Origin: Escherichia phage UPEC03
Direction: 5' to 3' (one strand)
Sequence record: MW250785
DNA: 64,000 nucleotides
Numbering within the stretch: position 1 is the stretch's first letter; every line of letters starts with the position of its first letter. The notes under the pieces were generated by a model. That model saw only the letters and a program-made list of their open reading frames with translations, had not been told where the DNA came from and made no database searches. The translations under genes and the position numbers were made by a program. Positions 1 through 64,000 of the stretch are shown here, piece by piece.

Positions 1-1218
1 AAGGATAAAGACGAGAAGAAATTCAGCAAGAAAGTATTGTCTTTGCTGGGTGCAATCAAGGATAATACATCCGGTCTTCTGGCTCGCTTTATCGGTTATT
101 CTCTCGAAGCGCTGGCGAAGTTTGCAAAATGGACTCTGATTATCGGTAGTATCGTATTTGCGATCGACGTACTGAGTAAGGTTGTTCAGAAGTGGTTCCA
201 GGATATTCTTGCAGAGGGTGAAGCCTCGAAAGATTTGTTTGGTTCATACTTCGGGAATATCAAAACCCTTGCTGAGAAAATCAACGAAGGTCTGCAAAAC
301 TTTGATATGAGTAATTTGGGCGAATCGCTGAAAAACTTGTTCCTTGAACCGTTTAAGGTTCTGGGCGATACCATCAAAACCGCAATCACGGAAGGTATCG
401 GTAATCTGATTTACGCTCTGGGTGAATATACCGGATCTGAAACAATTACCAACGCCGGACGCGGAATGAAAGTATCAGCACTGCGCGACAAACAAAAATA
501 CGGTCTTGAAATTGATCCCGATGACCTGATTCTGCTGAAACAGCAGGAGATCCAGGATCAGAATGATAAAGTGGTTGAGGCACGTTCTAAGGTTGTCGAA
601 CAGGTTAAGGCTACCCAGGGCGCATTCTCATATAGTTTCGGACAGCAAACAGACGCACAGAAAGCATTGTCTAAGCAATTGGAACAGATGCGCGATCGTG
701 TGGCTATTGAAGAAAAGATCACCGAAGAGAAGAAGAAAGAACTGAAAGCATTGCAGGAAAACCCCGCACTGTTACAGGCTGAGGTTGATAAAGAGAATAC
801 CGCTAATCGTAAGCGCGTGGACGAAACCAAACAGATCGAAGCCGCGCAAGCGAAAGCGAAACCTAAAGCGGATAATGAATTCGATCAGGGCGATGAAATC
901 CTGAACAAAGACAATCTGACGGGCAACGATAAAAAGGTAATGGAAAAACTCATAGAATCGCTTGAAGAGAAAAACAACTCCAAGAAACTTGACGAAGACG
1001 ATAGCGAACGATTCCGCTCAATGCTTGACCAGTGGCAGAACAAGATCGCCGCAGTACCGGAAAGCAGTGCAAGTATTGACAAGCAACCGGAAGCAGTGAA
1101 AGCCCCTGTTCAGCCTACAACGCCTAACAGCGTTCAGGTCAACAACAAAACAGTAAACAACACGGTTCAGCATTCAGTACAACGAACTGACCGTAAATCA
1201 TTGATTGCATTAGCTTAA
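1..1218 (+). CDS. Baseplate hub / tail-associated protein, T4 gp29-like, 5'-partial (continues upstream of window)
   Basis: Frame is open from nt 1 (listed start at 37 is only a TTG); K/E/Q-rich coiled-coil-like sequence; sits directly upstream of gp48- and gp54-like genes as in T4 order 29-48-54. Confidence 0.5.
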   Translation, partial: KDKDEKKFSKKVLSLLGAIKDNTSGLLARFIGYSLEALAKFAKWTLIIGSIVFAIDVLSKVVQKWFQDILAEGEASKDLFGSYFGNIKTLAEKINEGLQNFDMSNLGESLKNLFLEPFKVLGDTIKTAITEGIGNLIYALGEYTGSETITNAGRGMKVSALRDKQKYGLEIDPDDLILLKQQEIQDQNDKVVEARSKVVEQVKATQGAFSYSFGQQTDAQKALSKQLEQMRDRVAIEEKITEEKKKELKALQENPALLQAEVDKENTANRKRVDETKQIEAAQAKAKPKADNEFDQGDEILNKDNLTGNDKKVMEKLIESLEEKNNSKKLDEDDSERFRSMLDQWQNKIAAVPESSASIDKQPEAVKAPVQPTTPNSVQVNNKTVNNTVQHSVQRTDRKSLIALA

Positions 1219-1229
1219 AGGAAATTTAA

Positions 1230-2315
1230 ATGAAAATTACAGTATTGCAAGACACTGTACAATCATTTGCTGAAATCAAAAATGCTGGCATCCCCTCTGG
1301 GGGTGCTGCAACAACTAAAAACGCGTTGACTCAACCGATCGTAACAGCGGAATTTCCTTCCCAACGTGCAGCAGGTATTGATAACGCTTATAATGCATCA
1401 AGCCTGTATAATAACGGCTTGCTGTTCACAGCATATGATTTCACGGGTGGACTTGCACCAGGCAGTAAAGACAACTACCGCTCATTACGTCAGGCAGCAC
1501 AGAACGCGCAACAGATCCTTAGTGCCAACACTGGGAACGTTCGATACAAACAGGTTTTGAATACCCGTACTATGGGTACACTTAACCCCATTTGTCAAAT
1601 ACTTTTACCGCGAAGCCTGAACGATAACGAAGTGAACTCACACCGTTATCAGGATGCAACCGATAGTATTGTTGCTAAAGGTTTATCCCGTGCGGTATCA
1701 AACGTTATCTGGGGCGCTGTAGAATCCGTTTCTGGTGGTATTCTGGCAGACCGTAGGGAAGCAATCGACATCGGTACGAAAGCAGCGTTTCAAGGCTCTG
1801 ATAAGCGCACAAAGATGTATTACAATACATTCGTTATCGAAAGCCGTTATGACCTGCTGGAACTGATTAAAATCTATTACCTGTTCACGGTGCTGGGTTA
1901 TGGTACTACTTCTGGCGGTACTCCAGCAGAATTAGCCGGACTGGTTAAACAAGCGTATAATTCCAGCGCTTCGAAGGTTGCAAACGTTTTTGCACCATCA
2001 ACAAACCAGACGACAGCAAGCGATTTCAACGGCAGCATCGGGGATCAGATTGTTGACTTCGTATCGAACGTTGAAGTTATTAAATCGCCTCCTGTGTGGT
2101 TTATTCGTGACTTCCAGACAGGTGACAGTTTGCGGTTCCCTCATTCCACGTTCGGGCCAGCAGGTATTACCAGCGTTCGTTTCGGGCGTACAATGGACAA
2201 CATTGTAAATACGTTGAGAGAATCACCGAACACCCCGATCGCAGTTGAAATCGAAATTCAGTTTATGGAACTGATCGATATGCGTCAGGATTCGATTTTT
2301 GATACGCAGTATTAA
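1230..2315 (+). CDS. 48: Baseplate tail tube cap protein (T4 gp48-like)
   Basis: 361 aa (T4 gp48 is of similar size); ATG shortly after previous stop; synteny 29-48-54. Confidence 0.55.
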   Translation: MKITVLQDTVQSFAEIKNAGIPSGGAATTKNALTQPIVTAEFPSQRAAGIDNAYNASSLYNNGLLFTAYDFTGGLAPGSKDNYRSLRQAAQNAQQILSANTGNVRYKQVLNTRTMGTLNPICQILLPRSLNDNEVNSHRYQDATDSIVAKGLSRAVSNVIWGAVESVSGGILADRREAIDIGTKAAFQGSDKRTKMYYNTFVIESRYDLLELIKIYYLFTVLGYGTTSGGTPAELAGLVKQAYNSSASKVANVFAPSTNQTTASDFNGSIGDQIVDFVSNVEVIKSPPVWFIRDFQTGDSLRFPHSTFGPAGITSVRFGRTMDNIVNTLRESPNTPIAVEIEIQFMELIDMRQDSIFDTQY

Positions 2316-2324
2316 GGGGGAACA

Positions 2325-3188
2325 ATGTTCTATAGCGTAGATGAATTTTTGTCAGGAATGGCAAATAGAGACTTTCAGCGAAGCAACCTGTTTAGTGTTG
2401 TATTCGCAACCAGTCCTGCATCACGCATTCTCGACAGCACGATCGGGAGTATCCGCGATACTTTAATAGATGGTACTATGAGTTCCATTAACGCGAATAA
2501 CCCGAACGAGTTCATGAACGCTATTACAGGGGGCGTAAGCAAGCTATTCAGCTATACAGTTGATAAAGCTATTATGTCCCTGAACAAAACAGGTTTCAGT
2601 AAAATCATGGGGGCGTTAAGCCCTCGTTTAATTACTTCCCTGTTTGGTGATAGTGTTTACGGACAGATGCTAACAGAATTCCGTGACAAAATGATGTATA
2701 ATATGGGGTTGAGCATCGTTGGTGTTCAGTTGCCTGGCAAAACGCTGGGTTATGAATACGTGTATAATGGCGGTGTACCCCAGATCCGATTCACCCGACC
2801 GGAGAATGGAGAATTATCACTAACGTTCCGTGTGGATTCAGAAGCGCGTAACCTGAAAGTATTCAACGAATGGTTATCGGCTATTCGCGATGATATTACA
2901 GGCCAGTTCGCATTCATTGATGAAGTATCAAGCGCGATCCAGGTAAACTTACACAATCGCGATGGTGTCCCGCACAGCACGTATGTATTCCAGAAGTGTT
3001 TGCCTGTTAAAGTCAGCAACCCAGAACTGAGTTATGAAAGCAATAACGAAATCTGGACATTCACTGTTGACTTTGCATATAAAACAGGCTGGCTTGTCGA
3101 AGCAGATAAAGAAGGTTGGGACGGATTCAAACAATCACTTATCGAAGGGGCAGCAATTGCCGTTCGTGGTGTGGTTACAGGACAATAA
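2325..3188 (+). CDS. 54: Baseplate tail tube initiator (T4 gp54-like)
   Basis: 287 aa, tightly coupled downstream of gp48-like gene; assignment by synteny and size only. Confidence 0.5.
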   Translation: MFYSVDEFLSGMANRDFQRSNLFSVVFATSPASRILDSTIGSIRDTLIDGTMSSINANNPNEFMNAITGGVSKLFSYTVDKAIMSLNKTGFSKIMGALSPRLITSLFGDSVYGQMLTEFRDKMMYNMGLSIVGVQLPGKTLGYEYVYNGGVPQIRFTRPENGELSLTFRVDSEARNLKVFNEWLSAIRDDITGQFAFIDEVSSAIQVNLHNRDGVPHSTYVFQKCLPVKVSNPELSYESNNEIWTFTVDFAYKTGWLVEADKEGWDGFKQSLIEGAAIAVRGVVTGQ

Positions 3189-3206
3189 GGGGCGAAAGCC
3201 CCTTTT
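3187..3206 (+). terminator. GC-rich hairpin with GAAA loop and short T-run, directly followed by SD GAGG
   Basis: AAGGGGC-GAAA-GCCCCTTTT; the identical ~25-nt element recurs at 61439-61463 upstream of gp13. Confidence 0.4.
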
Positions 3207-3215
3207 GAGGTTAAA

Positions 3216-3959
3216 ATGATTGACATAATCCGCGTAAAACTCCCAGGTGGAGTGAAGCGATTCCCTATGTTTACCGTGCGCGATCAATTGAGTTTCTTAC
3301 TCACAAGCGCGGACATGGAAGGGAAGACGCTCACAGAACAGCAAGAAATGCTGGATGAAATTTTAGATATTCTGTATCCGGGTTATTCCCGCACCGAACA
3401 GGAAAACATTTTCACTAAGGTGTATTGTGTATCGTTCGGTAAGAACGCAATCAAGATCCGAATCAAAGGCAGCAGCGGACAATCAGAAGCATTCATGCAT
3501 GTAACTGATTACGTTTTGCAAAATGAATATGCCCTTGATGATTCGCTTACTCTGGGATTCAAATTCCCGAAACATCGTAACAACAGTGAACAATTATTCC
3601 TTGAATGTATCCAGTATGTCAAGCAGGACGGCGAAAGATACGAATGGAATGCATTAGACGAGGATACAAAGAACGCGATCCTGGATCTGGTGTCTATTGA
3701 AGATATGGAAAATATCGTTAAACTGTTACGCAAGTCCTGTCATGTTACCGTGCGTGATATTGAGTTCAGCGACTTATTGACACTGTACAAAATCCTGTTC
3801 AACAAATCAGAACTGAATGAGTTCTTCAAAACCAACTATTTGTTAAATAAGAATACCGTACAGATTGAACCTATAATGAATGGAAGCCCGATGGAACGTT
3901 CAATTTACGTTGCATTGCTGGCAGAAGACTTGAAACGAAAAGAGAATGCAAATGCGTAA
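3216..3959 (+). CDS. Putative baseplate hub assembly protein (T4 gp51-like by size and position)
   Basis: 247 aa; ATG at 3216 preceded by GAGG; lies between gp54-like and gp25; no motif recognised, synteny and size only. Confidence 0.35.
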   Translation: MIDIIRVKLPGGVKRFPMFTVRDQLSFLLTSADMEGKTLTEQQEMLDEILDILYPGYSRTEQENIFTKVYCVSFGKNAIKIRIKGSSGQSEAFMHVTDYVLQNEYALDDSLTLGFKFPKHRNNSEQLFLECIQYVKQDGERYEWNALDEDTKNAILDLVSIEDMENIVKLLRKSCHVTVRDIEFSDLLTLYKILFNKSELNEFFKTNYLLNKNTVQIEPIMNGSPMERSIYVALLAEDLKRKENANA

Positions 3960-4509
3960 ACATACCCCCCGACATATCCCAAAATATAATGTGACTTATC
4001 GCCCGTTAACCATTGGCGATCTTGATGATACGGATAACTTCATCATTGAAGGTGATGTGTTCAGGCATCAGCGCGATTATGTTTACATTATGGCTCTGTT
4101 CGACAGTATCAACAAAGAGACTGTAGATCTCCAAATCAAATGCCCTGAATGCGGGGAACTGATTAAGTTTGTGCTCAACCGTCATCATATCATGGTGGAT
4201 GAATACGAAGAAAAGCTGTATGGCAATGAGATCAAGATTTCAGTTGAACCACGTCGCACCGGAAAGGAAGAGTTACCCGAACTGATTAAGTTTGTTGTCA
4301 TCGACGGTGAACAAATCTTATGGGATGACTGTAAAGAGTCAGAGAAAGAAGCCGTTCTGGATAGTATCGACTATCCGGTCTTTAAATCAATAAATAGCGC
4401 CCTGGATAAGCCAGCAATCGTTGCAAACATTCCGGTAAGGTGTTCGTGTGGCTACGAGCATATCGTTGCACTGAGAGGCTTAGAGGCGTTTCTAAAGGTG
4501 GTTGGATAA
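3946..4509 (+). CDS. Putative baseplate hub subunit (T4 gp26-like by size and position); Cys-rich
   Basis: 187 aa, overlaps upstream gene by 14 nt and gp25 start region; CPECG...CSCG cysteine pairs; assignment by synteny only. Confidence 0.35.
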   Translation: MQMRKHTPRHIPKYNVTYRPLTIGDLDDTDNFIIEGDVFRHQRDYVYIMALFDSINKETVDLQIKCPECGELIKFVLNRHHIMVDEYEEKLYGNEIKISVEPRRTGKEELPELIKFVVIDGEQILWDDCKESEKEAVLDSIDYPVFKSINSALDKPAIVANIPVRCSCGYEHIVALRGLEAFLKVVG

Positions 4510-4510
4510 A

Positions 4511-4903
4511 ATGGGTGTTAACCTTCGCTTACTGTATAGCGATATCGATCCCAACTTAACAAAAGACTGGAACAATGACGTAACCGCCTCGAAAGGGGCG
4601 GCAGCGGTAAAGAATAGTCTGATCGGTATCGTAACAACACAAAAAGGCACACGGCCTTTCGATAGCAACTTTGGTTGTGAGATCGGGGAACAGATTTTCG
4701 AGAACATGAACCCGCTAACAGCGGAAGCAGTAAGGACTTCGATTGTCTCCGCGATCCGCACATACGAACCCCGTGTTTACAATCTGGATGTTGAAGTGAT
4801 TCCGCAGTATGACGAAAACGCAATCACCGTGACGATTTACTACAGCATCATTGATGAACCGGAAGAAGTAGAAAGAATCAAACTCCAGCTATCATCCTCA
4901 TAA
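4511..4903 (+). CDS. 25: Baseplate wedge subunit gp25 (GPW/gp25 family)
   Basis: 130 aa from ATG at 4511 (SD AGGTGG upstream; the listed 4502 start is TTG); size and sequence character typical of T4 gp25. Confidence 0.75.
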   Translation: MGVNLRLLYSDIDPNLTKDWNNDVTASKGAAAVKNSLIGIVTTQKGTRPFDSNFGCEIGEQIFENMNPLTAEAVRTSIVSAIRTYEPRVYNLDVEVIPQYDENAITVTIYYSIIDEPEEVERIKLQLSSS

Positions 4904-4905
4904 CA

Positions 4906-4930
4906 AAAAGCCCCTTTCGGGGCTTTTCTT
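4906..4930. terminator. Bidirectional intrinsic terminator between convergent gp25 (+) and minus-strand block
   Basis: AAAAGCCCC-TTTC-GGGGCTTTTCTT; A-run before and T-run after the stem. Confidence 0.55.
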
Positions 4931-5426
4931 ATTCCATCACGATCCAGCCCATTAGCTGTTGATATCGCAATTCGAACGGGGTGATGAAAGAGCGGTTATT
5001 GATAACCTTCGTCCCGTTGTAGGACTTAATCACTTCTTCACCACGAAGTACATATTCGTATACTTCGTCCATAGTGTCGTAACGCACTTCTTCGACTTCG
5101 AAGCAGAAGTTGGAATATTCAATCATCCCGATCTTGTTCGCGTAACGACGTTCGATACAACCCTGTTTTTCAATCTGAGTAATCGCAGTATCAATGAACT
5201 GCGCAAGTGCTTGCATGAAATTACCACATTCGACTTCACGGCCCCCGCTTGAGATAGCCAGGTAAACGCGGTTCAATCCATCATTACCGATGTAGCCGAT
5301 GCAATCGCCACCGATATTAACAGCCCACACTTTACCCATTGGCCCCATACCCATTCTGTTCTCACTACGAGAAACACCTTTCAGTAACAGTGCCATGATA
5401 CCGCCGCGAACGTAATTCATTTTCAT
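4929..5426 (-). CDS. Hypothetical protein (165 aa)
   Basis: ORF with ATG start, last gene of the minus-strand block; Gly-rich motifs but no family recognised. Confidence 0.5.
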   Translation of the reverse strand: MKMNYVRGGIMALLLKGVSRSENRMGMGPMGKVWAVNIGGDCIGYIGNDGLNRVYLAISSGGREVECGNFMQALAQFIDTAITQIEKQGCIERRYANKIGMIEYSNFCFEVEEVRYDTMDEVYEYVLRGEEVIKSYNGTKVINNRSFITPFELRYQQLMGWIVME

Positions 5427-5436
5427 GATAAGCCCC

Positions 5437-5667
5437 TTATTTTTTCAGGTTGATTAACCAAGATGGTTGGGTTTCTAAACTAACCGCTTTCCAAGCATAT
5501 GCAACACTATAACCGGAATACGTCTGACATACAACAGCATTTTCATTTAAATATTTCACTTTGTGATTTGCCTCTTGTTCATCCAGGGCAGCACACACGA
5601 TATTCTTTTCATACACCCCGCCGTTTGGCTGGATAATGGTTTCTTCAATCAGATAAACGCTGTTCAT
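5437..5667 (-). CDS. Hypothetical protein (76 aa)
   Basis: ORF coupled (4-nt overlap) to upstream gene. Confidence 0.45.
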   Translation of the reverse strand: MNSVYLIEETIIQPNGGVYEKNIVCAALDEQEANHKVKYLNENAVVCQTYSGYSVAYAWKAVSLETQPSWLINLKK

Positions 5668-5879
5668 GCTAATTCCTTCTCGATTGCTTCGATGATGTGG
5701 AGAACGTAACCGTTCAGTTCTTTTGCTTTATCAGCGGCTTCAACCATACCGTAACGAGGAACTTCTAAAACGTTCGCACCTTCGAGCAGGTTGCTTTCGA
5801 TGTCTACGATTACGTAGCTCTCACCGATTACTGCGCCTTTTCTCCAGTCTTTTACGAACTTCATCATTTTAGCTTTCAT
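5664..5879 (-). CDS. Hypothetical protein (71 aa)
   Basis: Listed ORF starts with GTG inside the upstream hairpin; ATG at 5879 with AAGGA SD is the likely start. Confidence 0.5.
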   Translation of the reverse strand: MKAKMMKFVKDWRKGAVIGESYVIVDIESNLLEGANVLEVPRYGMVEAADKAKELNGYVLHIIEAIEKELA

Positions 5880-5958
5880 GTTCTCGTTCCTTTTGGCTGT
5901 TCCGTTTCGATATGTGTAATATAACAAAGCCCTCACCGAGAGGCAAGGGCTTTTTTGA
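5880..5958 (-). promoter_or_regulatory. Terminator-promoter-leader module (copy 1 of 6)
   Basis: Minus strand reads AAAAAAGCCC-TTGCCT-N17-TATATTA-CACATATCGAAAC: hairpin with embedded -35-like TTGCNN, extended -10-like TGTTATATT, conserved leader. Confidence 0.45.
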
Positions 5959-5959
5959 T

Positions 5960-6250
5960 TTAATGCATAAAAGATTTGACGTACTTCACGATTTCTTCAC
6001 GACACATATCGACCGGAGTATCCTCTGCAATAGCAGCATGACAGAAGATTTCACCATCCAGCCAGAACGATAGCATGTACTGAATATCCCGACCTTCGTT
6101 TTCTTTCTGGTGTTTCTTGATGCGATCAAATGCATCATCCATACTTTCGGTAGCTGTAAGCATTTCAGATTCACCCGCTACAGCAGCCATTTCCCCAGCT
6201 TCATCACTGAATTCGCTTTCCAGTTCTTCCCAGTATACTATCGTTATCAT
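5960..6250 (-). CDS. Hypothetical acidic protein (96 aa)
   Basis: ATG start; E/D-rich. Confidence 0.5.
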   Translation of the reverse strand: MITIVYWEELESEFSDEAGEMAAVAGESEMLTATESMDDAFDRIKKHQKENEGRDIQYMLSFWLDGEIFCHAAIAEDTPVDMCREEIVKYVKSFMH

Positions 6251-6383
6251 GGATTACCCCAAACAGATTTTACATTTACAGAGAGGACATTCCGCCTCTT
6301 TAACGCGCAAGCGCTTTGTTGCTGTTCGCTTCGCTGTGTTGTGATCATACACATGCAAACAGCGATAACAGATCACCAATCGT

Positions 6384-6857
6384 TTAGCCGTCATAACCAC
6401 CACCGCAACGAACATCACCTTCAATGAACAGTTCGCGGTTATCTCTCAGGAGATTGTATTTCTTTTCGAGTTCCGGCCCGAATGCGTCCGCGTCGTCATA
6501 CCAGTCATAGTTATAACTTCCGGTTTCCTCGTCGTATTCCGGTTCGTCGCCGCACTCATTGAAGTGAACGATTTTAACATCATCCAGATTCAGTTCTTTC
6601 AGCTTGTCCCAGATGCGGGTTATTTCGACGCTATTACATCCGAACGCTTCCAGTGTGATTGTACCGTCATCATGTACTTGAGGAACACCCCAGCGCGGAC
6701 GATGATGAATTTCGGTGATCATATCCATCAGCGATTCAACGTTTGACTCACCGTAAATCTTTGCAACTTCCTGTTCTTTACCAGGGCGGACAAGTCCTAT
6801 CCCGATAATGAAACTACTGCTTGAGCTATTGCTCACGAACCCAGAACGGATCTTCAT
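6384..6857 (-). CDS. Hypothetical protein, conserved-N-terminus family (MKIRSGFVSNSSSSSFI...), acidic/aromatic C-terminus
   Basis: N-terminal 17 aa identical to ORF 10292-10804 with only synonymous codon differences; C-terminus D/E/Y/W-rich. Confidence 0.55.
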   Translation of the reverse strand: MKIRSGFVSNSSSSSFIIGIGLVRPGKEQEVAKIYGESNVESLMDMITEIHHRPRWGVPQVHDDGTITLEAFGCNSVEITRIWDKLKELNLDDVKIVHFNECGDEPEYDEETGSYNYDWYDDADAFGPELEKKYNLLRDNRELFIEGDVRCGGGYDG

Positions 6858-7045
6858 CGCCTTGCCTCGTATTTCGCGTTATCTGCGATTTTCTCATGAT
6901 ACAGGTTGTATGACAACACCAGCGGGATACAAGCTACTATAAGCCCGATGATAGCCAGTTGATATTCGCGTTTATCGAACGCCATGAATGTAATCGTAGC
7001 GCCCAGAATAAACACACCTAACGCAATGATGAAGAATAATGTCAT
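6854..7045 (-). CDS. Small membrane protein (two predicted TM helices)
   Basis: 63 aa, two hydrophobic stretches; 4-nt overlaps with both neighbours. Confidence 0.45.
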   Translation of the reverse strand: MTLFFIIALGVFILGATITFMAFDKREYQLAIIGLIVACIPLVLSYNLYHEKIADNAKYEARR

Positions 7046-7668
7046 TTTGGCAGGGTATCCATTTCACGAGATTTTGCTTTCAGGATGTCAATCACAGTAG
7101 TCATCGCCTGTTCTACATCACCATCATAGTGAACCAGGAATGTTTTGTGAAGTCCCATGATCAGACGATTGATGATATAAGCCATTTCTGACGGTAACAG
7201 TTTACCATTCTGGCGATCGTACTTTCCAAACAAGCGGTAGAGTTCTGCGCTGTTGCCTGGCTTCTCAATGCTGAAATTATGCATCCCAGACAGAATACCA
7301 TCCAGATACAGAACAGTTTTGTTATCACTACGCAGGTGTCCGCCGACCTTGTAGTAGTTGCTGAATACATACGGTTTTTCGCGGATATCTTCGATATCGA
7401 AATCACCATGATCTTCGATGTTGCCAACATGGGCGAAGAAATGATGATCTTCCAGTTCGAGAAGGATTGCACCCTTTTTGTATGGGAATCCGACTAAATC
7501 GATCTGCCAGCCATTTTCACCGACAAAGACATCATCGACAACCACGAAATCCGGCAGCATAGGCGCGTATGCGTGGTTCTTTTCGTTGTTTTCACGATAG
7601 GCTTGTGGTTCGGACAGATACAGGATATCGCCTTTTACAACTTCACCCCAGAATACGTTACGTGACAT
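7042..7668 (-). CDS. Hypothetical protein (208 aa)
   Basis: ATG at 7668 preceded by GAGGA; the listed start at 7707 lies within the upstream terminator hairpin. Confidence 0.5.
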   Translation of the reverse strand: MSRNVFWGEVVKGDILYLSEPQAYRENNEKNHAYAPMLPDFVVVDDVFVGENGWQIDLVGFPYKKGAILLELEDHHFFAHVGNIEDHGDFDIEDIREKPYVFSNYYKVGGHLRSDNKTVLYLDGILSGMHNFSIEKPGNSAELYRLFGKYDRQNGKLLPSEMAYIINRLIMGLHKTFLVHYDGDVEQAMTTVIDILKAKSREMDTLPK

Positions 7669-7709
7669 ATTATTTTCCTCAATATGCCCCCTTTCGGGGG
7701 CGGTCATTG

Positions 7710-9956
7710 TTAGATTTTGACTTCTTTTTCTTCCAGGACGATTTCACATTCGAATGATGTGGTTTCCCAGACTTTCCAGAAATCGGATGGAATATTATCT
7801 TCTTTCGGAAGAATATCTTTTGCAGCGATAGAAACTTTGGTTTCTTCGAAGTCCAGATCCGCGAACCATGCATGGGCTACTACAACACCGTACATTACGC
7901 GACTTAAACGGGCATTCAGTTTACGGACTTCCTGAATCGTTGCCTTTGTCTGCTTATCAAGATACTCGACTACCTGATCTTTGTCAAGCGCATCCAGTTC
8001 AGATTTCACCTGATCGTAAGCCCACAGGATAATCAGGTCGCCGTTGTTCAGTTTCTTCTTACCTTCGTCACGTTTCGCGACGGTAGCCGCTACAGCAGGA
8101 AGGGAGGAAACACCCTTGACTTTCACGTTCAGTTCTTTCGACATGTAAACATCAGTCGATTCTGTGCGCTCAACCTTCGGAGAGAACCCGTAATCACGAA
8201 TATCCTGTTCAGACAGCCATTCACCCGCTGCATCACCAAAGCGCTGTTTCAGCCCTTCTGCGTTGCGCAGTCCGATCGCGTTGTCACGGAAGAACTTCAT
8301 AACCTTCTGACGGCCTTTCAGGATTTCCAGACGCACGTTATCAGTCACGAACTCTTTACCGCTTAACCCGCGAGTCATGCCACGGTTAACCAGAGGCAGA
8401 GAGGTAAAGTCTACCAGTACCGACATACGGTCATCACCGATTTTTTCCAGCGGCTTGATAGTCAGGCCAGAAGCGCGAAGGTTTTTCAGTGTCGGAATAT
8501 CAGTTTCCAGCGGCAGAACTTTCACGTTCACGATACCATCTTTAACGATGGTGAAGTTACGCACCTGCTTAGTTTCGATTTTTTCCGGCAGACCGAATTC
8601 TTTCTGTTTGCTTTCTGGGATAGTCACATACCCTTCCAGATCCGTGTTGATGGAAATGTTAGGACGGGAACTGTTACCCACCAGATGTTTAACCGATACT
8701 TTGGTTGTGGTCTGGGTAAATTTCGGTGTCCAGACTTCATGCGCTACCATTTGCGCCGCCAGTGCTTTACGTTCTTCTGGGATTGCAGCGTTTGCGATCT
8801 GTTCGGTCAGTTGATCCAGTGTATCATCTTCTTTCTGTACAGTCTGACGGCCTGTGCGGTTATACGCCCAGTGCTCAGAAGACAGGTCGATCACTGTGTC
8901 AGTTTGTGCCAGCAGTTCGAGCGCATCAACCAGAGTGAACGCGTTTTCGTCTGGAACCATGTTGTAATCAATACCATCAACGAAACGCTGTGATGGATCT
9001 ACAACAGCCTGTGCAATCAGGTCTTTCGCGTTGGAGTAGTCCTGTTTGGTAAAGCAGTTGTCATACGCCTTGATCAGACGGACATCACCCAGCTTTTGAA
9101 GCACTTTCCATGCCAGATCAGGGTTCATTGTGTGCAGTGCATGATAAAGCACGACATACAGAACTTGCTGTTCGCTGGCGATGTTCGGATCGAATCCGTC
9201 AACATCATTAATCGCGTTTTCACCCAGCGCCCAGATGTTTTTGATGTGTTCTGGAACTAGCACAACACCGTTTGCAGCGTTCAGGACATACACGCACCCT
9301 TCGTCCAGGTAGATCGCATGGGTAGCATCAGCAACTTTGACTTCGATACGCGCGGAAGTCTGCGCGGTGATGATTTCGTTAAATGCTGGTTCGTATGCGT
9401 CGAAACCTTCAACGAATTTGTGCAATGCGTTGGTTGCTTCTGCCATTTTTTCCAGCAGAGGACGGTTTACATAATAACCGTATTCCAGGAACGCGATACT
9501 GTTGAAAGTCAGTGGCAGAACCGCACACGCTTTCAGAATATCATCGGTACGCCAGCAGTTATCATAACCATCAGTCAGGAAGATCAGGCTGTTCAGGTTG
9601 CCGTTTTCAGATTGCAGATCGGTAGCGATTTCCGCAGCCAGATTCAACGGCTCAACAAAGCCAGTACAACCCGTAGGTTTCAGGTAACGGTCGATAGCCG
9701 CGCAGATGTTAGACAGGTCAGAGACATTGCTAACCTTCTCACCACGGAACACCGTGCCGTAATCGCCTTTGCTGGAGAAGTACAGGATCGAAACGGTGTC
9801 ATCCTGTTTAACCAGACTCGCCAGATTTGCTTTCAGGTGTTTACGGATCTTAGGCAGTTCGTTGTACATTGAACCGGATACGTCACACACGAAAACGTGG
9901 TTTGTCGGGGTTGGCTTCGATACAGCGTTTTTGAATTCGATATTTGTGATTGACAT
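7710..9956 (-). CDS. von Willebrand factor A (vWA) domain protein, 748 aa (CobT-like?)
   Basis: N-terminal MIDAS-like motif VFVCDVSGSM (DxSxS) and downstream FLTDGYDN; ATG start; followed by GC hairpin at about 7685-7705. Confidence 0.7.
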   Translation of the reverse strand: MSITNIEFKNAVSKPTPTNHVFVCDVSGSMYNELPKIRKHLKANLASLVKQDDTVSILYFSSKGDYGTVFRGEKVSNVSDLSNICAAIDRYLKPTGCTGFVEPLNLAAEIATDLQSENGNLNSLIFLTDGYDNCWRTDDILKACAVLPLTFNSIAFLEYGYYVNRPLLEKMAEATNALHKFVEGFDAYEPAFNEIITAQTSARIEVKVADATHAIYLDEGCVYVLNAANGVVLVPEHIKNIWALGENAINDVDGFDPNIASEQQVLYVVLYHALHTMNPDLAWKVLQKLGDVRLIKAYDNCFTKQDYSNAKDLIAQAVVDPSQRFVDGIDYNMVPDENAFTLVDALELLAQTDTVIDLSSEHWAYNRTGRQTVQKEDDTLDQLTEQIANAAIPEERKALAAQMVAHEVWTPKFTQTTTKVSVKHLVGNSSRPNISINTDLEGYVTIPESKQKEFGLPEKIETKQVRNFTIVKDGIVNVKVLPLETDIPTLKNLRASGLTIKPLEKIGDDRMSVLVDFTSLPLVNRGMTRGLSGKEFVTDNVRLEILKGRQKVMKFFRDNAIGLRNAEGLKQRFGDAAGEWLSEQDIRDYGFSPKVERTESTDVYMSKELNVKVKGVSSLPAVAATVAKRDEGKKKLNNGDLIILWAYDQVKSELDALDKDQVVEYLDKQTKATIQEVRKLNARLSRVMYGVVVAHAWFADLDFEETKVSIAAKDILPKEDNIPSDFWKVWETTSFECEIVLEEKEVKI

Positions 9957-10292
9957 TTAAATTTTCTCGTATTTGAATTTTTCTAAAATTTCGTTAACTT
10001 TATTGCTTACTGCTTCGACTGTACGATCACACCCGAACTTACGCGCCAGGAGTTCAACGTATTCATCCATCGTAGTGAGTTTGGATTCTGCAACGTCAAA
10101 CGCAAGCGCATACATTACTGGATTCAATACTCGAACGATTTGGAGAGTATACTCGTTCAGTTCAAAACGTTCAAGATATTTTCGCAGAGAAAATACATCA
10201 AACGGTGCGGGGCGATCCTGGCTAAAGGGGATCGACTCCCCTAATGCATAGCGAGGCATAACAACACAGACTTCGGTTTTTAACTTATCCAT
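9957..10292 (-). CDS. Hypothetical protein (111 aa)
   Basis: ORF immediately upstream of the vWA gene, adjacent stop/start. Confidence 0.45.
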   Translation of the reverse strand: MDKLKTEVCVVMPRYALGESIPFSQDRPAPFDVFSLRKYLERFELNEYTLQIVRVLNPVMYALAFDVAESKLTTMDEYVELLARKFGCDRTVEAVSNKVNEILEKFKYEKI

Positions 10293-10804
10293 CAGTGATG
10301 ACTCTTTGATGTGTGTTCAAGGTTACGGAAGATGTTTCCATGTTCCAGTTGAGTTCCGATCGGGCCGCATTCATCGGAGTACGTGAATTCATAGATAAAC
10401 ACGCCGTCCTGATTGCCATACTTCGTGTTGTACTCTTCATACAACCACATTTTGATCAGAGCGTCTTTCTCTTCTGTGTCCAGATCGTACCAGTCTCGCC
10501 CGTCATACGCAAGCGCAATTTGAGGGTTTGAACGGTAGCGGGTTTCTGCGCTTTCTTCGGTTTCCCAGTCATAGCGTTTATCGTCGTAGAACGATTCAAA
10601 GCTATTACCCAGATGACCGCCTAAGTCACGGTGAACATGATTGACCACTTCTTCCGCTGTTAACGGAGGATTGTAGTAACCGCAGTTCGGAACGCAATCA
10701 CCCATCATTTCGCGCAGGTTGTCGATATTAGTCGGATCTTTCGGGAACCGGACGATGAAACTACTTGATGAACTGTTGCTCACAAAACCAGAACGGATTT
10801 TCAT
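10292..10804 (-). CDS. Hypothetical protein, conserved-N-terminus family (MKIRSGFVSNSSSSSFI...)
   Basis: Paralog of 6384-6857 in the first 17 aa; divergent acidic/aromatic C-terminus. Confidence 0.55.
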   Translation of the reverse strand: MKIRSGFVSNSSSSSFIVRFPKDPTNIDNLREMMGDCVPNCGYYNPPLTAEEVVNHVHRDLGGHLGNSFESFYDDKRYDWETEESAETRYRSNPQIALAYDGRDWYDLDTEEKDALIKMWLYEEYNTKYGNQDGVFIYEFTYSDECGPIGTQLEHGNIFRNLEHTSKSHH

Positions 10805-11034
10805 TTTACATCCTCAAATTGTAAGTTTTCTTTGGTTGCGTTCGCAATGGCTTTTTCGTTGCTCAGTGTTACTATGCGCAGACGTTCTCCAGTAAAGCCG
10901 TCGCATTCAGTGATACTTACCCAGTCAAAAGGTTTAGCCATTTCAATCGCACGTTCCAGCGATACGGTAGAACCGACCAAATCACTAAATGTATAGTAAT
11001 CTTCGCTTAAACTTTCAACAGTATAAATTTTCAC
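10801..11034 (-). CDS. Hypothetical protein (77 aa)
   Basis: Coupled small ORF (4-nt overlap). Confidence 0.4.
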   Translation of the reverse strand: MKIYTVESLSEDYYTFSDLVGSTVSLERAIEMAKPFDWVSITECDGFTGERLRIVTLSNEKAIANATKENLQFEDVK

Positions 11035-11273
11035 GATACTTTACCTTTTGTTTCAGATTTCAGGACGATGTTACTGTAAGGATCTTTTGCTACCAGTTCC
11101 CACAGGTCGCCAGGATGTTCCCCGCTACGGTAGACGGATGAACGGATGATTTCGTTAAACTTGCTCAGGGCTTCGTCTATGTCGTCATACCCGCATTTGA
11201 GAGGCTTACGGTTGCAACGAATGAAGAACATTTCGTTGGTATTCTCCCAGCGTTCGGCGTTTTTAACCTTCAT
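11031..11273 (-). CDS. Hypothetical protein (80 aa)
   Basis: Coupled small ORF. Confidence 0.4.
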   Translation of the reverse strand: MKVKNAERWENTNEMFFIRCNRKPLKCGYDDIDEALSKFNEIIRSSVYRSGEHPGDLWELVAKDPYSNIVLKSETKGKVS

Positions 11274-11542
11274 ACCGCCTCCATTTTACCAATGACTTCT
11301 TCGTATGTCACAGGGTTAGGTTCATAGCCGTTAGCGCCTATTGTATCGCCTACTCTGTTTCCTACTAAAGAAGCAACCGCAACTTTCTTGCCGTCTTTCC
11401 ACGCAGTGAAATGCAGATTATCCGCAACATACGGGAAGGTTTCGTGATTGTTCACCGCGTCGATGCAGTCCATAACGGTATCAGACGCGCAGATCAGATT
11501 ACCAGGTTCATAATCAACCAAACATTCAACAGTGTAAATCAT
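11270..11542 (-). CDS. Hypothetical protein (90 aa)
   Basis: ATG preceded by GAGGA and an upstream hairpin (11553-11575). Confidence 0.45.
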   Translation of the reverse strand: MIYTVECLVDYEPGNLICASDTVMDCIDAVNNHETFPYVADNLHFTAWKDGKKVAVASLVGNRVGDTIGANGYEPNPVTYEEVIGKMEAV

Positions 11543-11584
11543 AATAATTTCCTCACGAAAAAGCCCCTTTCGGGGCTTGATTAA

Positions 11585-11863
11585 TCAGTGTCCGAACACA
11601 CCACGAATAGACTCTGCGAACGCGTACAGTTCAGGGTTTTTCGCTTTCACTGTTTCGATTTGTTCCAGGATGTAATCTGGTTTGTATTTCGCACCGAACC
11701 AGCAGTAAGAGAAAGAACGATCCCACATGAACACGTTGTAGTATTCACCGTTACGCACTTCAACCATCACGTAACCTGGATTAGAACCCAGCGGGTAATC
11801 TTTCAGTAGATTAAATTTCGCACCAGCGCCAGTACATCCGTTAAACAGGTCATTAAAAGTCAT
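11585..11863 (-). CDS. Hypothetical protein (92 aa)
   Basis: ORF with ATG start. Confidence 0.45.
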   Translation of the reverse strand: MTFNDLFNGCTGAGAKFNLLKDYPLGSNPGYVMVEVRNGEYYNVFMWDRSFSYCWFGAKYKPDYILEQIETVKAKNPELYAFAESIRGVFGH

Positions 11864-11916
11864 GGTATGTTCCTTTTCAGTTTCGTTTCGGTAAAGCTAA
11901 TGTATCACTATCCTGG

Positions 11917-12453
11917 TCAGTATGCAATGTTTAATTTTGCAAATTTACCAAAATGTTTTATCGCTTCCCGATCGTATGCTTTTGCAGCCTCGTATTCGTC
12001 ACGATAGGAACCGATATGTTTAACCTTGCCGTCAATCTTTATCTGTGCAATGTAACGTATTCCAGTAGGTTGATCACGTACACATACACCCTTGAATCGA
12101 CTGGTTGCTACTCTTCGTTTAGTCCGGTTCTGACAGTTTCGGGATTGATCCGCTTCACGCAAGTTATCAATCCCGTCGCCAGCCTCAACACCATTTTTAT
12201 GATCAATCACATCAGGCAGTTTTCCGGTTGCAACGTAGTAGATGATTCGATGACGTAGATATCCTTTGCTTTTGAAATAAACGCGGGTATATCCTCCTTT
12301 AATCTTCGAACCTACTTCCTTTCCGATCAAGTCAGAACGTTTGTGTGACGTTCGTATAATTGTCCCCGTTTGTATATCAACAGAAACAGTTTTAAGGAAT
12401 TCGTCAATTCCTTTCTGTTCTTCTTCGATTGTTCTTAGTCCGTTGTGTGACAT
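11917..12453 (-). CDS. HNH endonuclease with C-terminal AP2-like DNA-binding domain (homing-endonuclease-like)
   Basis: HNH-type motif ...VIDHKNGVEAGDGIDNLREA...; AP2-like FKGVCVRDQPTGIRYIAQIKIDGKVKHIGSYRDEYEAAKAYD; paralog at 26069-26593; overlaps Dcm stop by 19 nt. Confidence 0.75.
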   Translation of the reverse strand: MSHNGLRTIEEEQKGIDEFLKTVSVDIQTGTIIRTSHKRSDLIGKEVGSKIKGGYTRVYFKSKGYLRHRIIYYVATGKLPDVIDHKNGVEAGDGIDNLREADQSRNCQNRTKRRVATSRFKGVCVRDQPTGIRYIAQIKIDGKVKHIGSYRDEYEAAKAYDREAIKHFGKFAKLNIAY

Positions 12454-13358
12454 AACACCTTCTTGATTTGTTTTGCTATAGCCTCGATTACTGGTATTGA
12501 AACAGAATTACCTGCTTGTTTATACGCTTGCATCTTGCTTTTGTTGATAATAAACGAATCTGGGAAACCCTGCAAACGAAAACACTCACGGGGAGTAAGT
12601 CTTCGGGGGTTCTTTCCTTCCTGCAATACCAGACATTGAACACCATCTTTATAGTAATTTGCAGTGATAGTCCCAGTGTGCGTAGAATCGCTTGTGACGG
12701 CCTGATAACCGAAACCCTTACCGTTTGCCTTATTTCGTTCCTTACGCTCTCTAAAGCCCTTCCATGCGTTATCTGACAGGGTGAACGAATCATCAGCATC
12801 TTCGAGGATGTCGCCTACGCGTGTAGGGGTACGCGGGGGAACCGGAAACGAAAAGAATACATCATCCAGGAAGCAGACAATAAACACGCGTTCCCGTCTT
12901 TGGGGTAGTCCGAAATCCTTTGTGTTCAGGCGTTGATAGAATACGTTATATCCTTCGGCCTCCAGAAGCCCGTAAATCGTTTTAAACGTCTTCCCCTTGT
13001 CATGGGTTAGCAGTTCAGGCACGTTCTCAAAGAACAACACACGGGGCTTTTTAGCGCGTATAATGCGGAGGATTTCGAAGAACACCGTACCGCGTACATC
13101 ATCAAAGCCCAGTTTCAATCCGGCTTTACTGAACGCCTGACACGGGAACCCCGCGAGCAGGATATCATGATCAGGTACTTTGTTTTCATCAATGGCGAAT
13201 AGATCACCCTGTAGGTTATCATCGCCCCAGTTTTCGATATATGTTTGCTGTGCGAACTTGTCGATTTCAGACGTTAAAAGGCATTCGACACCGCCGAACG
13301 CCTTATCAAATCCTAATCGAACCCCGCCCACACCAGCGCAGAGGTCAATTATTTTCAT
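12435..13358 (-). CDS. DNA (cytosine-5)-methyltransferase, Dcm-type
   Basis: Motif I DLCAGVGG, motif IV GFPCQAFS, ENV motif FFENVPEL; 307 aa. Confidence 0.85.
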   Translation of the reverse strand: MKIIDLCAGVGGVRLGFDKAFGGVECLLTSEIDKFAQQTYIENWGDDNLQGDLFAIDENKVPDHDILLAGFPCQAFSKAGLKLGFDDVRGTVFFEILRIIRAKKPRVLFFENVPELLTHDKGKTFKTIYGLLEAEGYNVFYQRLNTKDFGLPQRRERVFIVCFLDDVFFSFPVPPRTPTRVGDILEDADDSFTLSDNAWKGFRERKERNKANGKGFGYQAVTSDSTHTGTITANYYKDGVQCLVLQEGKNPRRLTPRECFRLQGFPDSFIINKSKMQAYKQAGNSVSIPVIEAIAKQIKKVLCHTTD

Positions 13359-13624
13359 ACGTCAAAATCAATCTCGTCGATTTTGTATGAGTTTTCGTCA
13401 ATGTCCGCCCATAGGGTTACATTAACGTGTTTGCTATCTTCGTACAACTGGCGACCATCAATCCCGCCCGTGTAATTGCTTTCGGTACGTTCAGTAACTT
13501 CCAGTCGGAGGCTATCGCGCATGATCTGAACAACAGCCTGTTCCAGTGTAACTGCGTCTGGGTTTTTGGTATCGCCCAGTACAACATCTTTAACGTTCAA
13601 AATAATATCAGTCATTAGTGCCAC
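13355..13624 (-). CDS. Hypothetical protein (89 aa)
   Basis: Coupled ORF between nucleotidyltransferase and Dcm genes. Confidence 0.4.
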   Translation of the reverse strand: MALMTDIILNVKDVVLGDTKNPDAVTLEQAVVQIMRDSLRLEVTERTESNYTGGIDGRQLYEDSKHVNVTLWADIDENSYKIDEIDFDV

Positions 13625-13857
13625 TCCGTTTTAATACCATGTCGGTATGCGTCAATCCCCAGCGGGGTAATCAGCAACCATGCTTTCGAATTATCGTGAT
13701 AGCCCGTTACCCTTCGAGCGTAACCTTTTTGAATCAGGGCATCACGCCCTGATTTGCTGGGTACGTCATCGAAATCTAAGTCTAGCACCTTAGTTGCATA
13801 TCCGTAAAGTTTATACAGAACATCAATTTCAGCGCCGGACAATTTAGGATACATCAT
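13615..13857 (-). CDS. Hypothetical protein (80 aa)
   Basis: Coupled ORF, overlaps both neighbours by a few nt. Confidence 0.4.
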   Translation of the reverse strand: MMYPKLSGAEIDVLYKLYGYATKVLDLDFDDVPSKSGRDALIQKGYARRVTGYHDNSKAWLLITPLGIDAYRHGIKTEWH

Positions 13858-14855
13858 TTGTAATACCCCACAACATGATCGCGGTATACGCGTTCGATGA
13901 AATCGTTCCAGAATTCGCGGTCAACTTCTTTCGGATATGTTGAAATCGCTGCAAGCCGTTCGACTTCGCCCATGACTTCTTCCAGCTTTTCCTGTACGGT
14001 TGCGAACGGTACGCCGCCAGCTTTAACCAGTTTCAGGAATGCGCTATCAGGCAGAGGATAAACGATATCACCATCTTTGTAAATCTGGATCAACTGCATA
14101 CCACCGCGCAACGCGTGACTTAAAGCCTTCCAGTCGATGCCGTTGTTGGCTTCTGCTTGTCGTGCGCGTTCTCCGTATTCATCCCAGAGTTTGTACACTG
14201 ACTTACGCATTTCATCGGCTTTGATCGTGAACTGGAATTTACGCCCCAGCACTTCATAGAAGTCCTGACAACCAGATTTCATTGTCGTGTCGGTAACGAA
14301 TCGGCAGAACTCGTTTGTAGGGAAACGATTCTTGATGTCAGACACTTTCACTTCACGCGTATAGCGTTTCATATCTGGTGTGAATTCCTGAATACCACCG
14401 ATCGTTTCGGTTTCTTTCAGTACATCGACAACTTCGCGCAGTGCAGCCAGTCGGGAACCTTTCACACCATATTTTGCGGCTTGCTTGCGAACATAACCGA
14501 ACAGGCCAGTTAGTTCAGTGGTGTAAAAACGCCAGCGGTTAGCGCGGATATACTGCCAGATTTCAGAGTTAGCGATCAGCTTGTCATCCGAAGCGTGAAG
14601 CATATCGAGCGCTACGGTATCACCATCACACGCAAGGCTGATAAACTTAGTCAGACTATACAACTGACGATCAACGTCGTCTACGGTGTTTTTAGAGCTT
14701 TTATCGCCCGTGCTGGTGTCGATAGACTTCTTCGCAGTGCCTAACAGGATTTCGCGAGGATGAGGGAGATAGATCCCTTTGTAGTCTTTATCGCTTGTTG
14801 GTGTTTCCAGTCCGTAAAGATGGGATCCAAAAATCATTTCAGTAATCATTTTCAT
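13854..14855 (-). CDS. Pol-beta superfamily nucleotidyltransferase-domain protein, function unknown
   Basis: N-terminal GSHLYGLETPTSDKDYKGIY matches the G[GS]x9-13Dx[DE] NTase signature; ATG at 14855 (listed 14870 start is TTG) overlaps HNH stop as TAATG. Confidence 0.6.
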   Translation of the reverse strand: MKMITEMIFGSHLYGLETPTSDKDYKGIYLPHPREILLGTAKKSIDTSTGDKSSKNTVDDVDRQLYSLTKFISLACDGDTVALDMLHASDDKLIANSEIWQYIRANRWRFYTTELTGLFGYVRKQAAKYGVKGSRLAALREVVDVLKETETIGGIQEFTPDMKRYTREVKVSDIKNRFPTNEFCRFVTDTTMKSGCQDFYEVLGRKFQFTIKADEMRKSVYKLWDEYGERARQAEANNGIDWKALSHALRGGMQLIQIYKDGDIVYPLPDSAFLKLVKAGGVPFATVQEKLEEVMGEVERLAAISTYPKEVDREFWNDFIERVYRDHVVGYYK

Positions 14856-15613
14856 TATACAAATCTCCAATAAAACCCTTTATGAGTTTTTCTTTTACCG
14901 TTACAGCATGAACTTACATGCCCTTTGTTATACCCCATTTCAACGGCTTCCACAATACCACCATTTAAAATAGTTTCTCTTTCTGTTTTGATACATTTCA
15001 TAATCAAAGGTTTTATCAATTCCGTCTTCTTTTGTGAAATATTAGCTAATGCAATTACATTTCTGATATCAGATTCACTCATTAAATCAGAAATCTTCTT
15101 TCTTAACCATACATAGCCTTGACTTTTGGCAAGTTTGCCGGAGCAACATTCATGAATATGACTAGGGTTAAATCCACGCAATTTCATTTCTTGCCGACCG
15201 CCTAATATGATAATCTCGTCTCCTGTTTCAAGGTTGAATCCGACAACTGGAATTATTTGCCGTTCCGACATTTTCTTTCTCGCTTCTTTCGTGAATATTG
15301 TAAGAGATTTTAATTTTCTCGCGTCGCTCATTTGCGAAGATGTCGTTTTGTATTTCTTAGTATTATGAGACATACGGAAAAAAGCATATCTCATTTTATC
15401 ACCAGCATACTTAGCAAGTAGATGATGAGCAAGATAATGCTCTTTATATGTTAAATATACTAAATTTTCGGGTTCATCAGTACCACCTAATGACTTAGCA
15501 ACGATATGGTGTATATCATAACCGCGCTTTCTATACTTTTTCGAGTAACCTTTAGGTATATCTCTTCTTTTTGCCAATGTAATTAGTTGGTCGTAAATAC
15601 GCTTATAGTTCAT
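14855..15613 (-). CDS. HNH homing endonuclease-like protein
   Basis: GYDIHHIVAKSLGGTDEPENLVYLTYKEHYLAHH HNH motif; ATG at 15613 with AAAGGAGAG SD (listed start is GTG). Confidence 0.75.
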   Translation of the reverse strand: MNYKRIYDQLITLAKRRDIPKGYSKKYRKRGYDIHHIVAKSLGGTDEPENLVYLTYKEHYLAHHLLAKYAGDKMRYAFFRMSHNTKKYKTTSSQMSDARKLKSLTIFTKEARKKMSERQIIPVVGFNLETGDEIIILGGRQEMKLRGFNPSHIHECCSGKLAKSQGYVWLRKKISDLMSESDIRNVIALANISQKKTELIKPLIMKCIKTERETILNGGIVEAVEMGYNKGHVSSCCNGKRKTHKGFYWRFV

Positions 15614-15743
15614 ACACTCTCCTTTAGGCGTATTTATCACTTAAAATCCGAACACGGTTTCCATAATCATTTTCATCAGAATTCAACCTTTAATGTTTTT
15701 GCGATCCCGCGCAATTCCGCGGTAGTAATAACAGGGATCATAA

Positions 15744-16016
15744 TCATTTCCTCACAGTTTCAAATTCTTCGTCAGATTTCCAGTACACGTTAAAGTTACG
15801 GCAATCGTGGTCGGAAGTCAACGTATATTTTTCTTTTGTTTTCTCGTCGGTGATCACCATCGTTTCATTCTCGATCGAGTCCACACCATAGACGAATACT
15901 TTATCACCGCGTTTATTCAGGAACGCTTCACCTGTTTCAACCAACTGCCAGCAGTTGACGGGTAAACCACCCGCACAGATCGGACGGTTTACGAGGCAGT
16001 AAGGACGTTTAATCAT
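15744..16016 (-). CDS. Hypothetical protein (90 aa)
   Basis: ORF with ATG start. Confidence 0.4.
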   Translation of the reverse strand: MIKRPYCLVNRPICAGGLPVNCWQLVETGEAFLNKRGDKVFVYGVDSIENETMVITDEKTKEKYTLTSDHDCRNFNVYWKSDEEFETVRK

Positions 16017-16207
16017 TTAAATTCTTCCATTGCATAGGAAGTAAGATCTTTGAAATACCTTGCGGTGTTGCCTTCTGGGTTGTTTGTAATCTCCATCAGG
16101 ATAACAGCACCATCAACTCCTGCTTTCTTAGCCATGAATGAAATGGCTTCGGTAGCAATAATCGTTGCTTTCATAACATCAGCTTTAGAAACGTTGATCG
16201 TATTCAT
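16013..16207 (-). CDS. Hypothetical protein (64 aa)
   Basis: First gene downstream of module copy 2. Confidence 0.4.
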   Translation of the reverse strand: MNTINVSKADVMKATIIATEAISFMAKKAGVDGAVILMEITNNPEGNTARYFKDLTSYAMEEFK

Positions 16208-16285
16208 TTTTCTTCCTTTTCATTATTCATGCGGTATGTGTATATAATACAAAAGCCCTCACGCGAACGCAAGGGCTTTTTTAAT
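16208..16285 (-). promoter_or_regulatory. Terminator-promoter-leader module (copy 2 of 6)
   Basis: Minus strand AAAAAAGCCC-TTGCGT-N17-TATTAT after NatV stop; hairpin 16251-16282. Confidence 0.45.
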
Positions 16286-16291
16286 CTTTTA

Positions 16292-17348
16292 TCAGAGTCC
16301 CGTGAAAGCTACAACGATTTGATAGTGGTCATCGAAGAATTCCCCTTGTCGTTGTACGACCTCATGTAAGGGCATCCAGAACGCCTCTAACGCATCGTCA
16401 GAACCGCCCATAATGCGGGGCAGACTACCATCATTGTTAGGCTCTAACTTGATGTACTGCGCCACAGTCGGTTTTGAGAAGTGTACGGAACGCTTCGGAT
16501 GATCGAACAACATCGAATTGCGGATTGAACCACGGATAACCTTTTCAGGAACCTTGATCCGTACCTCTTCGAGCAGTTCGCGGATCGCACAATCCAGGAA
16601 CGTTTCATTTGCGTTTTTGTGTCCGCCGGGAAGGGCTAACGCGTCTTTACCTGGGGCGAACTTACGACGAATTACCAGCAGGTGATTGTTGCACACAACC
16701 ACACTATCACCCGTGCAACAGTTTAGCGCGTCGGGGTATGGGTAGTTTTTGAATTTCTCCAATTCGCTTTCCCATTTCTCGTATTCGTAGAATAAACGCC
16801 AGAACGTGTCTTCCATCATCCATTTGTCGATATAATCAACGGTTGCTTGAGGAACAAAGCGCAACAGTTTCTTATCCCACCCGTTTTTATGGTTAAAGAT
16901 AATCGGACGCAGATCGGTTGCTGATAGATCCTTGCCGTTAATCTGGACAGGTGGAACTGGTACGTGTGTCCATCCGAACGCTTTAAGCCAGTATGAACCT
17001 GCATCTTTTTCGTAACCGTAGATAGCGATTTTGTCGCCTTTGGTTTCCCTGATAGCAGTACGAACAGAGGTTTTCCATTTCTCTTCGTTGTAAAGATAAT
17101 CTGGAATGTGCTCAAACTGAACACGAACAACATCTTCGATCGGGAAGTTAGCGTTTAACCATGAGAAGATCATGGTTTGACGCTCACGCGCCGTCAGCGG
17201 GTTTAAAACGTTAGGGTAAGCATATGCTGAACCCAGAAGGATGTAAACGATCTTTGCTTCTCCGAGTGCTTTACGCACCATTGCTGCATGACCATTATGG
17301 AAGGGTTGGAATCTGCCAATTACGACAGCTTTATCAAATTGTTTCATA
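16292..17348 (-). CDS. natV: Bifunctional NMN adenylyltransferase / Nudix hydrolase (NatV-like)
   Basis: N-terminal cytidylyltransferase motif GRFQPFHNGH; C-terminal Nudix box GGHKNANETFLDCAIRELLEEV; ATG at 17348 with GGAG SD (listed start is GTG). Confidence 0.8.
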
Positions 17349-17520
17349 ACGTGCTCCACGTTTAAAGGTTAATCATAAAACAGACGCAATCACCAATACA
17401 CCAAGAAAACCGCCAATAAAGCCGAAGAATAGCGAAATGAAGATAGTAAGGATGATCTGTTTTATGTTCATTGTAGTATTCTCGTTCGGAGAAAGCCCCC
17501 GCTCTGGGGGCTTTAAACCC

Positions 17521-18447
17521 TTATTTACGAGAATCGAAAATCACTTTACCAGCGTAATCAGAACCCATGACAGTTTGAGGTACACCGCCCTGATATTTTT
17601 CCGCGATGGTCTGCTGAACATCAAGTTCTTTCCAGCGAATCATTTCTGGTGTAATGGTACGCTGCAACACGGCGTTCGCTTCGGCTTCTTTCTTAGCCGC
17701 ATACAGACGGGCATCAGCATCACGCTCGTTAGCCTGTGCAGCATTGCTACGGGCTTCTTTATCGGCAATTGCCTGAACAACTGCCTGTTGAGCGATTTGC
17801 TCTTTACGTGCCAGTTCTGCTTTCTCTGCGTTCACCTGTTCTTCACGAATTTTCGTGTTTTCAACCTGCTTCTTGATCGCTTCCGGCAGGTCGATATCCT
17901 GCAAGAATACCTGTTTCACGGTGTAACCGTAAGGGCGGGCATACTCTTCAACTTCCTGCTGGATCGCGATCTGTAGCTGGCTTTGAACTTCTGCATTATA
18001 CAGATCCTGTGCTTTCGGTACAGATTTACCGAACTCACGGACAGTTGACAGAAGTTTTTCAGTCACATATTTATCCAGCGCCTGATCCTGACTACCCGCA
18101 TTGATACGGTTGATCGGGGCTTTGCTACCATCGAACTGTAACATCACGGTCATATCCACAGTGGATTTGAATTTATCCTGGGACGGAACCTGCAATTTGT
18201 CAAACTTCATTGCGATGTCTTTGGTGTTGAACACCTCGAAATCAGCCAGTGGATTTACCAGGTGGAAACCAGGCAGAACAGGCTTCGGTGAAACTTTACC
18301 CATGAAGGTTTGAGTTTTTACCGTACCATCCTGAACGATAGTGTACGAGTTCGGAACCAGCCACAGAGCGGCGATTACGCCCAGAGCGATCAGTGTGGTT
18401 TTCTTCGGGTTGTTTACGATAGTGTTTAAGTTCATCATTATTTCCAT
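17521..18447 (-). CDS. SPFH / Band 7 (prohibitin, HflC/K-like) membrane protein
   Basis: N-terminal TM segment LIALGVIAALWLV, SPFH-like core, A/E/K/Q-rich coiled-coil C-terminus. Confidence 0.7.
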   Translation of the reverse strand: MEIMMNLNTIVNNPKKTTLIALGVIAALWLVPNSYTIVQDGTVKTQTFMGKVSPKPVLPGFHLVNPLADFEVFNTKDIAMKFDKLQVPSQDKFKSTVDMTVMLQFDGSKAPINRINAGSQDQALDKYVTEKLLSTVREFGKSVPKAQDLYNAEVQSQLQIAIQQEVEEYARPYGYTVKQVFLQDIDLPEAIKKQVENTKIREEQVNAEKAELARKEQIAQQAVVQAIADKEARSNAAQANERDADARLYAAKKEAEANAVLQRTITPEMIRWKELDVQQTIAEKYQGGVPQTVMGSDYAGKVIFDSRK

Positions 18448-18508
18448 TGGGTTTATGTTTCAATTCGATAGTTATTCTATCATCACTTTTTCGCTTGTCA
18501 AACTCTTT

Positions 18509-18898
18509 TTAAGAAAGTTTTGTCAGCTTGTAAATCGTTTGATAGCACAAGCCTTTGATCTCGTCCAGGACGTTCTTCAATGAACTATCTACTGAATCAT
18601 AGATTTCGTTGGCTTCATCGGCTATTTTACGGAGATACGCGACCGTGTCAAGCACATTTTCTGTTTTTAATACGGGTTTGTATCGACCAGTAATGCCTAT
18701 ATGGATTTCGGTGAATTTATCAACCAAATCCTGCATATCTTCGTAAAACCCTTCAAATGCTTTATGCTGTGAATATGAACCAGTCGCAAAATGTGCGCTG
18801 TGCATATAGGTTACAGACATTAAGCAAGTGCCAATAAAGGCATCAATTTTACTCGCGGTATCGCGTTCTGTTACTTCGTTAAACGTCTGCATCTTCAT
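18509..18898 (-). CDS. Ferritin/Dps-like protein (tentative)
   Basis: HSAHFATGSYSQHKAFEGFYEDMQD resembles the Dps ferroxidase-site helix (two His 12 residues apart, then FE..YE..D); shorter than typical Dps. Confidence 0.4.
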   Translation of the reverse strand: MKMQTFNEVTERDTASKIDAFIGTCLMSVTYMHSAHFATGSYSQHKAFEGFYEDMQDLVDKFTEIHIGITGRYKPVLKTENVLDTVAYLRKIADEANEIYDSVDSSLKNVLDEIKGLCYQTIYKLTKLS

Positions 18899-18901
18899 CC
18901 C

Positions 18902-19186
18902 TTATGAACGATGAATAGCGGCGAATTCACTTGCAACCCGTAGCCCTAAACGTTTACATTCGGGTTCGGATTTACATTGCTTCTGCTGCCATTTTCGTTC
19001 CATGTAATTATAGAATAGTTCACTGATATTTACGCTGGGAGGGATGGTGTCAAGATATACCTGTAGCGCCGCATTGATATAGTAATCGAACTCTTTGGCG
19101 ACTACTGACCTATCATCAGCATGTGATGACGGAGACAAGATTAACAAACCAAACATCAGCGCTTTAGATATGCGTTTAATGTTCAT
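18902..19186 (-). CDS. Periplasmic lysis-inhibition protein, rI-like antiholin (tentative)
   Basis: 94 aa from ATG at 19186; signal/SAR-like N-terminus LLILSPSSHA; C-terminal two-Cys region; resemblance to T4 RI is from memory; located near tk. Confidence 0.45.
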   Translation of the reverse strand: MNIKRISKALMFGLLILSPSSHADDRSVVAKEFDYYINAALQVYLDTIPPSVNISELFYNYMERKWQQKQCKSEPECKRLGLRVASEFAAIHRS

Positions 19187-19236
19187 AAGCAATTCTCTAC
19201 GTGCTTACGGATCAACAATAGATCCGTTCCTGTATA

Positions 19237-19244
19237 TATTTATA
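19237..19244 (-). promoter_or_regulatory. Candidate T4-type late promoter (TATAAATA on minus strand)
   Basis: Exact TATAAATA about 50 nt upstream of the rI-like ATG, just downstream of a terminator. Confidence 0.35.
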
Positions 19245-19272
19245 GCAAAAAAGGGGCGATTCGCCCCTTATG
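19245..19272 (-). terminator. Intrinsic terminator (minus-strand orientation)
   Basis: GGGGCGAATCGCCCC followed by a T-run on the minus strand, after the stop of gene 19294-19686. Confidence 0.5.
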
Positions 19273-19293
19273 TAAAATTAGTCTAAAAATACA

Positions 19294-19686
19294 TCAAGTT
19301 ATCTCATACCAGCATAAGCTACGCTCAAAAGCGCGGATCTTATTTGCGTTCTCGATATTTTCATCCCATCCAATCACGCCAGCTTTCATCCGGCGTAACT
19401 CCTGACGCATTTTAGCGCGTACTTTCGAATCAATCTTTTTGACTGCGATTGAAAGCATCGCGGAGATATCACGATGAGCTTTGTTACCGTCGCGATTCAG
19501 GTTTTTATCGAACCGGATATATGCACAACCTGATTTGTGTTTCCAGTTGGTTGAGTACCAACGAATACCATCAGGGCTTTCTCCGTGCTGTGCATAATAC
19601 TGTGAAAATGCTTTTGTCTCTTCGATTTGTTCGATAGAGGACTTATCACGGACTGGAACATATTTCTTACGGTAAGTACGGCTCAT
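19294..19686 (-). CDS. Hypothetical basic protein (130 aa)
   Basis: ORF with ATG start between tk and rI-like gene. Confidence 0.45.
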   Translation of the reverse strand: MSRTYRKKYVPVRDKSSIEQIEETKAFSQYYAQHGESPDGIRWYSTNWKHKSGCAYIRFDKNLNRDGNKAHRDISAMLSIAVKKIDSKVRAKMRQELRRMKAGVIGWDENIENANKIRAFERSLCWYEIT

Positions 19687-19716
19687 AGTGTTCTCCTTTG
19701 TTTGTCTGAATACACC

Positions 19717-20301
19717 TTAACAGTTCAGACCAACATTATCAAGAAGTTTTTCGTGATAATGTTTGCGACAGAGCGAAACGTATTTGTCTTCGGCTCCGAT
19801 CTCAACCTGCGCCCCTTCGGTTACGAAGTTGCCTTGTGCGTCGATACGTGCAACCGTAGTTGCTTTACGCCCACAGTGACACATTCCGCGCAGTTCTCGG
19901 ATCTCGTCTGCCCAGGCCAGCAACCAGTAAGAACCCTCGAACAGATTCAACTGAAAATCAGTACGCAGACCGTAAGCCATTACAGGGATTTCGAGTTCAT
20001 CAACAACGCGACATAGATCGAAAACGTTTTTCTTCGAAAGGAATTGCGCCTCGTCAACGAAGATGCAAGCAATTTTATTCCGGCGCTGAATGTCCCAGAA
20101 CAGATCCATATCAGGCGCAATCAATTCACACTTTTCGTTCAGCCCGATACGCGAACTCACTGTGTTTGATGTGCGGGTGTCGATTGCTGGCTTATAGATT
20201 ACAACTCGCATACCGCGCTCTTTGTAATTGTGCGCGTCCGTCAATAGTCGCGCACTTTTGCCAGCGTTCATGGATGCATAGTGATAATACAATTTAGCCA
20301 T
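19717..20301 (-). CDS. tk: Thymidine kinase
   Basis: MAKLYYHYASMNAGKSARLL (P-loop), VDEAQFL, C-terminal zinc ribbon CHCGRKAT...CRKHY; ATG at 20301 with GGAG SD; the listed ORF carries a 39-codon upstream extension. Confidence 0.9.
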   Translation of the reverse strand: MAKLYYHYASMNAGKSARLLTDAHNYKERGMRVVIYKPAIDTRTSNTVSSRIGLNEKCELIAPDMDLFWDIQRRNKIACIFVDEAQFLSKKNVFDLCRVVDELEIPVMAYGLRTDFQLNLFEGSYWLLAWADEIRELRGMCHCGRKATTVARIDAQGNFVTEGAQVEIGAEDKYVSLCRKHYHEKLLDNVGLNC

Positions 20302-20575
20302 TGACACGCTCCACAAACTTAATATGATTCTGGAATTTGCCCTCACCTTCATGGTTTTTGCATGTTTTGTTTGAACAGTATATCCACCAATCCCACTCGT
20401 CGTAAGGGGGTTTGTCAATGTTCATGACGCAAATCAAAGGAAAATGACAATCCCGACAACGAACTTTTTCTATAATGTGTGCGTTAGCCAATTGAAAACC
20501 ATCCTTTACCCATGAGTTTTTCATTATGTCGCGCAAGATGCTCTTTGATTTCCGGTATCTGGATAGCAATATCAT
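20294..20575 (-). CDS. Hypothetical Cys-rich protein (start uncertain)
   Basis: Overlaps tk start by 8 nt and the upstream ORF by about 90 nt; CRDCHF...CSNKTC cysteines. Confidence 0.35.
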   Translation of the reverse strand: MILLSRYRKSKSILRDIMKNSWVKDGFQLANAHIIEKVRCRDCHFPLICVMNIDKPPYDEWDWWIYCSNKTCKNHEGEGKFQNHIKFVERVNG

Positions 20576-20699
20576 ACTCTTCTTTCGTCATAGTATGATT
20601 TGCGCAACCCATACACCCGCACACCTGCGCGTTACACCAACGGAGTGTTCCGTATGTCGCAATCACCTTCATTGCTTTAGCTTTGATTTTGTCAGTCAT
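20484..20699 (-). CDS. Hypothetical Cys-rich protein (71 aa)
   Basis: CNAQVCGCMGCANH cluster; overlaps downstream ORF in another frame. Confidence 0.35.
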   Translation of the reverse strand: MTDKIKAKAMKVIATYGTLRWCNAQVCGCMGCANHTMTKEEYDIAIQIPEIKEHLARHNEKLMGKGWFSIG

Positions 20700-20904
20700 G
20701 ATTAGCTCGCTCCACCGCTACCGCATCACGAACAGCATCGGTGATTTCATTTTCAACGAAATCCAGGATATCCGCTGTAATATCGTCGATACAGGATTGA
20801 TTGTAGTTACGTGAATCAGGATCATCATCTTCGGCATAATCCTGATACGCTTCGCCCAGTTGTTTCAGCTTGTGTTTTAACAGCTTTTGTTCTTGCGGTC
20901 TCAT
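20692..20904 (-). CDS. Hypothetical acidic protein (70 aa)
   Basis: Coupled ORF downstream of macrodomain gene. Confidence 0.4.
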   Translation of the reverse strand: MRPQEQKLLKHKLKQLGEAYQDYAEDDDPDSRNYNQSCIDDITADILDFVENEITDAVRDAVAVERANHD

Positions 20905-21398
20905 GATAAATCCGCCTTATGTGGATCAACCGATGGATCGAAGTGAACAACGATGATTGGATAATCACCCGTACACTCGTCGATAATGGCGCTAATACGC
21001 AACCAATCGCCACCAGCAAGCCCCGCACCGATAAGAGGGGTAATGATAGGCAATTTTTCAGGAAACGCACTGGCGCGTTCTACGGCGCTCACAAAGCATG
21101 ATCGGATTGCGTCATAATCCACTTGCGGGCCAGTACCCCAGAATTTAAACTGAGTGTAGGCATTGAAGACAATCTGACCTTCTTCCGTCATGTAGATGGA
21201 GTTAGTGCCTAACTTACGCTGGTCTCCTTTCATCGTCAATGCATCAATTTTGAACGCACCAGGGATTTTGTGCTTCACTTCTTTAGCAATACCCGCACCC
21301 ATGTTGCAATAACAGTTACACCCATGAATCAAGTGTACTTTTCGTTTCAGGAACAACTCTACAGCGTTCCCTTTGATTTCTTTAATAATCATTTTCAT
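20901..21398 (-). CDS. Macrodomain protein, TARG1/DarG-like (putative ADP-ribosyl hydrolase)
   Basis: HLIHGCNCYCNMGAGIA and PLIGAGLAGGDW resemble the TARG1 (C6orf130)/DarG macrodomain motifs; ATG at 21398. Confidence 0.65.
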   Translation of the reverse strand: MKMIIKEIKGNAVELFLKRKVHLIHGCNCYCNMGAGIAKEVKHKIPGAFKIDALTMKGDQRKLGTNSIYMTEEGQIVFNAYTQFKFWGTGPQVDYDAIRSCFVSAVERASAFPEKLPIITPLIGAGLAGGDWLRISAIIDECTGDYPIIVVHFDPSVDPHKADLS

Positions 21399-21622
21399 CA
21401 CCTGTATAGTGGCGGTAAGCCAGCACAGCCAGCCCCGCGATCACAACAATAACACACATTAAGATATAACCTGTGTTCATTTAAATTGGTCATCCCATCT
21501 TTGCCACGCTTCCAACTCGTCATCATATACAGGGAACGAGCTTTCGTTTGGCTTTTTAACGTAATACCAGATAATGATTGCAGCAGCAATCACACACCCA
21601 TAAAAGATCACTAATCCCAACA

Positions 21623-21943
21623 TCAGTATAATCCTATACCAGCGTTATATTCTTCAACCAGGTAAGTACGGAGTTTTTCACAACGTTCCTTATTTGGCGC
21701 TTTGGTGCAGAGGTTCATCATCGGTTCAGACTGCAAAAACTCACGCTGTTTAACCAGCTTCTGACGCTTGAAGAGGTGCGCATTTTCTTCGCCCCATACA
21801 TAAGCCGCGTCCAGTTGTTCAGCGATTACCTGTTCACATACCGCAACGTCTTTAATGTCACGATTATTGCAGAGTTCAGCCAGTCGATCATCAGCATGAG
21901 CAAAGCCAGCAAACAGAGTGAGTAACAGCGCAAGTTTTTTCAT
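21623..21943 (-). CDS. Secreted/periplasmic Cys-containing protein (106 aa)
   Basis: Signal peptide MKKLALLLTLFAGFAHA; four Cys in the mature part. Confidence 0.5.
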   Translation of the reverse strand: MKKLALLLTLFAGFAHADDRLAELCNNRDIKDVAVCEQVIAEQLDAAYVWGEENAHLFKRQKLVKQREFLQSEPMMNLCTKAPNKERCEKLRTYLVEEYNAGIGLY

Positions 21944-21952
21944 CGTTTTACC

Positions 21953-22564
21953 TTAGTATGAATCGTTTTCGATAGGGGTATAATAATGGGTTTCGCAGAC
22001 ATAAGCAAGCACTGATCGCAAACTATCGCTTTCAAATTCTGGCTTTTGATTGAGTTCCAGACTCCAGCCAGTGAAGCACATCCAGCGTTCTTCTGCAACG
22101 TCAAAGGCTAACCAATACATGTTGAACTGTGAACATGTATGTTCGAAGATGTCGAATAGTAGTTTACCGCCGATCGGTTTCACATATGGTTTCACGCGTT
22201 GAAGCGATTTCAGGACTGTTTCGAGGTTACTGCGATCCTCATTCATCGCGATACGAAGAATATGCTGATTGGTTTCTGGGTTGTATCCATCAATCCCCAA
22301 CCCCATATCCTGGAAGAACTTAGTCGCATCATGGAAAATCTCTCGTCCGCTGTTCGGGGAATTGATGTAAAACTTAATGCGTTGTTTTGGAGTCATCGCG
22401 CGGACACGGGAAGCGGTTTTGTGATCGATCTCTTCTTTGATGTCTTTGCGAGCGTTCAGAAGTTTATTCAGCTTTTCCTGGTAAGGTTTCATTACCGCCC
22501 TGATCTCGTCGATACGTTCATCAACGATCGCTAACTGCTGTTCCGGTGTCAGTTTAGTTTCCAT
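21953..22564 (-). CDS. Hypothetical protein (203 aa)
   Basis: ORF with ATG start. Confidence 0.5.
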   Translation of the reverse strand: METKLTPEQQLAIVDERIDEIRAVMKPYQEKLNKLLNARKDIKEEIDHKTASRVRAMTPKQRIKFYINSPNSGREIFHDATKFFQDMGLGIDGYNPETNQHILRIAMNEDRSNLETVLKSLQRVKPYVKPIGGKLLFDIFEHTCSQFNMYWLAFDVAEERWMCFTGWSLELNQKPEFESDSLRSVLAYVCETHYYTPIENDSY

Positions 22565-22565
22565 G

Positions 22566-22970
22566 TTAAGCCCCTACGCACACAAAGCGATCTTCAATTG
22601 CATCATTAACACATTCGTAAATGCTAACGTCATTCGGGACGTGCTTACGAATACCCACTTTCACGATATCCATGATCTCTTTGTTGCTGCCCCACACGTT
22701 CAGGTTGAAGTAAACACCGCCGCTATGAATTGTGCTGTTGCCAACATCAAGATACGTATCTTGACTTTCGCAGATAAACAGTTTGCGTTTTTCTTCTCCG
22801 TATGCGAAGTAGATACTGAACGATTCCATACGATGACGATCGACCGTGATGGTTTCCACTTTAACCTTTGGATCTTTGTTCAGTTCATCTAACACACCCT
22901 GAATGATGTGCAGCATGTTCGGCTTGATGATAGTCGGATGACTGGTGATAACTCGATGTGATGTGCTCAT
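22566..22970 (-). CDS. Hypothetical protein (134 aa)
   Basis: First gene after module copy 3. Confidence 0.5.
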   Translation of the reverse strand: MSTSHRVITSHPTIIKPNMLHIIQGVLDELNKDPKVKVETITVDRHRMESFSIYFAYGEEKRKLFICESQDTYLDVGNSTIHSGGVYFNLNVWGSNKEIMDIVKVGIRKHVPNDVSIYECVNDAIEDRFVCVGA

Positions 22971-23037
22971 AATTTAATCCTCAATAGTTGGTACACACAT
23001 AATAAAAAAGCCCCTGCGAAAATGCAAGGGCTTTTTA
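22971..23037 (-). promoter_or_regulatory. Terminator-promoter module (copy 3 of 6, variant -10)
   Basis: Minus strand AAAAAGCCC-TTGCAT-N17-TATTAT; hairpin 23005-23036. Confidence 0.4.
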
Positions 23038-23685
23038 TCAGATAATGCGTTTTTCTTCTAACAGCTTCGCGGTATGGTTAACCATGCGAGCATAATCACG
23101 GGCTTCTTTCTTTGAATACTTGAACCCCGCGTTGTAACTCGCCAGCGCCTTTTTCAAGTCGCCTTTGTGGTAATCAAGCCAGTATTCCAGTTCGTGAAGT
23201 GCGTACTTGGAACCACCCCGAAGGGTTTCGAGCTTATTGATTACTACGCGTTTGGAATATGATTTATCCATTCGTGCGGACGCGCTACGGGCTGTTACTT
23301 GAAAACAACCATAAGCATGATGATTCTTTTTGCCTTTCCCTACGTTCTCACATGCGCGAGACTCGATCCAGGCAATAGCCGCTAAATGATATCCCAAACG
23401 TTTCGATGTTTCCGATTCAACTGGCTTTGCAGTTTTGAGATCGTATTCGTTACCGATCCTGAAAGCGTACTCCAAAACCTTTTTCTGCTTTGGTGTAATA
23501 TCATCCAATTCCTTAACATAGCTGAGGGCATTGGCTGGCGCTTTCTTCATTACTGTTGCTTGTTGTAGCGGTAAAGTTGACTTCACAGAAGGGAGTGTTT
23601 GGATAAACTCTCCTAACGGATCAGTCGCCGCGTTGCCAGAAAAAGAGCATAAGAAAATGCTGGCAGCAAAGATAATTTTCTTCAT
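23038..23685 (-). CDS. Lytic transglycosylase (SLT domain) with signal peptide
   Basis: MKKIIFAASIFLCSFSGNA signal; SLT motifs AIAWIESR, YGCFQV, YNAG; ATG at 23685 (listed start is TTG). Confidence 0.75.
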   Translation of the reverse strand: MKKIIFAASIFLCSFSGNAATDPLGEFIQTLPSVKSTLPLQQATVMKKAPANALSYVKELDDITPKQKKVLEYAFRIGNEYDLKTAKPVESETSKRLGYHLAAIAWIESRACENVGKGKKNHHAYGCFQVTARSASARMDKSYSKRVVINKLETLRGGSKYALHELEYWLDYHKGDLKKALASYNAGFKYSKKEARDYARMVNHTAKLLEEKRII

Positions 23686-23736
23686 TGTAATACCTATTTG
23701 TAACAAGAGAGGGCTATGATACCCTCGTCTTATTAT

Positions 23737-24306
23737 TTATGCAACGATTTTACGCTGTTTTGCTTCGGTCAGCTTTTTCTCGATGAATTCAGCAATGTTA
23801 TAGTTTGAAATTGACGCAATCGGATCGTACAGCGCTATGATTTCATCAAACGATACCCGAACCACATGTTTAAAGTAAACGCTCCAGCTTGTCGTAAAGA
23901 TTTCGCTGTGATCAAATCCACAATTAGGACTGAACAAGGCGCGGTATTGGTATCCGCTGTATTTGGTCAGACGGCTTGTGCTGTGCGCGTTACTGGTGAT
24001 GAGGAATTTCCCTGTGTGAGTCTCAACCACGAAGAAATAACCCAGACGTTCTTTGTTGTCCAGCATCGTTTCAAACTTACGATTGTTTTCTTCGCGCTCA
24101 ACACGGGTTTCGATCATCTTCCAGACCTGTTCATATTCAGGCCAATCATGCTCGACAACAACCCCTTTTATGGGTTCTTTGCCTTGCTCTTTACGATAGC
24201 GATCAATTTTATTCACTACCGCAGAGAGAAGCAGTTTGTCGCTATCACTTAACGCCGCATCAATATCCGCATATTTAAGCACTGCATAACGTTCTTCGCG
24301 TTTCAT
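23737..24306 (-). CDS. Hypothetical protein (189 aa)
   Basis: ORF with ATG start. Confidence 0.5.
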   Translation of the reverse strand: MKREERYAVLKYADIDAALSDSDKLLLSAVVNKIDRYRKEQGKEPIKGVVVEHDWPEYEQVWKMIETRVEREENNRKFETMLDNKERLGYFFVVETHTGKFLITSNAHSTSRLTKYSGYQYRALFSPNCGFDHSEIFTTSWSVYFKHVVRVSFDEIIALYDPIASISNYNIAEFIEKKLTEAKQRKIVA

Positions 24307-24473
24307 ACTACTACATCCTTATCACAGACTGGACACCGGATCACACGATACACATCACGACCGCCAGTGTAATCAGTAGATACCTTTTCTTTGACATCCT
24401 GCGCAGTGTATGACAGAACAGCACCACAACGACAGGCAGTTTGTTTTGGGGTAATGCTTACAACTTGAACCAT
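24303..24473 (-). CDS. Small zinc-ribbon protein (56 aa, not in ORF track)
   Basis: MVQVVSITPKQTACRCG...CPVCDK; ATGA overlap with downstream gene start at 24306. Confidence 0.35.
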   Translation of the reverse strand: MVQVVSITPKQTACRCGAVLSYTAQDVKEKVSTDYTGGRDVYRVIRCPVCDKDVVV

Positions 24474-24480
24474 AATAACC

Positions 24481-24675
24481 TCACAAAAATAGTTTCACTT
24501 CGCTACCGCATTTCGGGCAGACGATATGTTTTTTCACGATGTAATCAGCAGCACGGAAGAAACCGTTGTAGAACACTTCGTTTTTCTTCTGTACATCAGA
24601 CAATTCATACTCTAACCCACTTTTGCAGTTAGCGCAAACGGTAATTAGCTTTGGACTAACAATAACGCTGATCAT
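24481..24675 (-). CDS. Small zinc-ribbon protein (64 aa)
   Basis: CANCKSG...CPKCGSE; ATG at 24675 with GAGGT SD just after a hairpin. Confidence 0.4.
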   Translation of the reverse strand: MISVIVSPKLITVCANCKSGLEYELSDVQKKNEVFYNGFFRAADYIVKKHIVCPKCGSEVKLFL

Positions 24676-24677
24676 GT

Positions 24678-24706
24678 ATACCTCACGAAAAAGGGGGCCG
24701 AAGCCC
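24678..24706 (-). terminator. GC-rich hairpin after PhoH
   Basis: AAGGGGGC-CGAA-GCCCCCTT, T-run on minus strand. Confidence 0.45.
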
Positions 24707-24712
24707 CCTTGA

Positions 24713-26059
24713 TTAAAAGTTCTCTTCGACGAATGCAGCCAGTCGCCCACGATATACGGTATCCAGGATCACATGACTTGAATGACCGTACTCTTTAAGT
24801 TTTTCAACCGCATACACAAAGCCGTTGTTAACAGCAGTGTTGCGCGGGTTGTCAATCTGTTTAATGTTCCCGCATAGTATCAGAAGGGTGTTCTCACCGC
24901 AACGGGAAATGATGGATTTGATTTCGTGATTGCTCAAGTTTTGACATTCATCAACAATCAGAACCGAACCTTTACCCGGATCAGGATGCCCGATTGAGCG
25001 CCCACGGAAGTAATACAGGCTAGGGAACTGGACAACGTTTTTCTCCAGCAGCCCTTCTACGTATTTGTCAACTTCCGGTTGATCCTTAAACAGAATGTTC
25101 AGGCTCGTAATACATGGTTCTACAGCAGGACGCAGTTTTTCGCCAAGAGTACCAGGTAAGAACCCGATTTCGCCCGACAGAGGGCTATCTGCCTTGACAT
25201 ACATCAGGTTTGCGAAGTGTCCCGCGTTTACCATGTGCATTGCACCAGCAACAGCCAGCATGGTTTTACCTGAACCCGCCGCGCCCATGATGGTCACAAC
25301 GTCATTGTTTTTGTCCAGAATAGCATCAACGAATGACGCTTGCAGAGCATCGCGAGGCTGAATTGTTTTCATCAGCTTACGCTTTAACGCCTGTTCGTGC
25401 TTAATAGGCAACACTTCAAGCTGAAACTCTCCAGCATTCACCACACGCCCTACAATCTCACCACACGATAGAATGTATTGGTTAGGGTAGAAATCCGCGT
25501 CAGGAAGCGATGAATACGTTATAACGGCAACAGGCCCGACATACTCCAGGACTTCAACAGTTTCCCAGAACAGAGGCAGGTCGATATAACCTGAATACAA
25601 CACATCACTATCTTTCAGCGAGTCATCGCCAGTGTATTGAAGAACCGAACAACCTTTAGACATCGCGATCAACAGCATGTTAATGTCACGAGTCACCAGA
25701 GTTGCGCCCTGCTGAATACAAGTTGCAATGATCCGCGCATCCTGTTTATCCAGAGGGAATTCTTCGGTGCCGTCATAATCGACGATTTTCAGTGTTACGC
25801 TTTCCGGTACTGCTGGGTTCGATAAGTTTAACGAAACCCCTGTTTGGGTAATTGCTTCATAATTTTGTCCCAGGATTGCTTTGGACAAAAGCCGGATCGC
25901 CAGTCGTGCTTCATGAGCGGTTCGCTCTTTGCTTTTCAGGTGATCCAGTTCTTCCATCGTTGCAGCGGTGATAATGATTTCGCTGTCAGGTTCGATGTAA
26001 GAATAGATTGAATATGGGTTACTAATCAAAACATTGGTGTCTAATACGTATTTTGACAT
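24713..26059 (-). CDS. phoH: PhoH-like ATPase with N-terminal PIN domain
   Basis: N-terminal YVLDTNVLI (PIN-like); Walker A GAAGSGKT; Walker B LIVDEC. Confidence 0.8.
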   Translation of the reverse strand: MSKYVLDTNVLISNPYSIYSYIEPDSEIIITAATMEELDHLKSKERTAHEARLAIRLLSKAILGQNYEAITQTGVSLNLSNPAVPESVTLKIVDYDGTEEFPLDKQDARIIATCIQQGATLVTRDINMLLIAMSKGCSVLQYTGDDSLKDSDVLYSGYIDLPLFWETVEVLEYVGPVAVITYSSLPDADFYPNQYILSCGEIVGRVVNAGEFQLEVLPIKHEQALKRKLMKTIQPRDALQASFVDAILDKNNDVVTIMGAAGSGKTMLAVAGAMHMVNAGHFANLMYVKADSPLSGEIGFLPGTLGEKLRPAVEPCITSLNILFKDQPEVDKYVEGLLEKNVVQFPSLYYFRGRSIGHPDPGKGSVLIVDECQNLSNHEIKSIISRCGENTLLILCGNIKQIDNPRNTAVNNGFVYAVEKLKEYGHSSHVILDTVYRGRLAAFVEENF

Positions 26060-26068
26060 ACATTAACC

Positions 26069-26593
26069 TTATGTGGTTTCGTTAAAAAATGTGCCGAAAA
26101 CCTCTTTCGCTTTCCGGTCATAAACGGCTTTTGCTTCTTCTGGAGTGGTATAATACCCCAAAAATTTTCTTTTTCCATCTATGTTTATCTGCGCTTTATA
26201 CTTCCCATTTGCTTTGTGATAAGAAACACCTTTCAACCCCGTACTGCTGTTTGAATTACATTTCTTTTTCATCGCGTTTTGTTGGTTCGTCGCTTTCTGT
26301 AGATTTCTTGCTGTATCTCCATTTTCAACACCATACACATGATCTACGATAGGAGGAAGATAACCATTCTCAACGTAAAACACTATTCGGTGTCGCAAAT
26401 ACATAGAACCTTTAAAATGAATTTGGGAATACTCGTTCTTGCTTCCGGCTTCACTTCCAGGAGACATAGGGCCGCGCTGAATTTTCCAATACACTTTTCC
26501 CGTAGATGTATCAACATCTACATAACTCAGAAGAGACTCAATCCCTTGAATCTCTTCCTGTATGGTTCTTGATGAATAACCATGACTTTTCAT
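26069..26593 (-). CDS. HNH endonuclease with AP2-like domain (paralog of 11917-12453)
   Basis: MKSHGYSSRTIQEEIQGIESLL... parallels the other HNH-AP2 protein; AP2-like LKGVSYHKANGKYKAQINIDGKRKFLGYY; ATG at 26593 overlaps upstream stop by 1 nt. Confidence 0.7.
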   Translation of the reverse strand: MKSHGYSSRTIQEEIQGIESLLSYVDVDTSTGKVYWKIQRGPMSPGSEAGSKNEYSQIHFKGSMYLRHRIVFYVENGYLPPIVDHVYGVENGDTARNLQKATNQQNAMKKKCNSNSSTGLKGVSYHKANGKYKAQINIDGKRKFLGYYTTPEEAKAVYDRKAKEVFGTFFNETT

Positions 26594-27063
26594 TACATAC
26601 CCAAACGGATAATATGGATATATGGGAACGGGTGAAGATGACTTGAACGCATACACAAGGTCAGTGTTTTTGCCAGTTCAAACCGTTCGTCGATCGTCAT
26701 GTCGCATTCATCGAAAATCAGGTTGATTGCCTGATACTTGATCGTTTGTCCACGGAAAATGGTATTCAGATCTTGACGTTTCGACAGAATGAAAGACGAA
26801 TCAGCGCCCTTATCCATTCCATGTTCTGCCGCAGCACAAATACCCATTTGCTTTGTCGGCGCAACGTAGATATTCAGTGTCCCTTTCGACTGCTTGATGA
26901 TATCGAAAGCCGCTTTGGTTTTACCCGACATCCGGCCCATATCCAGCGCAGTTTCGAAAATAGACACACCGCCGCATTCTTGCCCCCAACGCCCATCAAT
27001 GATTCGCGCAAGGTGCAGGTTACGTGACTGCTTTACAGCGTCAACATAGAATTGTGAAATCAT
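26593..27063 (-). CDS. Hypothetical P-loop-like protein (156 aa)
   Basis: Deviant Walker A-like GRMSGKT and Walker B-like LIFDECD; directly upstream of the HNH gene. Confidence 0.4.
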   Translation of the reverse strand: MISQFYVDAVKQSRNLHLARIIDGRWGQECGGVSIFETALDMGRMSGKTKAAFDIIKQSKGTLNIYVAPTKQMGICAAAEHGMDKGADSSFILSKRQDLNTIFRGQTIKYQAINLIFDECDMTIDERFELAKTLTLCMRSSHLHPFPYIHIIRLGM

Positions 27064-27072
27064 GTTGTCGCC

Positions 27073-27468
27073 TTATGCAAGTTCAACGTGTGGTGCGTCG
27101 ATAAATTTCGTTTCAATAGGAAGATTTGGATCGTTCTTCCAGTTGATACCGTAACGCAGTTTTACACCCTGTTCACCAGCGGCTTGTTTCACTGCATTCA
27201 GGACAGGCAACCACACTTTCGGGTTAGTCTGCCAGCCAGCAGGGAGAACGCTAGGATACAGATCCACAGCATCACCAGTGATGTGTTTTGAGTTCATGGT
27301 CTGGGAAACACCCTTGCGGACGTTCTCGCGCTGTTGCTCTACGGTGCGCAGACCTTCGCGTACACCAAAATCAACAGGCGAGAGTTCCAAAGCACGTTTT
27401 ACCACCTTAACCAGTTCCGGCTTCACGCCTTGCAGGTTGTTCAGGCTTTTCTGACTAAATTTAAACAT
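27073..27468 (-). CDS. Endolysin, L-alanyl-D-glutamate peptidase (M15 family, T5 Lys-like)
   Basis: SKHITGDAVDL (SxHxxGxAxD) and C-terminal DAPHVELA; overall pattern resembles T5 endolysin; AGAGG SD. Confidence 0.8.
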   Translation of the reverse strand: MFKFSQKSLNNLQGVKPELVKVVKRALELSPVDFGVREGLRTVEQQRENVRKGVSQTMNSKHITGDAVDLYPSVLPAGWQTNPKVWLPVLNAVKQAAGEQGVKLRYGINWKNDPNLPIETKFIDAPHVELA

Positions 27469-27535
27469 ACATACCTCTTTATGAAAATACCCTATGGGCT
27501 ACACAGGGTATTTACGGTTTAAGAGGCGCAACGTT

Positions 27536-27961
27536 TTACATGTAACCCCAAATTGCATCTTCCGCGCGATCGCGTTTCCAGCGAATCGTCATTTCAACAC
27601 TCTCCTGTTTGTCATCAGGAGGAAGTTTATCATTATTGATTTGTTCAATATATGCTTGCGCATCTGCTTCGCTACGGAACAACGCATGGAAATTATAATG
27701 GTTGCGCCCAGTTACGTTACGATCATCCAGAGAGAATTGACCTTTATTTTCCCAATCATCATACACAGTGATTCCGTTAACAAACAGCCCCAGCCCACGA
27801 TGTTCACGCGGGAAGCCAGTGATGATATGTTTTCGACCCATCTGTGCCTTTTCACCAGTGATACTGATTACTTCGTACAGGATTGCGCCAGGTTTGATAT
27901 CTTTCAGGACAGCACGTTTTTCAAAAGCGTTCATAATGTATTCCTCACAATTAGTTTTCAT
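27536..27961 (-). CDS. Hypothetical protein (141 aa; start may be internal ATG)
   Basis: ORF with ATG start. Confidence 0.45.
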   Translation of the reverse strand: MKTNCEEYIMNAFEKRAVLKDIKPGAILYEVISITGEKAQMGRKHIITGFPREHRGLGLFVNGITVYDDWENKGQFSLDDRNVTGRNHYNFHALFRSEADAQAYIEQINNDKLPPDDKQESVEMTIRWKRDRAEDAIWGYM

Positions 27962-27989
27962 ATACAGATTACCACAATCTGTTTTGATG

Positions 27990-28310
27990 TCAACAAGGTC
28001 TATCGTTTTTATTTGGGAAAGTTAACTGGAACAGGCGATCGTGTAATCCCTCGATCCGCTCATACGCTTGTTTCAGGATCGTCTTATCTTCTGGGTTCGT
28101 TGTCTCGATACAGATCAGTTCGTCCGAGTCGATAGCGATCACATCATCCATCAGTGAAGCGAATACGTTCACGTCAGGGTGAGTCAATTCCTTTATCTCC
28201 GCTTCCATCCCGTCATGCTGGGATAACAGTTCGATGATATCGCGCTGTAGATCTCCCTGGTACGGGAATCCGGTTTGAAGATGGTTAATAATTCTTTCTG
28301 CTTTGGTCAT
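27990..28310 (-). CDS. Hypothetical acidic protein (106 aa)
   Basis: ATG preceded by AGGTG and a hairpin (28325-28345). Confidence 0.45.
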   Translation of the reverse strand: MTKAERIINHLQTGFPYQGDLQRDIIELLSQHDGMEAEIKELTHPDVNVFASLMDDVIAIDSDELICIETTNPEDKTILKQAYERIEGLHDRLFQLTFPNKNDRPC

Positions 28311-28347
28311 ATTTCACCTACAAAAAAAGCCCCTTTCGGGGCTGGGA

Positions 28348-28611
28348 TTAAATGTCTTTGCACTGGCAAACACCGTATTTGGTGAAAGGCTTGTCACCGC
28401 TCAGGTAAGACCAGAAATCGCAAGCCTGTTCAGCGGTTTCGAAGATTACAGCATCATAGAAGCCGTGTTCTTCGTTACCATCTTTATTGAGGAACACAGG
28501 AAGCCAGCTTTGCGGTTTGAAGCAGTCAGTAACAACTACCCAACCTTCTTTCGCTTTCATTGCTTCTTTGTTCGCTTCAACCATTTCCAGCATTTCGTTC
28601 AGTAAGTTCAT
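28348..28611 (-). CDS. Hypothetical protein (87 aa)
   Basis: ORF with ATG start. Confidence 0.45.
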   Translation of the reverse strand: MNLLNEMLEMVEANKEAMKAKEGWVVVTDCFKPQSWLPVFLNKDGNEEHGFYDAVIFETAEQACDFWSYLSGDKPFTKYGVCQCKDI

Positions 28612-28683
28612 TTCAATCCCCTTGTTTATCTGTTTCGTTGTCTACGAGAGAGATATTATCACAACGGGGATTAGTGTCAACAG

Positions 28684-28947
28684 TTATTCGAAACGAATTG
28701 TGCTATTTTTGAAAAACATTCCAGAGCACACAGATCCTTTGATCTGCTTGCCGTTCACACCAGTTGCTTCGAATCCGGTTGAGTATGTGTCTTTTTCAGA
28801 ACATGCAAACCACTTGTAACCCGTGAACTGGATGTTCGTATAACCCTGTGCTTCCAGGATACGCTGTGCCTCTTTCTCGTCAGTACAGCTTGACTGCAAG
28901 AACACAACAACGACAACCATCAAAATACACACAACAATTTTCCACAT
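28684..28947 (-). CDS. Small secreted/lipoprotein-like protein (87 aa)
   Basis: Hydrophobic N-terminus IVVCILMVVVVVFLQSSC with a lipobox-like Cys. Confidence 0.45.
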   Translation of the reverse strand: MWKIVVCILMVVVVVFLQSSCTDEKEAQRILEAQGYTNIQFTGYKWFACSEKDTYSTGFEATGVNGKQIKGSVCSGMFFKNSTIRFE

Positions 28948-28950
28948 AAT

Positions 28951-29379
28951 TTATACTCTTTTAAGGTTAGTTTTGCTGGCTTCGATCCAGCTTACTTGGT
29001 TAGATCCAATATCACCCAGACATACAGTTGTATGACTAAATGTGTTCGGTAAAGAAACACCATCAGGAGATAACAACAAATCATGTACACTTACGCTGGT
29101 TGCATACAAATAACCACCGGACGTATACAGTGTTTTTATGAAATCATATGAATCGTTGGGCCACTTGAAACGGTATTTCTGGTTCCAGAGTTCAACTTCA
29201 TGCACATCATATTCATCGAACAGGGGATCGTTGCCCTTTGTCGCTTCGTAAAGCGCACCGCGCCATTCAACTAAATCCGCTTCGATATCACTTACACAAA
29301 ACTCTTCTTTTGCGCTCAGTTTATCAAGCATCATTTCAATAGTGCGGATAGCCATGCTTAATTCACGATCGAGTTTCAT
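28951..29379 (-). CDS. Hypothetical protein (142 aa)
   Basis: Internal ATG at 29379 gives an ATGA overlap with the upstream gene. Confidence 0.45.
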   Translation of the reverse strand: MKLDRELSMAIRTIEMMLDKLSAKEEFCVSDIEADLVEWRGALYEATKGNDPLFDEYDVHEVELWNQKYRFKWPNDSYDFIKTLYTSGGYLYATSVSVHDLLLSPDGVSLPNTFSHTTVCLGDIGSNQVSWIEASKTNLKRV

Positions 29380-29738
29380 ACAATACCCTCTTCTTCGAGC
29401 ACTTCCCAGATCAGGCGATCCAGGTGCATCAGGTTCCACATAACGGAGTCATACGAACCCAGCGAGCGGGAGTAAATCACTCCCCATGAACGATAAGCCT
29501 TTTGGAATGATTCAGCACTGTTTTCATCGTGCGGCATATCGTCACCCGAAGCGATCAGCAGTTTCAGAACCATCAGGCTATTGAGTGCCTTTGGTGTGAA
29601 TTCCTGTTCGCTTAACTTCATCGCGTAGCGTTCGATGATCGCGATTGACTTCGGATCTTTAATACGCCCATCTGTACGGCGCGTTTTAAACGCTCTCATT
29701 AATTCATCAACTACGGCGGTACACTTCATATGCTTCAT
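29376..29738 (-). CDS. Hypothetical protein (about 120 aa)
   Basis: Start placed at internal ATG (29738 or 29729); still overlaps upstream gene by 23-32 nt. Confidence 0.4.
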   Translation of the reverse strand: MKHMKCTAVVDELMRAFKTRRTDGRIKDPKSIAIIERYAMKLSEQEFTPKALNSLMVLKLLIASGDDMPHDENSAESFQKAYRSWGVIYSRSLGSYDSVMWNLMHLDRLIWEVLEEEGIV

Positions 29739-30084
29739 CCTTTTCCTGTACAGACATCCGATTATAGCGGATCTCTTCGCGCTGTTCAACTTCTCTCACT
29801 GCTTCGGCTTTCTTTTCAGCGGTGAGTATGTGATGTACTACAGCGTTTCGGATTTCCCAGAGATATTCAATCATCTGCATATCTTCAACGGTGTGGTAGC
29901 CTTTCATATCACATTCAAATACAATTTCATCGCGTTCTGCCATTGCCACCTGTGCGGTAGAAGGACAAATAACCATTCCAGAGTATTTTTCAATCAACGA
30001 TTCCAGTGTACGCGGTTTTGCTGGAATGTCAATAGATACCGGAACCATTCGCATCGTTGAATCATTATGGGATTGGTAAATCAT
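29707..30084 (-). CDS. Hypothetical protein (125 aa)
   Basis: ORF coupled to upstream gene. Confidence 0.45.
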   Translation of the reverse strand: MIYQSHNDSTMRMVPVSIDIPAKPRTLESLIEKYSGMVICPSTAQVAMAERDEIVFECDMKGYHTVEDMQMIEYLWEIRNAVVHHILTAEKKAEAVREVEQREEIRYNRMSVQEKDEAYEVYRRS

Positions 30085-30377
30085 CAGAATGTGATCTCCG
30101 CAAACTGCATTCTACGCTCAATCGCATGGATAGCGTTATCACGCTGTTCTTTGTTTTCATATCCAGCCCAGGTAATCGGAGTTGAACAGATCAGGTGAAA
30201 AGTGATTGCTGGGTGTCTCTTCCCTTCAACAACGATTGTTGCATCATCTTCGATCCAGGTTACGTGATCCAGATTCACCGGATAGTTTCTTACGGTAACA
30301 GTTTCACCAACCATAGGCGACACGTCCAGAATATCACGATCACGAACGTATGATTTAATACGAGATACGATTAACAT
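30084..30377 (-). CDS. Hypothetical protein (97 aa)
   Basis: 1-nt overlap with the upstream large gene. Confidence 0.45.
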   Translation of the reverse strand: MLIVSRIKSYVRDRDILDVSPMVGETVTVRNYPVNLDHVTWIEDDATIVVEGKRHPAITFHLICSTPITWAGYENKEQRDNAIHAIERRMQFAEITF

Positions 30378-31531
30378 TATTTCAACTCCACTGCATATAC
30401 ATCGGTTTCAGGGGCTTTGTGTACGCGCATATCTTTACCACATACCGCATAAGCCGGACAGTTACGGCAACCGTTATGATCCTTGTTGCCCGTCAGTTCT
30501 TTACGGAACTGTTTTGTTTTCGGGTGTTCCCAGATATCCTTCACAAAATCTTCGGCTTCCAGAACATCCAGACCTTCTTCCCAGCCACCTTCAACCCAAC
30601 GTTCGGTAAACGAGCAAGGGAAGAACTGACCACGTTCATTAATGTAAGAGCTAAACATCGTCGCTTCACAGTCTTCGGCGTATTGCTTGTACTGTTCGAA
30701 GTTCGGGTGTCCCTCCATCGCTTCAACGAAAGCGGGGGCTGAACAGCTATCGAATCCAAATCCTACACCAGAATCGAGGCAATATTCAACAAGTTTTTTA
30801 TATTGTTCGCGGGTAACGGTGTCCCAGTTCTTACCGCGTCCTTTTTGTTTCAGTCCCAGGAACACGATCGCGTTGACTTGTTTCAGGCGCGGATCATTCT
30901 TCACGGCATCAACCACGTTAAACGCATCATCATAGGTTTTCGAGCTAACCATGAAGTGAAGGTTGATTTGCTGTTGTCCGGCTTCTGTCAGGTTCGCTAC
31001 TGAGTCGAAAGCGACATCAAAACCAGCGTGTTTATAAACCGATACCGCAACAGCCCCAGCAACCGCCGCTAAACGCGCTGCAACGTCTTTTGATACGTCA
31101 GCAATGGTAAGGTTCGGTACAATGCCTTTAGAACGCGCATACGCCATCATATCGAACATATCAGGGTTTGTTTGCCCCTGTGCATCAGCACCGAGTGCGC
31201 ATTGAGTCAGCCAGGGCATTTTGTCGATGATTTTTTTGAAGTTGGCAAGATCCATGTTGAACCCGTTAGGGTTATTGGACTTGTAGCAGAACCCGCAGAG
31301 TTTACCAGCGGGACCATTACATTTGGTAGTGATCTCAACATCCAAGATTTCTGGGAATGGGGCATAGGTAGGATCAGTTTCGAACGATGTTCCCCAGCGA
31401 GCAAACTCACCAGTTTTAACGTTGAAATTGTAGTTGTACCAATTAGAGCGAGCGAAGCGCATATTACCCTGCTGGTAAATCATTAGCGAAGGGGCTTTCA
31501 TTACAGTCTGTGCGCGGTCAATAATATCCAT
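30377..31531 (-). CDS. Cys-rich protein, radical-SAM/SPASM-like (tentative; non-canonical Cx7CxFC)
   Basis: N-terminal CNGPAGKLCGFCY (aromatic residue before the third Cys); C-terminal CRNCPAYAVCG cluster; 384 aa. Confidence 0.4.
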   Translation of the reverse strand: MDIIDRAQTVMKAPSLMIYQQGNMRFARSNWYNYNFNVKTGEFARWGTSFETDPTYAPFPEILDVEITTKCNGPAGKLCGFCYKSNNPNGFNMDLANFKKIIDKMPWLTQCALGADAQGQTNPDMFDMMAYARSKGIVPNLTIADVSKDVAARLAAVAGAVAVSVYKHAGFDVAFDSVANLTEAGQQQINLHFMVSSKTYDDAFNVVDAVKNDPRLKQVNAIVFLGLKQKGRGKNWDTVTREQYKKLVEYCLDSGVGFGFDSCSAPAFVEAMEGHPNFEQYKQYAEDCEATMFSSYINERGQFFPCSFTERWVEGGWEEGLDVLEAEDFVKDIWEHPKTKQFRKELTGNKDHNGCRNCPAYAVCGKDMRVHKAPETDVYAVELK

Positions 31532-31542
31532 GTATATAGTTC

Positions 31543-31749
31543 TCAGAATTTAATGTGGGATTGGAAAACAGCACGAGCAAGTGTTTCGCTATCGAACGGG
31601 ATTGATGTTCCCTGGTCTTTGCTGTCAATGTTAACGCGCCAGAACTCACTAGACCCGTTTTTGGTGGAGTAATGCATCAGCGTTACCGTCTTATTCTTTT
31701 CCAGGAAGGTGCGTTTATCAATCTCTGTTTTTATTTCGTGCTGCATCAT
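31543..31749 (-). CDS. Hypothetical protein (68 aa)
   Basis: Coupled small ORF; weak similarity to ORF 32073-32273. Confidence 0.4.
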   Translation of the reverse strand: MMQHEIKTEIDKRTFLEKNKTVTLMHYSTKNGSSEFWRVNIDSKDQGTSIPFDSETLARAVFQSHIKF

Positions 31750-32006
31750 TTTACACTCCGTTTCAGTTTACGTTCGTCAGCCAGTTCTTTTTTGTACGTT
31801 TTGATGTACTTCCCGTTAAGGATGCGAAGCTGTTGGAAAACTTTGTTGCACAAAGCACGTTTTGCTTTGTATTCCTGCGTATTACGGATTGATTCGACCG
31901 TCATACCCATTTCGTTTTTAGGGTACGCGCTCAACTCCCTGCCGATCTCTCTGTGCCAGTTGCTTAACTGATCACGCTGTGCTTTGTACTCTTCAAAAGT
32001 TAACAT
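31746..32006 (-). CDS. Hypothetical basic protein (86 aa)
   Basis: Coupled small ORF. Confidence 0.4.
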   Translation of the reverse strand: MLTFEEYKAQRDQLSNWHREIGRELSAYPKNEMGMTVESIRNTQEYKAKRALCNKVFQQLRILNGKYIKTYKKELADERKLKRSVK

Positions 32007-32072
32007 AACAATCTCCGGTTTCGTTTCTATGTGTGTAAGGTATCATTACCCTACACACAACGCAAGCGATTT

Positions 32073-32273
32073 TTATTTTCCGTAAAGAACACAATATTCT
32101 TTATATTTTTCACGGGCTTTTTCTTCATTACTAAAGGAAACTCCCATTCCAAAATCAGAACCTTCGAACGTAACATCCCACGATTCATACCCATCTTCCG
32201 AATAATAGGAAAGTGTTATTTTACGATCTTCAAGAACAAGTTGTTCAACAACAATATCAATTTCAGTAGTCAT
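32073..32273 (-). CDS. Hypothetical protein (66 aa)
   Basis: ATG overlaps upstream small ORF stop (ATGA). Confidence 0.4.
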   Translation of the reverse strand: MTTEIDIVVEQLVLEDRKITLSYYSEDGYESWDVTFEGSDFGMGVSFSNEEKAREKYKEYCVLYGK

Positions 32274-32416
32274 AGTTCATTTCCATAATCTTTTGCTGCA
32301 TCTTCGGGGGTTGCGTCCAGTCGGTAAAGCTCAACGGCTAACGGACTGGGTTTGATTTCGCGGTTCAGGATCTCACTGATACCGCGAAGGAATTCGATAT
32401 AAGGACGGAATCTCAT
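32270..32416 (-). CDS. Small ORF (48 aa, not in ORF track)
   Basis: MRFRPYIEFLRGISEILNREIK...; ATGA overlaps at both ends link it into the coupled chain. Confidence 0.35.
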   Translation of the reverse strand: MRFRPYIEFLRGISEILNREIKPSPLAVELYRLDATPEDAAKDYGNEL

Positions 32417-32664
32417 TTGATACGTACCGCGTTAAAAGCCTGGTTGCGCAGTTCATAAGCCTGTTCAAGCTGTTCTGTAGTGAACAGAGGACTATCGGTG
32501 TTAGTGGTGAAACTGCAAATGGTTTTGTTGTCGGCGTTAACTTCTTCAACAACGATTTCATAACCCCAGATCCCGCTGTACTCACATTTCACGTTACGGT
32601 ACTTGATGTAAACCGCAGCAACATCTTCTTTTTTGTAGTTCCGGCTTTTGTAGATGATTTCCAT
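32413..32664 (-). CDS. Hypothetical protein (84 aa)
   Basis: ATG at 32664 with AAGGAGGA SD; the listed ORF extends upstream through the conserved leader. Confidence 0.5.
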   Translation of the reverse strand: MEIIYKSRNYKKEDVAAVYIKYRNVKCEYSGIWGYEIVVEEVNADNKTICSFTTNTDSPLFTTEQLEQAYELRNQAFNAVRIK

Positions 32665-32730
32665 GATATCCTCCTTCGTTTCGATGTGTGTAATATAACA
32701 AAACCCCTCACCATAGACAAGGGGTTTCTT
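32665..32730 (-). promoter_or_regulatory. Terminator-promoter-leader module (copy 4 of 6)
   Basis: Minus strand AAACCCC-TTGTCT-N17-TATATTA-CACACATCGAAACGAAGGAGG-ATG. Confidence 0.5.
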
Positions 32731-32746
32731 TAACAAAAAGTGCTAT

Positions 32747-33349
32747 TTAATAGTATCCAGGATCTTTGAAGTGTGCTTTCATATATCGCAGAATTTCACG
32801 CAACATCTGGGTTTGCTCATGTCCACACTGTGAAGCCATATCGATCATGACGCGAGTCATTTCGACGTTCTCCAAGCTGGTTATACGCTGTTTTAAGGCT
32901 TTGTTTTCCTCTTCCAACTCAACCATACGGTCATATGCTTTGATGCGCTCCAAAGGCATATCAGGGCGCTGTTTGAGGACACGGGCGCGTGACACTTCGC
33001 ATTCGTGATTTGCTTTCCAGTGATCACGTTCACCAGCAATTTTATCATTCTCCTGGTGTAGACGTACAATCTCTTTAAGGAGGCGTTCAGTGGTATCGGG
33101 ATCAAACGAAACCATGTATTGCATCAGGGATTGCAACCACAGATCCTCTTGTACCGCCTGTAACGCTTTAGGCCCAATAATGGTAAACTCGCGTTTCTTC
33201 ATGTTGCTACCGCAACCGTAGTTAACGTTACCCGCAATCGAACCTGGTTGATTAGTACCATCCCATTTGTCACCGATAACAGGTTTTACTTGCTGAATAG
33301 CACGATTCAGCATTTCGAATTCTTCATCTAAAATCATTTCATATCCCAT
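32747..33349 (-). CDS. Hypothetical protein with coiled-coil region (200 aa)
   Basis: ORF with ATG start. Confidence 0.5.
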   Translation of the reverse strand: MGYEMILDEEFEMLNRAIQQVKPVIGDKWDGTNQPGSIAGNVNYGCGSNMKKREFTIIGPKALQAVQEDLWLQSLMQYMVSFDPDTTERLLKEIVRLHQENDKIAGERDHWKANHECEVSRARVLKQRPDMPLERIKAYDRMVELEEENKALKQRITSLENVEMTRVMIDMASQCGHEQTQMLREILRYMKAHFKDPGYY

Positions 33350-33738
33350 AATTCATATTGTGAGCGAAGGATAGCGTAAAGGCTACCGATATGGATTGTG
33401 TCTACCGGACACTGGAAAAGATCCCCGCGCATCATGTTAAACTCGATATCGTTACGTTCAACATAGTTACCGATCATTGATGTCCAACCCATCACCAGGT
33501 TATAACCATCTTCTGATAACCCATAAGCCAGCCTAACCATGATACAACGCTTATCAGCCAGTTCTACGCGCATATGGGTACTGGTATGAGTGACCTTGTT
33601 CGGGAATCTGCGAAACATTTTAGTAAGGAGTTTGGCGGTTTCAATATTGAACGCCAGTTCTTGATCCTTACTGGTCTGGTTGTCATGACGGCGATTCAGA
33701 TACTTTTCCATTTTTGGGTTGAGATTCACATGTTGCAT
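33334..33738 (-). CDS. Hypothetical protein (134 aa)
   Basis: ORF with ATG start. Confidence 0.45.
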   Translation of the reverse strand: MQHVNLNPKMEKYLNRRHDNQTSKDQELAFNIETAKLLTKMFRRFPNKVTHTSTHMRVELADKRCIMVRLAYGLSEDGYNLVMGWTSMIGNYVERNDIEFNMMRGDLFQCPVDTIHIGSLYAILRSQYELWDMK

Positions 33739-33944
33739 AATATATTCCTCACAGGTTTAAAGCGTTCTTTTCCGGTTCCATTACATGAACTGCATTTCGG
33801 AGATCGGTCGCTATCATATCGCCCAGATCCATTACATGCAACACATTTCCGTAATTTCCAGCCATACACGAACCGCATATAATCGGTTCGTGCGGCCTTG
33901 CGTTCGTGGAAGTTCATACTTTGTTGTAAACCTGAACAACCCAC
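33726..33944 (-). CDS. Small DnaJ-type zinc-finger protein (CxxCxGxG x2)
   Basis: CVACNGSG and CSSCNGTG repeats. Confidence 0.45.
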   Translation of the reverse strand: MGCSGLQQSMNFHERKAARTDYMRFVYGWKLRKCVACNGSGRYDSDRSPKCSSCNGTGKERFKPVRNILCNM

Positions 33945-34117
33945 ATTTCGATGTTCGGTGAGTAAGTAACGTTCACCATCGGCATAGTGCGGTATTTGTA
34001 TGCGGCTTTGTACGCATCGAGTTCAGTCGGAACACAGAAAGAGAAACCGTTGTCATAACGTTCTGCGTTAGAAACTTCACAACCAACTACAGAAGCAATG
34101 TTTTTGTTCATGTTCAT
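33914..34117 (-). CDS. Hypothetical protein (67 aa)
   Basis: ATG at 34117 downstream of module copy 5; the listed ORF extends through the leader. Confidence 0.45.
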   Translation of the reverse strand: MNMNKNIASVVGCEVSNAERYDNGFSFCVPTELDAYKAAYKYRTMPMVNVTYSPNIEMWVVQVYNKV

Positions 34118-34119
34118 GA

Positions 34120-34195
34120 TGTTTTCCTTTCTCTGTTTCGTTTCGATGTGTGTAATATAACAAAGCCCCTGCATTGCTGCAAGGGCTTTTTTCAC
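34120..34195 (-). promoter_or_regulatory. Terminator-promoter-leader module (copy 5 of 6)
   Basis: Minus strand AAAAAAGCCC-TTGCAG-N17-TATATTA-CACACATCGAAAC. Confidence 0.5.
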
Positions 34196-34196
34196 T

Positions 34197-34505
34197 TTAA
34201 TCGAATTTTTCTGGCAACTGGTCTACAAGTGCTTGAGTTTGATGAAGTTCTTCACTCAATTTATCACGATAATGAACCAATTCGCGGGTTCTTGATGCGG
34301 AATAGCTAATGAGTTTATCAGCGGTAGCGGTGTAACCGTAACCAGCACACGCGATTTCCAGTTTTGCGTTATCGCCGTTAGGTACGCGGATATGAGCATA
34401 CGCCAGCAAGTTTTTAACCGCTTGCAACAGTTCATGATCTTCTTTGCCGATGATAAACTGGTTTGGTTCTGCTGAATCCATATACAGTTCTTCGTCTTTG
34501 TTCAT
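34197..34505 (-). CDS. Hypothetical protein (102 aa)
   Basis: ORF with ATG start. Confidence 0.45.
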   Translation of the reverse strand: MNKDEELYMDSAEPNQFIIGKEDHELLQAVKNLLAYAHIRVPNGDNAKLEIACAGYGYTATADKLISYSASRTRELVHYRDKLSEELHQTQALVDQLPEKFD

Positions 34506-35035
34506 TTTGCAGCCTTATACATTTCCAGGACGCGGTTCATGTGATCTTGAGATTGAGGCACACCCGCGAAGTTCAGTTTGATGAAGAATTCCAGACGATC
34601 CTTTTTGGTGCATTCATCCAGCCCCAGGGCAGGTAATGAAATGTTTTCAAAGGCTCGTTGTTCGTGTCGTGGTATTTCGTCCCAGAACAAACGGGAACCG
34701 TCCGGCATAGGAATCCCAATTTCACCTTCGTAGACTTTGATAATCGTCGTCAGGCGTTGTTTGCCGTCGATCACTTCTACCCAATGGGTTTCGTTGAACT
34801 GACTATCAACCGCGATCGCAATGATACCGCAAGGGAAACCACTGATCAGGGTAGTCAGAAACGCATCTTGCTCTTTCTGCGTCCACACATAGGGGCGCTG
34901 GTAAGATGGATTCAGATCCAGATCTTTATTCTTCCACCAATGCAGATAACTCCCAACCATGATCGCGTGATCGCGACTGCGAAAAGTTAACTGATCGCGG
35001 ATACGGTTATGAACCGGAATATCATCTTTAGACAT
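34502..35035 (-). CDS. DUF262 / ParB-like (GmrSD N-terminal-type) domain protein
   Basis: YQRPYVWTQKEQDAFLTTLISGFPCGIIAI and VIDGKQRLTTI (DGQQR-like) signatures; 177 aa, no nuclease domain attached. Confidence 0.65.
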   Translation of the reverse strand: MSKDDIPVHNRIRDQLTFRSRDHAIMVGSYLHWWKNKDLDLNPSYQRPYVWTQKEQDAFLTTLISGFPCGIIAIAVDSQFNETHWVEVIDGKQRLTTIIKVYEGEIGIPMPDGSRLFWDEIPRHEQRAFENISLPALGLDECTKKDRLEFFIKLNFAGVPQSQDHMNRVLEMYKAAK

Positions 35036-35357
35036 GATTCACCACCCAGCCCAACAAACCAGTATTGATAGCCGCAACGGTAAGGCAAATCACCGCCAAC
35101 ACCCGCGCGTTATGAACTTTGGTTTTCAGTTCTGCGATCTCCTGATCATTTTCACTTTCGAACTCTTCACGGGTTCCATAGTAACCAGGATCAGCAGCGG
35201 TTGCCGGACGAACTGCATCTTTTTCAACGATGGTTGCATAACCGCTCGTTACTTTCGTTGCTCCGTACCAGTCACCGCGATCGTTATTGATGATCAGGTG
35301 ATCACCCTTCGCGTTATGCTTCGACTTACCAATGACAACTACACGTTCACCATTCAT
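35028..35357 (-). CDS. Hypothetical protein with C-terminal TM helix (109 aa)
   Basis: C-terminal LAVICLTVAAINTGLLGWVV. Confidence 0.45.
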   Translation of the reverse strand: MNGERVVVIGKSKHNAKGDHLIINNDRGDWYGATKVTSGYATIVEKDAVRPATAADPGYYGTREEFESENDQEIAELKTKVHNARVLAVICLTVAAINTGLLGWVVNHV

Positions 35358-35364
35358 AATATAA

Positions 35365-35625
35365 TCACTCTTTCACGTTTTGTTGTAAGAACTCTAACAG
35401 CTTTCCTTCGGCCTGTAAAGCATAAAGTTTATTCAGCTTTGCGATATTTTCAAAGTCTGATTTTTCGCTGAACGACCAGACCCCATCATCGGAAACCAGC
35501 GCACCGATTGATACGCCAGTTTCAGGATCACGCGTCAACGCCAGCCCCAGGGGATGCAGGATATCTTTATTGATTTTCCAAATCAGCCCCAATTGAGATA
35601 AGGTGTTGAAATCAACGTGACTCAT
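35365..35625 (-). CDS. Hypothetical protein (86 aa)
   Basis: ORF with ATG start. Confidence 0.4.
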   Translation of the reverse strand: MSHVDFNTLSQLGLIWKINKDILHPLGLALTRDPETGVSIGALVSDDGVWSFSEKSDFENIAKLNKLYALQAEGKLLEFLQQNVKE

Positions 35626-36008
35626 TTAGGCAATGCCCCGAAAGACAGCAGCCCCATACGATGATCGTTATCTGATTCACCAGTGCTGAATTCAAATTCT
35701 TCACCGCTGATACTGATAGCGCGGAAACCGTCTTTCAGGTATGGCAACAGATACAGAGGGATCAGCATCATGTTTGAATCGTCGCTCCACTTACGGAAGC
35801 CCAGATTTTTCATTTCTTCCAGCGTCAAATCATTCGGATCGACGGGTTCGAAATCAGGGGAAGCGTAAAGGCGTCCAGGCAGATCGCGAATATTTTTCAC
35901 GGTGAATGAATCACCCCAGGACTGATACACGGTAGGTTCAGCGGCGCGGGTTGCGGTAGCCAGGAGGATCATTTGACAGATTTGAAAAGTTGTTGCTTTT
36001 GGTTTCAT
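35622..36008 (-). CDS. Secreted protein (128 aa)
   Basis: Signal-peptide-like N-terminus ICQMILLATATRAA. Confidence 0.45.
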   Translation of the reverse strand: MKPKATTFQICQMILLATATRAAEPTVYQSWGDSFTVKNIRDLPGRLYASPDFEPVDPNDLTLEEMKNLGFRKWSDDSNMMLIPLYLLPYLKDGFRAISISGEEFEFSTGESDNDHRMGLLSFGALPK

Positions 36009-36418
36009 GATGTATATCCCACAAGTTTAGTCAGTAAATTCCCCATAGTCTTACGCGCATGATCGCGGATCTGGCTATACGGAACATATTTGAAGTCATC
36101 CATTTCAGTAATGGTTCGACCATTTTTAACGAAGGTTGAAGCACAAACACATTTTTCTGCTTCGGGGTAATTATTACCCACATATACGAATAACACAAGC
36201 TCTTTTTTACTCGTATAATCAATCAGACCCAGGCTCAACAGTTCGTGTTGTTCAACTACAACGCCCGTTTCCTCGAAGCATTCACGGATAGCAGCATTGA
36301 TCGGGGATTCGCCTTTTTCGATATGCCCCTTTGGGATGTCCCAATGAGGCGTTTCGGTTGCGTGGCCCATTAAAACGCTGCCGTTATTCAGGAAGAGAAT
36401 ACCAGCAGACCGTTCCAT
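36005..36418 (-). CDS. Nudix hydrolase
   Basis: Nudix box GHIEKGESPINAAIRECFEETGV. Confidence 0.75.
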   Translation of the reverse strand: MERSAGILFLNNGSVLMGHATETPHWDIPKGHIEKGESPINAAIRECFEETGVVVEQHELLSLGLIDYTSKKELVLFVYVGNNYPEAEKCVCASTFVKNGRTITEMDDFKYVPYSQIRDHARKTMGNLLTKLVGYTS

Positions 36419-36663
36419 TACTGTGCTCCGAACTTACGATCGTATGCTGCCAGCGCTTTATCTGCTGCATCAACTGCCTGAGTGTGTTTGTTAGCGGATT
36501 TCTCGCTGAACACTTCGCGGTAAATGGCAACCCAGAGGGATCGGCGGGTCTGTTCGCTTTCTTCATTGACGCGAGAAGCCGCAAAAGCGTTATGTTCTTT
36601 GATCAGTTGTGCGAATTCAGCATCATGATCAATGGTTTGTTGTTGAATAGCTGTAGAAGTCAT
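36418..36663 (-). CDS. Hypothetical protein (81 aa)
   Basis: Coupled ORF. Confidence 0.4.
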   Translation of the reverse strand: MTSTAIQQQTIDHDAEFAQLIKEHNAFAASRVNEESEQTRRSLWVAIYREVFSEKSANKHTQAVDAADKALAAYDRKFGAQ

Positions 36664-36938
36664 AATTCACCTATTTCTTTCAGTTCAGTTTTGAGTTTTT
36701 CGAGAGTCGATTGGTACTGAATGCCGTTTTCTGGATTTGGCAGACGGGCATAATACAGCGTACCAGTTTTGTTGATGTCTGACAACACCTCTTGATCGAG
36801 GGTAGCCGGATCGATGCCAAAAGCCATTTTAAACATGGTTTCCGCGTCTGGGGCGAATCCGTGAGAGAATGCAAACCCCAGCTTTTTATCAAACTGCATC
36901 AGGGATACTTTGTTACCCATTGATATCTTATTCCCCAT
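36660..36938 (-). CDS. Hypothetical protein (about 90 aa; start uncertain)
   Basis: Internal ATG chosen to limit overlap with the upstream gene. Confidence 0.4.
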   Translation of the reverse strand: MGNKISMGNKVSLMQFDKKLGFAFSHGFAPDAETMFKMAFGIDPATLDQEVLSDINKTGTLYYARLPNPENGIQYQSTLEKLKTELKEIGEL

Positions 36939-37224
36939 AATGTTCTTCGTAATCCTCGCATTCTGGGAGATAGGTTTCGCAGAACATACACAGCGTGAAG
37001 AATGTAGGCTGGCGAATTCCGATATTATCGGGTAAGTACATCCAGAACGTGTTAGCAAACACGATGAACGTTTTCAGGTTTTCAACGGTTACGGTACTGA
37101 CACCATCATAACCGGATTGAGCAATTGCGCGTTCCAGGGGAACAGGGTATTGCTCGCAGTAATCGACGTAATGATCGCTTGTTACAAGCGCATTAGCCGC
37201 TTTTACGAGATCGGTAATTTTCAT
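36928..37224 (-). CDS. Hypothetical protein (98 aa)
   Basis: ORF with ATG start. Confidence 0.4.
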   Translation of the reverse strand: MKITDLVKAANALVTSDHYVDYCEQYPVPLERAIAQSGYDGVSTVTVENLKTFIVFANTFWMYLPDNIGIRQPTFFTLCMFCETYLPECEDYEEHYGE

Positions 37225-37487
37225 TCAATATATCCCCAACGAATTTTTACGTTATCTTCTGACGCCGGACTTGTAGGAGTTGGGTATGGATAACTTTGCG
37301 CTTCCCACAGATAAACAATGGCGTGTTTTGTCAATTCTTCGATAACTTCATCGAAAGTACCGACACTGGTTTGTAAAGGCAACGAGAAAGGTTTATCGTT
37401 GGTTTCTACTTGAGCGATTGGCCCATCTACCAAGATAACACGAACCGTTGTGTGCTCAGACATATGAGCATAGATTTTGTTTTTCAT
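37221..37487 (-). CDS. Hypothetical protein (88 aa)
   Basis: Coupled ORF. Confidence 0.4.
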   Translation of the reverse strand: MKNKIYAHMSEHTTVRVILVDGPIAQVETNDKPFSLPLQTSVGTFDEVIEELTKHAIVYLWEAQSYPYPTPTSPASEDNVKIRWGYIE

Positions 37488-37822
37488 GCGGGTACATATT
37501 CCACTTTGACAGGTTTTGCAATAAGGCGTTCTTTGGTGAAGCCTTGCCCGTTACAGATATCACAAGTAACGTTGAAGTCTTCCATCTGATCAACCCAGCC
37601 AGAATCCGGTAAGCCAGAAGGATACGTGTTAACACGCACAACTTCGAACCCTTTACCATCGCATTTCGGGCATTTGTGCGGGTACTGGGATTTAACCATA
37701 CTCAGCAGTTGCCCCAGCGTTGTTGAACGATCGAAGCGTTCGACCAGTGCCATTACATCAGCAATACGAATCGAACCAGCATCAATAACGGTATACAGGT
37801 TTTTCGGTACATTTGAGCGCAT
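37484..37822 (-). CDS. Small DnaJ-type zinc-finger protein (CxxCxGxG x2)
   Basis: CPKCDGKG and CDICNGQG; ATG at 37822 (listed ORF has an implausible Cys/Ser-rich extension). Confidence 0.45.
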   Translation of the reverse strand: MRSNVPKNLYTVIDAGSIRIADVMALVERFDRSTTLGQLLSMVKSQYPHKCPKCDGKGFEVVRVNTYPSGLPDSGWVDQMEDFNVTCDICNGQGFTKERLIAKPVKVEYVPA

Positions 37823-38062
37823 AGTATATTTCTCACTTAAAAATTTTTTTGATGAAAGAGAGGAACAATCCACCACCGAACATGATCCAGTATCCCGCGC
37901 CGTCACCGTTAAACAGGACATACACAGCGACACCATAGCAAAAGATTTCCGCGATATTCAGTAAGTTTCTCATAACTCCCTCCTTTGTCTACACCAGGTA
38001 TTTTACCAGAAAGTAGATTACTGTCAACAACAAAGTTTTATCAACCCACTTATCACCAGTCA

Positions 38063-38203
38063 TTAGTAATCCCCTACAGGTTGAGAAGATGCAACGCTCA
38101 GTATACGGAAAGAGCATTCATTCCATTTGCAATAAGTTTTCGCACAGTGAACAGTGCCTTTCATTACAAACCCGTTTGAGAACACCAGCCAGTAAAGTTT
38201 CAT
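38063..38203 (-). CDS. Small hypothetical protein (46 aa)
   Basis: ATG at 38203 with AAAGGAGG SD downstream of module copy 6. Confidence 0.35.
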   Translation of the reverse strand: MKLYWLVFSNGFVMKGTVHCAKTYCKWNECSFRILSVASSQPVGDY

Positions 38204-38268
38204 GATTGCCTCCTTTGTTTCGACACCCCTAATATAACAAAAGCCCCTGCACGAATGCAAGGGCTTTT
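38204..38268 (-). promoter_or_regulatory. Terminator-promoter-leader module (copy 6 of 6)
   Basis: Minus strand AAAAAAGCCC-TTGCAT-N17/18-TATATTA-GGGGTGTCGAAAC. Confidence 0.45.
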
Positions 38269-38269
38269 T

Positions 38270-38827
38270 TCAAATATTTTTCAACATGTGTAGTTGAGGC
38301 GGACAATCTTTTGAAGCAATCAGGCGATCCAGGCGTGACATAACGCGTCTGTAGCCGTCATACTCGAACTTGATTTTAGGTGCGATGTAATTAACATGGA
38401 TCGCGTTTCGCGTGTTCAGGCTCAATGTATACTCAGGGATAACGGTTCGGAATCGTACAGCAATCACTGGCTTTTCGTGAGCAATAGAATCATCCATGTT
38501 TTCAAACATCTGGACGGTGAACGCACAGGCAAACACTTTGCCATTGATCCGGCGATATGCAATGACTTCCTGCATACCTTCGTTTTTCGCTTTCACCGCG
38601 TAATGCAGAACGTTACACGAATAATGTTTAGCGAGACTATTAAGAATTTCACTGTAGATCGCAAAGTCTTTTTTGACTGACGCGGAACGATCCAGGAATC
38701 GGTCTGCGATGTGATCTGTAGTCATTGAAACCTTTGTCACATACCAATCACTTAACGCTTTACTGAAATTTTGGTTAACTTCTCTGCGTAAGTTATTGAT
38801 AACATACATCAATCGTGCTCTGTTCAT
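38270..38827 (-). CDS. Hypothetical protein (185 aa)
   Basis: ORF with ATG start. Confidence 0.5.
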   Translation of the reverse strand: MNRARLMYVINNLRREVNQNFSKALSDWYVTKVSMTTDHIADRFLDRSASVKKDFAIYSEILNSLAKHYSCNVLHYAVKAKNEGMQEVIAYRRINGKVFACAFTVQMFENMDDSIAHEKPVIAVRFRTVIPEYTLSLNTRNAIHVNYIAPKIKFEYDGYRRVMSRLDRLIASKDCPPQLHMLKNI

Positions 38828-38830
38828 AAA

Positions 38831-39454
38831 TCACCCATTATGTTTGAAGTATTCGATCTGACGCAGACGTTTTTCTGCTGCCTCTTTCGAATCATATTCA
38901 CCAAGTTCTTTCGTGCGATCATGGTTCAGCACAACCCACTTATCGCCGCGATGTTCGATGTGCTCCGTGATGTCTTCAACTTTCTTATCAAGATCCAGCG
39001 GTTCAGCATCTTCCTCGATAATAGTCAAATCTACGGGCAGTGTCAACAGTCTTTTAACTCCGCTGATATCTTCGATGCGGGAATCATATGCGAGCGTTAC
39101 GTGTGGTTTGTAATCGTCATAATCGTATGTTGCTCCAGCATCCATTGCATCTTTGAAGCGGCTATGGAGATAATCAGATTCCAGAACGCCCACGATCGTA
39201 TTACCGTATTTCGTTTCCCACTTCTCCACGTCAACCAGTCGGGCAGGTTCAGAGATACCGGAGGCAGGGAACAGATCAACCGTCTTACGGCTATACACAA
39301 TCGTTGTATGCAGTTTTGCAGCGGAAACAGGATTCTCTACACCCAGAAGTTTTTGCACCTTCGCGAGCGCTTCACAGGAAGCCTGATCGAACTTCGCACA
39401 CATATAGATCCCCGGATCAACTACGGGTTTCGCTACTTCAATAAAACTTTTCAT
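38831..39454 (-). CDS. 2H phosphoesterase-like protein, candidate Acb1 (anti-CBASS) homolog with C-terminal extension
   Basis: Two H-x-T motifs (LHTTIVYS, PHVTLAYD) typical of the 2H/LigT fold; next to gp57A-like and gp1 genes, as 57B is next to gene 1 in T4. Confidence 0.5.
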   Translation of the reverse strand: MKSFIEVAKPVVDPGIYMCAKFDQASCEALAKVQKLLGVENPVSAAKLHTTIVYSRKTVDLFPASGISEPARLVDVEKWETKYGNTIVGVLESDYLHSRFKDAMDAGATYDYDDYKPHVTLAYDSRIEDISGVKRLLTLPVDLTIIEEDAEPLDLDKKVEDITEHIEHRGDKWVVLNHDRTKELGEYDSKEAAEKRLRQIEYFKHNG

Positions 39455-39512
39455 GTGTACTCCAAATGAAAAAGGGGCTTTCGCCCCCAGTGGTTAAACG
39501 CCTAAGCGTTAA

Positions 39513-39779
39513 TTATGCTTTTGATGCATCAATCGCTTCATTATCACCAGCGATTTCTACTGTTGCTGGCAGAAGTGCTTTGATCGCGCCGATCAGGGCA
39601 TCAGGGGATACACCCTGCGAACCGTCGATTTCCAGAAGACCGCAAATCTGGCCTACGAGTTGACGGTGATTTGCCAGTTCTTGTTCTTTACCCTGAATGA
39701 TTTCGTTCAGGTCGAATACACGGGCTTTCAGGATCAGGACATCGTTTTGAAGCTGTTGGGTTTGGTTTTGTTCAGTCAT
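39513..39779 (-). CDS. Tail fibre assembly chaperone gp57A-like
   Basis: 88-aa coiled-coil protein (...DVLILKARVFDL...IGAIKALL...); resemblance to T4 gp57A is from memory; adjacent to gene 1. Confidence 0.45.
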   Translation of the reverse strand: MTEQNQTQQLQNDVLILKARVFDLNEIIQGKEQELANHRQLVGQICGLLEIDGSQGVSPDALIGAIKALLPATVEIAGDNEAIDASKA

Positions 39780-39782
39780 TGT

Positions 39783-40451
39783 TTACACTCTTAAAAGATT
39801 GAATACATTAAGCACGTTGCGTTTCAAATCGTCTAACGTACCATTATTTAGGATTGTATAATCACTCAAGCCAGGTGTCAAACCTTTCTCCGTTGAATGA
39901 TTATCTTCAATACCAGTTTCACGTTCAAGGAACACAAAGCGAGTCCCGAACTTGCTCAGGTATTTATATTCGTGCGGTTGACGCACATCGGTAATGATAA
40001 AGTGATCCGCGTAGGATTTCAACATTTTTTGAAGCGCAATTGAAGTCCAGATAGACGGATCTACTTTACAAACAATATCAGTCCCGAACACCTGCATCAA
40101 ACGGCGAATCGTCCAGGGCTGGGTGTTTTCTTCGCAAATTTTATGAGCGATAACATCTGCGTTACTCATGAAGAACCCGCGAGAACTTAATTTTTTGATA
40201 CCGCTAGAAAACAGCGTGTATGCATCGTTATTGGACATCACCAGCGGGGCTTCACGATCACCCTCATAGAATGGGTTCTTCGCTGCCAGCGCTCGCAATT
40301 GCGTGTTATCGTGATGTTCCATAGAACGTTTCAGGATAGCTTTGATTTCGTCGGCTAACGCGATAACTTCAACATTGCGGAAGTTATGCACAACCATTTG
40401 AGCAACGGTATCTTTACCCGTTCGCTTTTTACCACAAATACCATAAATCAT
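39783..40451 (-). CDS. 1: Deoxynucleoside monophosphate kinase
   Basis: P-loop GICGKKRTGKDT; IRRLMQVFGTD, TDVRQPHE and HSTEKGL parallel T4 gp1 motifs. Confidence 0.85.
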   Translation of the reverse strand: MIYGICGKKRTGKDTVAQMVVHNFRNVEVIALADEIKAILKRSMEHHDNTQLRALAAKNPFYEGDREAPLVMSNNDAYTLFSSGIKKLSSRGFFMSNADVIAHKICEENTQPWTIRRLMQVFGTDIVCKVDPSIWTSIALQKMLKSYADHFIITDVRQPHEYKYLSKFGTRFVFLERETGIEDNHSTEKGLTPGLSDYTILNNGTLDDLKRNVLNVFNLLRV

Positions 40452-40999
40452 TTTTGCGTTTTCCGTGGAGTAGGCACGATCACCCGTCCGTCGATCTCAA
40501 TTTCCATGTGAGCGAAGTTGAACATCGTCATACAGGATACGGCTTCATCCGAATCATTGGTATACATAAGCTCAAGCTCTCCGAGGTTGGAGGGCCAAGC
40601 GCCATAGAAGCGAAATGTCGCTACAGTTTTTGACTGCGAGTTATCCAGGATATGCAAAGCCATTGCCTGTTGTGGTTCACTCCAACGCACGGAATCGAAG
40701 GTGTTAAAATCGACAGTACCGAGCATCCAAAGGTAAACCCCAAGATACGATCGCAGTTCTTCATCAACAGCAAAACGAATAGTCAGTGGATCGAACTCCA
40801 TTGCAGATCCTGGGATCTTCCCTCGAATCATTGGGTTCAGTGGGACATCCGTAATTGGAATGTTGATAGAAGGTAGTGTAACACCCTGAACTTGTAGTTT
40901 CAACCCTTTTACATAATCATTGTCAGGAATATCTAACATGAAGTTAGTAGGTGAAATCTGGTTCAGGATCATAGCAGTTGTATTCATGATGATCTCCAT
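40448..40999 (-). CDS. Tail completion / sheath stabiliser protein (gp3-like)
   Basis: 183 aa; 4-nt overlap with gene 1; T4 order 1-3-2-4. Confidence 0.45.
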   Translation of the reverse strand: MEIIMNTTAMILNQISPTNFMLDIPDNDYVKGLKLQVQGVTLPSINIPITDVPLNPMIRGKIPGSAMEFDPLTIRFAVDEELRSYLGVYLWMLGTVDFNTFDSVRWSEPQQAMALHILDNSQSKTVATFRFYGAWPSNLGELELMYTNDSDEAVSCMTMFNFAHMEIEIDGRVIVPTPRKTQK

Positions 41000-41025
41000 T
41001 TTATAGATATTTAGATCAAGACCGT

Positions 41026-41184
41026 GAGCGAAGCGAACACACGAACGAAGTGAGTGTTATGTACGATGTACTGTTTATAATATTTATATTTTATATATAG
41101 AGAAAACAGTACATTTCCGTATACTTTTTATACAATCGTTAACTATCCGTCTTCGCTTCGCTTGACGGAACTCGCTTCGCTCGC
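41026..41184. promoter_or_regulatory. Divergent intergenic region with nested inverted repeats
   Basis: GAGCGAAGCGAAC (41026-41038) vs TCGCTTCGC (41153-41161, 41172-41180); inner ATGTACTGTTT (41066-41076) vs AAACAGTACAT (41104-41114) around an AT-rich core holding minus-strand TATAAATA (41081-41088). Confidence 0.4.
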
Positions 41185-41210
41185 GATCTAATTTTTAGTT
41201 GATCTATTCA

Positions 41211-41217
41211 ATAAATA
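41211..41217 (+). promoter_or_regulatory. Candidate late promoter (ATAAATA) for gene 41256-42041
   Basis: caATAAATAgg about 39 nt upstream of the ATG; an overlapping sigma70-like TTGATC-N17-TATCAT is also present. Confidence 0.35.
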
Positions 41218-41255
41218 GGTATATCATACCTATACTTTCAAAAGAGATTGAAAAC

Positions 41256-42041
41256 ATGAAATCATTCAAAGAACTACTTTCTGAATCTGTTCAGAACAAA
41301 AAATTTGCTAAGACCGTTGATCTGGTTGACCGTGGTAACGCTGCAAAAGGTCAGATCGGTTTCCTGCATTTTGCACATGGTGCTGATTACGATGTGTATG
41401 CGCCGGACTCCCACGATCTCGCTTACTTCGGTAAAGGTGTTGTCCGCCTGAAAGGTAAAACCACTGGTAAGACTCAGGCAGCGTATATTGACTGGGCGAA
41501 AGGCACTGTTTCATTCTACAGCGGTGATCCTGCTGACGATCTGAAATTTGACAAGCCACTGAAATTCAAAGGCGCTTCCCTGTACAAAGAAGCCGAAGAA
41601 AACCTGGATCTGTACAATCAGTTGGCGGAAGATTTCGAGATTGATCTGCCTCTGGATGAAGCATTGGTGAAAGGAAAGGTGTACAAGCTCCCAAGTAACG
41701 ATATGTGCTTGCTGTATACCGGACGTACCAAAACCAAAGAAACAGGTGAATACGCCGTGTTTACGGTTGTAGATGCCTCTGGTAAGCCTCGTCTGGTATC
41801 GGGTAAACGCTTTACCCAGGAATACAAAGGTGATGTTCTGTCTAAACTGGTTCTAGCTGAATCAGAAGATTTGAACGAAGCCGCTAAAGATATTCGCGAA
41901 AAAGTTATTGCGGTGTTGGTGAAACGTGGGTTTAACGAAAAAGACGCAGAAAAGATGGTTGATAAAAACCTGAAAGATGCGATGAAGGTTCGACCTGGCG
42001 CAACCCCTGGCAAACTCGCGGAAATCGTGAGTATCCTGTAA
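41256..42041 (+). CDS. Hypothetical late protein (261 aa)
   Basis: ATG at 41256 (listed start at 41199 is TTG); visibly optimised codons (CGT, CTG, GGT, AAC); own promoter and strong terminator; inserted between gp3-like and gp2-like genes on the opposite strand. Confidence 0.6.
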   Translation: MKSFKELLSESVQNKKFAKTVDLVDRGNAAKGQIGFLHFAHGADYDVYAPDSHDLAYFGKGVVRLKGKTTGKTQAAYIDWAKGTVSFYSGDPADDLKFDKPLKFKGASLYKEAEENLDLYNQLAEDFEIDLPLDEALVKGKVYKLPSNDMCLLYTGRTKTKETGEYAVFTVVDASGKPRLVSGKRFTQEYKGDVLSKLVLAESEDLNEAAKDIREKVIAVLVKRGFNEKDAEKMVDKNLKDAMKVRPGATPGKLAEIVSIL

Positions 42042-42045
42042 AAAT

Positions 42046-42078
42046 AAAGCCCCTTCCTTTCGGTTGGGGCTTTTTTGT
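42046..42078. terminator. Intrinsic terminator between convergent genes
   Basis: AAAGCCCC-TTCCTTTCGGTT-GGGGCTTTTTTGTT. Confidence 0.6.
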
Positions 42079-42932
42079 TAATATCTGTTCCAAACTTTCT
42101 TCGCGCTGTATGGTTTTCCTTTGGACTGGAAAGCCTGTGTAGGCAACCAAACTGCTTTCGCCCAATCTTTTGGGGCGATCTCTGCAAGTGGTGAACGTAG
42201 ATGGGCTGGCAGATAGGCTTTGATCATTTGATCAGCCCCGCGCATTCCCTTCACGTTGTTCCAGTTGATTTTCAGTCTGGTTTTGTTAGAAAGTCGATCT
42301 GTTGATCCGTAGCCACGTTTCAGGAGTTCTTCTAAAAACTCTTGACGTGCTCGCGGTGGCGCATAGTGCAAGTTCAGCCCGTAAAGAACCAAGTTACCCG
42401 CTTTCGAACGTCCTGAACCCAGGAAAATGATCAGCGGGAACCGATCCCAGTATGGCAGGGTGTCTTTGTATTTCGCATCGTAGATGAACGTATACAAACG
42501 ACCCGTTGCTGGTTTCGCAACCCTGTGCGTCTTAATGCTGGTTTTGATGAAATCACCAAACCAATCGGTCGAATCTTTCTGACGTTTCGCAGCGGTTACA
42601 CCAACAGTCATTTTCTTCAAACTGTTGCGGAAATCGTTTACGATATCAACCGCGTGTTTTTTGCGATAATCATTACGTTTGCGTCGGGCTTCGGTTTCTG
42701 CTTTACGGCGTTCGATTTCATCATCAATCTGCTGCTTATAGCGGTGCATAGACTTTGTGAACGTTGCGTATGCAATCCCGTTTTCGTCCGCGAACTTTTT
42801 GGCTGTCATGCCTTTTAATTTTGCGCGTCGGAATTTGATACCAAGTTCAACCCATTCACCCAGCTTTCGCTTCGGTGGTGGTTTTGGCTTGTCTTCTTCT
42901 GCGATGATCTCGAACTCAAAAATAAAACTCAT
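42078..42932 (-). CDS. DNA end protector protein (gp2-like)
   Basis: 284-aa basic protein; strong SD GGAGGG; minus-strand AATAAATA late-promoter-like motif about 20 nt upstream (42951-42957); synteny 4-2-3-1. Confidence 0.45.
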   Translation of the reverse strand: MSFIFEFEIIAEEDKPKPPPKRKLGEWVELGIKFRRAKLKGMTAKKFADENGIAYATFTKSMHRYKQQIDDEIERRKAETEARRKRNDYRKKHAVDIVNDFRNSLKKMTVGVTAAKRQKDSTDWFGDFIKTSIKTHRVAKPATGRLYTFIYDAKYKDTLPYWDRFPLIIFLGSGRSKAGNLVLYGLNLHYAPPRARQEFLEELLKRGYGSTDRLSNKTRLKINWNNVKGMRGADQMIKAYLPAHLRSPLAEIAPKDWAKAVWLPTQAFQSKGKPYSAKKVWNRY

Positions 42933-42953
42933 AATTCCCTCCGTTTAGGGTAT

Positions 42954-43421
42954 TTATTGCCCTTTCCATCCGAACACACGTTTCAATGTGTCCTCTGTGA
43001 TGATCTTGAACTCCCAGCCCTTTTGTTTTGCTGCTGCATTCGCGGCTTTCCATTTGTCAATGTTTACTGCATACGTATACAGTGCATCAACGAATTTCTT
43101 TTTGTTGTGAACGTTGTTGTTCGCTGGCTTAGGTGGGGGCAACGTTTCTTTCATCGGTTTGACTTCCCAAAGGTAGGTCACTCCATTATCCATTTCGACA
43201 TAGAAATCCATGAAGTAACGCCGTCGCTTTCCGTCTGCGTTGCTGAAATAAGGGATCACAACGCATTCTGAATTCCACCTCTTTACGTGGGGATTTCGGT
43301 CTAACCAATTCATTATATATTTTTCCCATGAAGAACGATATGTTATTTTTCTGGGATCTCCTTTATACTTTTCTATCTGTTGTGGCATAAAGGAACCTTT
43401 GTATGTCTGTCTTCCAGTCAT
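42954..43421 (-). CDS. Head completion protein (gp4-like)
   Basis: 155 aa (T4 gp4 about 150 aa); position between gp2-like gene and the 53/5 block. Confidence 0.45.
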   Translation of the reverse strand: MTGRQTYKGSFMPQQIEKYKGDPRKITYRSSWEKYIMNWLDRNPHVKRWNSECVVIPYFSNADGKRRRYFMDFYVEMDNGVTYLWEVKPMKETLPPPKPANNNVHNKKKFVDALYTYAVNIDKWKAANAAAKQKGWEFKIITEDTLKRVFGWKGQ

Positions 43422-44089
43422 TATTTCACCTTACAATTATCAAAATGCCACCTATACATTGCTCTGGGGTTTCCTTCTTTTCCGCAATGTGGACATATTA
43501 CAGGTTTCGTGTTTTTAGCTGAGTCGCGCATCTTTTGTTTTGCTTCTTCGCTAATAATTCTTCCTGTTAACGAAGCGCTAAGGTTATCTCTATGCTCTTT
43601 AGAACGGTTTGACGCAACTCTACTCATTTTTTGTTTGAATTCATCACTTCTCTTTATTCCGGTCATCCCTTCGGAAATACTTTTCTTGTGTGCTTCTGAT
43701 AGCGGTTTCCCTTTTATTGATTCTCGTCTTTTTCGTTTCCAATCATCGCTACGTGGTGGGTGTTTAGTCCCTATAGAATTGATTCGATTTTGTTCGGCTA
43801 CTTTCTCTCTGATCCATCCGTAAGTTCGAGAAGTCATTCTTCCAGAATGAAATCTTGATGCCATTGACATCATCTTACACGCGTATATAAGTTTTCCGTT
43901 TGTTGGGTACATTTTGACGAGTAGTTGATGGGCGAGATAGTGTTCTTCGGCAGTGAGACAAACGATATTTTCGGGTTCGTCCATTCCTCCCATACACCGA
44001 GGGATGATGTGATGGTTTTCTGAATACCCGCTTATAGTTCTTGATTGTGCTCTTTTGATAAGAAGTTCATAGTGTTTGCGGTAATTCAT
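43421..44089 (-). CDS. HNH homing endonuclease-like protein with basic repeats and C-terminal zinc ribbon
   Basis: HHIIPRCMGGMDEPENIVCLTAEEHYLAHQ; C-terminal CPHCG...C; AT-rich; sits between gp4-like and gp53. Confidence 0.75.
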   Translation of the reverse strand: MNYRKHYELLIKRAQSRTISGYSENHHIIPRCMGGMDEPENIVCLTAEEHYLAHQLLVKMYPTNGKLIYACKMMSMASRFHSGRMTSRTYGWIREKVAEQNRINSIGTKHPPRSDDWKRKRRESIKGKPLSEAHKKSISEGMTGIKRSDEFKQKMSRVASNRSKEHRDNLSASLTGRIISEEAKQKMRDSAKNTKPVICPHCGKEGNPRAMYRWHFDNCKVK

Positions 44090-44098
44090 GCGTATTCC

Positions 44099-44105
44099 CT
44101 AAATA
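44099..44105 (+). promoter_or_regulatory. Candidate late promoter (CTAAATA) for gp53-gp5 operon
   Basis: ccCTAAATAgt about 32 nt upstream of the gp53 GTG, with AGGAGA SD between. Confidence 0.4.
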
Positions 44106-44136
44106 GTAGTAATATTCATATTTAGGAGAAGCCATC

Positions 44137-44691
44137 GTGTTGTTCTCATTCTTTCCACCAGTTGATTACAAAGGCACACCAACTACTGATATCTACCGCG
44201 ATTATCGTTTTTACTTTAACCGCGTGATCAGGAATTATAAGCCGCGTACATATCAACTGACAGGTTCATTAAGACCCGAACAATTAGCGGAAACGCTATA
44301 CGGAAACCAGCAATACTACTGGGTTATCCTGATGCTTAACGATAATTACGATCCGTTTTACGGATGGATTACCGATCAGGAAACGGCTTATCAATGCGCT
44401 ATCCAGCGTTATTCAAAAGCAGGTGGTGAACAGGTTCTTTATCATATGGATGGTAAGGGCAACCGTTATTACAATTTGGTTGAAGACCCTACGAATCCCG
44501 GTCATTGGTATGACAAAGGCGATAAGAACATGCGTTATTTGCAGTACCAGGGAACATTAGTCCCTGTAGATATTTATGAAGATGCGGTGCTTCAAAATGA
44601 AGCAAAACGAACCATCAAGATTATTAACCCCTCTGATATTCAATCATTTGTAAGTGATTATATCAAGGAAATGGAAAAGGCAAACCTATGA
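44137..44691 (+). CDS. 53: Baseplate wedge subunit gp53-like
   Basis: 184 aa, GTG start with AGGAGA SD; overlaps gp5 start (ATGA). Confidence 0.6.
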   Translation: MLFSFFPPVDYKGTPTTDIYRDYRFYFNRVIRNYKPRTYQLTGSLRPEQLAETLYGNQQYYWVILMLNDNYDPFYGWITDQETAYQCAIQRYSKAGGEQVLYHMDGKGNRYYNLVEDPTNPGHWYDKGDKNMRYLQYQGTLVPVDIYEDAVLQNEAKRTIKIINPSDIQSFVSDYIKEMEKANL

Positions 44692-46454
44692 AATACGGTG
44701 GAAATAAATACTCCCCTTTCTTTGAGGGGGTGGTCGAAGAAGTCGATGATCCTCGTCTATTGGGGCGTGTTCAGGTGCGTGTATTCGGTGAGCATCCGGC
44801 ACAGAAACAAAAATCTGAAACTATCGGTATTCCGGTTGAGGAATTGCCGTGGATGATGCCTATTCAGGATATTCGCAGCGCCGCTATTTCTGGTGTTGGT
44901 TTTTCCCCGACTGGTATCACGCGCGGTAGTTTCGTTATCGGTTACTGGCGCGATAAATGGCACCAGGACGGCGTTATACTGGGAACCTTTGCGGGTGAGT
45001 ACCGAGAGAAGCCGGACACCCAGAAAGGCTTCTGTGACCCGTTTGGTGAGTATCCTCGTTATGTAGGTAACGATGTCAACGTACTGGCTCGCGGTGGCGC
45101 AGAGGGGCGCGGTTCTTCAAGCGTGATTATTCGTGATGCTAACAGTTCGTTAGCTGTCAATCCAGATGATCGCCCACTTGACGAGATCCCAGAAGATAAC
45201 CGACCTGATACTGGTGGGTTTACGATAGAAAAAATGATCCGTGGTGATGAAGGTATTAGATTGACGTGGTATTATGATGTTAAAGGTTATACCATCGGGA
45301 TCGGGCACTTTTTCTTAACCGCACCACAAGGAACAGACCCAGCAGTTGTTAACGCTGCGTTATCTAAACAAATTGGCAGAACGGTTACTGGTGTTCCTGG
45401 ATCAATCACTGCTGATGAAGCGAGTGTTTTATTTCAGCAGGATTTAGCTAAAGTTCATAACGATATTCAGAATAATAGCAAAGTTCGCGAAGTGTATGTG
45501 ACGTTAAACCGTCCTCGTCAAATGGCTATTGAAAATATGTGCTTCCAGATGGGTGTTGGTGGTGTCGCCAAATTTACGAATGCTCTGGCTGCTATGAAGC
45601 GTCAGGACTGGCAAACCGCTTACAACGAACTGCGAAACTCTACATGGGCTAACCAGACGCCAGGACGTTCTTCACGCGTATCTAAAATCGTTCTGACGGG
45701 CAACCTTGAATCATACGGTGTTCAGGTTCCAGATCCAGAAGGGCGTTCATTGAGTGCTGCTTATAATGCGGTGGTTCTGCAAGCAAGCAACCCAGAAGAT
45801 CCTTTTGTTCCTGGTGATACCCGCGTAATGTTCGAGGAACCTAAATCGGCATACGCTGCTGCATATCCATACAACATGGTATTCGAATCCCGTTCTGGAC
45901 ACATTCAGGAATTCGACGACACCCCAGGCTTTGAGCGTTACAACCGCGTTCACCCAGCAGGATCATACGAAGAAATTCGTCCTGATGGAACCCGTGTTGT
46001 TAAAATCGTTGGTGATGATTATCAAATCGTCATGCAAGGCCGTAAATTAAACGTCAAGGGTAATTTGCAGGTTGTTATCGAGGGTGATGCGTTCATTTAC
46101 AATATGGGTAACGTTCAACAGACCGTTGATGGTAACGTGACCGAGTTCGTGCGCGGTAACGTGAATCAAACCGTTGAAGGTGAATATTTGGGGCTGATTA
46201 AAGGCAACGCAGAATTAACCGTTGAAAAAGATGCAACCGTAAACGTGAATCAGAATTTAATGGCTAACGTTAAACAGAATGCAACCGTTGCCGTAACTGA
46301 GGATGCAACAATTACCGCAAAAAATGCTCTGATTGATATTGAGCAAGATTTGGATATTGGCGCACGTAATATCAACATACGAGCATCGAATAATACTTTC
46401 ATTGATTCCGGCGCACTGACTAAGATCACTGGCGGAACAGTCCAGGTAGGTTAA
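44688..46454 (+). CDS. 5: Baseplate hub subunit and tail lysozyme gp5
   Basis: Central T4-lysozyme-like domain (DEGIRLTWYYDVKGYTIGIGH, MCFQMGVGGVAKFTNAL, WANQTPGRSSRV); C-terminal beta-helix repeats (VxGNxxxxV). Confidence 0.9.
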   Translation: MKYGGNKYSPFFEGVVEEVDDPRLLGRVQVRVFGEHPAQKQKSETIGIPVEELPWMMPIQDIRSAAISGVGFSPTGITRGSFVIGYWRDKWHQDGVILGTFAGEYREKPDTQKGFCDPFGEYPRYVGNDVNVLARGGAEGRGSSSVIIRDANSSLAVNPDDRPLDEIPEDNRPDTGGFTIEKMIRGDEGIRLTWYYDVKGYTIGIGHFFLTAPQGTDPAVVNAALSKQIGRTVTGVPGSITADEASVLFQQDLAKVHNDIQNNSKVREVYVTLNRPRQMAIENMCFQMGVGGVAKFTNALAAMKRQDWQTAYNELRNSTWANQTPGRSSRVSKIVLTGNLESYGVQVPDPEGRSLSAAYNAVVLQASNPEDPFVPGDTRVMFEEPKSAYAAAYPYNMVFESRSGHIQEFDDTPGFERYNRVHPAGSYEEIRPDGTRVVKIVGDDYQIVMQGRKLNVKGNLQVVIEGDAFIYNMGNVQQTVDGNVTEFVRGNVNQTVEGEYLGLIKGNAELTVEKDATVNVNQNLMANVKQNATVAVTEDATITAKNALIDIEQDLDIGARNINIRASNNTFIDSGALTKITGGTVQVG

Positions 46455-46456
46455 TC

Positions 46457-48547
46457 ATGATCATGGATTACGAAACCATCATTGATGGGATTATGCAAAA
46501 TTTTCAGCATCCTTGCGATGCTGAGATCCCCGCTGGATATTACCGACGCGTTATCTGGCAGGGACACACAGAAAATTACCCCGCTGTTGGGGTAGAATGG
46601 GCGACCGAAATCATCCCGATCGGAACTCACCTGTATACGAGTTCCCCTTTCGGGCAGAAAAGCGATCCGCTTCCGGTGGTGAACTCTCCAAACGTACCCA
46701 CAAACCCAGATGGAAGCCCTGGAGTTTCTACTGATATTCTGGTTACGAAGATTGGTTATTATTTCGCCAGTCAAGCGGATATTGATGCCTATATCACATC
46801 GATCGGGGCTACGAAGCTCGCGGGCAATGACTGGTACGGGGCTGATTTGTCAAAAGCGAATCTGTTCAAGAACCCTGGCGAACTCGCAATGTACAAGGCG
46901 GAAAACTCCGGTGGTTACTTGCTAACTTCCGGCCCCCGTTGCGATCAGCGAATCCGACAGGTATACAATCAGACTACAGGCGCATTTACCAGCATTGATT
47001 ATTACTGGAATGGCAATCGTATTGCTTACATGAAACACGACGAATCCCCAGCGCACCAGTGCAAGTATACAGGGATGTCAGTAAACACGAACGCAGATAC
47101 CAGTATTCCTCCGGTTCCTCCGGCTCTCCCGTCAACGTATGGGGCGCTACCGAGTGAGATCTCTTTGTTGCGTTCTGCTCGTTCTGGACTGGGTTGTATT
47201 CCGGCGACCGTAGGCTTTGCATACACTAACATTAGTGATGCTATGTTGTCCGCATGGAACGAGACTCGTAAAACGTTCAAGCTGGCTTTTGATATGCTGA
47301 CGGGTACGATTAAGAACGGTACGGGCATTGCGACGATGTTTGACGGGCTTTCGATCGGGATGGAAGAAATCACAGCGGGTGCTCTGGCATTGTCACAGCA
47401 AGCATGGCAAACCGCAATGAAGGTATTCCGACAGATCATTAGCTCTGCGTTTAACATCGTGGGCGGGGCGTGGGATTTGATCAAGAATTTCCTCCCGACT
47501 GTTGCGATCATGGGTGTTGCGATCAACATTTACGATCTGGTGTTTGGTGATAGTTCGGTTCAATCCCTGAAAGATTCTTTCCAGTCTCTGATTGATTCCG
47601 GCGCACAGACGTATGAAAGCGTCATAAACGCAATATACGGGGCTATAGGCAGTTCTTACAACTACGCCGTTGAATACGTCAAGGCTGGCGCTCGCGACCT
47701 TGTAGACGCGTGTAGCGCGTTATTTGACTGGTGTTTGACTATGTTCCAAAATGGTTGCGTTGCTTTGGTGGATTTGTACGGGCGTATGATGCAGATCTGG
47801 TCAATGCCTCCTGAAACACCAAACCCGCTTTGGTCTGCGGTGTTGGCTATCCGTAACATCATGCGGCAGATTAAACCACTTGATGTGATTCTGGGCGGTA
47901 ACTTCCCAGGGTTTACAGCAATGGATCTGTATCAGCAAGCACAGGTCAAGGTTAAAGCAGTTATCGATGCATCATATGCGCAGATCTCCGCATTGTATGA
48001 ACAGGCGCAAGAAGTTTACAAAACCTTGACTTCTCAGACTCAGGAAAGGGATTCGATTAAACGTAAGTTCGACCAGTACCTTAACTGGATGTGGGAACCT
48101 GTAACTGAAATGGCTACCGCTGCTTATCAGGCTTCACTCGATGCAGCAAACGCGGCTATTGCAGCGACTAAGGCAACATATGAGGGCATCAAGGCGCAGA
48201 TCGCATTGTTGCAGGATGGATTGAAAGACACCTACAGCATGGCGATGGATGAACTCAAGAAACTTCCTGTAATGGCTCAGATTAACCAGTTCTTAGGTTA
48301 CTGTGGGGTTGCATTCGATGACCTGTTAAAAACGTATGACAACGCACTGACGGGCGCTAAATCGCTATACAAAGACTTTGTTGACAGTTCCAGATCGTTT
48401 AAGGATACATGCAAAGTAATATATAACCAGATTTGTACGCTTGCCCTAAGTAAAGTGACTCAATATGTTAACAAGCTATTGTCTCTGATTGGACTTGCGA
48501 TCACTTTCGGTTCGATTAGTGTTTGCGTCCCTATGGTTCAATACTAA
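46457..48547 (+). CDS. Hypothetical 696-aa protein between gp5 and gp6 with hydrophobic helices
   Basis: ATG 2 nt after gp5 stop; hydrophobic segments (NFLPTVAIMGVAINIYDLVF; C-terminal LLSLIGLAITFGSISVCVPMV) and long helical A/Q-rich region; no PAAR motif seen. Confidence 0.6.
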   Translation: MIMDYETIIDGIMQNFQHPCDAEIPAGYYRRVIWQGHTENYPAVGVEWATEIIPIGTHLYTSSPFGQKSDPLPVVNSPNVPTNPDGSPGVSTDILVTKIGYYFASQADIDAYITSIGATKLAGNDWYGADLSKANLFKNPGELAMYKAENSGGYLLTSGPRCDQRIRQVYNQTTGAFTSIDYYWNGNRIAYMKHDESPAHQCKYTGMSVNTNADTSIPPVPPALPSTYGALPSEISLLRSARSGLGCIPATVGFAYTNISDAMLSAWNETRKTFKLAFDMLTGTIKNGTGIATMFDGLSIGMEEITAGALALSQQAWQTAMKVFRQIISSAFNIVGGAWDLIKNFLPTVAIMGVAINIYDLVFGDSSVQSLKDSFQSLIDSGAQTYESVINAIYGAIGSSYNYAVEYVKAGARDLVDACSALFDWCLTMFQNGCVALVDLYGRMMQIWSMPPETPNPLWSAVLAIRNIMRQIKPLDVILGGNFPGFTAMDLYQQAQVKVKAVIDASYAQISALYEQAQEVYKTLTSQTQERDSIKRKFDQYLNWMWEPVTEMATAAYQASLDAANAAIAATKATYEGIKAQIALLQDGLKDTYSMAMDELKKLPVMAQINQFLGYCGVAFDDLLKTYDNALTGAKSLYKDFVDSSRSFKDTCKVIYNQICTLALSKVTQYVNKLLSLIGLAITFGSISVCVPMVQY

Positions 48548-48551
48548 ATAC
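48545..48551 (+). promoter_or_regulatory. Candidate late promoter (CTAAATA) upstream of gp6
   Basis: aCTAAATAcc about 20 nt upstream of the gp6 ATG. Confidence 0.3.
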
Positions 48552-48570
48552 CCGATAAAGAGGGGTAATA

Positions 48571-50481
48571 ATGGCTACTTTAAAGAAACAAATTAATCAG
48601 ATCCCCGATATTTTTGTCGGGGCTACTTTCGAAGAAATCAAAGCGGACTTAATTAACTGGCTCCGTGGACAAGAAGAATTCAAAGACTACGATTTTTCAG
48701 GCTCGCGTATGAACGTGCTTGTGGATCTGCTGGGTTATGCTACTCTGTACATTCAACAGATGGGTAACACTGCACTGTTCGAATCGTTTATTCGTACTGC
48801 GGCGCTTCGTAGCTCTGTTGTGCAACACGCTCAAGATTTGGGCTATATGCCGGATTCCCGTACTGCTGCAAGCACTGCGATCATGGTTACTGCTAAAAAC
48901 CCACTGAACCCGACATCGATCCGTATTCCGCGCGGTACGAAATTCATCGGTACAGTAAAACAGACAAACAGTTTCCCGTTCGTCGTATCTGATGACGTGG
49001 TTATCGTTCGTGACAAAGACAACAACTATGTTTCTATGCTGAACATCGTTCAGGGGCGTTTAGTACGTACCGAAGTCATCTTCGACGGCTCTACTATCCT
49101 GATTCGAGATCCAAACATCGATCGTAGTCAGGTTCGCGTTACTGTTAACGGCGCACAATGGGATGACTGGACGAATGAAAGTATCGTAAACGCCACGGGC
49201 GCATCAACAATTTTCTATATGCGTGAAACTGTGGACGGACACACCGAAGTTTACTTTGGTGAAGGTGAAACAAGCCAACAAGTCGCGGGTGGTGCTCTGA
49301 CTGCTGATTATATCGGTGGTCTGAAACCAGCAAACGGATCAACTATCGTTATTGAATATATTTCGACGAACGGAGAAGATGCTAACGGTGCTGAAAACTT
49401 TGTTTACGTGGATACGCTGACAAACATTAGCATTACCAGCATCACCGAAAACCCTACAGATTCCTCTGATTATGTCGGTGCTGATGGTGGTGGCGAACCG
49501 GAGAATATTGAACGTATTCGTGAACTGGCTCCGATCATGCGTGAGACACAGCGACGTTGCGTTACTGCATCGGATTATGAATCGTTCTTGTCACACCGTT
49601 TCGGTTCTGTTATTCAGGCGGTTCAGTGTTTTACCGATAGCGAGAAACCTGGTTATGCATTCATTTCCGTTAAGCCTAAATCTGGTTTACGGTTGACTTC
49701 TGTACAAAAAGAAGACATGCAAAACTATCTTGCGAAGTATAATCTTGCGACGATCACGCCGTCTATTCTCGACCCGAACTACTTGTATATTGTACAAAGC
49801 ATCAAAGTAACGTATGATATCAGCAAACTCGTTGAGTCGGAAGAATGGTTGCGCGGTCAGGTAATCACAGCGATTGATAATTACTATACTGATAACGTTG
49901 AAATTTTCAACAAATCATTCAGTAAGTCCAAAATGTTAACCTATGTTGATAATGCGGACGTGTCGATCATTGGTTCCTCTGCTACGATTAGCCTGTTGCG
50001 TGAACTGGACAACTACTACAGCGCCCCAATGTCAGGTATTCACTTCCTGAACCAAGTAGCGCCGCGCAGTATTGTTTCGAACGGTTTCAAGTACACAAAC
50101 GCCGCTGGTGATTCGTATAACGTTCGTTATGCGTCAACCGCTGCCAACAGTTCTGGACGGGCAAAAATCGTGATTGGGCCTTTCAAAAACGGCGATATCG
50201 CTATTACTGCGTATACAGGAACCGATTTTAATAAATACCCAGGAGTCACGGATCGTACTAAATATTACGAAGTCGGATATGCGGAACACTACACTGATTT
50301 CATTAGTTTCGATCTGGGTGTGCTTAACGTCCCTGCTGAACGCTTTAGCGCTGCATACATCGAACTGACAGCAACACCGTTAGAAGAAACTATTTTCACC
50401 CGCGATGGTTCCTTGATTGTATTTGAAAACGATCTACGTCCTCAATATACAACGCTGACGATGAACCCGATCAGTCAATAA
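48571..50481 (+). CDS. 6: Baseplate wedge subunit gp6
   Basis: N-terminal IPDIFVGATFEEIKADLINWLRGQEEFKDYDFSGSRMNVLVDLLGYATLYIQQ closely parallels T4 gp6; 636 aa. Confidence 0.85.
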   Translation: MATLKKQINQIPDIFVGATFEEIKADLINWLRGQEEFKDYDFSGSRMNVLVDLLGYATLYIQQMGNTALFESFIRTAALRSSVVQHAQDLGYMPDSRTAASTAIMVTAKNPLNPTSIRIPRGTKFIGTVKQTNSFPFVVSDDVVIVRDKDNNYVSMLNIVQGRLVRTEVIFDGSTILIRDPNIDRSQVRVTVNGAQWDDWTNESIVNATGASTIFYMRETVDGHTEVYFGEGETSQQVAGGALTADYIGGLKPANGSTIVIEYISTNGEDANGAENFVYVDTLTNISITSITENPTDSSDYVGADGGGEPENIERIRELAPIMRETQRRCVTASDYESFLSHRFGSVIQAVQCFTDSEKPGYAFISVKPKSGLRLTSVQKEDMQNYLAKYNLATITPSILDPNYLYIVQSIKVTYDISKLVESEEWLRGQVITAIDNYYTDNVEIFNKSFSKSKMLTYVDNADVSIIGSSATISLLRELDNYYSAPMSGIHFLNQVAPRSIVSNGFKYTNAAGDSYNVRYASTAANSSGRAKIVIGPFKNGDIAITAYTGTDFNKYPGVTDRTKYYEVGYAEHYTDFISFDLGVLNVPAERFSAAYIELTATPLEETIFTRDGSLIVFENDLRPQYTTLTMNPISQ

Positions 50482-50485
50482 TTTC

Positions 50486-50517
50486 AACCCCTGTCATCCG
50501 GCAGGGGTTTTTTGTTT
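50486..50517 (+). terminator. Intrinsic terminator after gp6
   Basis: AACCCCTG-TCATCCGG-CAGGGGTTTTTTGTTT. Confidence 0.6.
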
Positions 50518-50518
50518 G

Positions 50519-50525
50519 CTAAATA
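50519..50525 (+). promoter_or_regulatory. Candidate late promoter (CTAAATA) upstream of gp7
   Basis: gCTAAATAtg about 36 nt upstream of the gp7 ATG, immediately after the terminator. Confidence 0.35.
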
Positions 50526-50561
50526 TGGGATATAAGTAAAACGCAAATTTGGAGAAACATA

Positions 50562-53500
50562 ATGATTAAAGCGCCGTCAATTACCAGTTTGCGCGTTGAT
50601 AAACTGGCTGCTAACTTCGTATATTTGAAGTGGGATAGCGTAGGCATGGATTTCTACTACGTGGTAGAAATGGCTGAAACTCGCGGTGCGGGTGGTGCTG
50701 TGGTTCCAGATGATGAACTTACCTGGTTTCAATTAGGTTACGCATATCAGAACGAATGGTTTTCTTCTGACGTACAGCCCAACAGCTATTACAAATATCG
50801 CGTCATGGTTACGCATAAAGGCTTTGACCCGTCTGACTGGGTTTATACAGAGGAACTCTGGACATTCGATCTCAACGCATACACATATTCGACTATGCGT
50901 GAATTCACACCAAGTGATGCATTCATAAACGAAAAATTTTCAAAGAATAACAGAAACTACGTGAATTTTGATTCTGATGTGGTAATGGCGGCTCTGATGA
51001 AAGAAGACTTTGTGTTTTCTCCATTATACACCGACGTTTCACAAATCAGTGATAAAATCCTTACTCAAGAAAACTATCATGAGATCCAGGATCATATCGA
51101 ACACGTTTGTAACGACATTAACAGAACTTTCCTGGTAGCGTCAAACGGTTTGCTTTATCTGTTTGAACGTTTTCAGAACATGGCGAAGGTATCAAACGAC
51201 AAAGGGCAAACATGGCATTACTACAAGGCGTTTAACGACCGCGTAGGAAACCCTGTATCGCGCTCTGTTGCGTATCAAAGCCGAAACACAACCTATGTAC
51301 TGGGTTACGATCGTATCTTCTACGGGCGCACCTCAACAGATATTCGCTGGTCTGCGGACGATGTGCGATTCTCTGCTGATGATGTTACGTTTGCCAAACT
51401 GGGGAACCAGACGGGCTTAGATTTCGATGTAGACTCATACAACACGTTTGCTAAATTGCCTGGTAACGTGGCGAAATATGCCGAAGCAATGGCCTGTTCT
51501 GATGGCTGGCTCTATGTTGCTGCTAAAAACGTCATGCGTCGTATCGCTCTGAAACAGACACCGATCGATACGAACCCAAGTTCACCAACGTTCGGGGAAA
51601 AGATTTTCGATACTGTTAGCTATACAATCGTACCTGGTAATGATAAGATTGTTGTTAAGAAAATGGATGTTATGGACGGCATTCTGTACGCGCTTGTAAC
51701 GGGTGAGGTGAAAACTGCTCTGTTAGATCCAACAAAACCTGCTAACGTTAAATCGTCTACTGCATCCGGTGTGTATCAGTGGCAAGAAGACACTAAAACT
51801 TTTGTACGCCTGTACGGGAACACGGAAAAAGAACGTTTCTTCATTGAACATCAATACACCAATATGTCAACAAACGGTACAGAAATTTTCATTTCTGTTG
51901 CAAACTACAAGTATCCTGGAACTTTACCAGATCCAGAACTGGTGGTGGAAAACCCAGCGTTGGTTGATGCGGTGAAATATGATCTGCGTCCTGGCTATAC
52001 CTCCAGCCTTGCGATCAACTTCACGACGATTCGCGCACACATCGACGATCCTACTGTGTGGAAATTTGGTGCTCAGGAATACTACAACGAGGCAAACTAT
52101 AGTTGGTTCTTCCGCGATTCTGTTCGCACATGGATTACCAATGATAACCGCCCTCTGGTGGTGTACCCGAAAATAACGTATACGCTAGTTACTGATAGTG
52201 CTGGCACGTCATCATCGCTTCGTGTTAACCGTGAAGTGTGGGATCGTGGTAATGTGAAAATCTATATCAACAACATCAAGTTTACTGGTTTTACCAAGTA
52301 CACTAACGGTGTGTTACTGTATAAGAGTTCAGGCGAAATCATCGGATTTTATGAGTTGAGTTATCGCGCCCGTGACAGTTTAACGATTTTCTGGAAACCA
52401 GACAATACTTTGTTGATTGCTAATCTGATTCAGCAGGAACGAGAAAAACCATATACGCCAGATCTGTCTCCTGGTTTGATTGACCCAGATTTAAGCCATA
52501 TGATTACGCGCTTTGCGCCTCAAAGCTATCTGGAACAGCAATATTTCGAGAAGTTCGGGGAATATTATTTGCAGTTCGTTTCATTGGGTGAAAATACCTA
52601 TTATAACAAACTGTTGAACCTGATCAGGAACAAATATCCTCGCGAACCAAACAGCGTTGAATATCTCTGGTCGGAAGTAAACCGCCGTAATATCTACCTG
52701 GATAAATCGAAACGTGATCAGGTTGTTCGGTTCTTCGAATCCCGTGCGAGTGACTTCTATTCGTCAAAGGGTATCGAAACCAGTTACAAATTCCTGTTCA
52801 AAATGCTGTATAACGAAGATGTTACCGTTGAAATCGAAAGTTCAAACACTCTCGAATATGATATTTTGGTATCGTCAACGAATATCAGCCAGGATATTGT
52901 AGGCCGGACGATTTACACACCAACAGCAAGAGCTAACGTGACGTATATCGAACGCAACTATGAAAACGGACAATTACGCTGGTCAATGACTCTGCATAAC
53001 GTGATAGGAAACTTCCTTGAAGGTCAGGTTGTCAAGTCAGAAAAAACTAACTTTACTGGAATGGTTCTGCGTGGTGTTCGTGGTAAACAAATGGCGAATA
53101 ACTCGATCGACTACTTCAACCGTGGACGTTCGTACTATGTGATGAAAATTCGTTCGAATCTACCAGCATCCCGTTATAAGGATGATGTTCTGCGATTCGT
53201 TCACCCTGTAGGCTTCGGTTTTATTGGAATCACGATGTTGACTGTTTTCATTAACTCTGGTTTGTCTATGACGCATAGCGAAACGATTATTGATATTCTT
53301 CGAAATTATCGCTATGACAGTGGTTATCCGAAGTATTGGCCTGATCGTGTAGCCCGTCTTGATGGTAACGGAAATCAGACATTCGACCTCGTAACAGGAG
53401 AAGCATTATATGATGCACATCCTAAAGCCGGACAGCTTTTTGATGTTCCTCCTGAATATGATGTTGATGAACAACCGCTGAATGGTGTTTTACCTTCTGC

Positions 53501-53645
53501 GCGTCGATTTGATCAAAGTCCACTGTTCGATAGCTCTGCGGTTAAATACTCTCAGTTCCGTAACTTAGTGGAAAAACGATTGAAAGATGACGCTGGTAAT
53601 CCACGCGATCCAAATCCACCGTCACAAAGAAAGGTAGGAAAATAA
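50562..53645 (+). CDS. 7: Baseplate wedge initiator gp7
   Basis: 1027 aa (T4 gp7 is of similar size); position between gp6 and gp8. Confidence 0.7.
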   Translation: MIKAPSITSLRVDKLAANFVYLKWDSVGMDFYYVVEMAETRGAGGAVVPDDELTWFQLGYAYQNEWFSSDVQPNSYYKYRVMVTHKGFDPSDWVYTEELWTFDLNAYTYSTMREFTPSDAFINEKFSKNNRNYVNFDSDVVMAALMKEDFVFSPLYTDVSQISDKILTQENYHEIQDHIEHVCNDINRTFLVASNGLLYLFERFQNMAKVSNDKGQTWHYYKAFNDRVGNPVSRSVAYQSRNTTYVLGYDRIFYGRTSTDIRWSADDVRFSADDVTFAKLGNQTGLDFDVDSYNTFAKLPGNVAKYAEAMACSDGWLYVAAKNVMRRIALKQTPIDTNPSSPTFGEKIFDTVSYTIVPGNDKIVVKKMDVMDGILYALVTGEVKTALLDPTKPANVKSSTASGVYQWQEDTKTFVRLYGNTEKERFFIEHQYTNMSTNGTEIFISVANYKYPGTLPDPELVVENPALVDAVKYDLRPGYTSSLAINFTTIRAHIDDPTVWKFGAQEYYNEANYSWFFRDSVRTWITNDNRPLVVYPKITYTLVTDSAGTSSSLRVNREVWDRGNVKIYINNIKFTGFTKYTNGVLLYKSSGEIIGFYELSYRARDSLTIFWKPDNTLLIANLIQQEREKPYTPDLSPGLIDPDLSHMITRFAPQSYLEQQYFEKFGEYYLQFVSLGENTYYNKLLNLIRNKYPREPNSVEYLWSEVNRRNIYLDKSKRDQVVRFFESRASDFYSSKGIETSYKFLFKMLYNEDVTVEIESSNTLEYDILVSSTNISQDIVGRTIYTPTARANVTYIERNYENGQLRWSMTLHNVIGNFLEGQVVKSEKTNFTGMVLRGVRGKQMANNSIDYFNRGRSYYVMKIRSNLPASRYKDDVLRFVHPVGFGFIGITMLTVFINSGLSMTHSETIIDILRNYRYDSGYPKYWPDRVARLDGNGNQTFDLVTGEALYDAHPKAGQLFDVPPEYDVDEQPLNGVLPSARRFDQSPLFDSSAVKYSQFRNLVEKRLKDDAGNPRDPNPPSQRKVGK

Positions 53646-54638
53646 ATGGCTCAACAAAACATTTACCGTGCGGTTGTAACTGGTAAGTTCCGCACGGAAA
53701 ACATGATGAACTTTCGCGAAATGATCGGGGATGCCTCCGATCATAACTCGATTTATATGTCGATCGGGAGAACTGAACAATGGGCGGATAATGAATCCGA
53801 CCCAGAATTCGCGCCCCCTTATCCTAACGATGATACAGATGGTATTGTCGATATGTGGACGCATATGATCGGGATGACTAAAGTTCCTGGCGAAATGATT
53901 GATGCGATCGTTCCCCGTAAAGACTGGGGCGATACACGATATCCGAACCCTAAAATCTTTTACGTTAATGATATTGTGGTTGTCAACTCCGCTCCTTATA
54001 ACCGTACTGACTACGGTAAAGGATGGATGGTATATCGCGTTGCTGACGTTCCTGATATCGGTTCTTGCTCTATCTCCAGCATCACGGGGAAAGTTGAATG
54101 TGTGCGTATTGGTGGCGTTTGGACACCTACACACGAATCGATCGAACCTCCACGCGGAGAAGCGAACGGTATTGATATGGGCGACGGTTATATCTGGGAA
54201 TATCTCTACACGATTCCACCAGATGTTGTGATCAACCGTTGCACAAACGAACATATCGTTGTTCCGTTCCCGAATGAACTCGAAGAAGATCCGGTTCGCT
54301 GGGGTTACGACAACGTAATCAAATGGTATCCAGATATGTATGATTTGGTTTACCGAATGAAGGTTCACTCAATGCGATTCCGTGCGTATATGGATTCGTT
54401 GTTCTTCCCGCAAGCCTCTTTACCTGGGAACCGTGGATTCCGTCAAGTAAGCGTTATTGTAAACCCGCTACTTAAAAAGGCGCAACCCTCAGACCCAGAA
54501 GTAAAAGCAACAGGCCAGTATTACACACGGAATCAACTTGAACTGGATTCAGGACAAATGATCTATATGGAAAACCGTCAACCGATTATTCGTTCTCCTG
54601 ATCAGACCGAAGAAGTCAGTATTATTTTCGAATTCTAA
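53646..54638 (+). CDS. 8: Baseplate wedge subunit gp8
   Basis: IYRAVVTGKFRTENMMNF...FAPPYPNDDTDGIVDMWTHMIGMTKV parallels T4 gp8; 330 aa. Confidence 0.8.
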   Translation: MAQQNIYRAVVTGKFRTENMMNFREMIGDASDHNSIYMSIGRTEQWADNESDPEFAPPYPNDDTDGIVDMWTHMIGMTKVPGEMIDAIVPRKDWGDTRYPNPKIFYVNDIVVVNSAPYNRTDYGKGWMVYRVADVPDIGSCSISSITGKVECVRIGGVWTPTHESIEPPRGEANGIDMGDGYIWEYLYTIPPDVVINRCTNEHIVVPFPNELEEDPVRWGYDNVIKWYPDMYDLVYRMKVHSMRFRAYMDSLFFPQASLPGNRGFRQVSVIVNPLLKKAQPSDPEVKATGQYYTRNQLELDSGQMIYMENRQPIIRSPDQTEEVSIIFEF

Positions 54639-54648
54639 GGAAACCATA

Positions 54649-55512
54649 ATGGCATATCAAACAGGTAAAAAATTGATTGACGTGGGGCAGATCGGCAACC
54701 CGTCAACTGGTGATCCGCTGTATGACGGCGGTGTTAAATTAAACGAAATGGTAACGAACATATACAACGCATTTGGTGATGTTCGTCTGCTTAGTGCTAA
54801 TAATGGCGTTGGTACAATGTTGCTTCACGCGACTGGTTATTATCAAAAGCTGCCTCGCACATATTATTCAGGGAACCCGATCGAATTGGGTTCTTTGCAT
54901 GATATGGATACTTCTACAGGGCCGATTACAGTTGTTCTCCCTACGGGTAAGTTAGGTGAAGGATGCTATTTCATAAATAGTAACGGTAGCGTTTCTGTTG
55001 ATCGCCCTATTGTTTTCCGTCCTCAAGTTGGCGATGGAATTACGGGAGTACAGGATCAGCTTTACGTGACCTCCCCGTATACCCGCGTTATGCTGTGGTG
55101 TACGAAGAAAGAGGGTTCAGTAACTACATGGGATTATTCAGTAGAATCAATGTTCGGTTCTAAAACAATGCCCGTTGACGCTACCAAACTAATTTTGAAA
55201 GCATCATCTACCGCAATACCGTTATTTGGTTACAGTGAGTTCAGCGGCGCGAAACTTCTCGTGTATGCTGAAAATATGAGAGGTACAGTCACTAAAATGG
55301 CTGAAATTCTGTTAGGCGTGGATCGTGTCGCTCGAAATGTGTATTCAACTGAATATGCAGTATTGAAAAACAGCGACGATGATATGTACACGCTAAACTT
55401 CACTGTTGGCGCTGGTGATGTGGTATATGCTAACGTTCAATCCAAACTCGAAGATCGTATTAAGTTTACGATTAAAGCGATTGACACCATTAAATCAGGG
55501 ATCGCAGCATGA
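54649..55512 (+). CDS. 9: Baseplate wedge / long tail fibre attachment protein gp9
   Basis: KKLIDVGQIGNPSTGDPLYDGGVKLNEMVTNIYNAFGD...HATGYYQK parallels T4 gp9; 287 aa. Confidence 0.8.
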   Translation: MAYQTGKKLIDVGQIGNPSTGDPLYDGGVKLNEMVTNIYNAFGDVRLLSANNGVGTMLLHATGYYQKLPRTYYSGNPIELGSLHDMDTSTGPITVVLPTGKLGEGCYFINSNGSVSVDRPIVFRPQVGDGITGVQDQLYVTSPYTRVMLWCTKKEGSVTTWDYSVESMFGSKTMPVDATKLILKASSTAIPLFGYSEFSGAKLLVYAENMRGTVTKMAEILLGVDRVARNVYSTEYAVLKNSDDDMYTLNFTVGAGDVVYANVQSKLEDRIKFTIKAIDTIKSGIAA

Positions 55513-57326
55513 AACAAGAAATTATTATTGGTAACGTGGTTGATGACGGCGCTGGCGATTACTTACGCCGTGGTGGTCAAAAGACAAACGCGAACTTTAC
55601 CGAACTTTACAACAAGCTGGGTGATGGGGAAATCCCTCACCCAGCGGGTGCATGGAAAACGCATTCAGCCCCTACGCTATCCCCTATTTTCGGTGATTCG
55701 TGGGCGCTGAATACAAGTAACAACCGTATTACTGTAAACCTCCCTAAAGGCGGCGTAAGCGATTATAACAAGGTTATTCGTCTACGTGACGTATGGAGTA
55801 AATGGGCTACCAACAACGTGCGTCTGATTCCTGCAAGCGGAGACACCATTAAAGGTTCCCCGACTTACAAAGAATTGTACAAAGATTTCATGGATGTTGA
55901 ATTGGTTTATTGTTCTCCTGGTCGCTGGGAATATGTCGAAAACAAACAGATCGACAAAATCACTACTTCGGATCTTGCAACCGTATCAAAAGAAACGTAT
56001 ATCGCTACACAGGGACAGACAGACTTTCCTAACGTATTTGGCCCTAATAACTCGTATAACGTCCGTGCTTTGGAAGTTTACTATCGCGGTAACTTGCTGT
56101 ACATCGACGACAAAAACGGCTTTGTAGAGGCAAACAGTGATTACGGTTCGCCTGGTGCTAGCGCCGGACAACTGGTAGATCTGGATGGGGTGAATATTCG
56201 CCTCAAACGTCCGTGTAACGCTGGTGACACGCTTCAATTCGTTACCTATCTGGATGGTATTGCCGCATGGCGTTCGACGTATGAGGCGCATACTATGCGC
56301 GTATACAACACAGGCGACACCGAACAGGTTAGTGTTCCTGGCGAAATCTGGGTTGGTGACTTGTCAACCAAACGCGAATTCACCAATGCCGAGTTCGGGA
56401 TCAGTCCTCGTATTCTGGTAAACCCTAACTCGTTTGAACTGCTGCTTAACGGTCGTCAACTGGTTAAAGCTGGTGATGCGGATCTCCCGACCTTTACGTG
56501 CGAAGGGGCACAAGGTTACGATGAATCAAGCTGTTTGGCTAACTCCGGTGCGTGGGTTCCCTCTGGACAGGACTACAGCCTAATTTTCGTTGATTCTATT
56601 GTAACTGGTATCAAATTCGCTCAACCTCTGGAAACTCGCGATGTCGTAACAATTCGTTGGTTCAACAATGATATCGGTACGGTGATGGAATGGGACGGTG
56701 TAGGCGGTATTAAAGAACATACTGATAAGATTTATCTGAACAACGAAGAAGAAGTTGTTCTGGTGAATCAGATTGAATATACCGATTACAACAACCCGAC
56801 ACAGAAAACCGCTCGAAAAGTAGCCGATACCTTTACTGGTCGTCTGCTGGATCTGCAAGCGTTCTTTGATGTGATTCACCCGATTGGGACAATCTACGAA
56901 AACGCACACAACGACGCGAACCCAGGCGATTATATGGGCTTTGGTATCTGGACACGTTATGCCGAAGGAATGTTCCTTGCTGGCTGGACTACCGATGAAG
57001 CCGATAGTGATTTTGGTCTGAATAATAACGATCTGGATGGTTCCGGTCAACCAACTCATACTTCTGGTGGCACTGGTGGCGAACGTGGTTACGAAATCAA
57101 ACCGATCAACGTTCCTCAAATTCAGTCAACCGATAAGGTTCTGATTAAAGACGCGAACGGGATCATTATTATCGGGGGCTGTCAGGTTGATCCTGATGCG
57201 AAGGGGCCAGGTTACACTAAATACCGCGAGGATGTAATTAAAGTAAATCAGGGTAACACTACCCCCGATAAACTTAGAACGCTCCCGCCATATATTACTG
57301 TTCATCGCTGGATAAGGGTAGCATAA
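55509..57326 (+). CDS. 10: Baseplate wedge / short tail fibre attachment protein gp10
   Basis: MKQEIIIGNVVDDGAGDYLRRGG...ELVYCSPGRWEYVENKQIDKIT...YITVHRWIRVA closely parallels T4 gp10; 605 aa. Confidence 0.9.
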   Translation: MKQEIIIGNVVDDGAGDYLRRGGQKTNANFTELYNKLGDGEIPHPAGAWKTHSAPTLSPIFGDSWALNTSNNRITVNLPKGGVSDYNKVIRLRDVWSKWATNNVRLIPASGDTIKGSPTYKELYKDFMDVELVYCSPGRWEYVENKQIDKITTSDLATVSKETYIATQGQTDFPNVFGPNNSYNVRALEVYYRGNLLYIDDKNGFVEANSDYGSPGASAGQLVDLDGVNIRLKRPCNAGDTLQFVTYLDGIAAWRSTYEAHTMRVYNTGDTEQVSVPGEIWVGDLSTKREFTNAEFGISPRILVNPNSFELLLNGRQLVKAGDADLPTFTCEGAQGYDESSCLANSGAWVPSGQDYSLIFVDSIVTGIKFAQPLETRDVVTIRWFNNDIGTVMEWDGVGGIKEHTDKIYLNNEEEVVLVNQIEYTDYNNPTQKTARKVADTFTGRLLDLQAFFDVIHPIGTIYENAHNDANPGDYMGFGIWTRYAEGMFLAGWTTDEADSDFGLNNNDLDGSGQPTHTSGGTGGERGYEIKPINVPQIQSTDKVLIKDANGIIIIGGCQVDPDAKGPGYTKYREDVIKVNQGNTTPDKLRTLPPYITVHRWIRVA

Positions 57327-57991
57327 TGAAACAACAATTTATTTCCAAAACAAGGGAGGGGGCGAAAGTCCCTTCCCGCGAAGCAGATTTTTTACAATAT
57401 GAAATGGGTACGAAAGACCCTTTGATTGGTGGTAAACGTACTATCGGCGGCGCTAACGTCGATCAGCTTCGCAAAGGGGTTGATTATCCTAACGTACAAT
57501 CAGCAATCGACGATCTATATTCTTTATCTCAGCAGATCCCGATTAACGGGGTGATTATGATGACCGAAGATAGTCCGCCGTCTGCTGTTCAGCAAGTAGA
57601 AACAATTAAGTTTGGCGGTGCGGTATTAAACCCAGACCCGGATCAGACAAAAGCAACTATTCACGTATACGGATTCCCATTTGTATTCGATAATACAACT
57701 AACGCATCAAGTGTGTGTGAAGAAGTATATAACACCTTTAACGATTTTGTTACCCATGAAAAATATTTCGATTTGGTGACTCGTAAAGGGCTTAACGGGG
57801 AAATGCTGGAAGTTCGTTTTATTGATGCAGTTCCGCATCCGGTAACTAATAAAACAGAAAACGGTATTTCTATGGTCGGTACGATCGACGTTCAGGCTAA
57901 ATCTGGTTATGGCACATGGTCGAAATTGGGTGAAGTTGATTTGGCAGTCACACCAACAATTCCGATCTACTATTTCCAGCGTATTGCATAA
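57326..57991 (+). CDS. 11: Baseplate wedge subunit gp11
   Basis: 221 aa (T4 gp11 is of similar size); position between gp10 and gp12. Confidence 0.65.
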   Translation: MKQQFISKTREGAKVPSREADFLQYEMGTKDPLIGGKRTIGGANVDQLRKGVDYPNVQSAIDDLYSLSQQIPINGVIMMTEDSPPSAVQQVETIKFGGAVLNPDPDQTKATIHVYGFPFVFDNTTNASSVCEEVYNTFNDFVTHEKYFDLVTRKGLNGEMLEVRFIDAVPHPVTNKTENGISMVGTIDVQAKSGYGTWSKLGEVDLAVTPTIPIYYFQRIA

Positions 57992-58000
57992 GGATAACAA

Positions 58001-59392
58001 ATGAGTAACAACACAATTAACCACGTAAGCGATGCGTCCGTTTACGTGACTTTTGATCCTACGGGTACGCAATGGCCTAGCACGTATAAAAACGTCCAAC
58101 AGGCTCTTTCTGTTATCGGTAGTTGGGCGCGTACTGATGTTGGCTTGCCTGTTGCTGCTCCTGGCTTCCGTGGTATAGCCGCTATCGCGACACAGGCGCA
58201 AATTGACGCTGGTACTGATAACACAACGATTGTTACCCCTGCATTGCTGCAATATCGTTTACAGAACCCTCATGCGTCACAAATCGTATGGGGGTACACT
58301 CGCTATGCAACTGATGCTGAATCGGTAACTGTTTCGAACGATCTGGTAACTATTACCCCTCGTTCGTTGAATTACGTGTTCAATAACAGAAAATCAACAG
58401 AAACCGTGTGGGGTTCTGCTAAACTGTCAACTACTGCTCAGGCAACGTCCGGCACTGATGACACAACCGCAATGACTCCGCTTAAAGTTAAACAGGCGAT
58501 CTCTGCTCTGGTTCCGGTACAATCCAACGCAACAGAAAGTTCGTTTGGTTTGGTTCAGTTGGCTACCGTCGCAGAAGTCCGCGCAGGTACAATCCGTGAT
58601 GGATTTGCGATTTCACCATACACGTTTATTCGTCTGACTGCAAGCGAAAGCGATTTAGGTTTACTCCGCATCGCTACCCAGGCAGAAGTAAACGCGGGTA
58701 CTGATAATACCAAAGTGATCACCCCGCAAAAACTTGCGGCTGTTAAGGGTTCCGGCTCTGCTTTCGGTATGGTTAAATTATCAACAGAAATCAATACTGG
58801 ATTAGCAAACACCGCGTTATCTGCTGGTGCAAACGTTGTTCCGAGTAACCGAAACAGTGCGATCACTGGCGGTGCATTGTATCAGGGTTCAATTACTGCT
58901 GACAATAAATACCAGACAAAGACTGATGTTGACGCAAATATCCCGATCGGATGCATGATGCTTGCTGCATTCAACTCCGATGCAGGAAACCTGTTTATCT
59001 GTAACGGTCGCTCATTAAGCACGACAACTTACGCAGATCTGTTTGCCCGTATCGGGTACACGTATGGTGGTTCAGGCGGTACTTTCAACCTCCCAGATAT
59101 GCGCGGTGTTGCTGCTCGCGGATTTGATGCTGGACGTGGTTTAGACCCAGGTCGCGGGTTTGGTACTTACCAGGAAGATATGTATGAATCTCACGGACAT
59201 GATCTGGAATTGATTTATAACAATGGTGGTAACATTCCAAGAAGTCAAGCGATTTACGAACTGAAAGGCGCAGAAAAGAATGACCAACGAGTTATTCATT
59301 TCGACAACCGCTATACCCGTGCGCTTCCTAATGGCGGCACAGAAACACGAATGAAAAACGTTGCGGTCAACTATGTAATTCGAGTACGATAA
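58001..59392 (+). CDS. 12: Short tail fibre protein gp12
   Basis: 463 aa; repetitive A/T/G-rich shaft; C-terminal NLPDMRGVAARG and HGH motif as in the gp12 receptor-binding domain. Confidence 0.7.
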   Translation: MSNNTINHVSDASVYVTFDPTGTQWPSTYKNVQQALSVIGSWARTDVGLPVAAPGFRGIAAIATQAQIDAGTDNTTIVTPALLQYRLQNPHASQIVWGYTRYATDAESVTVSNDLVTITPRSLNYVFNNRKSTETVWGSAKLSTTAQATSGTDDTTAMTPLKVKQAISALVPVQSNATESSFGLVQLATVAEVRAGTIRDGFAISPYTFIRLTASESDLGLLRIATQAEVNAGTDNTKVITPQKLAAVKGSGSAFGMVKLSTEINTGLANTALSAGANVVPSNRNSAITGGALYQGSITADNKYQTKTDVDANIPIGCMMLAAFNSDAGNLFICNGRSLSTTTYADLFARIGYTYGGSGGTFNLPDMRGVAARGFDAGRGLDPGRGFGTYQEDMYESHGHDLELIYNNGGNIPRSQAIYELKGAEKNDQRVIHFDNRYTRALPNGGTETRMKNVAVNYVIRVR

Positions 59393-59403
59393 AGGGGTTA
59401 TCC

Positions 59404-61434
59404 ATGATTTCAAAACTTAACCCGTTACCTAAGATCCCGTTTGTTGATGGAGTCCCTACGGACTCCACGCAAACAAAGATCCAATGGATTATTAACGGCG
59501 AAACTCTCAATGGTGCAAACACCAAAACCACTAATGAGGGTTCATTAAACAGAAGCGGTGTTATGGTTCAACAGAACGCCGTGCAACTGGAACAAAACAC
59601 AACTACACAGACATCGAAGATCAACGAAGTCATTGATCAGGTTAACCTCATTAGTGAAAACCTTGCCGCAATCTCTGATGAAAGTGTAATTGAAAAACTG
59701 GATCAGGTTGTTTCTGATGTAGCAGTTCTTAAAGTCGATATGACTGGTGTTCAGAGTACCTTAGCAGGTCAAGTGCTCAAAGTACAGGACATTGAAAAAG
59801 AAATTGGTGTATGGGATTCGACAACCGATCCTAAACACCGCACGATCCGTAAAGATATCATTTTCCTGAAAGGTGAAATGGGCGCGTATCCGGGCTTTAA
59901 CGAAAACGGTGATGTAGATCCTTCGTCTACTGGCTCCGGCATGAAATACAAAATCATGACGAACGCACAGGCTATTTCTATTCACGAAGGGCGTATTACC
60001 CGCCTCGAAGATGATTGGGCTAACTCAGACGTAGGACATCTAACCGATGAAGTGACCGATCTGCGTAACGAAATGGGGCCGAAACATTTGGCAACCTTCG
60101 AATCCGTATACGTGCGCTTAAATGGCATTGGGACGCGTTTAACTGGTATCGATAACGAACTGACAAGCATCAACCAGTATATCGGTCGTAGCGGTTCTGG
60201 TGGCACTGGTAGCATCGTTAACCGTATGAGTGTAGCAGAACAGAACATCGTTACTCTACAAACTCAGGTAAACGATCCTGTTGTTGGTGTTCTTCCTCGC
60301 GTGATCCTGCTCGAAAGTTCTGTTGGTAACTCTCAGGTTCCTGGCAGTATCCGTTATGATATCAGTACCATGAAGCGTGACATTGGCGATCTTAGTATGA
60401 TTGTTGGTGAATCAAGCGACGATGGACTGCGCGGAGAAATGGCGCAGGTATTGACGGATATCGGTACTGACGTACAGCCAACGAGCATAAAAGGCCGTAT
60501 TCTGAACCTGGAAAACACCCAGCGTGACGATCATCAATCACTCGTTGATGTTACTGCAATTGTTGGTAATACATCGTCTGGTCTGGTAGCTGCTAATATC
60601 GCGATGGGTAAAGCCGTCTACGGTGATGCAGCAAGTTCCGATCCGTTCCTGAAAGACGGTATTCAGAAAACTGCTCGCGATAGTAAAGCTGCAATCGGCG
60701 TGAACACTACTGGTTCTGAAACTGGTTTGTATAAACTGATTTCCGATCTGACTGCTCGCGTTGCTGCTCTTGAAGGTGGTTCTGGTGGTGATCTCGCGGC
60801 CCGTGTTACCGATCTGGAAAACAACAAAGCATCACATGATGACGTTGCGGCGGCTCTGGTTCCATATATCACAGAAGTTGAAGCAGACGCGAAATATGTT
60901 GCAAAAACTGTTCCTCTGGTGTTCGATCAGAACATTTCTGGAAACAGTAATTACACCGAAGGAAACACAATTTCGTTCAGCGTAGTTGTTTCAGGTGGCG
61001 CTACCCCTTACACTTACCAGTGGAAGAAAGATAACGTCAACGTAGGAACTGATAGCGCAACATTCTCTAAAGCTGGGGCAACCTCTGCTGATGATGGTGT
61101 GTACAAAGTTGTCGTGACTGACGCGGAAAATACTGTAATTACTTCCAACGAAGTGACTGTTACCGTTTATCCGGCGCTGACACTAAGCACTGATATTGCT
61201 GACGTTACTGTAACTACTGGTGATCCATTAACGCTTCATGTTGTGGCAACTGGTGGTAAAGCTCCATACGCGTATCAGTGGAATAAAGACGGTTCTGATT
61301 TGACTGGTGAAACTACAGATACTCTGACAGTAGCAACGGCGGCAAGCGAAAACGCTGGCGTGTACTTTGTTTCTGTTCTGGATGACCTGGGTAATTCCAT
61401 CGAATCAACTCACGCAACCGTTACGGTTCAATAA
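59404..61434 (+). CDS. wac: Fibritin (wac, neck whiskers) with two C-terminal Ig-like domains
   Basis: N-terminus LPKIPFVDGVPTDSTQTKIQWIINGETLNGANT parallels T4 fibritin; long coiled-coil; C-terminal tandem repeats GGATPYTYQWKKDNVNV / GGKAPYAYQWNKDGSDL. Confidence 0.75.
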   Translation: MISKLNPLPKIPFVDGVPTDSTQTKIQWIINGETLNGANTKTTNEGSLNRSGVMVQQNAVQLEQNTTTQTSKINEVIDQVNLISENLAAISDESVIEKLDQVVSDVAVLKVDMTGVQSTLAGQVLKVQDIEKEIGVWDSTTDPKHRTIRKDIIFLKGEMGAYPGFNENGDVDPSSTGSGMKYKIMTNAQAISIHEGRITRLEDDWANSDVGHLTDEVTDLRNEMGPKHLATFESVYVRLNGIGTRLTGIDNELTSINQYIGRSGSGGTGSIVNRMSVAEQNIVTLQTQVNDPVVGVLPRVILLESSVGNSQVPGSIRYDISTMKRDIGDLSMIVGESSDDGLRGEMAQVLTDIGTDVQPTSIKGRILNLENTQRDDHQSLVDVTAIVGNTSSGLVAANIAMGKAVYGDAASSDPFLKDGIQKTARDSKAAIGVNTTGSETGLYKLISDLTARVAALEGGSGGDLAARVTDLENNKASHDDVAAALVPYITEVEADAKYVAKTVPLVFDQNISGNSNYTEGNTISFSVVVSGGATPYTYQWKKDNVNVGTDSATFSKAGATSADDGVYKVVVTDAENTVITSNEVTVTVYPALTLSTDIADVTVTTGDPLTLHVVATGGKAPYAYQWNKDGSDLTGETTDTLTVATAASENAGVYFVSVLDDLGNSIESTHATVTVQ

Positions 61435-61439
61435 TTAAT

Positions 61440-61459
61440 AAGGGGCGAAAGCCCCTTTT
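61440..61459 (+). terminator. GC-rich GAAA-loop hairpin with T-run, followed by SD (repeat of element at 3187-3206)
   Basis: AAGGGGC-GAAA-GCCCCTTTTGAGG identical to 3187-3210. Confidence 0.4.
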
Positions 61460-61468
61460 GAGGATCAT

Positions 61469-62392
61469 ATGATTACTAACAACCCTGAACAACTGAAAGA
61501 TGAAATTCTTCGTCGTCTGGGCGCACCAATCATCAAAATCGAAATCACACAAGACCAGATTTATGACTGTATTCAACGTGCTCTCGATTTATACGCAGAA
61601 TATCATTACAACGGTACGAACAAAAGTTATATTATTCTGACACTGGGCGAAGATAACCCACGTAACGTTTTCGATTTGAGCAAAGAGCATATTTTCGCGA
61701 TCACAAAAGTATTGCGTACAAACATGGGTTCACTGACCACGATGGACGGTACAGCGGTTTATCCGTGGTTTACCGATTTCCTGATGGGGCTTACTGGTGG
61801 TTCTCTGGGCGGTCGCTGTGCATCAAGCGTGTACGGTATGAACGCATACGGGGCTGATATGGGTTACTTTACCCAGATGATGTCTTATCAGCGCTCAATG
61901 CAAGATCTGCTGGCTCCGCTGCCTGATTACTGGTTCAACGATGATACTGGTCAGTTCTGCGCGTGGGGGCAGGTGAACAACGGCGATATTCTTGTTCTCG
62001 AAGCGATGGTTCGTTCCTTCGTTGATGTTCCTAGCTCCGTAGGAAGCATCGCAGGATACGCTACGGCGGGTTCTAACGCAGTGGAAGACCAATCCATAGC
62101 CGACATCTACGATAACCCTTACAACAGCGTTGTGGGCGGTGTACGCGCGGGACAGGGTTCAACTGTTACGGGCGGAACGTCCGCATATAACAACCGCTGG
62201 GTAAAAGACTACTCTACAGCGCTGGTGAAAGAGATCAACGGACAAATTCTGGCTAAATTCCAGGGGATGCAATTGCCTGGCGGTGTTTCTCCAGATGGTA
62301 CGCGATTAATTCAGGAAGCAGAAACCAAACTGCAAAGTCTGCGCGATGAACTGATTTCGATGTCTGACGCAGTACCGATCATTATGGTGTAG
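61469..62392 (+). CDS. 13: Neck protein gp13
   Basis: 307 aa (T4 gp13 is of similar size); follows wac. Confidence 0.6.
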   Translation: MITNNPEQLKDEILRRLGAPIIKIEITQDQIYDCIQRALDLYAEYHYNGTNKSYIILTLGEDNPRNVFDLSKEHIFAITKVLRTNMGSLTTMDGTAVYPWFTDFLMGLTGGSLGGRCASSVYGMNAYGADMGYFTQMMSYQRSMQDLLAPLPDYWFNDDTGQFCAWGQVNNGDILVLEAMVRSFVDVPSSVGSIAGYATAGSNAVEDQSIADIYDNPYNSVVGGVRAGQGSTVTGGTSAYNNRWVKDYSTALVKEINGQILAKFQGMQLPGGVSPDGTRLIQEAETKLQSLRDELISMSDAVPIIMV

Positions 62393-62400
62393 GGGGAATA

Positions 62401-63147
62401 ATGCAAAACTGGGATGAAAGTTTATTCGCTCAGTTGTCTACGGGGGAAGGGGTTGATCGCAACTTAAAGGATCAGGTCACTAACCCGTATGTAAACTGGT
62501 ACAAATACAACCCGACACAACAGCTACACGATTCACTGACAGCAGAATCAATCCAGATGAAATCGCCTGATATGTATTACGTCCGGCGCGACTTCGTGAA
62601 TATTGATAAGATCCTGGGCGAAGACCGAGAATCCAAATTTACGAAGTCATGGAAAATTGCTGCATATATTGAATCGTATGCCAACTATGAAGGACAACGA
62701 GATTTCTTTAGTAAATTTGGTCTGAGTTCAAACGATGAAATGACGCTGGTAATTAACCCTCGTTTGTTCGCACATCAAACTGATGGTGGTATTCCTGTTC
62801 TGGGGGATCTGGTTTATTTCCCTATGGACAATAGCCTGTTTGAAATTACGTGGGTAGAAGCCGATCCGTTCTATCAGTTCGGTGATCGTCCTCAACGCAA
62901 AATCAACCTTGCGAAATTCATCTACACAGGTGAAGAACTGGCTCCTGAATTGCAGCGAAATGAAGGAATCCACATTGAACCTGATGCAGAACTGGATCTC
63001 GAACCGATTCGAAATCTTGACGGGCTGGCTGATATTAACATTGAACAGTACGAAGAAGACAAAGAATTTGAAAGAGAAGGTGATGAATTCATCGAATCTT
63101 TTGATGTTGTCAACGGACGCGGTTCACCGTTTGCAAGTCTGCCATAA
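62401..63147 (+). CDS. 14: Neck protein gp14
   Basis: 248 aa (T4 gp14 about 256 aa); follows gp13. Confidence 0.6.
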   Translation: MQNWDESLFAQLSTGEGVDRNLKDQVTNPYVNWYKYNPTQQLHDSLTAESIQMKSPDMYYVRRDFVNIDKILGEDRESKFTKSWKIAAYIESYANYEGQRDFFSKFGLSSNDEMTLVINPRLFAHQTDGGIPVLGDLVYFPMDNSLFEITWVEADPFYQFGDRPQRKINLAKFIYTGEELAPELQRNEGIHIEPDAELDLEPIRNLDGLADINIEQYEEDKEFEREGDEFIESFDVVNGRGSPFASLP

Positions 63148-63150
63148 ATA
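63144..63150 (+). promoter_or_regulatory. Candidate late promoter (ATAAATA)
   Basis: cATAAATAcg overlapping the gp14 stop, upstream of ORF 63157-63930. Confidence 0.3.
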
Positions 63151-63156
63151 CGTTAT

Positions 63157-63930
63157 ATGGGTATAGGCGGAAGTCTATACCCTCTTCGAAGAGGATTTTA
63201 TGATATGGTTGCAAAAATCTCTATAGAACAAAGAGAACATCAATTAAAAGAACGTTGTGCGGAATTAGAACTATCTTTTGATGGATGGGTAGACCAATCA
63301 GCGATCACAAAATATTCAAAGTTTTATGTTGTTTGCAGTAAAGGACATAGAACAGAAAAACAGATCAAACCATTTGTCAACAAAAGTCGTCCAAACGGAT
63401 GTTATTTGTGTTCCCCTAAGATGAAAATATCAAAGGAAAACAGAATCAAGGAAATCAAAACTCTTACAGATTCAATTGGATATACATTCATAGATTTCGT
63501 TGGGGTGTATAAAGATGCACACACAAAAATATCAATGGTTTGCGATAAAGGCCATAATTGGGATGTAAGTATAGTTGCTTTTCTCAATCAAGGTCATCGC
63601 TGTAAAAAATGCGCAACGTCTGGGTTCAATCCGAACAAACCAGCATACGTATACGTACAATCACTATCTGGAAAATTTCTGAAATTTGGGATAACCAACA
63701 GAACACCAAAGAAAAGAATGTGTGCGCAATCAAATAAATCCGTTTATAAACACGAACTGGTTTATCAAAAATTATTCGATAAAGGTATTGATGCAATGAG
63801 TATTGAACAGAAGATCAAACAATCTCTTATTTGTGGCGTAGTTGATAAATCAGATATGATGGATGGATATACAGAAACAACAGATATATCCAATTACGAT
63901 AAACTGTTGAATATTATAGAAGGAGTATAA
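63157..63930 (+). CDS. AT-rich zinc-finger protein, possible homing endonuclease (GIY-YIG-like motif in C-terminal half)
   Basis: CSKGH...CYLCS and CDKGHNW...CKKCATSG pairs; KPAYVYVQSLSGKFLKFGITNRTPKKR resembles GIY...YIG...R; codon usage unlike flanking neck genes; start may be internal ATG at 63205. Confidence 0.4.
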   Translation: MGIGGSLYPLRRGFYDMVAKISIEQREHQLKERCAELELSFDGWVDQSAITKYSKFYVVCSKGHRTEKQIKPFVNKSRPNGCYLCSPKMKISKENRIKEIKTLTDSIGYTFIDFVGVYKDAHTKISMVCDKGHNWDVSIVAFLNQGHRCKKCATSGFNPNKPAYVYVQSLSGKFLKFGITNRTPKKRMCAQSNKSVYKHELVYQKLFDKGIDAMSIEQKIKQSLICGVVDKSDMMDGYTETTDISNYDKLLNIIEGV

Positions 63931-64000
63931 AATTGTTTGGATACTGGTATAATAGTTCGCTGCGTAACTACATTGTTCTTATGGGACAATTGTTTAACCA

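Follow-up and report, generated by a model that had tools for sequence, protein, structure and literature searches.

The genome of Escherichia phage UPEC03 (sequence record MW250785) contains, next to each other, a gene for an SPFH membrane scaffold protein and a short gene that an earlier note, made from the sequence, described as Dps-like. The arrangement raises the question whether the two genes form a functional unit of host-type membrane and stress functions or are unrelated neighbours, and what the small protein might do. We analysed the locus in a window of 64,000 nucleotides of this genome, which is that of a T4-like phage of about 178 kb with 99% identity to Enterobacter, Klebsiella and Cronobacter phages. 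On balance we favour the reading that two unrelated accessory genes adjoin by chance: one encodes RI.-1, a putative ferroxidase, the other an SPFH protein that would have its own promoter and form a cage.

Gene organization of the locus

Both ORFs were found on the minus strand, exactly where the earlier note had placed them. The following features were identified in and around them:

16292..17359, minus strand: bifunctional NMN adenylyltransferase/Nudix hydrolase (Pfam NUDIX and CTP_transf_like); start likely at ATG 17347
17373..17471, minus strand: unannotated hydrophobic ORF of 32 codons (MNIKQIILTIFISLFFGFIGGFLGVLVIASVL), between the SPFH and NMNAT/Nudix genes (sequence read)
17492..17514, minus strand: GC-rich hairpin AAAGCCCCCAGAGCGGGGGCTTT lacking a T-run, directly after the SPFH stop (sequence read)
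17521..18447, minus strand: SPFH/Band-7 membrane scaffold protein, 308 aa (Pfam PF01145, PHROG 200, AF2, Foldseek)
18474..18501, minus strand: sigma-70-like promoter (TTGACA, 16 nt, TG-n-TAGAAT), 11/12 matches plus extended -10
18509..18898, minus strand: rI.-1 orthologue, DUF5856, mini Dps-like ferritin-fold protein; 129 aa when read from the first ATG, but the start is probably ATG 18892, giving 127 aa
18902..19192, minus strand: rI antiholin (lysis inhibition; Pfam Antiholin PF24205, E=3.9e-25; PHROG 1246 'lysis inhibition'); start likely at ATG 19186
19237..19244, minus strand: late promoter motif of the T4 type, TATAAATA, some 45 nt upstream of rI (DNA motif search)
19251..19269, minus strand: intrinsic terminator-like hairpin AAGGGGCGAATCGCCCCTT with T-run, separating the upstream 130-aa ORF from the late promoter/rI (promoter/terminator scan)

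Direct reading of the sequence places the rI stop 3-9 nt ahead of the rI.-1 start. The late promoter motif TATAAATA has three matches in the whole window, which is the chance level, and the case for it rests on its position; a late promoter has been reported for the T4 rI operon (PMC2962797). In phage Margaery a terminator is annotated at the place matching the 19251..19269 hairpin. The earlier note had assigned the genes to the early region of the phage, which is roughly correct, but the T4 late-promoter motif lies directly upstream of rI/rI.-1. The sigma-70-like promoter, a consensus match only, of a kind whose total in the region is not above chance, lies in the 61 nt that separate rI.-1 from SPFH. 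Downstream of SPFH, the 32-codon TM ORF (GRAVY 2.06) has an identical copy in phage Margaery. The NMNAT/Nudix protein matched the NCBIfam PRK05379 models with E=6e-74, yet stayed under the equivalog cut-off; its gene is the last one ahead of a strong terminator at 16251-16280 (promoter/terminator scan).

The SPFH protein

The 308-aa ORF can be assigned with solid confidence to the SPFH/Band-7 proteins: a TM helix precedes the SPFH domain, which is followed by a long coiled coil and, at the C-terminus, by strands. It matched Pfam PF01145 with E=2.6e-20 (73.6 bits; cut-off 23.6) and PHROG 200. In the AF2 model residues 14-33 form the TM segment and residues 35-186 the SPFH domain, followed by helices 189-264 and 267-284 and by strands 292-306. 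Foldseek returned full-length matches to erlin, PHB, HflK/C, stomatin and QmcA, with E-values between 1e-13 and 1e-10. The SPFH part of the earlier designation 'prohibitin (SPFH)' is thus confirmed by Pfam, the AF2 architecture and Foldseek, whereas the prohibitin part is not. Profile comparison with the PDB gave QmcA (8e-7), PHB2 (8e-5), PHB1 (1e-3) and HflC (7e-3), the Foldseek E-values of erlin, PHB and HflK/C differed by no more than a factor of ten, and the protein is not assignable to any one subfamily, prohibitin included.

The layout of an N-terminal TM segment followed by an alpha/beta SPFH domain, a helix of roughly 75 residues, a second helix and C-terminal strands is shared with the cage-forming SPFH proteins (HflK/HflC, QmcA, prohibitin 1/2, erlin 1/2, stomatin and flotillin); the identity of the phage protein to any solved SPFH protein is only about 15-20%. 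Because its full-length architecture matches proteins solved as cages, the single-pass phage protein would most likely assemble at the inner membrane into a ring or cage whose SPFH domains lie, as with HflK/C, on the periplasmic side. This structure would enclose part of the membrane or a client protein, FtsH for instance. An N-in topology with a periplasmic SPFH domain is suggested by the K/R bias across the family (3.5 before the TM segment versus 0.9 after it), a criterion that was only partly discriminating in the positive-inside control with E. coli HflK, HflC and QmcA. This predicted topology is HflK/C-like: HflK/C are periplasmic (PMC10434171). The 'lipoprotein' label of PHROG 200 was rejected, since the protein has no Cys and hence no lipobox; Cys is absent from the first 45 residues in 29 of 32 family members.

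In contrast to the HflK/HflC pair the phage protein is encoded by a single gene. No NfeD partner gene was found beside it, the neighbours being the 32-aa TM ORF and then NMNAT/Nudix downstream and rI.-1 upstream, whereas QmcA has YbbJ (in E. coli the NfeD-like ybbJ abuts qmcA). The 32-aa TM ORF was also considered as a conserved SPFH partner and was rejected: a T5-like phage lacks it behind SPFH, and in phage IME13 a pilin-like ORF takes its place. The distribution of SPFH among phages is patchy (769 records). The protein is 75% identical to that of a T5-like phage, where the gene adjoins tRNA genes, and a homologue with 52% identity is present in the Morganella chromosome in a non-prophage context. 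The term host-type, which the earlier note had applied to both genes, therefore suits the SPFH gene, a phage-borne, mobile accessory gene common to T5-like and T4-like phages. For the Dps-like gene the term had to be abandoned, as described below. PADLOC had no match for either protein.

The small protein: orthology and relation to Dps

The Dps-like ORF is the orthologue of T4 rI.-1. It matched Pfam DUF5856 with 88.8 bits (cut-off 34.6), while NCBIfam returned nothing relevant, and tblastn with the ORF found 1462 phage records, T4 among them with 35% identity. The gene order is tk, rI.1, rI, rI.-1 in T4 and tk, ORF130, rI, Dps-like ORF in the window; rI.-1 lies directly downstream of rI in T4, IME13 and Margaery as well. 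T4 RI.-1 ('MobD.6'; DUF5856) resembles the phage protein in length, in its position after rI and in the invariant residues. Downstream, T4 has mobD.x genes where phage UPEC03 has SPFH and NMNAT/Nudix; there is no difference in kind. The function of T4 RI.-1 has been described as unknown, with a mild effect on lysis inhibition and no mention of a ferritin- or Dps-like nature (PMC2962797). A literature search on DUF5856, on Dps/ferritin-like proteins in T4 and on phage SPFH proteins retrieved, apart from Golec et al. 2010 and an ORF listing of 2006, no functional study and no published assay of iron oxidation or radical protection by RI.-1.

Relatives with DUF5856 also occur in Ackermannviridae, in Mu-like head modules and in giant-virus contigs or scaffolds. 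The Ackermannviridae member lies next to a primase gene. One member is located in a Mu-like module between the genes of a MuF-like head protein and of the tail, its start abutting the MuF end, and one DUF5856 domain lies inside a 1934-aa protein. A Pfam scan of ten longer members of the family, with lengths up to 1934 aa, detected no partner domain beyond DUF5856.

When the small ORF was compared with the PDB by single-sequence phmmer, Dps proteins matched only at E-values of about 0.3-1. Since single-sequence searches gave nothing usable, a family profile was needed; with it HP-NAP was matched at E=1.3e-4, along with many other Dps proteins. The phage protein belongs to the ferritin-like superfamily by its four-helix bundle, its long B-C crossover and its structural similarity to ferritin, Bfr and Dps; bundle and crossover are shared with the bacterial Dps proteins (E. 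coli Dps, H. pylori HP-NAP, Listeria Dps; PF00210). The Pfam Ferritin model PF00210 did not match the phage protein at E<=1, and in a scan of all 119 family members it touched two (best E 0.023). Filing the protein under the Dps family was rejected for this reason, and it is Dps-like at the superfamily level only. Unlike Dps, the family was found in viruses only. Being T4 rI.-1, from a DUF5856 family that is virus-specific and scores below the threshold of Pfam Ferritin, the gene was not captured from a host: DUF5856/RI.-1 is a distinct, old, virus-specific mini-Dps-like family.

The canonical ferroxidase ligands of Dps are at positions 51, 63, 67, 78 and 82 of the E. coli protein, one subunit contributing two His and an Asp/Glu and its two-fold partner an Asp and a Glu (PMC6675082). 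In an hhalign comparison with the single E. coli Dps sequence (probability 15%), H33, H45, E49, D60 and E64 of the phage protein were aligned with H51, H63, D67, D78 and E82, respectively. H36 (or H33), H45, D60 and E64 match Dps positions 51, 63, 78 and 82. The earlier note had made its Dps-like call dependent on the presence of ferroxidase-site residues, and the call holds: H36, H45, D60 and E64 are kept in all 119 family members and H33 in 111, and the ligand residues are retained across the T4, Aeromonas-type and Ackermannviridae members. The equivalent of Dps position 67, the fifth ligand, is E in the phage protein and a carboxylate in only 40 of the 119 members. Altogether, H33, H36, H45, Y52, D60, E64, G68, T121, Y123 and L125 are conserved in the family.

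The likeness to Dps extends to the arrangement of these residues. Two His are located at the end of helix A and the start of helix B, with an Asp-x3-Glu pair 15 and 19 residues past the second His, a spacing equal to that of the inter-subunit ferroxidase centre of Dps; the Tyr of the 'FEExY' stretch in helix B is conserved in both. The phage protein differs from Dps in length (127-129 aa versus 144-167 aa), in being acidic, in lacking the Lys-rich N-terminal tail and the BC helix (which in Dps is at the two-fold interface and is missing from the single-chain AF2 model), in the non-conserved fifth ligand, and in an extra invariant T-x-Y-x-L motif at the C-terminus. An intrasubunit di-iron site of the ferritin/bacterioferritin type (Glu in helix A, ExxH in B, Glu in C, ExxH in D) was excluded, because in helices C and D no Glu or His is invariant, or nearly so, among the 119 members.

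Possible roles of RI.-1 and of the gene pair

rI.-1 is probably translationally coupled to rI, and its expression would depend on read-through early transcription and on the late promoter. The product would be a cytoplasmic, acidic, minimal ferritin-fold protein, with helices A and B bearing the Dps-type ligands: His36 (plus His33) and His45 would sit at one end of the bundle, and Asp60 and Glu64 would follow on helix B at a distance of 15-19 residues. Since the two groups are about 22 Å apart on one helix, they could make up a single site only across a two-fold dimer whose B helices run antiparallel, the arrangement known from Dps. By this argument RI.-1 may form such a dimer, and possibly a dodecamer. 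The protein would bind Fe(II) and oxidize it, H2O2 being the most likely oxidant, and would thereby reduce Fenton damage and buffer iron in the infected cell, where the OxyR/Dps response of the host would no longer be inducible. In T4-like phages the effect may be greatest during prolonged lysis inhibition. Over-expression of T4 RI.-1 delays the collapse of lysis inhibition (PMC2962797), and this mild effect on lysis timing is the only experimental phenotype of the T4 gene. Because the family is also present in phages that lack rI and in giant-virus scaffolds, the role would be a general one and not specific to rI. Tentatively, we propose as one possibility that DUF5856/RI.-1 is a pan-viral minimal Dps-type ferroxidase of about 115-130 aa with a cross-dimer iron site, which curbs damage by labile iron and peroxide and is wired to rI.

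A different function would follow if RI.-1 were a dedicated accessory factor of lysis inhibition that works by contacting other proteins, RIII or the cytoplasmic portion of holin T for example. In that case the conserved His, Asp and Glu residues and the helical bundle that carries them would only be a structural or Zn-binding scaffold devoid of iron chemistry. The tight coupling of rI.-1 to rI in T4-like phages is consistent with such a factor, and over-expressed T4 rI.-1 lengthens the lysis profile, acts in synergy with rIII and relieves rIII toxicity (PMC2962797; PMC6832632). We regard this as unlikely, because the family and its invariant residues occur where there is no rI or lysis inhibition (Ackermannviridae, the Mu-like module, giant-virus scaffolds, the 1934-aa protein), and the invariant residues fit a Dps catalytic metal site and not a binding surface.

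It seems improbable that at least some family members have a Dps-like domain that is virion-associated or injected and, instead of buffering intracellular iron, acts at the very start of infection by guarding the incoming DNA or countering host defence. The gene between those of the MuF-like head protein and the tail, the domain embedded in the 1934-aa protein and a weak match of one member to the 'large polyvalent protein' domain LPD14 (E=4.7e-4) point in this direction, but T4-like phages have the gene among early/accessory ones, outside the structural module. Evidence from virion proteomics was looked for and none was found, and the remainder of the 1934-aa protein has no Pfam annotation.

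Automatic labels ('starvation-inducible transcriptional regulator' in PHROG, 'DNA-binding ferritin-like protein' at JGI) would make the small protein a DNA-binding protein or a transcriptional regulator, and some Dps proteins do bind and condense DNA (PMC1874666). This is very improbable. The protein is acidic (pI 5.3) with a net charge of -1 in its first 20 residues, the family has a median pI of 5.3 and an N-terminal charge centred on 0, and the Lys-rich tail that mediates DNA binding in E. coli Dps is missing. Pfam and NCBIfam scans of the phage protein detected no HTH or other DNA-binding domain, and the labels look like name transfer from 'Dps'. 'Starvation-inducible transcriptional regulator' here and 'lipoprotein' for the SPFH protein are misleading automatic labels that the present analysis corrects.

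The arrangement of rI.-1 and SPFH within 2 kb was found in only about 176 records, as against 1462 with rI.-1 and 769 with SPFH. It is absent in T4, in T5-like phages and in Aeh1, where about 50 kb separate the genes; in IME13, with the order tk, hyp, SPFH, hyp, rI, rI.-1, it is interrupted. The adjacency appears to be incidental, not that of a unit, because rI.-1 goes with rI, to which it is coupled, a promoter-like site serves SPFH separately and the pairing is limited to those 176 or so records. A two-gene module of membrane cage plus iron store can hardly be maintained: the genes are adjacent and co-oriented in these records, and the title of one paper reports sensitivity to oxidative stress for HflKC mutants of E. 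coli (PMC10434171), but a strong promoter-like site (consensus match) separates the genes, their adjacency is missing or broken in the phages named above, their phyletic patterns and histories differ (SPFH being 75% identical between T5-like and these T4-like phages), and the predicted compartments are different, periplasm for the SPFH domain and cytoplasm for the Dps-like protein. The side-by-side position stressed in the earlier note thus carries no functional meaning, given the separate promoter-like signals and the non-conserved adjacency; a meaningful SPFH and Dps pair would be an ordinary claim, and as a unit it is unsupported.

For decades T4 rI.-1 has stood in the classical rI lysis-inhibition operon as a gene of 'function unknown'. 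If the proposed ferroxidase reading is true, this 'accessory' LIN gene would gain its first biochemical function. The reading spans T4-like, Vi1-like and Mu-like-head phages and eukaryotic giant viruses; iron and peroxide control would act after the stress responses of the host have been shut off, and in T-even-type phages the link to rI would keep lysis-inhibited cells alive longer. The invariant ligands and the occurrence of the family in more than 1400 phage genomes and in giant-virus contigs make this a concrete hypothesis that is cheap to test. Its confirmation would define a minimal viral ferritin and would tie iron and oxidative control to the length of phage infection.

Gene order around rI

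The window belongs to a T4-like phage. Over the 2 kb surrounding the two genes, identity is 99.6% to Enterobacter phage EcL22g and 94-99% to ~178 kb phages of Klebsiella, Cronobacter and Citrobacter, among them GAP161 and Margaery (genus Pseudotevenvirus). The earlier note had placed a prohibitin (SPFH) gene and a Dps-like gene side by side here, and both ORFs are present, on the minus strand. The order in the direction of transcription is tk (thymidine kinase), a 130-aa ORF, the antiholin gene rI, the 129-aa Dps-like ORF, the 308-aa SPFH ORF, a 32-codon ORF and the NMNAT/Nudix gene.

Features of the region
20901-21401, minus: 166-aa ORF, counterpart of T4 tk.4 by position
19294-19686, minus: 130-aa ORF in the place of T4 rI.1 (phrog_7774; no Pfam, NCBIfam or PADLOC match)
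19251-19269: terminator-like hairpin ahead of rI/rI.-1
19237-19244: T4 late-promoter motif (consensus match) ahead of rI/rI.-1
18509-18898, minus: Dps-like ORF, 129 aa
18474-18501: strong sigma-70-like site with extended -10 (consensus match), in the 61-nt gap before the SPFH gene
17521-18447, minus: SPFH ORF, 308 aa
17492-17514: GC-rich hairpin without T-run, preceding the 32-codon ORF
17373-17471, minus: unannotated, very hydrophobic 32-codon ORF (MNIKQIILTIFISLFFGFIGGFLGVLVIASVL) between the SPFH and NMNAT/Nudix genes; an identical copy in phage Margaery is also unannotated
16292-17359, minus: bifunctional NMN adenylyltransferase/Nudix hydrolase (NadM-type) gene, followed by a strong terminator (16251-16280)
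14855-15640, minus: 261-aa ORF, which from its HNH-like motif (DIHHIV...EPENLVYLTYKEHYLAHH) looks like a homing endonuclease

T4 rI.1 has 70 aa versus 130 aa for the ORF in its place, which may be no rI.1 homologue at all. RefSeq annotates T4 tk.4 as a phosphatase with an A1pp motif. The NMNAT/Nudix gene, an NAD-salvage auxiliary gene, is kept with the rI region in phage IME13 too.

The Dps-like ORF and the rI.-1 family

The Dps-like ORF matches Pfam DUF5856 (E=5e-25). A tblastn search returned 1462 phage records with it; among them are T4 itself, at 35% identity, Ackermannviridae, and Aeromonas phages whose annotation calls it rI.-1. Because the T4 order tk, rI.1, rI, rI.-1 matches that of the window, the ORF is the orthologue of T4 rI.-1 by position as well as by sequence. 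The rI stop codon (18902-18904) lies 3 nt ahead of its first ATG and 9 nt ahead of the second (18892), which has the Shine-Dalgarno sequence AAGGGA 5 nt upstream; a start there yields the protein as databases have it, 127 aa long. Golec et al. 2010 (PMC2962797) described T4 RI.-1 as hydrophilic, 129 aa long and of unknown function; over-expressing it slightly prolonged the lysis profile and was synergistic with rIII. Our literature search found no other functional work on rI.-1, and a ferritin or Dps relationship comes up neither in Golec et al. nor in the 2019 review by Abedon.

Relatives were sought exhaustively among 1.8 billion representative proteins, which gave 838 clusters. When 119 compact members were aligned, H36, H45, D60, E64 and Y123 were invariant (119/119), and H33, Y52, G68, T121 and L125 were at least 90% conserved. 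Searched against all PDB sequences, the family profile ranked Dps proteins at the top: HP-NAP (E=1.3e-4), then those of S. aureus, Deinococcus, Bacillus, Yersinia, Listeria and E. coli. The ORF does not lack the ferroxidase-site residues, which the earlier note had named as the refuting outcome: the invariant H36/H45/D60/E64 align with HP-NAP H25/H37/D52/E56. Hhalign against E. coli Dps (MG1655; E=0.0017) paired H33/H45/E49/D60/E64 with H51/H63/D67/D78/E82; the two alignments disagree only on whether H33 or H36, one turn apart in helix A, takes the position-51 role. The AF2 model is a very confident four-helix bundle (pLDDT 92.5) with a 14-residue B-C crossover, and its lowest Foldseek E-values were to Dps proteins.

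Those E. coli positions make up the canonical ferroxidase centre of Dps, to which one monomer contributes two His and an Asp, and its neighbour an Asp and a Glu (PMC6675082). H45 and D60/E64 are jointly invariant, yet lie 15-19 residues (about 22 A) apart on one helix, for which the simplest explanation would be that, as in Dps, both subunits of a two-fold dimer contribute to the site. An intrasubunit di-iron site of the ferritin/Bfr type is excluded, helices C and D having no invariant Glu or His in the 119-member alignment.

Pfam Ferritin matched neither the ORF nor 117 of its 119 relatives, the fifth Dps ligand position carries a carboxylate in only 40 of the 119, and the Dps BC helix is missing from the model. 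Unlike E. coli Dps, which binds DNA (PMC1874666), the family has an acidic median pI of 5.3 and no Lys-rich N-terminal tail, so DNA binding of that type is unlikely. In view of these limits we class the proteins as a viral family of their own, Dps-like but not Dps. For a family so acidic and without the tail, nothing supports the PHROG label 'starvation-inducible transcriptional regulator', which looks misleading. Elsewhere in T4, RefSeq names the 60-aa mobD.4 product 'molybdopterin-guanine dinucleotide biosynthesis protein MobD', an apparent gene-name collision.

Distant members keep the same invariant residues in very different settings. One adjoins a primase gene in Ackermannviridae phage EP75, one a GIY-YIG endonuclease gene, and one directly follows a MuF-like head gene in a Mu-like morphogenesis module.

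Family members at comparison loci
L016/L017, 6001-6354: gene order portal, MuF-like gene, DUF5856, tail genes
L014, 5001-10805: domain mid-way in a 1934-aa protein with no other recognisable domain
L011, 5001-5351, and L021, 6001-6357: giant-virus-like metagenome scaffolds, invariant His/His/Asp/Glu kept

The head-module and 1934-aa members could be virion-associated or injected versions. Both metagenomic scaffolds have clear giant-virus content: one encodes an mRNA-capping enzyme and TFIIB; the other, of 164 kb, has genes for a capping enzyme, TFIIB, a RING protein, a ubiquitin (UCH) hydrolase and an NCLDV major capsid protein. With members on such scaffolds, the family spans phages and eukaryotic giant viruses. 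Given so many settings, a function tied to T4 lysis inhibition alone is unlikely, and a biochemical role of a general kind is the better fit.

The SPFH protein

SPFH membership of the 308-aa protein is solid (Pfam Band_7, E=2.6e-20). In the AF2 model (pLDDT 80) a TM helix at 14-33 leads into an SPFH domain of alpha/beta fold at 35-186; then come a helix of 75 residues, another helix and C-terminal strands. Foldseek matched the model over its full length to erlin1/2, PHB1/2, HflK/C, stomatin, QmcA and flotillin (E 1e-13 to 1e-7). Profile matches ran in the order QmcA, PHB2, PHB1, HflC, and do not establish prohibitin specifically. The PHROG/RefSeq name 'lipoprotein' is wrong here, as the protein contains no cysteine. 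The family K/R bias around the TM helix (3.5 ahead, 0.9 behind) predicts an N-in orientation with the SPFH domain periplasmic, as in HflK/C, by a measure only partly discriminating in a control on E. coli proteins.

The gene is about 75% identical to one of T5-like phages (Demerecviridae), which lies beside tRNA genes (phage VAH1, L002 3956-4903, against window 17521-18447); this identity implies a fairly recent exchange between the unrelated lytic families Straboviridae and Demerecviridae. T4-like phages of the Aeromonas type have it at 54% identity, Aeh1 and Vibrio phages at about 30%, and staphylococcal Kayviruses gave weak matches. A Morganella chromosome carries a homologue (52%) among ars, TetR and ABC-exporter genes. 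The SPFH ORFs of RB43, 44RR and Aeh1 appeared in a 2006 list of 'novel ORFs' (PMC1524935); our literature search found no work on the function of a phage SPFH protein. In IME13, an Aeromonas-type T4-like phage, an 82-aa ORF with the type-IV-pilin-like N-terminus GFTLIELMV directly follows SPFH (L003 5967-6215), and 44RRORF097c (N-methylation motif) stands beside 44RRORF098c (SPFH) in the list of Nolan et al. 2006.

Two genes and their possible roles

The earlier note had the two genes side by side; the comparisons give no support for reading them as a unit. T4 has rI.-1 and no SPFH gene, T5-like phages have SPFH in a neighbourhood that lacks rI.-1, IME13 has both in a different order with other genes between, and in Aeh1 they lie about 50 kb apart. 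The arrangement of the window is common to about 176 records, versus 1462 with rI.-1 and 769 with SPFH. Separate promoter-like signals stand ahead of rI/rI.-1 and of SPFH, the former with a terminator-like hairpin as well; they are consensus matches at chance-level density and suggestive only. No evidence supports a functional unit; the observation is confirmed, its interpretation as host-type stress and membrane functions partly supported.

We hold both protein identities with high confidence, and give actual ferroxidase-type metal chemistry of the rI.-1 protein about an even chance. The mechanism set out next is what we infer; the data themselves cover identity, fold, residue conservation and gene order. 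The rI.-1 protein would most likely dimerise, and maybe form higher oligomers, building Dps-type metal sites predicted to bind and oxidise Fe(II). This would lessen Fenton chemistry in a cell past inducing its own dps/oxyR response. Given the coupling to rI and the putative late promoter, the effect may be most relevant in the hours-long state of lysis inhibition, consistent with the mild delay of its collapse upon rI.-1 over-expression. The SPFH protein would most likely be a membrane cage that organises or shields an inner-membrane patch or a client, e.g. FtsH.

As a pair, the two genes are ordinary. Of more interest is what emerged about T4 rI.-1, a gene long uncharacterised: it is one of a widespread viral family of mini-Dps-like proteins that have their ferroxidase ligands intact, and this offers a hypothesis that can be tested directly.

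Follow-up and report, generated by a model that had tools for sequence, protein, structure and literature searches.

In bacteriophage T4, lysis inhibition (LIN) is reinforced on superinfection. The antiholin RI of T4 has been dissected by mutagenesis, and its interface 1 with the holin T comprises F30, M34, Y42, S53/E54, F56 and Y57, whose mutation impairs LIN; the same work also described G79, an aromatic side chain at residue 86 and a Cys pair as conserved (PMC11413866). The Cys pair C69/C75 is thought to form a disulfide (work cited in PMC11413866). The N-terminus of T4 RI was called a SAR domain in older work (cited in PMC8385771), a model that has been revised: T4 RI has a cleavable signal peptide, is processed after A24 and is released to the periplasm (PMC8385771). 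The uncleavable variant A24P still supports LIN, and it was proposed that RI binds T before a slow cleavage takes place (PMC11413866). In T4 the genes are arranged in the order tk, rI.1, rI, rI.-1. The TATAAATA motif between tk and rI.1 is the late promoter of the rI operon, which in addition receives early read-through transcription (PMC2962797).

Here we describe the corresponding locus in a stretch of 64,000 nucleotides from Escherichia phage UPEC03 (MW250785), which is called the window in the following. A preliminary description had proposed the ORF at 18902-19186 as a candidate for an rI-like periplasmic antiholin gene with its own late-type promoter. Very probably, this ORF is orthologous to rI and belongs to a T4-like phage of the genus Pseudotevenvirus (Straboviridae), in which its product would act as a T4-type antiholin. 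The coordinates of the gene and its surroundings are given in Table 1.

Table 1 Features of the rI locus in the window.
Feature	Position	Strand	Remarks
rI.-1 homologue (DUF5856)	18509..18898	-	starts 3-9 nt after the rI stop
rI gene, antiholin precursor	18902..19186	-	94 aa + stop; ORF, Pfam, PHROG, match to T4 RI, annotation of relatives
Mature periplasmic domain, aa 24-94 (predicted)	18905..19117	-	three helices, C71/C77 and holin-contact residues; AlphaFold2 model, Foldseek, invariant columns
Sec signal peptide, codons 1-23, MNIKRISKALMFGLLILSPSSHA (predicted)	19118..19186	-	predicted cleavage after A23; n-, h- and c-region features and -3/-1 rule
Weak Shine-Dalgarno-like AGAG	19195..19198	-	9-12 nt upstream of ATG
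5'-UTR hairpin ACGGATC-TATTGTT-GATCCGT	19207..19227	-	begins 4 nt after the predicted late +1; covariation
T4-type late promoter core TATAAATA	19237..19244	-	exact match; predicted transcript start A19231
Intrinsic terminator AAGGGGCG-AAT-CGCCCCTT + T run	19245..19269	-	closes the upstream transcription unit of tk and the 130-aa ORF
130-aa ORF (phrog_7774)	19294..19686	-	in the slot of T4 rI.1; without Pfam hit
Thymidine kinase (tk)	19717..20301	-	Pfam TK, E 2.4e-49; a 585-nt SemperBestia CDS maps here; synteny anchor

The rI gene and its product

The ORF is a frame on the minus strand that starts with ATG (at 19186) and, as the preliminary description had it, encodes a protein of a size close to that of T4 RI (94 compared with 97 aa); its TAA stop lies at 18902-18904. 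A program-made ORF list gave a TTG-extended version of 96 aa (18902-19192). We prefer the ATG because it is used in the GenBank records of near-identical phages, where the same coordinates are an annotated CDS, and because it aligns with the homologues. The precursor reads MNIKRISKALMFGLLILSPSSHA up to the predicted cleavage point and DDRSVVAKEFDYYINAALQVYLDTIPPSVNISELFYNYMERKWQQKQCKSEPECKRLGLRVASEFAAIHRS behind it.

Over the 1.4 kb around the ORF, Cronobacter phage vB_CsaM_SemperBestia and Citrobacter phage Citrof4 share 99.6% identity with the window, and many Pseudotevenvirus (Straboviridae) phages of Enterobacter, Klebsiella, Citrobacter and Cronobacter share 96-99%. GenBank relatives with a 98.9% identical protein label it “rI antiholin” or “lysis inhibition regulator”; the existing labels read “rI antiholin” in Citrobacter phage Margaery (ALF01829.1), “rI: lysis inhibition regulator” in Cronobacter phage GAP161 and “putative lysis inhibition regulator” in SemperBestia. 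The gene thus belongs to the RI antiholin family as a bona fide member, and close relatives are already annotated in this way. The RI proteins of the window and of SemperBestia differ in one residue, I54 versus T. This codon adjoins the holin-contact pair S55-E56 and encodes Ile in the window, while SemperBestia, Margaery, Nando and 05F have Thr. No record with a protein identity of at least 99% to the window RI was found in the phage collection. Compared with phage Nando, dN/dS is 0.092/0.98 (a ratio of ~0.09), which argues for a real gene under strong purifying selection.

Pfam family PF24205 (“T4-like virus antiholin family”) matches residues 1-93 with 88 bits (E 3.7e-25), compared with a gathering cut-off of 27 bits and a score of 82.5 bits for T4 RI itself. 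Apart from PF24205, no family was above threshold in the Pfam search of the protein; a CENP-O match of 17.8 bits (cut-off 23.9) was dismissed as noise. The protein also matches PHROG 1246 (“lysis inhibition”, E 3.5e-28), and BLASTP aligns it with T4 RI (from NC_000866) over 93 residues with E 9e-12. The identity in this alignment is low (32%), which counts against an RI orthologue. With the single sequence as query, residues 32-91 align with residues 6-66 of 6PSK_R, the crystallised periplasmic domain of T4 RI (E 3.5e-4), and a four-sequence profile built without T4 reached the T4 antiholin in the PDB with E 1.6e-6. When all PDB sequences were searched, the significant matches were solely T4 antiholin chains, namely 6PSK, 6PX4, 6PXE and 6PSH.

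The AlphaFold2 model, calculated from a shallow alignment of 9 homologues with T4 RI among them, has pLDDT values of 88-96 over residues 31-90 and consists of three helices (31-47, 52-68 and 74-92). In Foldseek it superimposes on 6psk_R and 6pxe_E with an rmsd of 1.3 Å over 66 columns (target-normalised TM 0.83-0.86, prob 1.00), and all other PDB matches had E > 3. The preliminary description had drawn its antiholin call from features of T4 RI and considered an alignment to the periplasmic domain necessary. This alignment has now been obtained, and the call is supported by the Pfam, PHROG, BLASTP, PDB and fold matches alike.

The residues that matter for LIN in T4 are retained as well. All seven interface-1 residues are kept in the alignment, as F33, I37, Y44, S55, E56, F58 and Y59, and Ile is among the residues allowed at position 34 of T4 RI (PMC11413866). 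C69/C75, G79 and the aromatic residue 86 of T4 correspond to C71/C77, G81 and F88, all of them conserved. Among nine RI homologues of 8 lineages, which belong to Pseudotevenvirus, Slopekvirus, Jiaodavirus, Zedzedvirus, Gualtarvirus, Gaprivervirus and Tequatrovirus, Y44, S55, E56, F58, C71, C77 and G81 are invariant. The two-Cys C-terminal region that had been pointed out before is hence a conserved property of RI homologues, and by analogy with T4 the two cysteines C71 and C77 would form a disulfide.

Predicted export signal and partner holin

The precursor begins with MNIKRISK, which carries three positive charges, followed by an 11-residue hydrophobic core, ALMFGLLILSP, with a mean Kyte-Doolittle value of 2.13 compared with 2.5 in T4 RI. 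The signal peptide aligns with that of T4 RI, and the site S-H-A↓DD fits the -3/-1 rule for signal peptidase I, as judged from rule-based inspection alone. The RI precursor is probably cleaved after A23; a cleaved signal peptide is favoured because S-H-A↓D-D is closer to the canonical motif than the I-E-A↓N of T4. In the preliminary description the N-terminus was called “Signal/SAR-like”. The features of an export signal are indeed present, whereas the term “SAR-like” follows the older literature and T4 RI has a cleavable signal peptide (PMC8385771).

An unlikely but credible alternative is that the RI homologue works membrane-tethered by an uncleaved signal anchor or SAR domain and inhibits the holin while anchored. 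The older designation of the T4 RI N-terminus as a SAR domain (cited in PMC8385771) would agree with this, as would the ability of uncleavable A24P T4 RI to support LIN (PMC11413866) and the short, moderately hydrophobic core in the window (KD 2.13). However, T4 RI is processed after A24 and released (PMC8385771), and the -3/-1 rule fits the site of the window better than that of T4. We therefore prefer an RI that is cleaved and released.

A tblastn search of the window with the T4 holin T found no match. SemperBestia (MW021756.1) encodes at 172453-173097 a 214-aa “putative holin”, which follows a tail-fibre assembly gene in the same order as in T4. Its identity to T4 T is 49%, Pfam finds Phage_holin_T in it with E 7.5e-56, and it keeps R104, Y110 and F111, the residues of T at interface 1 with RI. 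Judging from this 99.6%-identical genome, the phage of the window almost certainly has a cognate T-type holin of its own. The two sequences are not perfectly colinear. The dNMP-kinase and gene-3 homologues (~39000-40500) are displaced by ~0.7 kb relative to the offset at rI, which points to an indel in the interval from 19.8 to 39.8 kb.

T4 RI.1 and RIII were also searched in the window by tblastn and neither was found. Outside the window, the gene-31 co-chaperonin homologue of SemperBestia is followed at once by a gene for a “hypothetical protein” of 83 aa (L014:47288-47539 (+)), the position that rIII has in T4. The protein was missed by tblastn with T4 RIII, and its full-length match to the RIII family phrog_1457 has a weak E of 2e-5. 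This weak candidate is probably a divergent, unannotated rIII.

Terminator, late promoter and leader hairpin

The gene order in the window, with an SPFH gene, rI.-1, rI, one intervening gene and tk, is as in T4. The DUF5856 gene (Pfam E 5e-25) is 35% identical to T4 RI.-1 (E 5e-31), and it starts so closely behind the rI stop that it is probably co-transcribed with rI. The SPFH/band-7 gene (17521-18447) has a near-consensus sigma-70 promoter just upstream, at 18474-18501 (-), with TTGACA, a spacing of 16 nt and TG-TAGAAT (11/12 matches), which suggests early expression independent of rI. The 130-aa ORF was considered as an equivalent of RI.1 and rejected, because BLASTP gave no alignment between it and T4 RI.1.

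Two transcription signals had been reported upstream of rI, and both were verified. An exact TATAAATA lies at 19237-19244 (-), and the terminator ahead of it, at 19269-19251 (-), has an 8-bp stem with 6 G-C pairs, a 3-nt loop and T6, and ends 6 nt before the motif. A terminator is annotated in phage Margaery, too. On its own, the motif is not significant, since 3 exact copies were counted in the window and 2.5 are expected; enrichment in the window was therefore dropped as promoter evidence, and the weight of the motif comes from its position and its conservation. The sole other exact copies in the window are located at 39961-39968 (-) and 41081-41088 (-), one of them 81 nt ahead of the homologue of gene 3 (tail-tube tip) and one inside the dNMP-kinase gene. 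The plus strand of the window has no exact copy, although baseplate genes are encoded there; a deviation from the T4 octamer is therefore probable for many late promoters of this phage.

Concerning position, the ~168 kb formed by the window and the SemperBestia segments contain 11 exact copies of TATAAATA, and 7 of them are found 30-90 nt upstream of gene starts on the coding strand; roughly estimated, ~3% of both strands taken together lie at such a distance from a gene start. Five of these seven precede structural genes, which encode the portal, the scaffold, two long-tail-fibre subunits and the gene-3 homologue, and the remaining two precede a Seg-like homing endonuclease gene and rI. The annotation of SemperBestia includes a late sigma factor of the gp55 type.

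Concerning conservation, we aligned the intergenic regions of the window, Margaery, Nando and the Slopekvirus phage 05F, whose RI is 75% identical. Pseudotevenvirus and Slopekvirus share an invariant block of 24 nt, TTTTTGCTATAAATATATACAGGA, which extends over the T run, TATAAATA and the start region, while the hairpins on either side of it have changed in sequence between the genera. The Slopekvirus terminator before rI (L008:1120-1140) is CGAGGC-TTCG-GCCTCG, at the same place with a wholly different stem and loop. Relatives from Jiaodavirus, Gualtarvirus and Gaprivervirus also have TATAAATA between tk and rI, and T4 has its own copy between tk and rI.1. The late-type promoter that had been attributed to rI thus gains support from its conservation across genera and from the T4 late promoter between tk and the rI operon (PMC2962797).

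The start of the late rI transcript is predicted at A19231. This follows the T4 convention that late transcripts start six bases after the motif. The 7-bp hairpin behind this start (19227-19207) is part of the MFE structure, with z = -2.25. In the four phages, 7/7 pairs are kept, with three double compensatory changes and one change from A-U to G-U; the pairing is 100% in register compared with 18-43% in a control in which the 3' arm was slid. The covariation rests on two independent versions of the stem and is suggestive of a conserved structure but no proof of it. A scan of the rI intergenic region against Rfam gave no family match, a sub-threshold chance hit being all that was returned. Stem-loops at the 5' terminus could protect an mRNA from 5'-end-dependent decay, and the hairpin may be an mRNA-stabilising or translation-tuning element. 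At the place equivalent to the AGAG of the window, a ribosome binding site is annotated in Margaery.

Because the terminator separates rI from the upstream unit, rI is probably expressed mostly late. Going further, we tentatively put forward that rI of Pseudotevenvirus and Slopekvirus is cut off from upstream early transcription and has a cassette of its own, consisting of terminator, 24-nt promoter block and hairpin, which would make the antiholin strictly late, with the hairpin stabilising the mRNA or tuning its translation; we regard this as quite possible, without leaning towards it. If it is true, lysis inhibition would follow another timing than in T4, whose rI operon is also read from an early promoter.

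Lysis timing and comparison with known systems

Following the T4 scheme, gp55-directed RNA polymerase would start at TATAAATA late in infection and transcribe both rI and the rI.-1 homologue. Sec would export the 94-aa precursor via its N-terminal signal peptide, which is probably removed by cleavage behind A23. In the periplasm, the three-helix domain with its C71-C77 disulfide as a brace would then bind the periplasmic C-terminal domain of the T-type holin one-to-one through a hydrophobic and aromatic surface formed by F33, I37, Y44, S55/E56, F58 and Y59. This binding would block oligomerisation of the holin, so that hole formation and release of the endolysin are delayed. Our data show the homology, the fold, the contact residues retained in both partners, the synteny and the conservation of promoter and terminator; for the timing of transcription, the cleavage, the disulfide, the binding of the holin and the phenotype, we infer the steps from T4.

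It is very unlikely that the RI-family protein has drifted into a different role, or persists as a non-functional remnant, in a phage without RI-dependent lysis inhibition. Such a drift would be in line with the absence of a T4 RI.1 homologue, with an RIII that is weakly recognisable (phrog_1457, E 2e-5) and with the weak Shine-Dalgarno sequence. Our literature search found no LIN experiment and no LIN phenotype for Pseudotevenvirus, the papers merely listing ‘lysis inhibition’ genes. Against such a drift stand the strong purifying selection (dN/dS ~0.09), the conservation of all LIN-critical interface residues together with the matching residues of the holin, and the conserved promoter block. 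A third reading, in which the ORF encodes a small secreted protein without relation to RI, such as a factor for superinfection exclusion or immunity with just its size and signal peptide in common with RI, is refuted by the RI alignments. Phages often encode small proteins for export, and the first RI call still needed an alignment, but the matches to the family HMM, to T4 RI, in the PDB and in fold all point specifically to RI, which leaves this explanation with practically no credibility.

A T4-type RI antiholin is the reading that we retain as very probable. Its significance hardly goes beyond correct annotation, in that a T4-like phage of the Pseudotevenvirus group has a recognisable holin/antiholin system for the timing of lysis. 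Since lysis inhibition affects burst size and lysis kinetics, this is relevant for the use of Enterobacter, Cronobacter, Citrobacter and Klebsiella phages in therapy. The mildly new element is the conserved cassette of terminator, late promoter and 5' hairpin, which suggests a lineage-specific control of antiholin expression; the one small addition to a known gene is the hairpin with covarying pairs where the late rI transcript is predicted to begin.

Among phage lysis proteins, the SAR endolysins P1 Lyz and phage 21 R share with the RI of the window a weakly hydrophobic N-terminal segment that directs a lysis-related protein to Sec export. Their SAR domains are without a good signal-peptidase site. 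In contrast, the RI of the window has a plausible S-H-A↓D site, and its T4 homologue is cleaved experimentally (PMC8385771).

The rI genes of Pseudotevenvirus and Slopekvirus phages (Margaery, GAP161, SemperBestia and Klebsiella phage vB_KpnM_05F) are close relatives, with 75-98.9% protein identity, an identical gene order and the same terminator/promoter/hairpin cassette. Apart from I54, where the aligned SemperBestia, Margaery, Nando and 05F have T, there is no difference of note.

Compared with T4, the RI of the window is similar in length and has a small-x-Ala cleavage motif at the same position of the alignment, the same three-helix domain, the Cys pair and the seven holin-contact residues. 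The gene is likewise placed between tk and rI.-1 with TATAAATA between tk and rI, and a T-type holin, as found in the near-identical SemperBestia genome, is almost certainly shared. The differences lie in the sequence, which is 32% identical and has a shorter C-terminus without the NIKLETE tail of T4, and in the arrangement of the control region. While T4 rI follows rI.1 after 12 nt and shares the late promoter upstream of rI.1, in the window rI comes after an unrelated gene of 130 aa and a terminator, with the promoter located directly before rI and followed by the 5' hairpin.

What the first reader, a model, noticed from the sequence alone, without database searches (positions are those of the whole stretch)
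20901..21398. Phage-encoded TARG1/DarG-like macrodomain: candidate anti-DarT or ADP-ribosylation eraser
The 165-aa protein carries HLIHGCNCYCNMGAGIA and PLIGAGLAGGDW, which resemble the TARG1 (C6orf130) macrodomain (HCISEDCRMGAGIA / PRIGCGLDRLQW). That is the fold DarG antitoxins use to remove DarT-catalysed ADP-ribose from DNA. It sits in the same early block as NatV, a Nudix hydrolase and an Acb1-like gene, so a counter-defence role against ADP-ribosylating systems is plausible. The function is inferred, not shown.
Basis: partly seen in the sequence, partly recalled or inferred. Interest (0 to 1): 0.65.

Follow-up and report, generated by a model that had tools for sequence, protein, structure and literature searches.

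The report
Phage Tk.4/AdfM-type macrodomain ADP-ribose eraser

Summary

Two refinements:
- It is not DarG/TARG1-like at the catalytic residues. DarG K80 / TARG1 K84 is an invariant Gln (Q83), and TARG1 D125 is Ala. This matches SCO6735, a Gln-dependent enzyme that cleaves thymine-linked ADPr-DNA. PhiKZ "AdfM" is a separate, true DarG-type protein.
- The same family includes Adpp of Vibrio phage Gary, an ADPR-1''-phosphate phosphatase that works with NARP1 against aRES defence. The window protein is as close to Adpp (38%) as to T4 AdfM.

Synteny and the absence of NARP1 genes favour the AdfM role. Dual activity is not excluded. No biochemistry exists for this protein.

The parts
20901..21398 (-). 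Macrodomain gene, the ortholog of T4 tk.4/adfM. It is 165 codons from ATG 21398, and the probable true start is ATG 21392 (163 aa). The stop TGA (20903-20901) overlaps the ATG of the next gene (ATGA).
   Evidence: ORF and translation. Pfam Macro 27.6 bits. PHROG 335 at 5e-60. AF2 pLDDT 93. T4 Tk.4 reciprocal hit at 1e-25. dN/dS 0.17.
21398..21402 (-). GGTGA Shine-Dalgarno-like sequence, 5 nt upstream of ATG 21392.
   Evidence: Read from the sequence. Homologs start at the equivalent of M3.
21313..21324 (-). Codons for H25-G26-C27-N28, the N-terminal ADP-ribose-binding/catalytic loop (SCO6735 H24-V25-C26-N27; PhiKZ AdfM N23).
   Evidence: Invariant in the family. SCO6735 mutagenesis. PhiKZ N23A reduces activity. 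Coordinates computed from ATG 21398.
21150..21152 (-). Codon for Q83, which occupies the column of catalytic Lys80 (DarG) / Lys84 (TARG1) and of Gln85 in SCO6735.
   Evidence: Profile alignment to TARG1. MAFFT alignments. Q in 26 of 26 family members and K in DarG, TARG1 and PhiKZ. SCO6735 Q85A/E are inactive.
21003..21038 (-). Codons for P121-LIGAGLAGGD-W132, the diphosphate-binding loop. A128 occupies the column of TARG1 D125.
21382..21480 (-). Small upstream ORF (32 aa, hydrophobic) whose end overlaps the macro start. This tight packing suggests co-transcription and translational coupling.
   Evidence: Sequence. Annotated as a CDS in the close relative phi1_146002.
20692..20904 (-). Downstream 70-aa gene whose ATG overlaps the macro stop (ATGA).
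19717..20352 (-). Thymidine kinase (tk), the synteny anchor on the downstream side.
   Evidence: Pfam TK at 1.8e-49. T4 map.
21623..21943 (-). Gene annotated as the vs-like valyl-tRNA synthetase modifier in relatives, the synteny anchor on the upstream side.
   Evidence: Annotation of phi1_146002 and others. No direct tblastn hit to T4 Vs at E < 1e-3.
23005..23036 (-). Strong terminator-like hairpin (13-bp stem plus T-run) marking the upstream boundary of the probable transcription unit.
19251..19269 (-). Terminator-like hairpin marking the downstream boundary of the probable transcription unit.

Best explanation
The gene encodes the ortholog of phage T4 Tk.4 (AdfM). It is a standalone ('orphan') ALC1/TARG1-class macrodomain hydrolase made from the early/middle-gene region of a T4-like phage. 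It most likely protects replicating phage DNA from DarT2-type toxins. DarT2 attaches ADP-ribose to N3 of thymine in single-stranded DNA and blocks replication. The macrodomain binds the ADP-ribose through its H25-x-C-N28 loop, its G34-x-G36 loop and its P121...G124-x-G126...W132 diphosphate loop, cleaves the C1''-N glycosidic bond, and releases free ADP-ribose and intact thymine. Unlike DarG and TARG1 it has no catalytic lysine. The invariant Gln83 sits in that position, as Gln85 does in Streptomyces SCO6735, so catalysis should follow the SCO6735-type route of Gln-dependent substrate positioning with a water-mediated step. What is shown here: the fold, the family, the orthology, the active-site residues and purifying selection. 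What is shown elsewhere for relatives: the T4 knockout phenotype and the SCO6735 biochemistry. What is inferred: that this particular protein has the same substrate and role.
Against: No experiment exists on this protein. It is only 36% identical to T4 Tk.4. For T4 Tk.4 itself, enzymatic removal of ADPr from DNA is inferred rather than shown, and the evidence is a preprint. The window protein is equally similar (38%, 2e-28) to Gary Adpp, a demonstrated ADPR-1''P phosphatase with the same active-site signature, so sequence alone cannot tell the two activities apart. The DarG catalytic Lys is absent and curated DarG models score far below cutoff. Bacterial members of the family are never next to DarT in the three contexts examined. 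Expression timing was not established, because no promoter was found.
Confidence: 0.6

Rival explanations
1. Its primary role is that of an ADPR-1''-phosphate phosphatase (Adpp/Poa1p-like). It would convert the ADPR-1''P produced by RES-domain NAD+ phosphorylases (the aRES defence) into ADPR, to detoxify it or to recycle it into NAD+ synthesis.
For: Adpp of Vibrio phage Gary (KNV71_gp137) is a Macro protein of the same family. Purified protein converts ADPR-1P to ADPR, and the Adps-Adpp-Namat operon overcomes aRES (bioRxiv 10.64898/2026.01.28.702374; operon confirmed). The window protein is 38% identical to Adpp (2e-28), as close as it is to T4 Tk.4, and shares every invariant active-site residue. 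Family members sit next to or inside Adps/Namat-type genes in three unrelated phage lineages. aRES systems were cloned from Klebsiella, Enterobacter and E. coli, the host range of this phage group. The long-standing annotation is 'A1pp phosphatase'.
Against: Adpp is useful as a feeder for NARP1, and the window has no Adps or Namat. This phage group instead has a NatV-type gene and a NadV-type gene in the sister phage PF-CE2. That is a NARP2-type pathway, which uses PRPP rather than ADPR and was reported to cancel aRES by itself. The gene is not adjacent to any NAD gene; it occupies the tk.4 position. T4, which to my knowledge has no NARP pathway, keeps the ortholog and shows a DarTG2 phenotype. 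Only about 15% of NARP1 operons carry a Macro gene, whereas the family occurs in 2945 of 50,697 phage records, so most members are not NARP1-linked.
Confidence: 0.22
2. It is an eraser of protein ADP-ribosylation. It would either reverse marks laid down by the phage's own Alt/ModA/ModB-type transferases or remove host-imposed protein ADP-ribosylation.
For: TARG1 and SCO6735 also hydrolyse Glu/Asp-linked protein ADP-ribose. T4-like phages encode ADP-ribosyltransferases (general knowledge; mentioned in PMC9503650).
Against: T4 Alt/Mod enzymes modify arginine (established knowledge), a linkage that macrodomains of this class are not known to cleave. No ART gene lies near the macro gene in the window. 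The only phenotype reported for the T4 ortholog is DarTG2 sensitivity.
Confidence: 0.06
3. It binds or degrades soluble ADPR-derived immune signals or metabolites (Thoeris cyclic-ADPR isomers, O-acetyl-ADPR), acting as a sponge or signal-degrading enzyme.
For: There is a weak hit to the ThsA Macro domain, PF20016 at 16.2 bits. [quoted passage not shown] Some sources name homologs 'O-acetyl-ADP-ribose deacetylase'.
Confidence: 0.05
4. It neutralises DarT mainly by binding the toxin (stoichiometric inhibition) rather than by catalysis.
For: Catalytically dead SCO6735 (Q85A), DarG (K80A) and TARG1 (K84A) all inhibit DarT in vitro, and SCO6735 does so most strongly.
Against: All catalytic-site residues are invariant across 26 diverse members and the gene is under purifying selection, which argues for retained enzymology. 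It lacks DarG's C-terminal DarT-binding domain: it is 163-165 aa, against 338 positions in the DarG model.
Confidence: 0.05

Closest known systems
T4 Tk.4 = AdfM (anti-DarT factor Macrodomain), bioRxiv 10.1101/2025.11.20.689424
   Same: Same family and same genomic slot between tk and vs. Reciprocal best hit at 36% identity over 93% of the length. Same size (155 vs 163-165 aa). Same invariant residues: HGCN, KLG, YTQ, GAG..W.
   Different: Divergent sequence, in a different genus of Straboviridae infecting Enterobacter, Cronobacter and Klebsiella. Small differences in the diphosphate loop: T4 has G/N where the window protein has A128/D131. The window protein is untested.
SCO6735 (Streptomyces coelicolor) and BT1257 (Bacteroides thetaiotaomicron), Gln-type ALC1-like macrodomains (PDB 5E3B, 2AFC/2FG1)
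   Different: Only 26-29% identity. The phage family has its own invariant D52 and K62, which SCO6735 and BT1257 lack, and it lacks SCO6735's K34/K89. SCO6735 is a chromosomal stress-response gene, not a phage counter-defence gene.
Adpp (Vibrio phage Gary KNV71_gp137), NARP1-associated ADPR-1''P phosphatase, bioRxiv 10.64898/2026.01.28.702374
   Same: Same family (PHROG 335) at 38% identity (2e-28), with an identical set of invariant active-site residues including Gln.
   Different: Adpp is encoded between Adps and Namat and works as part of NAD+ reconstitution. The window gene is not next to NAD genes and the window has no Adps or Namat. Adpp has Q26/G82 where the window protein and T4 have G26/T82, although the NARP1-linked KissB copy has G/T as well.
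DarG antitoxin macrodomain (T. aquaticus 5M31/5M3E, M. tuberculosis 5M3I) and PhiKZ gp104 'AdfM' (PMC13309987)
   Different: DarG and PhiKZ gp104 carry the catalytic Lys (FPTKxxW), whereas the window protein has Gln. DarG has an extra C-terminal DarT-binding domain and a cognate DarT neighbour. Curated DarG models give 24-31 bits for the window protein and 133-138 for PhiKZ gp104. The two proteins named AdfM are therefore independent recruitments of different subclasses.
Human TARG1/OARD1 (PDB 4J5S)
   Same: Top Foldseek hit (E 1.3e-9, TM 0.70/0.81). TARG1 also cleaves thymine-ADPr.
   Different: The catalytic dyad K84/D125 is replaced by Q83/A128. Identity is 24%.
Yeast Poa1p (PDB 6LFQ), ADPR-1''P phosphatase
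   Different: A weaker sequence match than BT1257, SCO6735 or TARG1. Its residue at the Q83 column could not be read, because no Poa1p alignment was displayed.

Membership tests
Macro domain superfamily (Pfam PF01661) | Profile match above the curated gathering threshold | tested here: met
   27.6 bits against a cutoff of 22, covering profile positions 1-113 of 118.
Macro domain superfamily (Pfam PF01661) | Alpha/beta macro fold with G-x-G loop and diphosphate-binding loop | tested here: met
ALC1/TARG1-like macrodomain class (TARG1, DarG, SCO6735, Poa1p) | Closest structural neighbours are members of this class rather than MacroD, PARG, macroH2A or viral-nsp3 types | tested here: met
T4 Tk.4 / AdfM orthologous group | Reciprocal best hit with T4 Tk.4 | tested here: met
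   Window to T4: tk.4 at 4e-21. T4 Tk.4 to window: a single significant hit, 21392-20934, at 1e-25.
T4 Tk.4 / AdfM orthologous group | Conserved genomic position between tk and vs/regB in Straboviridae | tested here: met
   The Lw1 ortholog is annotated Tk.4.
T4 Tk.4 / AdfM orthologous group | Confers resistance to DarTG2 (loss sensitises the phage) | not testable with these tools
   Shown only for T4, in a preprint. It needs phage genetics.
DarG antitoxin (NCBIfam NF048014 equivalog; PADLOC DarG) | Score above the curated equivalog cutoff | tested here: not met
   23.9 bits against a cutoff of 250. PADLOC DarG gives 30.5 bits, against 132.9 for PhiKZ gp104.
DarG antitoxin (NCBIfam NF048014 equivalog; PADLOC DarG) | Catalytic lysine (K80 in T. 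aquaticus / M. tuberculosis DarG) | tested here: not met
   The column holds Q83, which is invariant in 26 of 26 family members.
DarG antitoxin (NCBIfam NF048014 equivalog; PADLOC DarG) | C-terminal DarT-binding domain and an adjacent darT gene | tested here: not met
   The protein is a single 163-165-aa domain. The neighbours are small ORFs, tk and vs, with no ART. Bacterial homologs also lack a DarT neighbour.
TARG1/OARD1 | Catalytic dyad Lys84 / Asp125 | tested here: not met
   Q83 and A128 occupy those columns (profile alignment; MAFFT).
SCO6735/BT1257-type (Gln-type) ALC1-like macrodomains | Gln in the catalytic-Lys column (SCO6735 Q85, essential) | tested here: met
   Q83 aligns with SCO6735 Q85 and the BT1257 Gln. 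Q85A/E are inactive.
SCO6735/BT1257-type (Gln-type) ALC1-like macrodomains | H-x-C-N loop (SCO6735 H24, V25, N27) and G-x-G-L-A-G-G-x-W loop | tested here: met
   H25-G-C-N28 and G124-A-G-L-A-G-G-D-W132.
SCO6735/BT1257-type (Gln-type) ALC1-like macrodomains | DNA-contacting lysines K34/K89 and the extra 'mobile loop' element | tested here: inconclusive
   The K34 column holds A35, and no Lys is conserved at the K89 position. The loop could not be compared without model coordinates.
SCO6735/BT1257-type (Gln-type) ALC1-like macrodomains | Hydrolysis of thymine-linked ADPr on ssDNA | not testable with these tools
   Biochemistry is required. Shown for SCO6735.
Adpp (NARP1-AP ADPR-1''P phosphatase) | Homology to Gary Adpp with the same active-site residues | tested here: met
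   38.2% identity at 2e-28, with all invariant columns shared. Same PHROG 335.
Adpp (NARP1-AP ADPR-1''P phosphatase) | Encoded in or next to an Adps + Namat (NARP1) operon | tested here: not met
   No Adps, Namat or Nampt homolog in the 64-kb window. The gene's neighbours are tk and vs. The group has NatV-type and NadV-type (NARP2-like) genes instead.
Adpp (NARP1-AP ADPR-1''P phosphatase) | ADPR-1''P phosphatase activity | not testable with these tools
   Needs an enzyme assay (LC-MS, as).

The most novel reading that the evidence does not exclude
The Gln-type phage macrodomain family (PHROG 335 core: T4 Tk.4/AdfM, Gary Adpp, this protein) is a single dual-purpose C1''-hydrolase. The same active site would remove ADP-ribose from thymine in DNA, defeating DarTG2, and remove the 1''-phosphate from ADPR-1''P, defeating RES/aRES NAD+ phosphorylases. 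The two names in the 2025-2026 preprints would then describe one enzyme seen in two assays. In this phage the ADPR released would go to the Nudix domains (NatV, NudE) and on to ribose-5-phosphate and PRPP for the NARP2-type NAD+ pathway. A second implication is that phages recruited two mechanistically different macro subclasses against DarT2: the Lys-type in PhiKZ and the Gln-type in T4-like phages.
Probability: 0.35. Interest if true: 0.55.

Novelty: new member of a known kind. Interest (0 to 1): 0.3.

Why it matters
The gene shows that T4-like phages of Enterobacter, Cronobacter and Klebsiella carry the same anti-DarTG2 eraser as T4. The family is present in about 6% of sequenced phage genomes (2945 of 50,697 records), so it is relevant to predicting host range and to choosing therapeutic phages. 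(1) T4-type AdfM lacks the DarG/TARG1 catalytic lysine and should use the poorly understood Gln-dependent SCO6735 mechanism. (2) The two published 'AdfM' proteins belong to different subclasses. (3) AdfM (T4) and Adpp (Gary) are one family with an identical active-site signature. This makes a simple cross-assay worthwhile and warns against transferring either name by homology alone.

Tried and rejected
- Promoters. A sigma-70 scan found no minus-strand promoter near the gene, and fewer sites overall than in shuffles (11 vs 17.6). A T4 MotA-box middle-promoter pattern gave 1 hit against 1.76 expected. Expression timing therefore rests only on the position in the T4-like early/middle region and on the flanking terminators.
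- Overall charge or pI as a discriminator between DNA-acting and metabolite-acting enzymes. This was uninformative: PhiKZ AdfM acts on DNA and has pI 5.05, while the window protein has pI 6.9.
- Residues that separate NARP1-linked copies from tk-vs copies. G26/T82 versus Q26/G82 looked promising, but the NARP1-linked KissB copy has G/T, so it is not diagnostic.
- Poa1p residue at the Q83 column. Poa1p never ranked among the five alignments displayed, so this was not determined.
- DarG membership. Rejected on curated-model scores, the missing Lys, the missing C-terminal domain and the missing DarT neighbour.
- Plus-strand ORFs overlapping the locus (20919-21101, 20986-21117, 21270-21452). They are short and have no support; treated as spurious.
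- A literature search for 'tk.4' as a word was swamped by unrelated matches. The relevant papers were found through 'AdfM', 'DarT' and 'NARP1' instead.

Full report
**Observation**

The window holds an ORF on the minus strand at 20901-21398 (165 codons plus stop). A GTG one codon upstream is an alternative start. The gene is tightly packed. Its TGA overlaps the ATG of the next gene (ATGA), and a 32-aa hydrophobic ORF (21382-21480) overlaps its 5' end. A GGTGA Shine-Dalgarno sequence sits 5 nt before the third codon (ATG 21392), and all close homologs and T4 Tk.4 begin 'MII/MIV'. The real product is therefore probably 163 aa.

**What genome this is**

The region is 99.6% identical to Enterobacter phage CYPEBC003 and 98.7-99.1% identical to Cronobacter phages JC03 and GAP161. 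It matches a large set of T4-like (Straboviridae) phages of Klebsiella, Enterobacter, Cronobacter and Citrobacter.

**Fold and class**

- Pfam Macro matches above its gathering score, 27.6 against 22 bits.
- A 34-sequence family alignment (A1) gave an AlphaFold2 model with pLDDT 93.1 and pTM 0.90.
- Foldseek against the PDB puts TARG1 first (E 1.3e-9, TM 0.70/0.81), followed by BT1257, Poa1p, DarG and SCO6735.
- The profile search of PDB sequences agrees: BT1257 3.6e-17, SCO6735 3e-15, TARG1 1.2e-10, DarG about 2e-10, Poa1p 1e-9.

Within that class it is nearest to BT1257 and SCO6735.

**Orthology to T4 Tk.4**

A tblastn search of phage genomes finds the family in 2945 of 50,697 records. The hit in T4 falls on gene tk.4, at 36% identity, 93% coverage and E 4e-21. 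In the reverse direction, T4 Tk.4 has a single significant match in the 64-kb window, which is this gene, at 1e-25. Gene order is conserved. In T4 the order is rI.-1, rI, tk, tk.1-3, tk.4, vs, vs.1, regB. In the window and its annotated relative it is the rI.-1 homolog, rI, tk, small ORFs, macro, small ORFs, vs. The same slot is used in Gelderlandvirus and Tulanevirus. The depositors of phage Lw1 had already labelled its 75%-identical protein 'Tk.4'. A neighbour-joining tree (crude, no bootstrap) groups the window protein with the syntenic Straboviridae copies, including T4. The gene is under purifying selection, with dN/dS 0.17 against Lw1 at dS 0.90.

**What is known about the ortholog**

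- A 2025 preprint (HIDEN-SEQ, 10.1101/2025.11.20.689424) reports that tk.4 was the single significant hit when a T4 transposon library was grown on a DarTG2 host. A clean tk.4 deletion sensitises T4 to DarTG2. The authors named the protein AdfM and inferred, but did not show, enzymatic removal of ADP-ribose from DNA.
- This fills a gap noted earlier: T4 lacking AdfA and the NADAR enzyme AdfN remains DarTG2-resistant (PMC11825919).
- Independently, a 2026 Cell Reports paper gave the name AdfM to PhiKZ gp104. That macrodomain removes DarT2-made ADP-ribose from an oligonucleotide in vitro and rescues cells from DarT2 (PMC13309987).

**Refinement 1: the active site is not DarG/TARG1-like**

Three alignments agree: the HMMER profile alignment to TARG1 and two MAFFT alignments.

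- The column of the catalytic lysine (DarG K80, TARG1 K84, and the Lys in PhiKZ gp104's 'FPTKDNW') holds Gln83 in the window protein. It holds Gln in all 26 family members examined, including T4 Tk.4.
- TARG1's second catalytic residue, D125, corresponds to Ala128.
- BT1257 and SCO6735 show the same pattern (Gln, Ala, and an H-x-C-N loop).

For SCO6735 the published work shows three things. It lacks the Lys/Asp residues. Q85A and Q85E abolish activity. The enzyme efficiently cleaves thymidine-linked but not guanosine-linked ADPr-DNA and rescues cells from DarT (PMC9411070). Later work found that only TARG1-like macrodomains, including SCO6735, cleave thymine- and uracil-linked ADP-ribose. Curated DarG models score the window protein at 24-31 bits, against 133-138 for PhiKZ gp104 and an NCBIfam cutoff of 250.

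The window protein is therefore not a DarG or TARG1 family member. It plausibly does the same job by the Gln-type route. The two proteins called AdfM are independent recruitments of different subclasses.

**Refinement 2: a second characterised relative with a different assigned function**

While sampling distant homologs I found the macro gene beside or between 'ribose-phosphate pyrophosphokinase' and 'nicotinamide phosphoribosyltransferase' genes in three unrelated lineages: Acinetobacter phage KissB, the T5-like Vibrio phage VPG01 and Pseudomonas Pakpunavirus EM. A January 2026 preprint explains this (10.64898/2026.01.28.702374). About 15% of NARP1 (Adps + Namat) operons include a Macro protein, Adpp. 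Adpp from Vibrio phage Gary converts ADPR-1''-phosphate to ADPR. ADPR-1''-phosphate is the product of the RES-domain aRES defence, so this conversion lets NARP1 rebuild NAD+. I confirmed the Gary operon.

Gary Adpp is 38% identical to the window protein (2e-28). That is as close as T4 Tk.4 (36%, 4e-30). It shares every invariant residue: H25, N28, D52, K62, N79, Y81, Q83 and the G-x-G loops. Its best PDB sequence matches are TARG1 and SCO6735 rather than Poa1p. T4 AdfM and Gary Adpp are thus members of one family, and sequence alone cannot say which activity the window protein has.

**Why the AdfM role is favoured here**

- The gene is the positional ortholog of tk.4.
- The window has no Adps, Namat or Nampt homolog.
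- The phage group instead has a NatV-type gene with cytidylyltransferase-like and NUDIX domains (16295-17359). The sister phage PF-CE2 has a NadV-type phosphoribosyltransferase (H177). That is a NARP2-type pathway, which does not use ADPR and was reported to cancel aRES on its own.
- The family is far more widespread than NARP1-AP: 2945 phage records, against about 15% of 859 NARP1 operons.

The Adpp-like activity remains the main rival, and both activities may coexist. I put the AdfM-type explanation at 0.6, the Adpp-primary explanation at about 0.2, and a dual-function reading at about 0.35 (it overlaps the first).

**Other context**

- Bacterial homologs at 45-50% identity are standalone genes with no DarT neighbour. 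One, in Undibacterium, is translationally coupled to an ADP-ribosylglycohydrolase gene and lies next to an Imm33-like gene.
The NatV-type gene ends about 3.5 kb downstream, the NudE-like Nudix gene is at 36005-36418, and a possible Acb1/2H protein is at 38831-39454.
- Terminator-like hairpins at 23036-23005 and 19269-19251 bracket a probable transcription unit containing the gene.
- No promoter could be assigned.

**Verdict**

This is a real, conserved, well-folded gene. It is a new (untested) member of a known kind, the Tk.4/AdfM-type orphan macrodomain of T4-like phages. The interest is modest because the function was published for the T4 ortholog in 2025. The residual value lies in the mechanistic point (Gln-type, not DarG-type) and in the finding that AdfM (T4) and Adpp (Gary) are one family, which calls for a direct cross-assay.

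Noticed in passing
L007 467-3971; L008 2635-5646; L009 1273-3480; L011 2129-5159: Homologs of the macro gene sit beside or between Adps-like (ribose-phosphate pyrophosphokinase) and Namat-like (nicotinamide phosphoribosyltransferase) genes in four phages from three unrelated lineages. This is the NARP1-AP arrangement. The NARP1-linked copies are scattered across the family tree rather than forming one clade.
   Followed up: yes
L003 5066-7203 (Undibacterium sp. KW1 chromosome): A bacterial homolog (43% identity to the window protein) is translationally coupled to an ADP_ribosyl_GH (ARH/DraG-type) gene and is followed by an Imm33-like immunity gene. This may be a two-eraser immunity module against ADP-ribosylating toxins. 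No DarT gene is nearby.
   Followed up: partly
window 34502-35035 (-): A 177-aa phage protein matches the N-terminal DUF262 domain of the GmrSD restriction endonuclease (Pfam GmrSD_N at 6.9e-20). It is unusual for a T4-like phage to carry a piece of an enzyme that restricts modified phage DNA. It could be a decoy, an inhibitor or a nuclease.
   Followed up: no
window 16292-17359 (-): A NatV-type bifunctional gene (cytidylyltransferase-like domain at the N-terminus, NUDIX at the C-terminus). Together with a NadV-type gene found in the sister phage PF-CE2 (H177), this suggests a NARP2-type NAD+ synthesis pathway. NadV itself is not in the window.
   Followed up: partly
window 38831-39454 (-): A 207-aa protein hits PHROG 755 ('RNA ligase', 2H-type) and lies just before the dNMP kinase (gene 1) homolog at 39783-40451. 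It is about 17 kb from the macro gene.
   Followed up: partly
window 36005-36418 (-): A homolog of T4 NudE (39% identity, 9e-19; PHROG 'nudix hydrolase'). T4 NudE is annotated as active on ADP-ribose, so it could consume the ADPR released by the macrodomain.
   Followed up: partly
L013 3001-3472 (Salmonella phage STML-198, Gelderlandvirus): The macro homolog at the tk-vs slot matches in two tblastn pieces, and only its C-terminal 315 nt is annotated as a CDS. The gene may be frameshifted or decaying in this phage.
   Followed up: no
window 23005-23036 (-): A very strong terminator-like hairpin (13-bp stem, 6 GC pairs, T-run) lies directly after the SLT-domain vs.1 homolog (23038-23706). A TATTAT hexamer immediately follows it and TTGCAT lies 17 nt upstream inside the stem. 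This could be an overlapping terminator and promoter, but it falls below the scan threshold.
   Followed up: no
window 14855-15640, 26069-26656, 43421-44089 (all -): Three homing-endonuclease-like genes (I-HmuI NUMOD-like; AP2 + HNH; PHROG 655 homing endonuclease) are inserted among conserved T4-like genes. They probably account for the indels seen between related phages.
   Followed up: no
window 30377-31531 (-) and 17521-18447 (-): A 384-aa protein with a SPASM iron-sulfur domain (annotated Fe-S oxidoreductase in relatives) and a 308-aa SPFH/Band-7 membrane protein lie in the same minus-strand non-structural region. Their functions are unknown.
   Followed up: no
family alignment A1 / (window residues D52 and K62): Asp52 and Lys62 (in the motif aDxxTxxGDxxKLG) are invariant in all 26 Tk.4/Adpp-family members but absent from SCO6735, BT1257 and DarG. 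They mark the phage/orphan family and might contact a phosphate or the DNA backbone. Their location in the model could not be checked.
   Followed up: partly
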